Made by a program: the position numbers and the translations under genes | Notes under the pieces: generated by a model | The model's input: the letters and a program-made list of their open reading frames with translations, nothing else | The model's database searches: none | Told to the model about the DNA's origin: nothing | Source: Phaeosaccion multiseriatum | Taxonomy: Eukaryota; Protista; Ochrophyta, other classes | Assembly (NCBI GenBank): GCA_965112735.1 | Contig: OZ218964.1 | Coordinates: 2,170,001-2,234,000, forward strand | DNA length: 64,000 bases | Reading direction: 5' to 3' | In this document: positions 1-64,000 of the stretch, piece by piece | Layout of the letters: every line of letters begins with the position of its first letter | How positions within the stretch are numbered: position 1 is the stretch's first letter

Positions 1-298
1 GGGAGGGAGGGAGGGAGGGAGGGAGTGTGTGTGAGTGAGTGAGTGAGGGAGGGAGGGAGGGAGTGAGTGTGTGTGAGTGAGTGAGGGATGGGGGTGTTAG
101 AGGCACACGGGGAGAGGGGGTGGGAGGGCAGCAAGGCGAAGGAGGGAGGGAGGGAGGGAGAGAGAGAGAGAGGGAGGGAGGGAGGGGGAAACAGGCAGAA
201 GAAGCGACCACCACACGGCCCCACATGCACGTACCCACACACGCACTCACGCACGCACTCACGCACTCACGCACGCACTCACACACTTACTCACGCAC

Positions 299-19516
<19,218 letters not shown>

Positions 19517-19838
19517 GGCTGGTTGATCTGGTGTGCTCCGCCTCCTCCTCCCCCTCCTCCTCCTCCTCCTCCTCCCTCCTCCTCCTCCCCCTCCTCCTCC
19601 CCTTCTCCCTCAACCAGCACAAGCTCTCTCTCCTCCAATCCGCGGCCCGGCTCTACCTCTCAGCCTGCCACCCCTCACGAGTAGGCGGCACCACAGAGTT
19701 TGCAACACCTGGTCATGATCTATTTTTTTTCCTCCCTCGCCTGCTCCCCGATACCGTTTCAGAAATTTCAGCTTGCGCCCCCCTGCTCAACTGAACTGTT
19801 GTTCTTTTGCCCACTCGTTAGACACAGATAGGAGAAGG
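19517..19838. promoter_or_regulatory. Probable bidirectional promoter between the ARM gene and the RCC1/IPT gene
   Basis: Only ~320 bp separate divergent ATGs at 19516 (-) and 19839 (+); CCAAT near 19635. Confidence 0.55.
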
Positions 19839-20604
19839 ATGGGGGAGGTGTACGCATGGGGGGAGCTGGGAAGGCGACTACCAGGAGGGAAGAAGCCACC
19901 GAAAGGCGAAGAAGGCGACGATGACTGCTGTCTGAGGCCGCTGTACGCCTCGAGGGGAGCCCAGGTGCGCAGCGTGTTCGCGGGCTTTGGCAGCGCACTG
20001 ACGGCCTCGGAGGAGCACATGTACTGGGCCAGCACTCCTCTGGATAGTGGTGAGGGAGAAGACGCCAAAGAGGTGGAAAGTGGCCAGTTTCCCGACTTTT
20101 CGGGCGTGCTCCAGGCGGCCTTTGGGGAGGGCTTCGCGCTGGTACTGCGCAGGAGCGACGAAGCCGCACAGCCTGGCCCCACAGAGGACGAGGACGAAGA
20201 CTCACTGGACGCGCAGGTCGGTTGGTTCACAGAGGAGGAGGAGGAGGAGGAGAAGGGAAGTGCACCACCTCTTGTCCACGTATTTGCCGACGTCGAAGGC
20301 CGTCACTTGCTCTCAATCTTGGCTCGTGACCCCCCCCCCCGCACACACACTCACATGGTTATCTATGGGCTGCAGGAGGGGAGGCAGGGAACGGCACGTG
20401 AAGCAGGGGAGGAGGGCGAAAATGCGACCTCGCCCCCTGCCGTCGAGACGGAGGTGTTCGCTTGTGGCAGCGGGCGTCAGGGACAGCTCGGGCTGGGGGC
20501 CTCGACACAGGTGTCGTCGCTGCCCAGAGCCGTCACCGCTCTCGACGGGATGAAGATCACTCAGGTGCTCGCAGATGCTTGTGAGAAGTGTCCCTGTGTG
20601 TCTG

Positions 20605-20645
<41 letters not shown>

Positions 20646-23600
20646 CAGTGGGGCCGCGTCTACCTCCCTCCCTACCTGCACCGGTTTCCCTCTTTCCCTC
20701 TTCATGCGCTCCTCACCTTACGACCTTTCCTTGCGTCCTCTTCCCCTCTCTATCTCTCCACCCCTCTTGCACCCCCCTCTTTGCGTCCCTCCCTCCCTCC
20801 CTCCCTCCCTCCCTCCCTCCCTCTCCCTCCCTCCCTCCCTCCCTCCCTCTCTGTCCCTCTCCGTCTCCCTACCTCAGATTGCCTGCGGCAAAGCCCATGC
20901 GGTGGCTCTAAGTGCTAAAGGAGACGTGTTCACGTGGGGCAGAGGCATGGAGGGGCAGCTTGGACACGCATCCCGATTCGCTGAGGTGCATACGGTACAG
21001 CGCGTACTTCGCTCCTGACATGCGCCCTCGCCTCCAGTGAAGAGCCCGATTCGTTACTAGCGTGTCCAATGCCATCCATTGCCATCCATTGCCATCCATT
21101 GCCATCCCCCTTCCCCCACCCTCCGCTGACCCAGCCGCCTAGAAATCGCCCTGCACTTAGAGCCCCTTTTCGGTGTCCCGCCGCGCGCTCCCTCTCTCTG
21201 TCTCTCTCGCCCTCTTCCCCAACTGCTCACCCCCTAACCCCCTCTCTCTCTGCCCCGCTGTGCCCCTTTCGGTGCTCAGGCCTGGAAGAATGAGAACTGT
21301 GATGGAGTGCAGATGTTGCCAAAAGTGGTGTCTGCCTTCACGAGCACCAAGCTCAGAGAGCGCCCTGTCACCGCCATCGCCGCGGGTGAGGCACGTTGTA
21401 TCACCAACTGCTGCTGTAGTCACGAGCAATCTATCCGTCTGTCATGCTCCTCGCATAATCCTCCCCAGGCTCAGGCCCTCCCCTCCCTCCCTCCCTCCCT
21501 CCCTCCCTCCCTCCCTCCCTCCCTCCCTCCCTCCCTCCCTCCTCCCTCCCTCCCTCCCTCCCTCCCTCCCTCCCTCCCTCCCTCCCTCCCTCCCTCCCTC
21601 CCTCCCTCCCTCCCTCCCTCCCTCCCTCCGTACCTCCCCCCACCCCGCAGGTGACAGCTTCACACTCGCGGTCACCGCAGCAGGAGATGTGTGGGGTTGG
21701 GGAGAAGGGGCCTTGGGGCAGGTGAGTGTCAAGACAGAGTGGGTGGGTGTCGGGACAGTGGGCAGGTGTCAGGATAGAGTGGGTAGGTGTCGGGACAGTG
21801 GGCAGGTGTCAGGACAGTGGGTGGGTGTCAGGACAGTGGATGGGTGTCAGGACAGAGTGGATGGGTGTCGGGACAGTGGGCAGGTGTCAGGACAGTGGAT
21901 GGGTGTCAGGACAGTGGATGGGTGTCGGGACCGTGAGTGAGTCTCAGGACAGTGGGTAGCCTTGAGCCACTTCCGTGAGGTTTGAAGGGCAGCGCGAGCG
22001 TGATGATCACTTTCCGGTCTTCCCCATCCTTTCTTTGTCCCTCACCCCTCACATTCATGGTACCCTCTCTGCCCTCACCCCTCGCCTCCACTGCCATCCC
22101 CATCCTCCCTCCTGCCCCAGCTGGGGGTGGGCCGGCTGAGCAAGGCCACTTCCCCTGTGGTAGTGCTCAAGGCCAGCGCAGCAGGGGCGTCCCCCACCGA
22201 CAAGCTCCTCTCCGCCGCAAGCACGATTGATCCGGACGGGCAAGCCACAGGTAGGCACGAGGCAGTTTCAGTTCAGCGTGGGTAGACAGTAGGTAGCTTC
22301 AGTTTCACTTCTTTTAGACCCCAATGGTCCCCATACCAGCCAACTAGTGATTGTCGTTCATACCGTCCCTTCCCTTCCCTTCCCTTCCCTTCCCTTCCCT
22401 TCCCTTCCACCCCCCCCTCTCCCCTCTTCAATTCATCACCCTCCCCCCCTCCATCCACTGCCATCCCCCCGTTACCAGGTGACCCCTTCGTGTCCGTGGC
22501 AGCGGGGTGGGCGCACGGCATGGCTCTTACCTTGAGTGGACGCGTGTGGGTGTGGGGCTTTAACCTCCACGGTCAACTCGGATTGGGTGACACCAAGAGC
22601 CGTTACAAGCCCGAGCAACTCTCCATCCTCATCCCCATCCACCCCCCGTCCTCCTCCTCCCTCCGAGGGGGACCTTCTTTCACCTCCGTCGAGGGGAGTA
22701 GTGGTGGTGGTGGTGGTGCTGCCGCTTCTTACGGCAGTGGGAGCAGCTTCTCCGGCTCAGCAACGGCGACCATGGAGGGAGTGACCGAGGCGACTTACGA
22801 GGTTGCAGAAGCGGTCATAACCAAGATATCCGCAGCCGCCTCCTCGTCTGGAGCGCTGAGCAAGGAGGGCCTGGTGCTAACGTGGGGCTCGCGCAAGTGC
22901 GGCAGATTGGGTATCCCTCTCGGGACCCAAGCTGGTGCAGCCATGCCTCCCCTTGCCATCGCCCCCTCCTCCGCCTCCGCCTCTGCCCTCAGCAGCGCGA
23001 GAGAGGTCGAGGAGGGCGATGATGGCAGCTTGGGCAGGAAGCCTCGGACCGGCCCCGGCCTGAGCAGCGCTGGCACCATTACAAGCATCACATCCATCAC
23101 CACAGATGGCAGACATCACAACACCACCACCAACAGCAAGGGTCCTGACCCTGACCGGTCTGCCCTCCTAGGTCTACTGGTACCGACGGTGGTGCCCTCC
23201 CTAGGCGAGGTGGTGGTAAGCGACTTCCAAATGGCAGACGTGGGCTGCCTTGCTCTCGTGCCCACCCGCCTCACTGGCACATGGCCTACCATGGGCTCTG
23301 CCGGCGGTCCTGACACCTCGGAAGGGGATTCTGAAACGGCTGTAACGGCTGTTCGAGACAGCAGAGTGCTGGTGCTGAGGGGGTGGGGCTTTTGGGAGGC
23401 AGAGGACATCGTCGTGCACTTCAAATGCGTGGTACGTAGGGGAGTACGTAAAGGGGTATGTTGGGGGGGGGGGAGGGTGCAAAAGCAGGCAGGCGTATGG
23501 ACGGGCAGGCATACTCACTCACTCACTCACTCACTCACTCACTCACTCACTCACTCACTCACTCACTCACTCACTCACTCACTCACTCACTCACTCACTC

Positions 23601-24625
23601 ACTCACTCACTCACTCACTCACTCACTCACTCACTCACTCACTCACTCACTCACTCACTCACTCACTCACTCACTCACTCACTCACTCACTCACTCACTC
23701 ACTCACTCACTCACTCACTCACTCACTCACTCACTCACTCACTCATTCACTCATTCACTCACTCACCCACTCACGTACTCACTCACTCACTCACTCACTC
23801 ACTCACTCACTCACTCACTCACTCACTCACTCACTCACTCACTCACTCACTCGCTCACTCACTCTCTCACTCACTCACTCACTCACTCACTCACTCACTC
23901 ACTCACTCACTCACTCACTCACTCACTCACTCACTCACTCACTCACTCACTCACTCACTCACTCACGCACTCACGCGCTCACGCACTCACGCGCTCACGC
24001 ACTCACGCACTCACGCACTCACGCACTCACGCACTTACACACTCTCGCACTTACCCACTTACCCACTTACCCACTCACTCACCCACTCACGCCCGTGCTG
24101 ACGCTCTCACTCATTCGCTCACTCACTCGCTGCGTGCAGGACGACCCTTCTCTGGCGAGGTCGGCGATTGGATACTTCCGCCCCCCCCCCCCTCCCCCCT
24201 CCTCCTCCTCCTCCTCCTCCTCCTCCTCCTGCTCGAGGTCCGGCGGACAGGAGATAACGTGCCGCATCCCCAACTTCCCGGAGGTGAGTGAGGACGCGGG
24301 CTGTTGAGTGAGGATGGGGGCTGTTGAGTGAGGGTGCGGGCTGTTGAGTGAGGGTGCGGGCTGTTGAGTGAGGGTGCGGGCTGTTGAGTGAGGATGGGGG
24401 CTGTTGAGTGAGGGTGCGGGCTGTTGAGTGAGGATGGGGGCTGTTGAGTGAGGGTGCGGGCTGTTGAGTGAGGGTGCGGGCTGTTGAGTGAGGGTGCGGG
24501 CTGTTGAGTGAGGGTGCGGGCTGTTGAGTGAGGGTGCGGGCTGTTGAGTGAGGATGGGGGCTGTTGCTTGGCCTTTGCCTCTAGATGTCTGTCAATCCCG
24601 CCTCTCCCTTTCTCTCTCCCTCTTC

Positions 24626-24667
<42 letters not shown>

Positions 24668-25808
24668 TCCATTCTCTCACCCCCCTCCCTTTTCTCTCTG
24701 CATCTCTTTCTCTCGCTCTCTGCTCTCTCTCTCTCTCTCTCTCCCTCTCTCTCTGTCTCTCTCTCTCTCTCTCTCTCCCCTCCCTCTATCTCGCCCCCTC
24801 TCTCTCGCTCTCTGCTCTCTCTCTCTCTCTCCCTGCCCCCACCAATCCCCGCAATGAAAACCACACACATGCACCCACCCCCACCCACACACCCACACAC
24901 CCACACATCCACATACACCCACACACCCACACACCCACATACACCCACACACCCACATACACACATACACCCACACACCCACACACCCACATACACACAT
25001 ACACCCACACACCCACACACCCACATACACCCACACATCCACATACACCCACACACCCACACACCCACATACACCCACACACCCACATACACACATACAC
25101 CCACACACCCACACACCCACATACACACATACACCCACACACCCACACACCCACATACACCCACACACCCACACACCCACATACACCCACACACCCACAC
25201 ACCCACCCCCACCCACACACCCACACACCCACATACACCCACACATCCACATACACCCACACACCCACACACCCACATACACCCACACACCCACATACAC
25301 ACATACACCCACACACCCACACACCCACATACACACATACACCCACACACCCACACACCCACATACACCCACACACCCACACACCCACATACACCCACAC
25401 ACCCACACACCCACACACCCACACGCACCCACTAACCCATTGACTTACCATACCCACGTAGGCCTGTGACGTCACAGTGGACGTGGCCATGGACGGTCTG
25501 CACTTCACAGGACGACCCGTGCCGTTTCGCTTCTTCACAGAGCTCGTCCCGACCTCTGTAAGTCCCTCCATGTGTCGCAGAGTCAGCGCTCCGGAGGCGG
25601 CGGCGGTGGTGCGCATCGAGGGAGAGAACTTCTTCCACTCCGAGTATTTGAGTGTGCGCTTCACAGAGACCCTGCTCCCCCCCGGGACGGTCGGCAGAAA
25701 GGAGCCACAGGGGGGAGAGGGGCCCGAGCGAGTGCCGCAGGGAGAGAGAGAGCCGCGCGTGGTCACCATGCCTGCACGGCTTGTCATCAACGACGAAGGC
25801 CTAGAGGT

Positions 25809-25841
<33 letters not shown>

Positions 25842-28800
25842 AGTGAGAGAGCATACCCATGCCGAGAATGGCCCATGCCGAGATATCATACGCTCAAGCT
25901 TTCCTCCTCTTACTCCCCCCCTCCCCCCCTCCCTTCCTCCCTCTCTTCCCCACCGCCCCCCTCTCTCTCGTGTTGCCGATGCGCTCTGCCCTTTGCCCTT
26001 TGCTCTGTCTGCGATGCTGTGGTATATCCGCTTGTGCTGCGTGTGTGTACGTGTGTGTGTGCGTGTGTGCGTGCGTGCGTGCAGTGCATTGAGTGCGACG
26101 CTCCCACGGTGGAGGGCTCCCTGCCCTTCGTCGCGGACGTGAGCTTGTCCGCCGACGGAGCCACATACACGAGGTGGGTCACCGTGTTCGCCATCTGTAA
26201 CTCGCCATCTGTGATGATGCGTTTCTCCCCGCACTCACCTGCTTGCCTCGTCACTCATGCCCACTCATGCCCACTCATGCCCACTCATGCCCACTCGTGC
26301 TAGCTAGGCTGCTCACCTTGTTTCATTCGCTCAGCCAAGCTATTCCTCTCTTCGAAACTGACTCCCTCTGCGCCTCTGCCCGCCCATACGCCTGCCTGCC
26401 CATATGCCTGCCCACATACCTAACTACCCATGTGCTCCCTCCGCAGGTCTCACGGCATGAGCTTCTTGCTGCAAGACGCTCGAGCGGAGAGCGTGTCCCC
26501 TCCTTCCTTCTCCTGCACGGGGCAGCGGGAACTGCGCATCATTGGTCCGAGCATGTTCGCTTCACCCGACCTCGCCGCTCAAATTCGAGTCAAGGGGACT
26601 TACGTCAGCCTCAAGAAGGTGAGACAGTGAGCAGTGGGGGAGTTGGTGGTACGGAATGATGTATAGTGTGGGGTACTCTGTGAGTGAGGGAAGTTGGGGA
26701 GCAAAGCAAGAAGACGCAAACACGCCAAACAAACACAAGCAAAGCAACAAAGCAAGCAAAACTTTCTCTGACCCAGCCCCCCTGGTGTCACTTACGAAAG
26801 GTTACGTACGAGGCGTGTAGCGGCGACGTGACTTGCACGGTACCTGACCTCAGCGCCTTTATGGATGAGGCGGGGCCTGCCGCCGTGGAGGTGAGTGGCT
26901 GCGAGCGAGGGGGGAGGGGGGATGGCAGTGAATGGGGATGGCAAGGGGGGGTAATCCTTTGGCTGTGGCTGGTCGGGACAGGGTTCAGTGGACTGAGACT
27001 AAAACTGAAACTGAGACTAAAACTGAAACTGAGAGGGAGGGATGGAGGGAGGGACAGGGGAGAGCTGCATGTGGTGGACTAACTCTAACGTGGACATTTG
27101 AGTGCAACCACCCTTCGATTGGTTTGCACTCACCACTTCCCTCCCCCCCAAAGGTGGACATCGAATTGACAGTAGATGGAGCCTTCTTCTCTCGGGTGCC
27201 CCACCCTGTCATGCTGTACCGAGAGCTCGACTGGCACGCGGAGGAAGACCTCTTCCTCAAACGGGACCGTGTCACGCTCACCCTCACTGCCACCGTGGCG
27301 GACGCCGGCTGCCTGCGAGCATGGTGCGTGCGTGCGTGGATGGATGGATGGGTGGGTGGGTGGATGCGTGGGTGGGTGGGTGCGTGCGTGCGTGGATGGG
27401 TGTGTGGGTGCGTAGGTTCCTACTGCGATCTCAAGACAGTAGTGAAGACTCGCTTTCGCATAGCCTGACACCTTTCTGATATAACATATCACGTGGGGAG
27501 GTGTGAGGTGTCTGAGAGACCCCATCTACGTACTTATCTACGTACTTATGTACGTACTTTATCTACGTATTTATCTACGAACTGCTCTTCGTATTGCGAT
27601 TGATCTCAACACGGGAGGTGTGTGAGTCTAACCCAAAGCGCGTCTCTTTGCGGGAGAGCGTTGAACGATGTGCCCTCATCCTTTTTACGTCCCCATCCAC
27701 GGCCACCCCTCCCTCGTGCTCATCATCCACTACCATCCACTACCATCCACTACCATCCACTGCCACCACGGCCATCCACTGCCATCCACTGTCATCCACT
27801 GCCATCTCTCCTCCCCTCCCATAGCACCGAAGCGGCGGCCGTTTACTTGTCCAACGCCGACCTGGGCATCGAGGAGCGCCTTCCTGCCGACCTCACCATC
27901 ACTGCAGAGGAGGGAGAGAGGGGCACGGTGGCGAGGGAGGGGAGCAAGGCGGAGGGGCAAGGACAGGACAAGGGGCCGGGGCCGGGCGAGACGGGAGAGG
28001 GAGGCGTGGAGACGGTCGGCAGAGGCAGGGGGGAGGGGGAGGGGGACGGAGAGGGTAACCTCCTCGCGGAGTCGATGCAGCACAAGGTCACTATTCAGTG
28101 CTCGTTCCACCCTGAGGAGCTGCGTAGGAGGGCAAAGCATTTGCCGGATGTGGAGAGGGAGGGGGCCCAGGCGGAACAGGAGGGAGGAGAGGGGGGAGGC
28201 GAGGAGCAGGCTAGCGAAGAGCCTCGCCAAGAGGGCGAGGAGGGGGAGGAGGAGGGCGGAACAGGCGACGCAACAACAGCAGTTGGTGATACAAAGGCCC
28301 CCTCAATGGGCATGCTGCTTCGGTGTGAGGTGTCGCTGAACGGGGAGGACTGCGCAGGTTCGGCCCGTCCTTCGGCAGCAGTGGCCTCTCTCCTCGCATC
28401 AGGAGCAGCAGTTGGTGATACAGCAGCAGAAGCAGTTGGTGATATAGCGGCAGCGGGAGGAGGGACAGAGGGCGACCCAACACTAGGAGAGGGGGTAGGG
28501 CCTGCAACCGAGGGGCAAGGCGCGGGCACCGAGTCATCCACTGCCATCCCCGCCTCCTCCTCGACTGCTGCCCACAGAGCGCTGATGGTGCGTCTTTACG
28601 ACCTTCCGCAGCTCTCGGGATTGAACGGAAGCCCTGCCAGCGGCAGCAACACGAGCAGCCCCGACGACCCGGCTGTGTCTGTGCCTGTGCCTGTCTCGAT
28701 GGGCAGCAAGGCCTCCGTATCGGGCGTAGGCCTCTTGGAGACGGAGCGGGTGGTTGTGCGACTCACAGGTTCGCTTGCGAAGGTCAAGGGTGGCGGCGGA

Positions 28801-29085
28801 GGGGGGGGAGGAGGAGACGAAGACAGGGAAGATGTTCAGGAGCCGGTGGTGTTGGTGGACATTCCCGCTCGGGTGCTTAGTGCCGACGGAGAGACGCCTG
28901 CTGCTGTTCAGGGAGGAGAGGGAGAGGAAGAGGAGGCCGCGAGCAAGGTGGTGGAGTTTACGGTGCCGCTGTCGTACCCGGACACCTTCAACATGAAGGC
29001 CCCGGCGGAGGTGTCTGTGTCTCTGGACGGGGGCGTCAACTTCACTCAGACGGTGCCGGCTCTTCAAGTCACCCTCAAGAAGTAG
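19839..29085 (+). CDS. RCC1-repeat (beta-propeller) protein with multiple C-terminal IPT/TIG-like Ig domains
   Basis: Exons ~19839-20564, 20879-20986, 21280-21385, 21651-21721, 22121-22250, 22479-23431, 24140-24283, 25463-25806, 26085-26173, 26447-26618, 26801-26890, 27153-27322, 27824-29085 (TAG). RCC1 motifs: IACGKAHAVALSAKGDVFTWGRGMEGQLG, IAAGDSFTLAVTAAGDVWGWGEGALGQLG, VAAGWAHGMALTLSGRVWVWGFNLHGQLGLGD. IPT-like motifs: ITCRIP...VDVAMDGLHFT, SVSPS...VRIEGENF, CDAP...VSLSADGATYT, VTCTVP...IELTVDG, VSVSLDGGVNFT. Confidence 0.85.
21725..21955. repeat. ~19-21-bp tandem repeat with GGTGTCAGGACAG core
   Basis: Array begins at the donor at 21722. Confidence 0.85.
23513..24030. repeat. (CACT)n microsatellite degenerating to CACTCACG
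   Basis: Intronic tract. Confidence 0.95.
24284..24565. repeat. 20-bp minisatellite (GTTGAGTGAGGGTGCGGGCT)n
   Basis: ~13-14 copies; the first copy is the GTGAGTGAGGACGCGGGCT splice donor. Confidence 0.9.
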
Positions 29086-29700
29086 AGCCAGAAGCGGGTC
29101 TACACCCCCTACCCTACCCTACCCTGTAGCCACGTACTCGCGCATTTGGTTCGAAAACAGTTCTAAAAGAAGCAAAGGCTTTGCTACTATTCGCCCTATT
29201 GTGCCATCGTCAGTTACGAGAGAACACATACGTAATTGAACGCCTGACGTGCTACCTGCCACCGGCCGGCCGGCCGCACCTGTGTGGCATCAGCCGCTTT
29301 GCTCGGCCCACCCATCACACGTTATTGCTTGAGCAAACGCGGGCCGGGCACAATGGGCAGTACCAACCAGTCTCCGTCAGGGACCTCAGAGAGCGAGAGT
29401 GGGATCAAGGCAGCACGTGCGTGTATGTCCACCCACTAGCTACCTATCATACAGCAGCTCTGTGTGTTCGCCGAGGGGTGGTTCGCACCTTCGCACCCCC
29501 CCCCTGTTGTTGTTTCTGCTGTACCACAAAGTGCTGTACCTCCAATGTTTGTCCGCCTCAGCTGAACCTCACGCCTTGGGAACCTCCTCCTCCTCGGCTG
29601 CCCCCTTCTTGCCGGCGGCGGTCCTCTTGTTCTTGTTCTTGCTGCCCCCCGGGGTGGGGCTGGTGGCAGCTGCGGCGTGCTCCTCGGCCTTGGGGGCGCT

Positions 29701-31989
29701 CTACCTCTTCCTCTTCCTCTTGCCCTGCTGAGCAGTGCCCTTGACTCCCTTGGCCCAGTCCTTAGCAATGCTCTTAAGGTCTCCCCGCCTCCGTCGTACC
29801 GCCGCCGCCTTTATTTCTCTCCGCTTCTTAATGACTTGCTCATACACCCTGTGCATTGGACCAATGGTCCGGCTCTTCTCATCCCACCACAGCACATAGC
29901 TGCGGAGCAGGTAATCAAGGCTGAGGATTTCCTTCTGCTTCGTCACATCACTGCGCAAAAGTTGCAGAGGAGACCCACGCAGCTTATCCAGTACGCGCTG
30001 GCGGCAATCTCTCGTAGCAAAGCATGCCTCCCACCTATCTGCACCCGGCTCACTGACGAAAGCTGCATAATCGTCTCCTTCCCGAGCTTCCAAGATAGAG
30101 GATAGCATCCCCCCCCATCCTCCTTGATTGGCATCCAGGGCCTCCTTAAGAGACTCTCCCAAGCGGAGCCTGGAGTGCACGCTAAAGACCTGCCCCGCAT
30201 GCCCCCCCACCGCATCCCACAGCATCTCAAACTCATCTTCCGTGAAGAACTCGATGCGCTTGCCGTCATCGAAACGCTCTGCATCTCGCACCAGCTCCCT
30301 GCGCGCCTCCTCTTTTCGCCACAGGGTCACCTCTTCGCGACTAAACCCGTTCGGGGAGGAGTGTCTGTGCTTTCTGAGGTCGTCCCAGAGGTACTCGGTG
30401 CTCTCCACAATCACGGGAACTCTGGAGGTGCCGTCCTGCCACTTTTCAAGAATGCTGAAGAGCGTCTCAAAAACAGCCTTCCCTGCGGCTGTATCCTGGC
30501 CATCCTCCGGTCTAACGAGCTTCTCCACCTCCCTGATGACGAGCGCAGGTGGCGTCTGGCCCTCCTCGCAGGCAACACTCTCAAGATGATCAAGAAATAC
30601 TCTGCACGTTGTTTCCCCCTTGGAGCCCCCGATGATGTCATCGACGGCTCTGGCCATGGCTGCCAGCTCCGCAGCAATTACTGCAGGGGCTCCTTGGTTA
30701 ATCGCCCTCTTCACTTTGGTCTTCAAGCCGAAAGTCGATTTGCCCCTCCACCTCCACCCATAGGAGGCAAGCCCAACTCTGTTATACATGGTGACTTTGT
30801 CATACATCTCATCTACAATGCGCAAAGCAGCCCCCTTAATTGAGCCTTACCCCCCCAGCCAGTCCAGCTTCTTAACACCGTCCTGGCGCTGGCGCTCCTG
30901 CAAGTATTCGCTCCACAAGAGCTCAGGGAAGTCGTCCGCGTTGATCCTGACCCCCTTCTTGAGGTTTACCTCCACCACCAGCCTCCCCTCTGCTCTCCAC
31001 TCCTTGATGGCCTCCTGCATGGTGCGGGTCTTGCCCACCGACCTGCGGCCCCACACCATCAGGACTGAATCAGCAGGGTCCTGGGACACGCACGTCTTCA
31101 AAGTCTTCAGGTAGGCGCCGTGGTTGAGACGAGGGAGCTTCTGCGTGCCTGATATAGAAGCGGAACGAAGTGAGTGAACAGCCAACAAGAGAGCGCGCCG
31201 TCCATACCAGCCCGCGCCATCGCTCTTACCTGTCCACCGCCTTGAGGGAGGCTCTCCAGTATCTTGCTTCATGTAAAGCACAGAAGACGCGCGACGATTT
31301 GGACTTGGAGAGGGGGGGATGCTCGTCACGGCCCTCAGTGAGGCTGTTTCAGCTCCCGGGTGCTGCGACAGAGAACAAAGTTCCGGAGCACGGTCTTGTT
31401 GGTGGGAGAAGCAAGGCATATAACACCGGGGTATGTGTCACAGGGTGCGCGGGTAGGTAGGGCACAACACAGTAATCCAAGGCAGGCAGGAAGAGAGCGC
31501 GACAGAGACTGTTAGCTAAACACAGCCAGCCAGCCAGCCAGAGAAAGTGATAGAGAGACTGGGAGCCCAAGAGGGAGACAGCCAGAGATGAACACAGACA
31601 GAAGGACAGAGAGACAGAGACCGAGAGACAAGAGCAGGAAGGTGGAGAAGAGCAACATCACGCCCCCATCACCGAGACACCACCTACCCAACAAGACCAC
31701 AAAACAACAAGCAGAAGACGGCGTGGGGCGTGTCCAAAGTGGGAATTCAGGACAGACAGGAACATAATAGGCCAGATACCCTACCAGCATATAGCATCAC
31801 ACTACAACAGTCTGCCCTTACCATGTCCTTCACCAGCATCACACTACAACACAGTCTGCTCTTACCATGCCCCTTCTTCTGGGTGGAGTGTGGCCCGCTG
31901 TACCTCACCACCGGTCCGCCGGAAAGGAAGGCCAGCCCCTGATAGGCGTTGGTAAATACCGTCAGCAGCCAAAGCACGAGCACCCACAT
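29701..31989 (-). CDS. P-loop NTPase resembling archaeal/prokaryotic-type AAA ATPases (ATPase_2/AAA_16-like), with probable N-terminal signal peptide
   Basis: Walker A VLMVWGRRSVGKT followed by LVVEVNL; degenerate Walker B LVIREV; post-NTPase motif LWDAVGGHAG. Proposed exons 31989-31866 (MWVLVLWLLTVFTNAYQGLAF...), ~31393-31230, 31148-30851, 30778-29701. The two long ORFs are in the same frame, separated by TAA 30847-30849 inside a 72-nt GTAAGG...AACAG segment. Linkage of the 5' exon is less certain. Confidence 0.65.
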
Positions 31990-32695
31990 GTTGTACATGC
32001 TGCAAGGTGTATCAGGTATGTGGCTGGAACCCGGATTTATGTTTATTGACTTAATAGGAATCATCACCAGCCACCCAAGAAACTGAAAATGTGTGTGTGT
32101 GTGTGTGTGTGCGCGTTGTTGTGTCTCTGGTCGGCCCCTGACAAGGTTCTGAGGCGATCCTGGCCAGAACCTGGAACCTGGCCGGCTGACGCCGGCCAGA
32201 ACTTGGAACCCAGAACCTCGTCAGGGGCCGACTCTGGGACCCACTGGGGGCCTGGGCCTGTTACTCCCCCGCCTGATCGGGGGGGGGGGAGTGCAGGTCC
32301 GGCGCCGCGGTTGAGCCACGAAGGCGAAGAGGGATATGATTCATTGACTTAATAGGAGAGGGATATGATTCATTGACTTAATAGGAGAGGGAGAGGAGCG
32401 CTTGAGCCGGCCCAGGAAGGCGCGCTCTCGCTCCGATAGACAAGCAGCATCTGGTGGCTGCAGCTGACGAGGCGGCGAAGCCTGGTCAGGACGTGGCCCT
32501 TGGTGGTGGACGAGCCGGTGCGACTCGTGCGGGAGACGATGTGCTCGACGAGTGCGTGTAGGAGTGATTGCGCCGGTGCGCCGAGTCGTCCGTGGAAGAG
32601 GGGAGATACCTACGCGTGTTGGTGATTGGAAATTCACAACTGGTTCGCCTTGTATCGAAACATAAGCCTGTACCCCTCCTCCAAAGCCGCAGGGG
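31990..32695. promoter_or_regulatory. Divergent intergenic region between the ATPase and the amino-acid transporter
   Basis: Head-to-head ATGs at 31989 (-) and 32696 (+); contains a ~29-bp tandem duplication AGAGGGATATGATTCATTGACTTAATAGG at ~32328-32385. Confidence 0.45.
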
Positions 32696-34356
32696 ATGAC
32701 AGGCTCTGGCAATGGGCAGGGCGACTCGCTCTTGGGATCAGCTCAGGGGCAGGCGGGGCGGCAGCGGTATAACTCAATCGGGCCAGACGGAGCTCAGCCC
32801 CCAAAAGGGCGGGCTGGGCGAGTGGCCTCCGGGCTCCTGCTGAAGAAGCCCCTGTCGTCCATTCGGAGCCACACAAGGCTTGCAGATGCGGCCATAGACC
32901 TTCCAGCTAGCAGCCCTAATAGTCTAGCAGAGGCAGGCTCAGGGAAGGAGGGGACGGCCACGGCGGGGGAGCACTCGCTGCACAAGACGCTCACTTTATG
33001 GGATCTTATCGTCATCGCAGTAGCCGGTACGGACGCGGACACGGAGGAGGAAAGGGCACAGCGGCCTATCACTGCCGCCCGAAAGCTCAGTTGGTCTTTG
33101 TTGGCTACTTGGTGGGCAAATGCGCGACTGCTGTGAAAGTCAACTGGCCTGCCGCTTACCACCTTTGTCCTTCCCTCCACCCTGCCCCTTTGCCTCCCTC
33201 CGCGAACATCATCACTTGTACTCTTTCTTACGACCCCTGTCCATCTACGAAGGGACACTGGGGAGCGGCGTCTTCGGGCTTGTAGGCTTAATAACCAACA
33301 GGGTGAGCAGAGCACGCCTACGGCAAACTCGTCCCGCCTTGGCCCTCTTCCGTTCTCCCTTGTCTATACACTCACCCGCCCCCCCCCCCCTCCCTCTCTC
33401 CCCCTACCCCCCTCTTCCCCGACCTGAACCCCACATCTGAACACCTCGAACCACCCCTTCGAACAACAACCCAAACCTCCTACCCCATGCAGTACGCGGG
33501 CCCAGCTGCGGTCTTTTCCTGGGTGATTGCCGGCATCGGCTGTACCCTGTCAGGGCTGAGCTTCACCGAGCTGAGCAGCACCATCAACAGCGAGGGTGGC
33601 TGCTACGCGTATGTCTACGTTGCAATGGGCGAGGTGTTTGCAGTTGTGGCCGCCTATTGCCTCACCCTCGAGTTCGGCGTCTCTTCGGCTGCTGTCGCGA
33701 AAAACTGGGGAGACAAAGTGAGGCGTGAGGGGCGAGGGGGGAGGGGGAGGAGTGAGGGGGAGGAGTGAGGGGGAGGAGTGAGGGGGAGGAGGGAGGGGGA
33801 GGAGTGAGGGGGAGGAGGGAGGGGGAGGAGTGAGGGGGAGGAGTGAGGGGGAGGAGGGAGGGGGAGGAGGGAGGGGGAGAAGTGTGGGTAAGGAAGGCTA
33901 TAAGGTGACGGAGAGGTGATCAGGAGAGCGCACTGCTTTCCAATCTCTAACGTGTTTTCACCTCCCCCCCGTCCTCCTCCTCCTCCTCCTCCTCCTCCTC
34001 CTCCTCCTCCTCCTCCTCCTCCTCCTCCTCCTCCTCCTCCTCCTCCTCCTCCTCCTCCTCCTCCTCCTCCACCACCACCACCACCACCACCACCACCTCC
34101 TCCTCCTCCTCCTGTTCCTCCTCCTCCTCCCGCTGCCTGGTGTCAGGTGGTAGTATGGCTGCAGACGGTGGAGGACGACCCCGACAACTACGAAGGCTGG
34201 CAGGGGGCCGCCTCTGGAGGCATCGCGGCGGCTGCAGACTACCCACACACCCCCAAACTGCTGGCAGCGGCGCTACAGTTGTTGGCGATGTTTATCATGT
34301 TAAGAGGGATTCAGGCCGGCAAGGTGAGGAGGGGGAGTGAGGGAGGGAGGGATACG

Positions 34357-34417
<61 letters not shown>

Positions 34418-36317
34418 TGAGGCGGAGAGGGAGAGGAGGCAGAGAGAGAGTGGGAGAGAGAGATGGGGGGTGAAAGAACGGGGGAGAGAAGGGGGTGAGA
34501 GGAGAAGGAGAGGGAGGGAGGGCGAGGGGAAGAGGGGGAAATGGAGACCGAGGAGGATGGCAGTGGATGGGGAAGAGAAGGCATTTGATTCCACGCATGG
34601 TGAGGAAGGGGAGGGACAGGCGATGCCGGTGATGCTGCGATCTGCTTCCCTTCACACCTCGCGACCCCCTAACCCCTCCCCCCCCTAACCCCTCCCCTCC
34701 CGTCCCGTCCCGTCCCGTCCCCTCCCCTCCCCTCCCCTCCCCTCCCCTCCCTTCCCCTCCCCTCCCCTCCCCTCCCCTCCCCTCCCCTCCCCTCCCCTCC
34801 CCTCCCCTCCCCTCCCCTCCCCTCCCCTCCCCTCCCCTCCCCTCCCCTCCCCTCCCCTCTCCTCCCCGCCCCTCCCCTCCCCTCCCCTCCCCTCCCCTCC
34901 CCGCTCCTCCCCCCTCAGCGCGTTATGAGCTTCTTCACAGTCCTTAAGATGTTGGTGATTCTCATCATGTGTGGGGCGGGGATTCTGCTGTTCCGCCCTG
35001 GCCACCTCCAACCCTTCGCACCTGAGGGTACGGGGGGAGTGCTGCGTGGAGCAGGAGCGGCCTTCTTTGGCCTGCTGGGTTTTGATGAAGTGTGCATCCT
35101 CTCGGCCGAGGCCAAGAACCCCCTCAGGGATATTGTAAGGCGAAGGAGGGGAGGGGAGAGGGGAGGGGAAGGGGACGGGGCTGAGCAGACTGGTCGCTGG
35201 TGGCTGACCGGCTGGCTGGCTGACCGGCTGGCTGACCGGCTGGCTGACCGGCTGGCTGGCTGACCGGCTGGCTGACCGTCTGGCTGACTGACTGACTGGA
35301 TTGAGCTTTGTCTCTGTGTGCTCTCCTCGCTGTGCTGTGCTTTACTTTTTGCTCTGCTCTGCTTTACTCTGCTCTTCCCCATGTTCCTCTGCCCATTGTC
35401 CGCCCCCCTTCCCTTCCCTTCCCTTCCCTTCCCTTCCCTTCCCTTCCCTTCCCTTCCCTTCCCTTCCCTTCCCTTCCCCTCCAGCCCCTGGCTCTGCTGC
35501 TGTCGCTTGCCGTCATCACCTGTGTACATTGCATCGCCTCACTCGCCATCGTCGGTGTGGTGAGTGGGCCACCAGGGGAGTGTGGCTGGGGCGGGAGGGG
35601 AGCGGCACAGGCGGGAGGGGAAGAAGGGCCTTCTCGTACTGTGGCCCCATGGCAGGGAAGAAGAAGATGAGAAGAGCAAGAAGGAGAAGAAGAAGAAGGA
35701 GAAGGGAGAGAACAAAAAGAATAGGAGCGAGTGTTGCATGTGTGTGCGTAATGGGATCTGTGCTCTGGCGTGGTGCTGCATCGTTCATGTGCCCTCTTTC
35801 CTCCTGTTCTGTTATTTCGCTCAGATGCCCTACGATGAGATCGACCCCAACAGGTATGTGTGTGTGAGAGAGAGAGTGTGTGTGTGAGAGAGAGAGGGAG
35901 ATCAGAAATAGAGCTTTACCCAGAGGACGAAGCACTCCTGCCTCCCTCCCTCACGCCCTCCCTGCTACCTCACCATCCCCCCATAACCCCATGACTGCCA
36001 TTTCCATTGACTGCCATTTCCTCCGCCCCCACCCGCCTGCCCTCCTCCCGTCGCTCACCCCCACACGCCCACATCTCCTCACCCCCCACATGTGGTCGCC
36101 CCCTCCCCCTCTCCTCACCCCCCCCTCACCCCCTCCTCACCCCCTCCTCACCCCCCTCCCCCAGCCCCTTCCTCATCGGCTTCATCGATCGTGGGCTGCC
36201 ATCTCTCGGCTACTTGGTGGCGGTGGGTGAGCTCCTCGCCCTGCCCATCGTCACGCTCGTGTGCTTCCTCGCGCAGCCCCGAATCTTCCACGCCATGGCT
36301 TGCGACGGGTGAGTGAG

Positions 36318-36364
<47 letters not shown>

Positions 36365-38606
36365 CTCTGATTGGGTCTCTCTCTTTTGAGGGGGTCGGCA
36401 CACCTCTATTTTCCACGTCGGTTTTGTTTTCTGTTGCCCTCTCTCTGTCGATCCTCTGTTCCTTCATCCCTCCCTCACGCACCCCCTCCCTCCCTCCCTC
36501 CCTCCCTCCCTCCCTCCCTCCCTCCCTCCCTCCCTCCCTCCCTCCTTCCCTCCCTCCTTTCCTCCCTCCCTCCCTCCTTCCCTCCCTCCCTCCCTCCCTC
36601 CCTCCCTCCCTCCCTCCCTCCCTCCCTCCCTCCCTCCCTCCCTCCCTCCCTCCCTCCCTCCCTCCCTCCCTCCCTCCCTCCCTCCCTCCCTCCCTCCCTC
36701 CGCTGTCCTCCCCTCCCCTCCTTATCCACTACCCCTCCCCCCCCCCCCGCCAGCCTCCTGCCGCGCCTGTTCGCCGAGGCCGATCTGAAGTGGAACACAC
36801 TGGTGTGCGGTGTGGGATGCACGCTCATCGCCCTGTTCGCCCCCTTCGATCAGCTCGACAGTGTTATTAGTGCAGGTGCGTGCGTGAGGGGAGACCTCAC
36901 ACCCGCTCTCCTGCTGTGCTTGAAGTCCTCTTAAGTGGGCAGGGAGCCCTGGGTGGGAAAGCCGTCCTCATCCCCCCCCCCCCCTTCCCTCGCTCCCTCG
37001 CTACTTCGCTCACTCCATCCCCACCCGCCTCTCGCTCCCACCCTCCCTCCCTCCCTCCCTCCCTCCCTCCCTCCCCTTCCCTCCCTCCCTCCCTCCCTCC
37101 TCTTCCCTCCCTCCCTCCCTCCCTCCCTCCCTCCCTCCCTCCCTCGCTCCCTCCCTCCCTCCCTCCCTCACTCCCTCCCTCCCTCCCTCCCTCCCTCCCC
37201 TTTCCTCCCTCCCTCCCCTTCCCTCGCTCCCTCGCTCCCTCCCTCGCTCCCTCCCTCCCTCCCTCCCTCCTCTCCCTCCCTTCCTGCCTCCCTCCCCCCA
37301 TACAGCCGTGCTCGTGGCCTTTAACCTCACCAACAGCTCCCTCATCATCCTGAGGAGGGGTAGCCGTAGCAACACAAATGGCCGTACCACCAACGGCAGC
37401 AGCAACAACAGCAGCAGCAGCGAAGACGAGCCTGCTACCTTCTCGTCGTCCTGCCTGGCCATGGTGCTCCTCATCAACGTCCTCACCCCGGTGGGGGCTG
37501 CGCTGTTCTCCCTATCTCCGACCGCGTCAGCCCCCCCCCCCTTCTCGTCTTCCTCCTCCCTGCCCGCAGCTCTGGCCACCTCCTCTTGGTCCCTCTGGCT
37601 AGGGTGGGCGGTGTGGCTGTCCGTAGTGGTGCTGACAGGCCTCATTGCCTTACGCAAGGAAATCCGTTACCACGGTGCGTATGCTTGGGGGGGTTGGGGT
37701 GTTTGGGGGTTCGGCCGGGGTAAGTGGCACACAGGCCTGGCCGCTTTCACGAACTGAAACTGAAACTGAAACTGAAACAGCTGCTCAGATCTCTCCCTCC
37801 GGCCTTCCTCTCTCTCTCACCCACGAGCCCACAACCCACCTGCTCTTGCACCCTCTGTATTCCTCCTCCCCGCCCCCCTCCCTCCCCTTTCCCCGGGTGG
37901 CGATGACGGCTCTCTTACCATCTTCTCCTCTCTCTCTTGGCCATCCCCCACATGTCGGAGCAGAAGCCGGGGCGAGCGGAGTGGCCGCCTTCGAAGTGCC
38001 ACTTGTGCCGTGGGTGCCTGCGTTGGCTATCTCCGTCAACGGGGTACTTCTCTCACAGCTGCCGCTCAGCTCACTGCTATACAGCGTTGTGGTAAGTCAG
38101 TGAGTGGGGGAGCGAGGGGGAGGGATGGAGCGAGAGAGGGAGGGGAGGAAGGAAGGAAGGAAGGAAGGCTGTCTGTCTTGCCATTAAGCCGAAGGGAAAG
38201 CGACTTGAGTGTGACACGTGGCAAACCGAAAGCATCACAGCCTTACTTGATTGAGCCTTGCACGAGGAAATTCAAGGCCTGGGAAGTGATGTAGTATGGT
38301 GTAACGGCAATATGGGTTTCAGTACATCAAGCAGCTGGCGCTTTCGCTCCCCCCACCAACTGCTGCTGACAGCTACTGTCCCTCCCTGCCTCCCTCCCTT
38401 CCTTCCTCCCTCCCTCCCTCCCTCCCTCCCTCCCTCCCTCCCTCCCTCCCTCCACTGCCATCCCCCCCCCTTAGGCCCTCGGCAGTGTGCTGGCCATGTA
38501 TCTCTGCTACGGAAAGAGCAACAGCGTGGCCCAGCAGAGGGCCGCGAGGAGGGAGGGGAGGGAGCACGCTCACACCGTCACCATCACAGGGGTGAGCCCT
38601 TACTGA
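32696..38606 (+). CDS. Cationic amino acid transporter (APC superfamily, CAT/SLC7-like)
   Basis: Exons ~32696-33026, 33252-33302, 33493-33717, 34147-34323, 34919-35133, 35485-35559, 35825-35853, 36165-36308, 36754-36875, 37306-37674, 37964-38091, 38475-38606 (TGA). Motifs: LHKTLTLWDLI..AVAGTLGSGVF, YAGPAAVFSW, SFTELSS...GGCYAY, FFGLLGFDEV...AEAKNPLRDIP, AQPRIFHAMACDGLLP, FEVPLVPWVP, YLCYGKSNS. Confidence 0.93.
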
Positions 38607-39566
38607 AGTCAATGAAGCGTGCGCCTCTGGGAGGACAATAAACAGAGTAGGGCAGCAGAGCCGGGTAGCCACCTCCCGGTCTGAAGCAGACCCTTTATAG
38701 ACAAGAGCAGAGCAAGTTAGAGCCGATTAGAGGAACGGAAAGGCATATAGAGCCAGTCTGCTAGAGGAACGGAAAGGCATATAGAGCCAGTCTGAGACTG
38801 GCATATACACACTACAGTACCAAGTAGCGGCATGAGTGGAGCGTTTCAGGAGCTGCTGCTGCTGCTGCCCATAGGACTGCTGCTGCTGCCCATAGGACTG
38901 CTGCTGCTGTATACGGTACAAGACACGATACAGCTGAGGAAGCGTTTCGTTGGACGAACGATTTTCCCCCATTACTACACTTACCTAAGATTACGTAAGT
39001 GCATTCCTTTCTTCCTTGAGTAAGTAGAGAGGCGAGAGCGTAATGCAATAGCCCTCTCCCTTTCTTTCAATGCGACACGTATCTAAGCTTACGTAAGAGA
39101 GGGTAATGCAATAGGCACCCCTCCGGCCTCTCTCGCTAGCCGCAGCAGGCTTCGACTTCCCTCCACCACACTACATACACCCTGTCCCTCCTCCCCGACA
39201 AGCTGCAGCACCTACTTGTTGCCACAATTCGATATTTTGAACACGATACAACGAATCGCCACCTACTTACACTATGTACACTATGTATTGCTCCTCACCA
39301 ACACCCACTTCCCTACACTTTGTGATGCTGCTGCTCAAATGCAAGCTACTCGAGACTACTCGAGACTCGCTGGCGTCAGGAGGAGGAGGGAGGAGACGGT
39401 GTCCTCCTTGCCTCAAACGGCGGGAGCAGCACGACTACTGAGCACCAGTCCCCGACCGCTCCTTTCCATTTGTCAGCGGTCCACTCCTTTCATGACTCAA
39501 GCTCGACGCGAGAGCGGGCAAGGGGCAAGGGGCAAGGGGCAAGGGGCAAGGGCCGTCCCCCAAGGC

Positions 39567-40131
39567 CCTCCCACCGTCCCTCCCACCATCCCTCCCACCG
39601 TCCCTCCCACCATCCCTCCCACCGTCCCTCCCACCGTCCCTCCCACCATCCCTCCCACCGTCCCTCACACCATCCCTCCCACCATCCCTCCCACCATCCC
39701 TCCCACCATCCCTCCCACCGTCCCTCCCACCATCCCTCCCACCATCCCTCCCACCGTCCCTCCCACCGTCCCTCCCACCATCCCTCCCACCATCCCTCCC
39801 ACCATCCCTCCCACCATCCCTCCCACCGTCCCTCCCACCGTCCCTCCCACCATCCCTCCCACCATCCCTCCCACCATCCCTTCCACCATCCCTCCCACCA
39901 TCCCTCCCACCGTCCCTCCCACCGTCCCTCCCACCGTCCCTCCCACCGTCCCTCCCACCGTCCCTCCCACCATCCCTCCCACCATCCCTCCCACCATCCC
40001 TCCCACCATCCCTTCCACCATCCCTCCCACCATCCCTCCCACCGTCCCTCCCACCGTCCCTCCCACCATCCCTCCCACCGTCCCTCCCACCATCCCTCCC
40101 ACCATCCCTCCCACCATCCCTCCCACCGTCC
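39567..40131. repeat. 12-bp minisatellite CCCTCCCACC(A/G)T
   Basis: ~47 copies with two interspersed variants, between convergent genes. Confidence 0.92.
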
Positions 40132-40284
40132 CTCCCTCCCTCCACCCCCCAAAAATCAAGTCCTCGTCGCGCACAGAGCTCACGATGGCGTCGCGCCCCT
40201 TCACGGGCTTCTTGCCGTCGCTGTCGAGGTTCAGGGTCTCTCTCTCTCCGCCTCCTCCTCCTCCTCCTCCTGCTGCTGCTGCTG

Positions 40285-42362
40285 CTACTGCTGCTGCTTC
40301 GCGGGGGTGGAGTGCCTCAGGTCACTGCTGGCACTTCTGCCCTCCCATCCACTGCCGTCCCTCAGGCCCCTCAGCATGTCGTTCCACTCGTCGAGGTCCC
40401 AGCCCATGTACGGAGACAACATGCCCTCGATGGCAGCCAACGGCGTTGCGAAGGCGCCCTTAATGATGCCGTACTGAGGCGGCGGAGGAGAGAGAAGAGA
40501 CAGCACATCAGGGGGGGATGGCAGCTGACGGACGGCTGGTGGGTCGTGAGCTCCACACTCATGGCTGCCTGGCATGCCATGGGTAGGTTCTAGTAACCTA
40601 AAACTAAAACCGCATCCTGAGCTGCTCGAAAGTTAAGTAAGTATCCGTCGCCACCAGGTGCCCCTCCCCTCCGAGAGCCACGCCAATGGTCCAGAGAGAC
40701 TTACCCCCCCTGACCGCAGCAGTCACGAAAAGTAGAGTCTATGCATGTCACTGAGGACGCTGGGCGAGTCTAACTTGAACTCAAACTCTGACCTCAGATC
40801 TCAGATGACTGCAGGTGCGTACATACCGTACGTAAGGTTACATACCTTGAACTGATAGCGAGTCTGCTGCTCGATACCGGCGTTGGCCATTCCCTGGTGG
40901 AAGAGGCTCTCCGTCACTCCATCCACATGAGTCGCCAGCTGTGAGTGGGGCCGTGTGGGGAGGAGGAGGGGAAGTAGCAGCAGCTGAGAGGGAGAAAGCC
41001 CAGGTGTGGACGACGAGACGTGGGGTGTCCGTTGCCACCTTTCTGCTAGCACTATGGAGTGGACACACTTCAGAGGAAGGCTGGGCTGGGAGGGCAGTTT
41101 GCAAAGATAACTGACATAGTCCTGCTGTTACTGCAAACTCACATCACTCCTACCCCCCCCCCCCCCCCATCCACTGCCATCCCTCTCCTCCTCCCCATCC
41201 GCTGCCATCCCTCTCCTCCTCCCCATCCACTGCCATCCTTCTCCCGTACCAGCCCGAGCTTGGCCTGTAGTGATGAGGCCGTGTCCTGCTCAAGCGCTTC
41301 ATTGTAGAAGCTCTCCTGCCGCTGAATCAACTCCTCCACGAAGGTGAAGGCCCCTGTTGACATGGGGGGGGGGGATTGGAGGACGTGCAGGCATGCAGAC
41401 AGGCAAGACAGGCAGACAGGCAGACAGGCAGACAGGCAGACAGGCAGACAGGCAGACAGGCAGACAGACAGACAGACAGACAGACAGGCAGGCAGGCAGG
41501 CAGGCAGGCAGTCAGACAGGCAGGCAGACAGGCAGGCAGACAGACAGGCAGACAGACAGGCAGCCAGATAGGCAGACAGACAGACAGGCACGCAGGCAGA
41601 CAGGCAGGCCGACAGATAGGCAGACAGATAGGCAGGCAGGCAGACAGGCGGGCAGACAGGCGGGCAGGCAGGGAGGTAGTTCGCAGACGGGTCAGCCTCT
41701 CCTCACTCTTTCGCACGGCAGCAATGAATGAATGAGTGAAGCACGCATGTTTGGGGGGGGGGGCGGTCTCTGGATGTCTGCTCACCGAGAGGATCCGCGG
41801 AATACTCCTTGACCACGTTCGCCGCTTTGGCCGCTTGCCACGCCGCCTGGTGGAAGGGAAGAGGCAGCATGTGGTACCTGCAGAGAAGGCGAAGGGTTGA
41901 CGGGTTGTGACCCTGGGGAGCCCCAGTGCGCTACTCCCACCTAACAACCCACCTCCCCCTCCGTTCCGCACCTGAATAAAACTGTGGGATTGGCCTTGAC
42001 AATGCTAGACATGACGTGCCAATACTCCTGTCGAGTACAAGCAAGGGTTGTGGGGCAAGTGTGAGGTGTGCCATGGGACGGGAGCCCCAGTTGTCATTTA
42101 CCTTAGTGTCTGAGCACGTAATGTCTATAAAGAAGTCCACTACGACGAGCTCTTGGGGATCCGAGCTCTTCCCACCGAAGGTGAATATACTGTACTCGTC
42201 CTTGCTGTAAGGAATGGGAGGACCAGCCTCGAGATCGGTGTCCAACAAAAAGGGTGAAAACAACTGATTTAGGGCCTCGTTTCCCTTCCCAGTGGCATGG
42301 AGCTGCCGCAGTGCGACCCATAGCAGCGACAGGGGGAATATGATCCTCCAGGCGGTGCGCAT
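40285..42362 (-). CDS. Secreted thioredoxin-fold (DsbA/Thioredoxin_4-like) protein
   Basis: Signal peptide [23 protein letters not shown]. Exons ~42362-42102, 42027-41972, 41878-41786, 41354-41251, 40938-40846, 40473-40285 (TAG). Motifs: [47 protein letters not shown] (cis-Pro loop), WDLDEW. Confidence 0.8.
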
Positions 42363-42643
42363 GGCGTGGAAATGATGCAAATTAATTCAATTCAACTTTG
42401 CCGTCCGGTCCTCAGCCAGTAATCAATATATATTACACCCTTAAGCCAGTGTGTCGCATGTTGGTGGTTCAATGGCTTCTGTGAGCCGCCGCATTCCACA
42501 ATAAGTCAATTGCCCATCCATTTTCACCGAGCTATACCTCCGAGTCGTCCAATTTCCCCCTACTATCCACGTCGTACTCCCTTGATCACAAAGCCAATCA
42601 AAGAGTTCAGGCGACCAAAAACCATATGCCAAGAAGGGGCAAG
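42363..42643. promoter_or_regulatory. Probable bidirectional promoter between the thioredoxin-like gene and the annexin gene
   Basis: ~280 bp, repeat-free and AT-richer than the surroundings; CCAAT motifs near 42549 and 42594. Confidence 0.55.
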
Positions 42644-45600
42644 ATGGGTGCTGGCGCCAGTGTGTGCGAGGCTTCTGAAGCAGGTATGCTGCTTGACTGC
42701 TTGCTTGACTGCTTGAAGTGCAAGGTTGCTGCTGCGACTGCCCAATTGGACAGCCTCCGGCGGAAGAGAAAGGAGGAAGACGGGGAGAGGACGTCATGGA
42801 GGGAGGGAACAAGCATGAAGAGGAGGTTGTAGCCGCCTCCTAACCGTTCTGTAACTGTTTCCTCTTCCTTCCCTCTCCTCCTTCTTCTCCCTGGCTCTTG
42901 GTGTCTATTCCCCTTCTTCTGCTGTACAGTGGCGAATCGGCGCAGCAATATCATGGAAAGCGAGAACGACGCCGAGCAGCGCGTGGCAGAGATCCAGGAA
43001 TGCATCGAAACCATCACCGTCGAGAACAAGGTGAGCGGCACTTGGCCCGATCCTCACTCGGTTCAGCCGAAAGTCGTACAAGGCTTGGGTATCTCCCTCT
43101 GCCGCTGCTTAATGGTTCCTCCTGGCAAGCAGGCACAGCAAAGCGTAGCTCAGAAAATGGGCCGATGGGCCGAGGCTGCCTGCTCCTGGCAAGCTCCTCC
43201 TCCTCCTGCTGGCAACTGTCTCTCCCCGCCCCCCCCGCTCCTGGCCACTGCTTACTCTGTCCCCGCCCCCCCCGCCTCCTTGTGGTTCATCTCAGGATAT
43301 CAAAGAGTTCATCGCGACTCGAGGTAACCGACTGGAAGGAGATAGGAAGGAGATAGCCTCTCTGCTACCACATCTTCTCCCTTCCCCACTCACTCACTCA
43401 CTCACTCACTCACTCGTACCCCCCCCATACAGACGCCGACACGGTGCGCGAAGCGTGTGAGGGCCTTGGTACAGACAACAGTCAGCTCATCGACGCGCTC
43501 TGCTCGCGGACCAAGAGCCAGCTCAGTGCCGTGGACGACATCTTCCGAGAGAGATACGAGAAGAAGCTTGGCGACCAGGTGGGAGAGAAAGGAGATGGCA
43601 GTGGACGGGTGGACGGGTGGCAGGAAGAAGGCCGGAGGGCATGAAGGTGGGCACCGTGCAGGCATGCATGCGAAGAGGAGGACGGGGTGGGCCTCTCACG
43701 CTATGAAGATGGCACTGGATGGGCGCGGGTGGGTGGGCGCCCCTCCCCTCCCCTCCCCTCCCTTTCCCGCCCATCCCCTCCTCCACCCACTCCTTCTCGG
43801 CTCAATCTCAGTCACTGACATACTGTGTGTGCTTAGGTCAAGGCCGAGGTGAGCGGCAATTTCAAGAAGCTGGTCTACTACGCCCTGCTCGAGAAGCACG
43901 AGTTCATGGGTAAGTCAATGAAGAGGAGAGGGATGACGACACTCGATGGCTCTCTCTCTCTCAACCCCTGTCTTCGTTCCCTCACTCCCCTGGGGTCTCC
44001 CTCTCTCTGACCCCCCTCCCCCCCCAACACACCTCTCACAGCGCTGATGCTTGACAACGCCTTCGACGGCCTCGGCACCGACGAACTTCGTCTCATGGAG
44101 GTCCTGCACACCTCCACGTAAGTCATTAATTAAAAAGATAAGAGTACGTAGGGATTACGGCTCCACCCTGCCATACAGTGCCATCTCTGCCATCCATCTG
44201 TGACTTCAGCAGAGGAAACACCCACCTCTTGCATCTCTTGGCCCGCTCTCACCCCTCCACTCTGCTTCCCTCCCTCCCTCAACTGGCAGCAACGAGGAGA
44301 TCCAACAGATGAAGGCCCACTGGGAGGGCAAGCACGACTCCTCCCTGGTGGACAAGATGACGTCCGAGGTGTCAGGATCAACTCGCACGCTGCTCCTTAA
44401 CCTTCTCAAGGGAGAGAGAGACGAGTCTGACGAGGTGGGTGCGTGGGTGCGTGTGTGCGTGGGTGCGTGTGTGCGTGTGTGCGTGGGTGGACTTGCGGTT
44501 GCAGATTCTGTTGACCTAGTGAGGAGTGAGGAGTGAGCAGAGGCGAGAGAATAGTCCTGTTCAGGCAAGCAGTGGTCTATCCTCCTCCTCCTCATCCTCC
44601 TCCTCCTGTGTGATTACCACCTGCTGCCGTTGTATCACCACCTGCTGCTGCTGCTACTGCTACCGCTACTCCTGCCCCTTCTTGTGCACCCGTCCCCACC
44701 TCACCTCCCCAAAACTTCTTCCCTCTGCGGCAACTTGCCGTGGTGTCTCTCTGCCTCCTCTATGTGTGTGTGCCAAGGTGGATGAGGAGAAGGCCGAGGC
44801 CCAGGCAGATGAGCTCTACGCCGCCGGAGTGGGCAAGAGGTAAGCTTGGCCAAACAACTGAAACTGCAGCAAGCAAGCAAGCAAGCAAGCAAGGAAAAGC
44901 AAGCGATAAGCTGCACGCAGCTTCCCGCACGCACGCGCCCGCGTTGTGTGTGGCATCACTCCGTAGACTGCCTTCCATCCCTGAGCAGAGCTGCTCAGCT
45001 ACCGCAGGCCCTCTGAGTGCGCCTTCGCGGATGGCAGTGGATGGATGAGCCTCTTCTCACTCGTCTGTGCTCTCTGCCCCTGCCCCCTCTCCCGCCCCAA
45101 CCCTCCCTCAGGCTCGGCACCAACTCTGGGCCCTTCCTGGACATCCTCACCTCCTCGTCGTACGCGCAGATCAAAGCCATCTGTGAACAGTACGAAACGA
45201 AGCACGAGATGTCTCTCAAGAAAGGTGCGAGACGAGCCAGGAGAGAAGCAGGGGATGGCAGTGGATGGGGGGATGGGACTTCCTTCTTTCTTGTCTTCCT
45301 TCCTTCCTTCCTTCCTTCCTTCCTTCCTTCCTTCCTTCCTTCCTTCCTTCCTTCCTTGCTTGCTCCCTCCCTGCCTGCCTCCCTTCCCACCAGCCAACCA
45401 ATCAACCAACCAACCTCCTCCCCCTCACCCTTCCCAGCCATCGGCAAAGAGTTCGGAGGCACCACTAAGCACTGCCTACGCGGGCTGCTTGAGGACCCCG
45501 CCTCCTTCCTCGTGCAGAGGCTCAAGGACGCCCTCAAGGGACTGGGCACCAACGAAGACGCCGTGTGCCGCATACTCGCAGGCAACGACAGGCCCTATGT

Positions 45601-48600
45601 AGCCACCCTCGAGGAGAGATACAAGGTCGGTGGGTAGAGGCGTATGGGGGAATGGGGGGGGGTAGAGGCATATGGGGGTTGGGTGGGGGGTGGGTGGGAG
45701 GGTAGAAGCATCAAGGGGGTGGGAAGAGGCCTGTGGAGGATGGGTAGAGGTATATGGGCATATGGTGGGCTGCTGGTGATGGGTGGGCACAGGCCTTGGG
45801 GCGTGGGTAGAGGCATATGGTGGGGTGGTGGTGGTGGATAGGAAGATTGATATGTGCGGTGGTGAGGGGCATGGAGGAGCATTACTGTAGCCTCACCCCT
45901 TCCGATTGTCTCACCCGCCCGTCCGGTGCCATCCTCCAACGCCTGTGTGAGTAGGACAAGTACGACGAGGACCTCGAGACCGTCATCAAGAAGGAGTGCT
46001 CGGGCTACTTCAGAGACGCCGTGCTGGCCTGGCTTGATCAGGCAAGTGCAGAGGGCAGCGAGTGGGCACAACGGAAAGGAGCCTCTCTTCTCTCTCTTCC
46101 CGACGCCGTTTTGAAGCTTGGCCCACCCTTCCACTACACCTTGACACATTTGTTGGTTGTTGCTGCTGTTGCTATGGCTGTCGTCGTCGTCGTCATCGCT
46201 GCTCTTGGTGTTGTTGTCGTGCTCACACACAGGGCTCCGACCCCACTGGCGGGCTGGACGCCATCACCTCCTCCCCCCTGCCGGAGAGCGATGACCCCGA
46301 GGAGGCCCTGGGGCTGCTCGACGAGCGACTCTCTGTGCTGCTCACGGAGAACACGAATCTCAAGGACCACGTCGCTACTGTGAGTGCTGAGGCAGTTGGT
46401 GATACAAGCTGTGAGAGTGATGCGTACTGTCCCTGCCACTCACCACTCCCCACTTCATGACCACTCTCACTCCACTCACTCCCGCCATCCCTCGCCCCCA
46501 TCTGTCAGGTGGATGCCCAGATGATCCACGACGCGTGCCAGGGCATTGGCACCAACGACAGGAAGCTCGTCAGGATCCTCTGCTCGCGCACCAAGCGGCA
46601 GGTAAGGGGTGTCAGGACTGAGAGAGAGGGGGTGTCAGGACAGAGAGAGGGGGTGTCAGGACAGAGCGAGGGGGTGTCAGGACAGAGAGAGGGGGTGTCA
46701 GGACAGAGAGAGAGGGTGTCAGGACAGAGAGAGAGGGGGTGTCAGGATACACCCTCGACTATCCATTCCACGTCATCAATCTGCTCCCTTAACTCGTGCC
46801 TGCCCATGTGCACGCCCATATGCCTGCCCATATGCCTGCCCATATGCCTGCCCATATGCCTGCCCATATGCCTGTCCATGTGCCCGCCCCTCTCCTCTCA
46901 GTGCGAGCGCATCGACGAGGAGTACCGCAAGCTCTTCGAAATGACCCTCAGGGAACAGTTACAGAAAGAGCTCTCCGGCGACTACCGCGTGAGTCATTGA
47001 GTCACAGATGGCCGTAGATGTGCAGATGGAGGAAGTCAGTGGGTCAGGGGAGGGATGGGTGAATGGATGGATGGGTGGGCGCGTGTGGGCGTGTGTGCGT
47101 AATGGATATCCCAGTACGAGACTTGGAGTGTTTCTCTGCCCCTCATATTGCCCCTCCCATCCCCCTCGGTCCCTCTTTCCTCCTTCCCGTGTTGTATATC
47201 CAGAAATTCCTTGTGTATGGACAAATGTCCCACGAGGAGTTCGATGCCCTGATGCTCAAGGAGGCCTTCTCCGGCCTAGGCACCGACGAGAGACTCCTCA
47301 TTGAGATCCTCACCACAAGGGACAACAACCGGCTTCAAGCCGCCAAGACCTACTATGAGGGTGAGGAGGGAGGGGGGGAGGGATGGGGGGAGAGGGTGGA
47401 GGGGTGGGAGAGGGGGAGGGGGGGGGGGGTGGAGGTGGTGGGGGTGGCCATGCCAGAGCCGTCCTGCCGCCTGCCTTTTCTAACTCTCTCTGTCTCTCCC
47501 TCCCAATCTCTCTCTCCCTCCCTCCACCCCCTCCCTCTCCTCCCCCCCACCCCCGCCACTGCTCCTCCTCAGACCGCTTCGACGAGTCGCTTCTGGATAC
47601 TCTCAACTCGGAGAACTCGGGGTCCCTGGGAAGCATCTTCCGCGGGCTGCTGAGCGGCGATCGAGCCGAGGACAAGGATGAGGAGGATGAGGAGGAGGCC
47701 GACGCCATCTGTGACACTCTCAATGAGGCCGCCTCCGGGTTGGGCACGGACGAGGCTCCTTTTGTTGATACACTCACCAAGACAAGCCGCAGCATGATCA
47801 AGGTGAGTAGTGTGTATTGTGTATGTGTGTGTGTGTGCGTGCGTGTTTGCGTGTGCTTGGGGTGTGTTTGGGTGGGTATGTGGGTATGTGCGTAAATGTG
47901 CACGCACTCACACACGCTCCACTACAGCACAGCAGCCACAGCTCCCTTCGACCCTCTTCCGCTCCTGTACTTCCTCCGATTCACGTGTGAGTGAGGGTCA
48001 CATGTTCTCAACAGCACGGCCCTCCATGCCCCTCCCCCTCCACTGCCATCCCCCTCCACTGCCATCCCCCTCCACTGCCATCCCCCTCCACTGCCATCCC
48101 ACCCTCCTCCTCCAGCTGGTGCAGAGCAAGTACGAGGAGAAGTTCGAATGCAGCCTGTCCCGCGTGGTGGACAAGGAGTTCAGGGGCAACACCAAGGAGG
48201 CCCTGCTGGCGCTGCTCGCCTCCCCGGAGGACTACTTCTGCAGGAGGATCAAGAGGGCCGTGGGCAAGACCTTCACAGACACCGGTGAGGGAGGCGGGCA
48301 GCAAGGGGGAGAAGAGAGTGATCAGCTGCTGTTATTGATGGTTGTTTGACCGCATTGTGTTCACTCCAGCAATCCAATGAGTCGTTACGTAAGTGAGTGG
48401 AGGTCCTCCCTCCCCGTATGCCTCTAACATGCATCACCTCTTTCTTGCTTGCTTGTCTAGGCTCTGTGACGCGCATCCTGGGGGGAAGTGACAAGCACTT
48501 GGCCATGGCCATCGCCGCCCGTTACGAGCAGAAGTACGACCAGGTGAGAGGGAGGGAGGGGGGGCAGGAGCGAGCGAGCGAGCGAGGGAGGGAGGGAGGG

Positions 48601-51600
48601 AGTGAGGCATGGGCGAGGGGGGACAGGAGGGAGGGAGGGAGGGAAGTAGGGAGTGAGGGAGGGGGGAGTCGCACTCATTCCAGGGGCAGAGCTGAGGCTT
48701 GCCACGAGGCTTGCCAGCTCTGCAAGATACTTTTCTCTGTATTTTCTCTCCTCTCTCTCCCCCTCTCTTTCTCTCTGGAGAATACACAGAGATTTGATGC
48801 CTCTCTCATCCCTCCCCCCTCTCTTTCCTTATCAGATGCTCACTGCTGACATCAAGAAGGCTTGCTCCGGGCACCTTCGCCGGGCCGTGCTGGCCTGGAT
48901 CACAGAGCTCGACCCCACCAAGGTGAGCAAGTTGGTCATACACACATGTGTGACACATGAGTGCGTTGGTGATTCGGGAGTCATCTGATTGACACAAAGC
49001 GCGTGTGCGTGCGTGCGTGCGTGTGACGAAGCATGGCGTGCCAGCTGCTGTCTGCTCCTCCGTGGGGTCGGTAGAGGTTCCCTTGTGGCCCGTCGGCTTG
49101 CTAACCATCTTACCATCTTTCATCACCAAAGACGGCTTGCTAACCATCTCTCTTCAATGGATGGATGGCACTAAATGGCACCGCAGGGACAGGAGGAGGT
49201 GACGCTGGAGGCGGAGGAGGAGGAGGAGGAGGAGGAAGCTGAAGCCGAAGCCGAGGAGGAGGTGCGTAACTATCAATCTATCTATCTGTCTCACTTCGAA
49301 CATTGAGCTTACGTAACTTGCGTACCTTGAAGACCTTGCGTAGTTCATTCTCATGTCGCACATAGGCCATTCCTGAGACAATCCAATGTCGAGCTTCAAT
49401 GTCGAGCTTCAATGTCAAGTTTCAGTACGCAATGTCGATCAATCCTCAGCCGCGATGTTTAGTTTCGATGTTTAGTTTCGGTGTCTGGTTTCGATGCCTA
49501 TAGTTTCAACGGCTGCTCGTCCCTTGCCCTGATCCTTCTCCCTCTAGCTCCTCCCCCTTATCCCTCCCTCCCTCCCTCCCTCCCTCCTTCCTTCCTTCCC
49601 TCCTTCCTTCCCTCCACCTCTTCCACTTGGCTTGCCACAACAGGAGGAGGAGCCCGCAGAGGAGGAGGAAGAGTCCGCTGGTGACGACGCGGAGGAGGAG
49701 GAGGAGGAGGAGGTGGAGGAGGAGGGGGAAGACGCCGAAGCACGTCAGCTCGAGGAGGAGCTGGAGGCCGAGGTGACGGATGAAGCCGAGCTTGAGAGGC
49801 TTCAGAGGCTGAAGGAGCAAGCTGCTGAGGAGGTGAGAGAGGGGGGCAAGGAGGGAGAAGGAGAGGGGCAAGGAGGGGAGAAGGAGAGGGGCAAGGAGGG
49901 GAGAAGGAGGGGAGAAGGAGAGGGCAGAAGGAGAGGGGGGAGGGGCATTGGCTGACTCGAACGCGCCTCTCCCGCTGTCTTGTCGAGTGGAGTGGAGGGA
50001 GAGCCAAATGGATTGTGCGACTCGTTGAAACTCGCCCTTGCTCGTGCTGTATCACCAATCGCTGTATGTATCTTGCTGTATCACCAACCGCCAACCGCTT
50101 ATGTATCTTGCTGTATCACCAACCGCTGTTTGCATCTTGCTGTATCACCAACCGCTGTATGCATCTTGCTGTATCACCAACCGCTCTATGTATCATGCTG
50201 CACAGAAAAAGGCAGAGAAGCAGCGCATGAAGAGGCAGGCGCAGAAGGCCAAGAGGGTGAGTACGTGACGAGGGGGTGTCAGGACTGAGTGAGTAGGGGG
50301 TATCAGGACACAACCTGGCTTGACTTGGGCCTCTGAGTGGGGCTCTTCCCTGTGGGCGAAGTAGGGTAGGGCGCCTTTGCTTAGGTGTGGCCCCTCGTGT
50401 GGCCGTCTTCGCTTGGCGCTCCTCCCCCCCACCCTTCCTCGCTTCATCGGCCCGCTCCTCGCCTGTGACGCTTGGTTGCTTGGTTACTTCACCTCGCTCC
50501 CTTGACACACTCACGCACGCACCCACCCCTCAGGCCAAGGACAGAAGGGCAAAGGAGAAGAAGGTCAAGATGAGGAACATGGCAGGACAGGTACATAAGT
50601 CAATGGGTGTGTAGAGAAGTCAAAGGGTGTGTGCGTGTGCGTGTGCGTGTGTGGGCATGTGTGTGTACGTGTGAGCACTACTCGCTGACGACGCCCCTCC
50701 TCTCCCTTGCGAATGTGACCCGACTCATCCACTGCCATCCAACGGTTACAGAAACGCGTGGTGCAGTTCAGGAAGCAGACCCACATCGCCCCCCTGACGC
50801 CCCTGACGGTGTTCGGACAGTTCACCGACGAGGGCTATGTGGCAGCCAATCCGGACCTCGAGATCGCAGAGGACAGCAGCGGCTGGCAGCAGTTCTGGTG
50901 AGTGGCACGGGGGTGGAGCTCGGGTGCGGTGGGGTGTGGTGAGAGAGAGAGGAAGTGGGCTGGGCTCCCTTTCCTTTTCCATTTCCTTCCAACTCTACCT
51001 GTTCCTGTGTGCTGCCTTTGCCCCTGACAAAGCAAAACCTGTCTCTCCCCGTCCCACCTTCCCTCCCACGCCCCTGTCCTGACACCCCTGTCCTGACACC
51101 CCTGTCCTGACACCCCTGTCCTGACACCCCTGCCCTCCCACCCTGCCCTGCTGCCCCTGTCCTGCAGGAAGCGCGGCTTCTGGCAGGGCCGCTTGGTGCA
51201 GCTGACCAACGAGTACGGCTGCTTCCAGGGCTTCTTCTCTCCTCAACTCTACTGCGATACGCTGGAGCTTCCCCTTGAGGAGGAGGACTCCCCCAAGTGG
51301 AAGCCGCCCGAGATGGTGGGGTGGAGCCACTTTCAGCATGGGGGCAAGGAGGAGGGCACACCCCTTCCCATCCTCAACCCCTTCCCAATGTAAGTACCCC
51401 TCTCAAAGAAAAAGAAGCCCGGTTTTGTCTCTCTCCCCTTCTACCCCTCTTCTTCTCCCCTTCTCCCTCCCTCTCCCCTTCTCCCTCTCCTTCTCCCTCC
51501 CTCCCTCCCTCCCTCCCTCCCTCCCTCCCTCCCTCCCTCCCTCCCTCCCTCCCTCCCTCCCTCCCTCCCTCCCTCCCTCCCTCCCTCCCTCCCTCCTTGT

Positions 51601-52886
51601 CCCTCACCTCCCCCTTCTCCCCCCCTCCCCCCCTCTCCCCCTCACCCCCTCACCCCCCTCCCCCCCCCTCCCTCCCGCTCTGCAGCTACGTGGTGGGCAA
51701 GTTCAACCCCAACAAATACCTCAACAGGTACCCCGACGCGAAGCTCGCAGGGGGCAAGCCCAGGCCCGGCCCCTTCGATGAGGAGTGGTACAAGAACACG
51801 TAAGTCTCTCCTCATCCTCAGTTTGTCGCCAGGCAAAACATATGTTCACGTGTTGTAGTCGCCCCTCTGCTGACACCAGTCGCCAGGCCATGTTGAGGTG
51901 GCGCAATCCCTACCATAGCCCTCCTTGCCTGTTTCCCTGATACGATACATTCTCACGGACTTCCTCTGCTCCTCCGTCCCCACTGCCACCCCACATCAAC
52001 TGCCATCAACTGCCATCCACGGCCACCATTCACTGCCATGCTCTACTGCATCCACGGCCACGCCCTGCCATCCACTGCCATCCTCCCTCCTTCAGCTACA
52101 TGGACGGAGAGGGCGACTCTCAGGACGTGTTGAATCACTTCAAGGAGAACAGACAGGCCGACATCAAGGTAAGCAAAGTCGTCCTTCATGGACTTACTGT
52201 GCCGGCGTTCTTCATTGACTTATTGATGTGCTTGTTGTCTCCTCTCCAAACCGGCTTCGATTCATCGGCCCTCACCACCACCACCATCACCACCACTACC
52301 AACCAAACCCGCTCTCATTACGACGGCTACTCCTCCAACCATCCTCCTCCTCCACCACACTCAGGCGGGCGGCGCGGTGGGCAGGTTCAACAAGAAGTTC
52401 TACAAGAAGAAGCACCTCAAGCCCAGGCCGTTCCACCACTACTTCAGGAAGGGCTTCAAGAAGCACGTCAAGATCAAGGTCAAGAAGGGACCGCCCCTCA
52501 CGGCGCACCAGCACTTTGTGCAGGTCAGTGTTGAGGTGGAGGCATACAGGCATCGAGTGGGGGGGATGGCAGTGGGTGGTTCAGCTTAGAGGAAGAGAGA
52601 GTGAGAGAGAGGGAGCCCTCCCCCTGCGTGCCTCGCTTGCACCAATGAACATGTATTCCCTCAGACTCAAGACTCAAACGCAAACTGCTGCATGTCCGTC
52701 CCCATACACCTCCACCCATCCAACGCCCCCTTCCCATGGGCCTCCACCCTCCCCTCCCTCCAACGACAGAGGGGCTCTGACCGCACGCTGACGGTGAGCA
52801 ACGCCCTCGGAGTGTTCGAAGGAGTCTTCGACCCGGAGACGTACTGCAAGCTGCACGGTAAGGAGGACAGCACACTGGCACTCAGA

Positions 52887-52936
<50 letters not shown>

Positions 52937-53393
52937 CTGCTGGGTACACGTTGTGGGAAGTGAAACCGAACCCTTCTCTGCTGCTGGGCAGAGCTTGCTT
53001 GCATAGGACAGGGCCACCCTTTCCCCTTGGTTGTACTCTCGCGCGTCTCTCATCTCTGCTTCTCTCCCTTCCCTTCACACCTCCCCCTCCGCCCACGCGT
53101 GTTGGTCATCCGCCCCTCCACTCACAGGCTGCGACGACGCCCTGGCCCACTTCGAAAGCGAGGGCTTCTACTCTGGCGTGGCCTTCCCCCTGAAGAACGT
53201 CGTCGCCAAGACACTGCACTTGGACACTCTCACGTGTGACACGCCGCCCGCTGAGGAGGAGGAGGACGACGAGCTCGAGGCCGACAGCGACGAGGAGGAG
53301 GAAGATGATGATGATGATGAGGATGATGATGATGATGATGAGGAGGAAGGAGATGATGACGAGGGCGAGGACAGCGGCGAGGACAGCGACTGA
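42644..53393 (+). CDS. Eight-repeat (double-tetrad) annexin with N-terminal MGAGAS, acidic/basic linker, C-terminal FDxxxYxxxxPD/HF..G repeats and acidic tail
   Basis: ~30 exons: 42644-42683, 42930-43030, 43296-43323, 43433-43578, 43837-43909, 44042-44117, 44290-44434, 44778-44839, 45112-45223, 45438-45625, 45955-46041, 46233-46379, 46509-46601, 46902-46988, 47204-47360, 47573-47802, 48116-48284, 48461-48543, 48836-48922, 49187-49261, 49644-49832, 50206-50256, 50534-50590, 50752-50897, 51168-51388, 51686-51799, 52096-52168, 52365-52523, 52770-52857, 53128-53393 (TGA). Annexin repeats: EGLGTDNSQLIDALCSR, DGLGTDELRLMEVL, KRLGTNSGPFLDIL, KGLGTNEDAVCRIL, QGIGTNDRKLVRILCSR, SGLGTDERLLIEILTTR, SGLGTDEAPFVDTL, GKTFTDTGSVTRIL. 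Confidence 0.92.
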
Positions 53394-54184
53394 AGTGGCT
53401 GAAGCGACTCAAGCTGGTGCTGCTGCGGTACGGAGGTGTGGCGGTGATAAGCGATGGCGCGTCGGGCCTGTTGGGGAATCAAATCAGTCTTTTCTTACTC
53501 CGAAGGCGGACGGAGACAAAGGGGGGAGGGGAGGGAGATGGAGGGAGATAGAGAGAGGGGCGGGAGACAAAGAAGCTCGGTTACATGTGGGAGGGGAAAG
53601 TTGTTAGCGTTGCTGGGGTGCGTTCCCCGAGGGGGTGCGTTTCCCGAGGGGAGGCTGTGCGTGTGCGTGCGTGCGGTGAATGCGAACGAACGTGAGTAGA
53701 AATAGTTTGAAGAAGAGTTTTTTATGTTTTCGGTTGGGGGGGAGCGGGGGGGAGCTATCGATGAGTGCAAATATATCTTCATGGGGCTCTCCACGAGTTG
53801 GTGCTTCGTCTGCTGCCATGTCTGCCGCTCTGTGCTCCGTCAAGGCTAGGAGCAGCTAGTCTTGCTCCGGTCGACGGAGGAGACAGGCGAGGGAGGGAGA
53901 GGCGAGGGGGGGGGGGAGAGGCGGGGGCGGCGAGGAGGAGAGGAGAGGAGAAGAGAGGACAAAGGGTCGGTTGTTTGGGAGGGTGGGGGGGCGAAGAAAA
54001 TGCCAGGGCAGAGCAGGGCCAATGCAATCATGCAATGACTTATTCGGAACAGCAGGTGTAGTTGAGACTACACGACTCTATTAGTACAACGATACAGACA
54101 TTTGCTGCCATCTCTCTCTCTGCCTCTCTGCAGACATTTGCTACCATCGCTCTCTGCCTCTCTGCTGTGTTTGTGTGTCTGTGT

Positions 54185-54215
<31 letters not shown>

Positions 54216-54648
54216 GTGCGTGGGTAGGTGGTAAAAGGGTTCGTGGGTTTCCCTGACATGATGCGTGGCTGCGTGTTCGCGTGTGCTCGTTGGCCGCGTG
54301 ACAGTGGGCACACAGAAAGGCAAAGACCAAGGTGTCAAGGTGTCTGAGCCAGTCACCCGTTCTTTTCTAAATGTATAACCAACTGCCCCATGAAGAGGTG
54401 CGCAACCACGAATACAAATCTGATTCCAAATCCACATATCCATCCAAATGGAAGGAAGAGCCAGGAGATGGCAGAGCAGCAGTAGCACGAGTGACAGAAT
54501 CATGGAAGGCAGGAATGGTCGATACTGAAGTACCGGTAGGAGGCGAGCAGCCGCGGAAGGAAGAAGGGTAAAAAAATGAGGGATTGGCAGCCCACCGGTT
54601 TAGCACCCCTACGGAAGATTTAGGTTTGGCCGCGCAGACAGCGGAGAG

Positions 54649-57600
54649 ATGCAGAAGAAAACCGCCCCGATGACAGGCAGCTCATCTGGACGCAAGTCCA
54701 AGAAGCCGGCCAATAAGAAGGGCAAGCCTGTGGTCTTCCAGCAGCCCCCCCAGCCTCAGCGGCCCACAAACTCCGGGGCCAACGCATGGGCGGCACTCGC
54801 AGGCTCCTCTTCCTCTACTCAGAGCGCAGGCTGGGGGGCAAGCCATCCGCCGGGACAACCCCAGGGCCATCAATTCCCCCCCATGCCTGAGCCTCTGCGC
54901 AGTGCGGGGTCAGGGTGGGCGGCAACCCCTCCACCTCACCATACGAATCGCGTCCCTGGCCATGCCCAGCCCTGGCCTCCTCCCCACCCCGCCCCCCCTC
55001 TTCAGCAGTACGCCCCTATGCCCTACACATGGGGAATGCCGCAAGCGACAACCCAAATGGGCCAAATGGGCCAAATAGGGCCACACATAGGAATGGGAAT
55101 GCCCCCCGCCCTGCCCGTGCCCCTGCCCCTGCCCCTGCCCCTGCCGCCCCCCCCCGACTACCCCGTGTACTCGGATGAGCGTATCGCTGCCCTCTGCATG
55201 CAGGGCTTGGGCTTGGGCGTGGGTGTGGACCTGCTCAGGGACAAGAATGGGGTGTCCGTCACACAAGCAGGTACGGCAGGTCTTGGCATGCCAGGTCCTG
55301 GGTGTTCCTGTGTGTGTGTATGTGTGTATGTGTGTGTATGTGTGTGTATGTGCGTGTGTGTGGATCCTGTCCAACTCTCACCTTTCATCCGAGGAGAGAG
55401 AGAGACACACGCCCCAGGCCATAGCTCATTACCCGAACTGTCCCGTTCCTCCCTCTCTTCCTCCCTCCCTCCCTCCCTCCCTCCCTCACTCCCTCCCTCC
55501 CTCCCTCCCTCCCTCCCTCCCTCCCTCCCTCCCCTCCTCCCTCCCTCCCTCCCACCCACCTCCTTTCCACCCCCTCCTGCCCCCCGTCTCCCCAGTGACA
55601 GCAATGGCACCCCATGCGGGGCAGAATGGCTCGCGCTCAAGCCCCGTTTCTGCTGCAGCACCCGTGAAACAGCAGCAAGTACAGTACCAGGAGAAGGCGT
55701 TTCCACCCCTGGGCAGTGAGAGCGGCACCACTTCTACGGCCATGGCCGAGCGTGAGCGTTTCACCCTTGACTTTGGAAGCATTGCTATTCGGGAAGTGGA
55801 AGTAGCGGGGCTTCTGAATCGAGGAGGGCAGGAAGGAGGAGGAGGAGGAGGAGGAGGAGGAGGAGGAGGAGGAGGAGGAGGAGGAGGAGGAGGCGGAGAA
55901 GTAAGAGAGGAAGAGGCCCCTTTGGGGTACGCCCCTGTGCGGGAGCAGCGAACGGCCATGGGAGGCGTGACGGCGGAGCAGCTCGAAGGAAAGCTCCTGA
56001 AGTTGGGTATCGCACCGGCCCAAGGAGAGGGGGGGCACATGGGAGCAGAGGGAGAGAGGAGGGCAGAGGAGAGGACGGAGGCGTTTGTGGTGAGGAACCA
56101 CGGGACCGGCTTTGTGAGGCTTAGAAAGGTGAGGGACGGGGACGTGTAAGGCCGACTTTTTGAGGGGCTGCGGAAAGAAGAGTGAGGGAGCGGGAGAGAG
56201 GCAGGAGAGGGAGTGAAGAGAGAGAGAGGGCGAGGAAGCCTTAGAGAGAGAGGTTGAGAAGCCTTTGAGAGAGAGGGTGAGGAAGACTCAAAGAGAGAGG
56301 GTGAGGGTGAGGAAGCCTTAGAGAGAGAGGGTGAGGAAGCCTTAGAAAGAGAGGGTGAGGAAGGCGTATTTCTGTTTGCACTCCCACTCCCACTCCCGCC
56401 CACCGCGTAATTTCTCCCTCTCTCTCCCTCTCTTCTTCCCTCCCTTCCCCTCTCCTCTCTCCCGTCTTTCATCCTCCTCCTCCTCCTCCTGATCCTCCTC
56501 CTCCTCCTCCTCCTCCTCCTCCTCCTGTTGAGGGCAGCTCCTCTTTGTGTCTGATGGGGTATCGCCTTCATCTGCTGCCATCGACCCCCACTTTGAGGTG
56601 AGAGTCAGAGGGAAAGAAGGGAAGGAGGGAGAGGGAGGGGGAGGGAGAGGGAGAAGGGAGAAGTGGGAGGATGGAGGGAGGAGGGAGTGAGGGAAAGAGG
56701 GAGGGAGAGGGACAGAGGGAGGGAGAGGGACAGGGAGGGAGGGAAGGAGGGAGGGAGGGAGGGATGGATGGCGGGAGGGAAGGAGGGAGGGAGGAGGGGG
56801 CTAGTAAAGCAACAGATAGTTGCAGGAGAGAAAGGACTGAAGAGTAAACAGGCTGAAAGTGCCCCCTCTCCTCCCCCTCCCAAAGGTACGCTACCAGGCG
56901 GACGTGCTGACGTCACCCCCCCCAGGGGAGGAGCTTCCCCTGTGGGCAGACGGAGGGACCTCAGAGGTGGTGCTAGGGCCGGGTGGGGGCGCGTGCGTGT
57001 TGGTTATCCGCACCAAGCCACAGATGGCACTGGCCTTTGTGGAGAAGAGGCTGCTGCTCGTACTGCAGCGCCGCTCGCCAGACTCGCAGTGCAGACCTTT
57101 CGACGACACGGGTAAGGGATGGCAGTGGATGGGCAGGAGGGGAGGGAGGGAGAGAGAGAGGATGGCAGTGGATTGGCAGGAGGGGAGGGAGAGAGGATGG
57201 TAGTGGATGGGCAGGAGGGGAGAGAGAGAGACTTGCAGTGGATTGGCAGGAGGGGGAGAGAGAGAGGATGGCAGTGGATTGGCAGGAGGGGAGGGAGAGA
57301 GGATGGCAGTGGATGGGCAGGAGGGGAGAGAGAGGATGGTAGTGGATTGGCAGGAGGGGAGGGAGAGAGGATGGCAGTGGATGGGCAGGAGGGGAGGGAG
57401 AGAGGATGGCAGTGGATGGGCAGGAGGGGAGAGAGAGAGGATGGCAGTGGATGGGCAGGAGGGGAGAGAGAGAGGATGGCAGTGGATTGGCAGGAGGGGA
57501 GGGAGAGGATGGCAGTGGATGGGCAGGAAGGGAGAGAGAGAGGATGGCAGTGGATGGGCAGGAAGGGAGAGAGAGAGGATGGCAGTGGATTGGCAGGAGG

Positions 57601-59593
57601 GAAGAGAGAGAGGATGGCAGTGGATTGGCAAGGGGGGAGGGTGCGGGTTCCAAGCCTCTGATGTGCTGCCCTTCCTTCTTGTCGGCCCCGGGGGGCGGGC
57701 TCTGCCCGTCCGCTGCCATCCCTGCACTTCTCTTTCTTTAGAGACATGTACTGGGATGGGCATTCTACTTTCACTCTCACTCTCCCTCTCTCCCCCCCAT
57801 TCACGGCCATCCCCCTCCATCATCTACCATCCCTGCGTCCACTGCCATCCCTCTACATCCACGGCCATCCACTGCCATCCAGTGCAAACCTTCGTCATCG
57901 CCCGGCGGCTCATGGCGTCGTTCGTCAATTCCCTGTGCCTGTCCCTGAGCGTGGAAGCGCAGAGCTTCATGCCCACATACCTCCGACAAGCGTTCGACAG
58001 CCCTGCTGTTCAAGTGCACAGACACAGGCCTAATAAGCACCCCTTCGGAGTGGTACAGCTGCCGGACAACGGTGAGGGAGGAGGGAAGGAGGGCAGGCAG
58101 GGAGGCAGGGCGGGAGGGAAGGGAGGGAGGGAAGGAAGGAGGGAGGGAGGGAGGGAGGGAGGGAGGGAGGGAGGGGGAGGGCAGGACATTCCCTCCCTGG
58201 GAGGGTTTCCGAGTGTCTAATGCTTTCGCTGACCCGTTTCGCTTTGGCTTTTTGTGTGCCCGTCCATCTGCGATCAGATCACACGGTGCCCCCCGGGGTT
58301 CTGAAACGCTTCCGAGAGGGTATCTCCGTGCAGCCGTCGAGCTACAAGCAAGTGCTCGCCTGGGCACAGGAGGGGGCAGGAGAGGAAGGTGAGGCGCTGC
58401 TTCCTTCTATTCCTGCGACGTACCTTCCCTCCATACCTCCTCGCCTGTCTGCCTGTCTGCCGGCCTGCCTGTCTGCCTGCCTGTCTGCCTGCCTGTCTGC
58501 CTGCCTGTCTGCCTGTCTGCCGGTCTGCCTGCCCGCCGGCCTGCCTGCCTGTCTGCCTATCTGCCTGTCTGCCTGTCTGCCTGTCTGCATATCTGCCTCT
58601 CTTACTTCCTGACTCCCTCACTCGCTGCCTGCATTCTTGCCCTGCCGTCTTGCCTGCCTCTCCCCACACGCCTCTGATCCATCCCTCCTCCCCATACACC
58701 TCTGATCCATCCCTCCTCTCCATACACCTCTGATCCATCCCTCCTCTCCATACACCTCTAACCCAAAGCCCCGAGGGCGGCACCATCTTCTTCCGCGCCC
58801 TCCCCGCCCCCTCCAACCCCCATTCCAACTGGCGACGACAGCCCCCCTCCCCGTAGCACCAACGCCCGCCTGTTGCACTATGTGGAGCGTTTCCGAGCCC
58901 TGTTGTGGCTGGAGGAGGCCCAAATGGAGAGGGACATCGCTGCCTATGACATGCCGCATCAGAGTATCATGCTTAGGCAGACCAAGGATGGCTCCATGTC
59001 GGCCACTCTCAAGGTAAGGAAGCAGTACAAGCGCTGTATCACCAACGGCTGGTACTGATGATGATGCTGCTGCTGCTGCTGCTGCTGGTGGTGGTGGTGG
59101 TGGTGGTGATGGTGGTTAGAGCTTTTACACTGCTGATACTGCGAGTTAGGGCTTGGGGACCAAAGCGCTGAGTTGGGACTGAGAGCAGTAGACAAGTCGG
59201 GACGGAAATGCGGCGTACCTGCCTCTACTTCCCCTCGCGCGATCACATTCATTCTCTCATTCATTAGCTCCTTTCCCCCCCCCCTTCTCTGTGCCTCTCT
59301 CTCTATCCCTCCCTACGCTGTCATCTGTGACTACCAACCCAACACACCAAACTCTGCACCCGGTACTCGGTGTCAGGTCCCCGGTGTGATGGAGAGCCGC
59401 CCTCGCGTCATGCTCGGTGACGTCATTCGGATGCGGCCTCAGCCAAAGGCCCCGGGGGGCGGCCCCCAGGGGGCTGAGCCGGTTTTGTTTGAGGTGGAGG
59501 CGGTGGTGACGGATGTACGCATCAACAGAGGTGCGGCAACAGGTGTAGACGGCTGTACCACCAGCTTGCGTGCTGCATCTTGAGGGGACTGTT

Positions 59594-59636
<43 letters not shown>

Positions 59637-59905
59637 TGTATGTGTGTGTGTATGTGTGTGTGTGTGTGTGTGTGTATGTGTGTGTGTGTGTGTGTGTGTG
59701 CTTGCATGCAAGACGGACTGACACACTCTTGATAGAGAGAACGACTGACACACTCTTGTTAGAGAGAACGAGGTCGGGAGAGACACGGAGAGACGAAGAG
59801 AGGGAGGAAGGGATGGAGGTTGGGAGAGAGAGAAAGAGAGAGAGAGAGGGGGGGTAGGGAGAGAGAGAGAGAAACAGAGAGAGAGAAAGAGAGAGAGGGG
59901 GGGGT

Positions 59906-59948
<43 letters not shown>

Positions 59949-61339
59949 GCCCCCCACCCCCCCTACGAACACCAGCGTTGAATCTGTTCTCTCCTTCCAT
60001 CTGCTGCCATCTGCAGGCTTGATAACCATTGCGCTGAATCTGTGCTCTCCTTCCATCTGCTGCCATCTGCAGGCTTGACAACCGTTGCGCTGCCCTGTTC
60101 TCTCCTTCCATCTGCTGCCATCTATAACCATTGCGCTGCCCTGCTCTCTCCTTCCATCTGCTGCCATCTGCAGGCTTGATAACCATTTTGCTGCCCCCCG
60201 CCCGCTACACGGGCCCTGACAAAGCCCCCTCGGGTCTCAATAAGGCGCTGAGGAAGGCCTATGGAAAGCCTCTTGACAAGCCTGACGCAAAGAGGTTAGG
60301 CGGACATGTTGGGTGTGCGGTGTACGGTCCACCGTTTGTTAGCTGTGACTCTCGATACGCTTATATTTTAGCGTTCGTCAGCTGTGAGTTAGAGGCGACT
60401 CTCGCCCCCCTTCGCCTTACGAATGAGGCCTTACCAATGAGGCCTTACCAATGAGGCCTTACCCGCCACTCTCTCACGCACGCAAGGCCCTCCCCTTCCC
60501 CTTGCCCTTCCCTCCTCTCGCCTTCCCTTCCCTTCCCTTCCCTTCCCTCCCCTCCCCTTCCCTTCCCTTCCCTTCCCCCTCCCCTTCCCTCCCCTTCCCT
60601 CCCCTCTCCTCCCCTCCCCCTCCCCTCCCCTCCCCTCCCCTCCCCTCCCCTCCCCTCCGCTCCCCTCCCCCTCCCCCTCCCCTCCCCTCCCCCTCCCCAT
60701 CCCTCCCGTCCCCCTCCCCATCCCTCCTCCCCCTTCCCATTGACTATCTATACACACCTCTGTACACCATCATCACACCAGAGGGGCCTCTTGTGGCGAG
60801 GAGTGGATCCTTCGCTTCACCTTCTCACGGCACGGCCTCGGCTTCATACATTCCGCCCTCGACAGTCTGCTCAGTAGCGGCAGTCATATGGGCATGCCCC
60901 AAGAGGAGGCCTTAACCCCGTTACGGTACGTATGTGTGTGCATGTTGTGATCCAGAGTCGCCATTTGGAAAGGTACCAAGACCCACGAGACTGCTCTCTA
61001 AGCACTTCCTTCTTCTCCCATTGTCGCTCTCTAAGGCCTTCCTTCTGCTCCCATTTTCTCTCTGTCGTTGTGTGCGTGTGTGTGTTTGTGTGTGTGCGTG
61101 TGTGCGTGCACCTGTGTGTCTCTCTCCCCGCTCCGTCTCTATCTCTCCCTCTCTTTTCTTCTTCTTCTCTCTCTCCCCTCCCACCGCAGCTACTTGTTCC
61201 CCGATGCCGCCATGCTGCAAGACCCAGCCTCAGGCTCATCTTCACACTCCAACGGCGGCACGGAAGAGGGCAACGCTCGCCTCCCACCCCTCCCACCCCT
61301 GCCCGACCTTGAGTGGGTCAACAAGAGGTACGTGTATGT

Positions 61340-61388
<49 letters not shown>

Positions 61389-63923
61389 GGGGGGGGTGTG
61401 GGTGTGGGTGTGTGTGTGTGTGCGTGTGTGCGTGTATGTGTGCGTTTGCGTGTGTGTGTATTTAAGTATGTGTGGGCTTGTGCGTGTATGTGTGTGCGTG
61501 CGTGTGTGTGAGCGGGCTTGAGCCGAAGGGCAGCTCCATCTCCTTTTTATCTTCTCCTCCCTCGTAGTGAATTGTAATCCACTCCGAAATTGCTCTGCAG
61601 AGCTGCCACCTGACTCCTTCCCTCCCCCTGATACTGCTCCTACCGCCCCCGATACTGCTCCTGCCCTCTTGCGGCCCCGAAACTGCTCCTGCCCTTCCCC
61701 GATACTGCTCCTGCCCTTCCCCGATACTGCTCCTACCCCCCCCAGCACCAACCCCCTCCAGCGCCAGGCCGTGAGAGACTTCGTCCGACAAGGCAGCGGC
61801 AGGGGGATGGCAGCTCAAGGCAGAGCGGGTGGCCCCTCACAGGATGGCACCAAACGGGACTCGCCCTCCGTGCCATACCTGCTCTTTGGACCCCCGGGGA
61901 CGGGCAAGACTCTCACAGCGGTAGAGACCATCCTGCAGGTATGTAAATGTATGTAACTGTATGTAACTGTATGTAACTGTATGTGCTCCTGCGCGTACCT
62001 GTGAAAATGCGCTTGGGAGGGGGCCCAATTAGATGGGGGGGGGGGAGGGGGGCGAATGAGGAGTAGTGCCCCGTTTACGGAGAGCGATTCACTTACTTAG
62101 TGAGTGAAGACGCTCACGTCATTCTGTTCTTGCGTGTGTGTGTGTGTTTGTGTGTGTGCATGTGTGTAAAGCCGTCTCCCTCCCTCATCTCACCCCCTCA
62201 CCCTCCACTGCCATCTCTCTCCATGCTCATCCTGCTCCTCTTTGCTGCCCCTCTGCCATCCTTCCGCCCACCCATCCACTGCCATCCTTCCGCCCACCCA
62301 TCCACTGCCATCCTTCCGCCCCAGATCCTGAAGGTGCATGGGTCCTCTGTACAAGAGGGCCCCTCTTTGCCCTGCGCGTCTGCCGTGCCCGTGCGTGTGC
62401 TCGTGTGCTGCCCCTCCGACGCGGCGGCCGATCTCGTGGTGTCTCGCCTTGCCCCTCATCTCACCCCCTCCGTCATGCTCAGGCTCAACTGGTGGCAGAG
62501 GCCGGTCGGCTCTATGCGTAAGTGCACTCCCTCCTTCGTGTGGTGTTGGCAGCGTGTGGTGTTTTTAAATGTCGAGTGTCAGTCAGTGGCTGATGTCAAT
62601 CAGAGTCTAATGTCGGTCAGGGCCTTGTGTCTTTAGTCAGATGGCAGCACACGGTGTCAGGCAGGCAGGAGTCAGTCAGTCAGTCCGCTAAGAACACCGT
62701 TGGTACTGGCCCCTCTCCCCGTCTTCCCCCCCCCCCCCCCTTGTCAGCCCCTGCCCTGCTGAAGTACAGCGTCATTGACGAGCTTCGCTCTCTCTTCATG
62801 CCCCCCTCCAAGGCCCAGATACAAGCCGCCCAGGTAGGGAGTAGGCTGCCATTGGATGGGGGTAGGTAGGGGAGGAGGATGGCAGTGGATGGATGGGTCG
62901 GTCGAAGATTGAAGATTGCGGTCGTTGGCACTCCGGGATGGCAGTGGATGGACGAGTGGGTCGGGGAATGACAGCGGATGGCAGTGAAGAGGGAAGAAAG
63001 AAAAGGGACTAGCGGTGACGTAGGCACCCTTCAAGGGAAGCACCGAAGCTCTCGCCCCCTCGCCTGCCTGTGCACCCCCTGTATCACCAACTGCTCGGCC
63101 CTTCGCCTGCCTCTACCCTCCCTCTCTTGCCATGGCCATCACACCCTCCCTCAAATCCTCCGTCCACTGCCATCCACTGCCATCCCTCTCCTCTCCTCAG
63201 GTGGTTGTGAGCACTTGCGGCGGAAGCGGCGTGCTCCTCCCCTGGTGCCCCTCCCCCCCCTCCTCTTCCTCCTCTTCCTCCTCCTCCCCCCCCTGCGACG
63301 CCCTCTTCTCTCACGTGATAGTGGACGAGTCGTCCCAGGCCCTAGAGCCGGAGCTCCTTGTGCCCCTTGCACTCGCGGGACCGAACACGCACATCATGCT
63401 CGCAGGTAGGGGGCGCGAGAGGGGAGGGGGGAGGAGGGAGGAGGGAGGAGAAGGGTGCAGGGTGGGGAAGGGTGAAGCGTGCTCCTTTCGATACACACGA
63501 TACAGGGGGGGGGGGCGTGAGGGGAGTATGCGGGTGCAGCTTCCTTCCTTCCTTCCTTCCTCCCTCCCTCCCTCCCTTCCTTCCTTCCTTCCTTCCTTCC
63601 TTTCCTTCTTCCTTCTTCCCTTCCTTCCTCCCTCTCTTCATTCCTCCCTTCCTTCCTTCCTTCCTTCCTCTCTCTTCGCCTGTAGCTACCGTACTCCATG
63701 AGAGGTGCACACTCCTCCCATGCCCTCCCGAGGCCTCTATGAGCAGCTGATGACCCATATGCCTCTCTAAGCAGCTGGTCGATCACCCCGTAATCCTCTG
63801 ATGCCGCCCCCTCCCATCTGCTGCCATCTGAACTTTCTTCACTTCTCAGGTGACCCGAAGCAGCTCGGAGCCGACGTGCGCTGCCGAGCGGCACACCACA
63901 TGGGCCTTGCAGTGAGCCTGCAG
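54649..63923 (+). CDS. MOV10/SDE3/Armitage-like Upf1-family (SF1B) RNA helicase; continues past the window end
   Basis: Exons ~54649-55270, 55596-56128, 56538-56597, 56886-57111, 57883-58071, 58279-58388, 58857-59013, 59377-59530, 60174-60294, 60782-60926, 61190-61328, 61746-61938, 62325-62518, 62748-62833, 63201-63405, 63851-63923. MOV10-type motifs: [47 protein letters not shown]...HSAL. Helicase motifs: [51 protein letters not shown]. Confidence 0.92.
57117..57630. repeat. ~35-40-bp tandem repeat with GGATGGCAGTGGAT(G/T)GGCAGG core
   Basis: ~13 degenerate copies starting 5 nt after the donor at 57112. Confidence 0.9.
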
Positions 63924-64000
63924 GTGAGACAGACTGTCAGTCAGCCAATCTGTCAGTCAGTCAGTCAGTCAGTCAGTCAGTCAGTCAGTCAGTCAGTGAG

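Follow-up and report, generated by a model that had tools for sequence, protein, structure and literature searches.

The 64,000 nt window of Phaeosaccion multiseriatum DNA analyzed here (contig OZ218964.1) displays a hand-built 29-exon gene model on its + strand at positions 42953–53393. The predicted protein is approximately 1162 amino acids (aa) long and its reading frame is free of stop codons throughout. The order of its parts is eight annexin repeats, a 124 aa linker that is first acidic and then basic, six units of the type G-x-F-x4-Y...H-F/Y...G and a poly-acidic tail. All splice sites are GT-AG with the exception of one GC-AG, and introns range from 109 to 467 nt. GC3 is 0.74–0.96 in every exon, the four linker exons included, versus an intron GC of 0.59. 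Coding log-odds are positive in every exon and only in the proposed frame, the reference being intron windows with a mean of -0.46 and a 95th percentile of 0.01 per codon. The next gene downstream begins more than 1.2 kb away. An earlier note on this DNA had quoted six peptide units and suggested assembling the spliced protein. All six are found on the + strand at the place given, joined by canonical introns.

The N-terminus is the least certain portion of the model. The probable first coding exon (42953–43030, + strand) has its ATG at 42953, the sequence MESENDAEQRVAEIQECIETITVENK and the donor AAG/GTGAGC. Its coding log-odds value is about 1.0 per codon, GC3 is 0.76 and the phase is compatible with the next exon. 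A small second exon (43296–43323, + strand), which encodes DIKEFIATR plus one base, keeps the frame between exon 1 and the first annexin exon; it is the sole candidate between 43031 and 43432 with a positive coding score and the right phases. Another N-terminal candidate, MGAGASVCEASEA (42644–42683), resembles a myristoylation signal and was ruled out, with a coding score of -0.26 and a GC3 of 0.46.

The first annexin tetrad (repeats 1–4) comprises eight + strand exons at positions 43433–43578, 43837–43909, 44042–44117, 44290–44434, 44778–44839, 45112–45224, 45438–45625 and 45955–46041, delimited by a splice-junction search, PF00191 and motifs. The exon pieces match the Pfam Annexin family PF00191 with E-values down to 8e-11, have a GC3 of 0.79–0.96 and carry G-x-G-T...E calcium-site motifs. 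The weak splice sites here are the acceptor at 44777 (AAG) and the donor at 46042 (GC). A probable 49 aa inter-tetrad linker exon is at 46233–46379 (+ strand). It is in phase 0 at both ends (acceptor CACACAG/, donor /GTGAGT), has a length divisible by 3, is stop-free with a GC3 of 0.86, and may be alternative. The second tetrad (repeats 5–8) comprises seven + strand exons, also delimited by splice sites, PF00191 and motifs, at positions 46509–46601, 46902–46988, 47204–47360, 47573–47802, 48116–48284, 48461–48543 and 48836–48922. The last of these, which closes the annexin core, ends in a strong phase-0 donor, AAG/GTGAGC.

PF00191 matches were obtained on seven exon pieces. Three of them, although fragments, score above the 25-bit cutoff (42.3, 38.6 and 35.9 bits), and the remaining ones are partial repeats of 17–22 bits. 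A type II calcium site, (G/R)-x-G-T-[DN] with Glu at T+39, is present in seven of the eight repeats; repeat 8 has a degenerate loop, KTFTD, and Ala in place of the acidic ligand. The eight loops are at model residues 46, 118, 203, 275, 344, 416, 500 and 572, which corresponds to two tetrads. The protein is thus a member of the annexin family by profile, calcium sites and tetrads, and the eight upstream repeats noticed earlier are confirmed by the PF00191 matches and the eight G-x-G-T-type loops. Since the canonical G-x-G-T-(38)-E site is kept in seven of eight repeats, the octad core is predicted to bind acidic phospholipid membranes upon a rise in Ca2+.

Beyond the core is the linker, 124 aa with 49 Glu residues followed by a K/R-rich stretch, in agreement with the acidic-then-basic linker previously described. 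The acidic part is encoded by exons 49187–49261 and 49644–49832 (+ strand; both phase 0, canonical splice sites). Their GC3 values are 0.80 and 0.76, and in the proposed frame their coding log-odds per codon are 1.04 and 0.73. An acceptor at 49548, with which a CT-rich tract would become protein, was dropped in favor of 49187 and 49644. The basic part is encoded by exons 50206–50256 and 50534–50590 (+ strand; both phase 0); GC3 is 0.88 and 0.79, and the coding log-odds per codon are 1.13 and 0.91. At the other end of the array is the poly-acidic tail (53244–53393, + strand), which by direct reading has about 48 aa, mostly D/E, and terminates with a TGA at 53391–53393. The Pfam search of the tail gave below-threshold low-complexity noise only.

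The array between linker and tail occupies positions 50752–53243 (+ strand) and has approximately 290 aa, which form six degenerate copies of a repeat of about 38 aa. Its seven exons are 50752–50897, 51168–51389, 51686–51799, 52096–52168, 52365–52523, 52770–52857 and 53128 onward, the last spanning 53128–53393 and containing both the array end and the tail. The region 50752–53260 of the earlier note therefore runs from the first C-terminal exon to the start of the tail. A (CCCT)n simple repeat is found at 51493–51596 within an intron of the array. The G-x-F-x4-Y unit starts are at nucleotide positions 50815, 51229, 51696, 51768, 52380 and 52821, i.e. 48, 57, 24, 40 and 65 aa apart versus 36–46 aa in bacterial arrays. 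F and Y are conserved in all six units, and H-F/Y in five, with Q-F in unit 1. Apart from this Q-F, unit 1 is the only one to retain the whole motif. N-P-D is kept in unit 1 alone, unit 3 having Y-P-D, and E-G-R is worn down to QGR or EEG. The third helix is missing from unit 3, and unit 5 has a very high K content. An AlphaFold model of the exon piece 51169–51387 is of moderate confidence (pLDDT 69.6), with helices at the places predicted for helix 1 and helix 3. The units are nevertheless similar to one another, a point that had been named as a test: in local alignment of the array with itself the top score is 65, compared with 31.9 +/- 4.9 in 200 composition-preserving shuffles (z about 6.8), none of which reaches 65.

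Searches of the array against known families gave no assignment. Pfam, with seven C-terminal exon pieces and E-values up to 10, returned no family, the acidic tail giving only low-complexity noise, and NCBIfam had no match for the repeat. A phmmer search of exon 51169–51387 against 1.84 billion representative proteins found neither an orthologue nor this genome's own protein; its four matches are unrelated repeat proteins with scores inflated by multiple stretches. Nothing usable came out of a feature search in the ESM Atlas. No eukaryotic intermediates of the repeat were found by these phmmer and ESM Atlas searches.

The earlier note had compared the units with a bacterial repeat of the type FDxxxYLxxNPD...HY/F...G..EGR. 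A profile of this repeat was made from units of 120 bacterial loci and has the consensus FDxxxYLxxNPDVaaAGxxPLxHYxxxGxxEGRxP. Hmmsearch with the bacterial-unit HMM on the algal C-terminus gave 35.2 bits over seven domains, versus 8.2 bits for the best of 2000 shuffles, and no match on the annexin and linker part. Scores for single units are low, 1–12 bits, the signal being carried by about eight positions. Profile-profile alignment with hhalign gave a probability of 97.4% (E = 1e-11, columns 3–39 to 3–39) and in a second comparison 95.0% (E = 3.7e-8, columns 20–59 to 3–38). In both, 36–37 columns are matched without a change of order, beginning at the F-D start and closing with the E-G-R end. 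When the bacterial profile was run against 1656 six-frame segments of the window, the array exons ranked best (E = 5.9e-4 and 0.031) and everything outside this gene had an E-value above 1. In addition, the junction of algal units 3 and 4, GGKPRPGPFD, mirrors the bacterial junction EGRxPxPLFD. Judged from these profile comparisons, the algal units are related to the bacterial tandem repeat beyond chance, in line with the resemblance pointed out in the earlier note.

The repeat's bacterial setting is glycosyltransferase, methyltransferase and RTX/Calx-beta proteins, of which the earlier note had named the glycosyltransferase and RTX-like ones, the partner domains being Methyltransf_24, GT1/GT4, GT2, GT61, GH26, Calx-beta, RTX and PPC. 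It is found in phages as well, and its proposed occurrence in giant viruses is upheld by giant-virus-sized contigs; one giant-virus MAG protein displays the repeat together with a ricin-B lectin domain. Across 60 bacterial units there is no variation at residues Y, D, H, G, E, G and R, the period of the arrays is 38 or 42–46 aa, and single units occur too. Four bacterial units were modeled with a pLDDT of 95.7 and a pTM of 0.89 as a helical solenoid with three helices per unit. No fold similar to this model was found in the PDB with Foldseek or among 48,161 chains with VIA-align. The PDB sequence search with the bacterial profile gave nothing at E < 0.1; a TIC40/STI1-like 'NPDVA' match (E = 0.38) was dismissed as noise. 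The repeat is thus uncatalogued, in keeping with its description as uncharacterised in the earlier note, with no entry in Pfam, NCBIfam or the PDB. Literature searches on 'NPDV' repeats and on stramenopile or brown-alga annexins found nothing relevant.

The locus could be read as two adjacent genes, where an octad annexin would end just after position 48922 and the charged repeat-array protein would be encoded separately, starting at ATG 49175 (MAPQGQEE...) or at the ATGs in exon 50534–50590, all of them in frame. Annexins normally end at the last repeat, and the unspliced annexin frame has a stop at 48986–48988. Phase 0 is found both at the end of exon 48836–48922 and at the start of exon 50752, but an in-frame join has a chance of about 1 in 3 per junction and frame continuity is weak evidence alone because all linker introns are in phase 0. 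The search of sequencing runs gave no RNA run with the locus. It gave four runs, all DNA and of one sample and study, possibly from the assembly's own source. Their contigs read through the introns and tile the region from the final core exon into the first exons of the array, with breaks at simple repeats. The last annexin exon shares a contig with the first linker exon, as do the basic linker exons with the first exon of the array. Splice 'joints' listed for these contigs are simple-repeat artefacts. Against two genes, a consensus donor is located exactly at the end of the annexin core, and coding-type GC3 and codon bias persist through all four linker exons. The non-coding gaps between core and array are 161–382 nt, inside the intron range of the gene, and leave little room for a 3' UTR, a promoter and a 5' UTR; the distance from the read-through stop to ATG 49175 is less than 200 nt. 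A terminator, a promoter and UTRs would not fit into such gaps, given that this genome leaves more than 1.2 kb before the next gene. From this structure, i.e. the linker coding signal and the short gaps, we infer that all exons are on one mRNA, and a division into two genes is considered rather unlikely.

If there is one gene, the array might still be a decaying relic with no binding solenoid. In that case the C-terminal half would work chiefly through its charge: the poly-Glu segment, the K/R stretch and the acidic tail could bind Ca2+ or polyanions with low affinity, direct the protein to the nucleus or autoinhibit the annexin core. The charged segments total about 170 aa, the units are strongly degenerate and irregularly spaced, with one helix missing and a very K-rich unit 5, and the exon-piece model is only moderate. 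However, the key F, Y, H-F/Y and G positions are retained across units (Q-F in unit 1), no frameshift or stop occurs across seven exons, and GC3 and codon bias mark these exons as coding sequence in use, which makes a relic quite improbable. Convergence, or a chance motif match in a lineage-specific, locally duplicated low-complexity region, would agree with the short units, the few signal positions, the low per-unit scores and the lack of eukaryotic intermediates in the searches above. It accounts poorly for a summed HMM score more than four times the shuffle maximum, for two profile-profile alignments with the same column order, for the parallel unit junction and for a bacterial profile that singles out this gene only within the window. 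It is regarded as very improbable.

The locus is thus probably a single intron-rich gene of about 29 coding exons, whose array would be a tethered non-catalytic binding module that recruits a partner to membranes. In this single-gene reading, the parts would be the octad annexin core, the 124 aa charged spacer, the array of six units and the poly-Asp/Glu tail. The spacer may be a flexible tether which holds the array, and the array may recruit its partner to membranes bound by the annexin core in response to calcium. A binding role is proposed because the partners of the repeat in bacteria and viruses suggest a link to ligands or glycans. By analogy with these neighboring domains, the most plausible partners would be glycans, components of the wall or matrix and proteins that take part in polysaccharide metabolism, e.g. 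in wound or membrane repair. A more specific form, in which the array was acquired from a bacterium or giant virus and is a working solenoid that binds glycans or wall precursors, with the protein as a calcium-switched tether between membrane and polysaccharide or matrix, is doubtful at present. The C-terminal domain is in any case intronised, as had been observed, with six host-type introns and host codon bias.

Eukaryotic annexins are described as having a variable N-terminus and a core that ends the protein. Vertebrate annexin A6 is similar to the algal core in having eight PF00191 repeats in two tetrads with a connecting segment and type II calcium sites, but it ends at repeat 8, whereas the predicted algal protein runs on for about 480 aa of linker, array and acidic tail. 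The algal octad is likely a duplication independent of that in annexin A6. Bacterial annexins also combine annexin repeats and unrelated domains in one polypeptide, but there one to few repeats are fused to enzymes or transmembrane regions (PMC3894181), and here a full octad would be fused to a repeat array in a eukaryote. The same review states that eukaryotic annexins had no described additional domains (PMC3894181). An added folded domain, part of what the earlier note called an undescribed architecture, would be unusual for a eukaryotic annexin. The algal array and the bacterial, phage and giant-virus repeat have the same motif order over the whole unit, and both are non-catalytic accessory arrays at a protein terminus. 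Bacterial arrays are regular, well conserved and attached to a transferase or RTX protein; in contrast, the algal units are irregular, with insertions, a deletion and six introns, and are attached to an annexin.

The combination of annexin and repeat array is new among annexins, and the function described above is a proposal. With an array tethered to an octad core, the picture of eukaryotic annexins as proteins that end with the core would widen. If the array were a captured binding solenoid, no eukaryotic annexin before this one would have had a folded accessory domain, and the protein would be a calcium-switched tether between membrane and polysaccharide or matrix, e.g. in wound plugging or wall repair. 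It would also make accessible to experiment a very widespread repeat of prokaryotes and viruses, one without a family entry, a solved structure or a PDB fold match. The analysis brings out this common repeat of bacteria, phages and giant viruses as a confidently predicted solenoid absent from Pfam, NCBIfam and the PDB, and the algal fusion adds a clue to its function from context, i.e. membranes and calcium.

The gene at positions 42953–53393 (+ strand) is predicted to encode a 1162 amino acid protein with an annexin core, a charged linker, a C-terminal repeat array and a poly-acidic tail. The window is GC-rich eukaryotic DNA (about 0.59) with numerous short introns. Coding segments were taken from stop-free frames and joined via a search for frame-compatible GT-AG pairs; the N-terminus and an additional inter-tetrad exon came from a codon-bias scan. 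The model has 29 coding exons, extends from the ATG at 42953 to the TGA at 53391–53393 and is stop-free. Its weak spots are an AAG acceptor at 44777, a GC donor at 46042 and two small N-terminal exons. The GC-AG intron (46042–46232, + strand) has the classical donor context CAG/GCAAGT and separates annexin repeat 4 from the probable inter-tetrad exon at 46233–46379. An ORF start upstream of the gene, MPRRGKMGAGASVCEASEA (42626–42683), has an MGxxxS motif reminiscent of a myristoylation signal, and its donor is usable. A negative coding score kept it out of the model; it may represent an upstream ORF in the 5′ UTR or else an alternative first exon.

Long simple repeats are present in two of its introns, one a 21-nt tandem repeat (GGGGTGTCAGGACAGAGA-like, 46602–46760) and the other a (CCCT)n run of ~120 nt (51470–51640); as spikes in the depth of the DNA runs show, such repeats are common genome-wide. 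The window contains 11 copies of the 11-mer GTATCACCAAC, with none expected by chance: four copies are in 50078–50181, spaced about 29–35 nt within the linker intron 49833–50205, one is at 46395–46405 and six are in other places.

The core is a double-tetrad annexin. PF00191 (Pfam Annexin) matches seven exon pieces (best E 8e-11), and eight G-x-G-T-type loops can be read in the spliced protein. In seven of them a Glu at T+39 completes a type II calcium site, and repeat 8 is degenerate. By established annexin biochemistry, the octad core seems capable of Ca2+-dependent membrane binding.

The consensus donor AAG/GTGAGC at 48922 closes the annexin core and is followed by four phase-0 linker exons, two encoding a poly-Glu segment (49187–49261, 49644–49832, + strand) and two a K/R-rich segment (50206–50256, 50534–50590, + strand). 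A search of sequencing runs gave no RNA run with the locus; four runs have it, all from one study and all DNA contigs that read through the introns. The case for one gene is therefore structural. Contigs of these runs tile from the last annexin exon to the first repeat exons, with breaks at simple repeats only. The array could instead be encoded by a second gene starting at an in-frame ATG, at 49175 or within exon 50534–50590, and the linker introns, all phase 0, would allow this. However, coding character is continuous through the four linker exons. GC3 is 0.74–0.96 in all 29 exons, the linker exons included, versus an intron GC of 0.59, and only in the proposed frame do the linker exons give coding log-odds of 0.73–1.13 per codon, against a mean of −0.46 (95th percentile 0.01) for intron windows. 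The non-coding gaps from core to array (264, 382, 373, 277 and 161 nt) resemble the gene's other introns (109–467 nt), the next long + strand ORF is more than 1.2 kb beyond the stop codon, and the consensus donor at the end of the core also argues against two genes. Judged from these features of gene structure, annexin core, linker and array probably form a single gene. The downstream ORF (54649–55719, 356 aa, ~1.2 kb past the stop codon) is P/Q/G-rich and may be the start of the next gene.

The seven last exons (50752–50897, 51168–51389, 51686–51799, 52096–52168, 52365–52523, 52770–52857 and 53128–53393) encode exactly the peptides quoted in an earlier note, which proposed an annexin fused to bacterial-type repeats. 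The repeats of the algal C-terminus are real, and the units are related to each other as that note had it: self local alignment reaches a best score of 65, versus 31.9 ± 4.9 in 200 shuffles, and aligning the exon pieces brings out a common unit. Six G-x-F-x4-Y starts are present (50815, 51229, 51696, 51768, 52380 and 52821), most followed by an (H/W)-x-H-F/Y...G element. The copies are worn. The whole motif, F-x4-Y-x3-NPDL...QF...G..QGR, survives in unit 1; unit 2 carries an acidic insertion where helix 2 would be; in unit 3 helix 2 leads directly into GGKPRPGPFD, a mirror of the bacterial EGRxPxPLFD junction; and unit 5 is K-rich with two H-[YF] elements. An AlphaFold2 model of exon piece 51169–51387, aligned with paralogous exon pieces only, has a pLDDT of 69.6; its predicted helices fall at the expected helix 1 and helix 3 positions, which is suggestive only.

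A degenerate DNA pattern encoding NPDV...H[YF]xxxGxxEGR was scanned against bacterial and archaeal genomes, one per species. It matched at least 120 loci, among them Alphaproteobacteria, Cyanobacteria, Acidobacteriota, Planctomycetota, Verrucomicrobia and others, e.g. L007:1931-2392 (− strand) and L003:95-898 (+ strand). Among the matches listed, the translated loci are tandem arrays with a period of 38 or 42–46 aa and the consensus PSPLFDTAYYLAANPDVAAAGVNPLEHYLTYGWREGRDP. With an AAT variant added, the pattern matched more than 230 IMG/VR contigs, including two giant-virus MAGs as well as contigs of 137–390 kb. The family repeat, FDxxxYLxxNPDVaaAGxxPLxHYxxxGxxEGRxP, is very widespread in bacteria, phages and giant viruses.

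Pfam searches with the algal pieces or pure bacterial arrays gave nothing even at E up to 10, and NCBIfam and PDB sequence searches with the repeat gave no match. AlphaFold2 predicts four L007 units (25 aligned arrays; pLDDT 95.7, pTM 0.89) as a helical solenoid, each unit having three helices and a short bridged loop; Foldseek against PDB and VIA-align against 48,161 chains found no fold match. ESM Atlas neighbours (TM 0.73–0.93) are in clusters that are 95–100% bacterial; some are hypothetical proteins, and others contain methyltransferase, GT2, GT61, HAD or PPC/subtilisin domains. The repeat seems to represent a separate, so far undescribed domain family. Repeat-bearing bacterial proteins also contain Methyltransf_24, GT1/GT4, GH26, alkaline phosphatase, Calx-beta or RTX repeats. 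A giant-virus MAG protein (L256:6560-7686, − strand, IMGVR GVMAG-M-3300027892-69) has five units beside a ricin-type beta-trefoil lectin domain (PF00652, E 7.5e-10), which gives the repeat a sugar-binding context. The RTX-like, glycosyltransferase and giant-virus contexts named in the earlier note are thus borne out. The repeat is a putative non-catalytic accessory module, often within glycan-related proteins.

The algal units match this family, as the earlier note supposed. Against the algal C-terminal 308 aa, a profile built from 473 bacterial units reaches 35.2 bits over seven domains, versus 8.2 for the best of 2000 shuffles; it does not match the annexin and linker part. Local hhalign of the six-unit algal alignment with 60 bacterial units gives a probability of 97.4% (E 1e-11, columns 3–39 on 3–39); a separate hhalign comparison limited to algal exon pieces yields 95.0% (E 3.7e-8), with the order likewise kept. 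Among 1656 six-frame window segments the top two for the bacterial profile are exons of the gene (E 5.9e-4 and 0.031), and all segments outside it have E > 1. Convergence on about eight positions is a formal but unlikely alternative. By the profile tests, the array is taken as homologous to the bacterial repeat and appears to consist of degenerate copies of this unnamed bacterial and viral family.

The array is now intronised: six host-type introns, three between and three inside units, interrupt it, and its codon bias is that of the host. Because of both features it is not contamination or a recent insertion. Searches of exon 51169–51387 against 1.84 billion representative proteins and of the ESM Atlas gave no orthologue, and the algal units are too short and divergent to build a tree. 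Given the distribution of the repeat, the array could plausibly have been acquired horizontally, from bacteria or giant viruses.

Eukaryotic annexins are stated in a review to be without additional domains (PMC3894181), whereas the algal model has an added repeat array. With low confidence, the most likely mechanism runs in three steps: a calcium rise would bring the octad core onto acidic membranes, the 124-aa charged spacer would keep the array off the membrane, and the array would bind a partner. The acidic tail and basic stretch may, in addition, bind Ca2+ or polyanions with low affinity, or be autoinhibitory. Since in bacteria and one virus the repeat is found together with glycan-handling domains, the partner would most plausibly be a glycan, a component of the matrix or a protein involved in polysaccharide metabolism.
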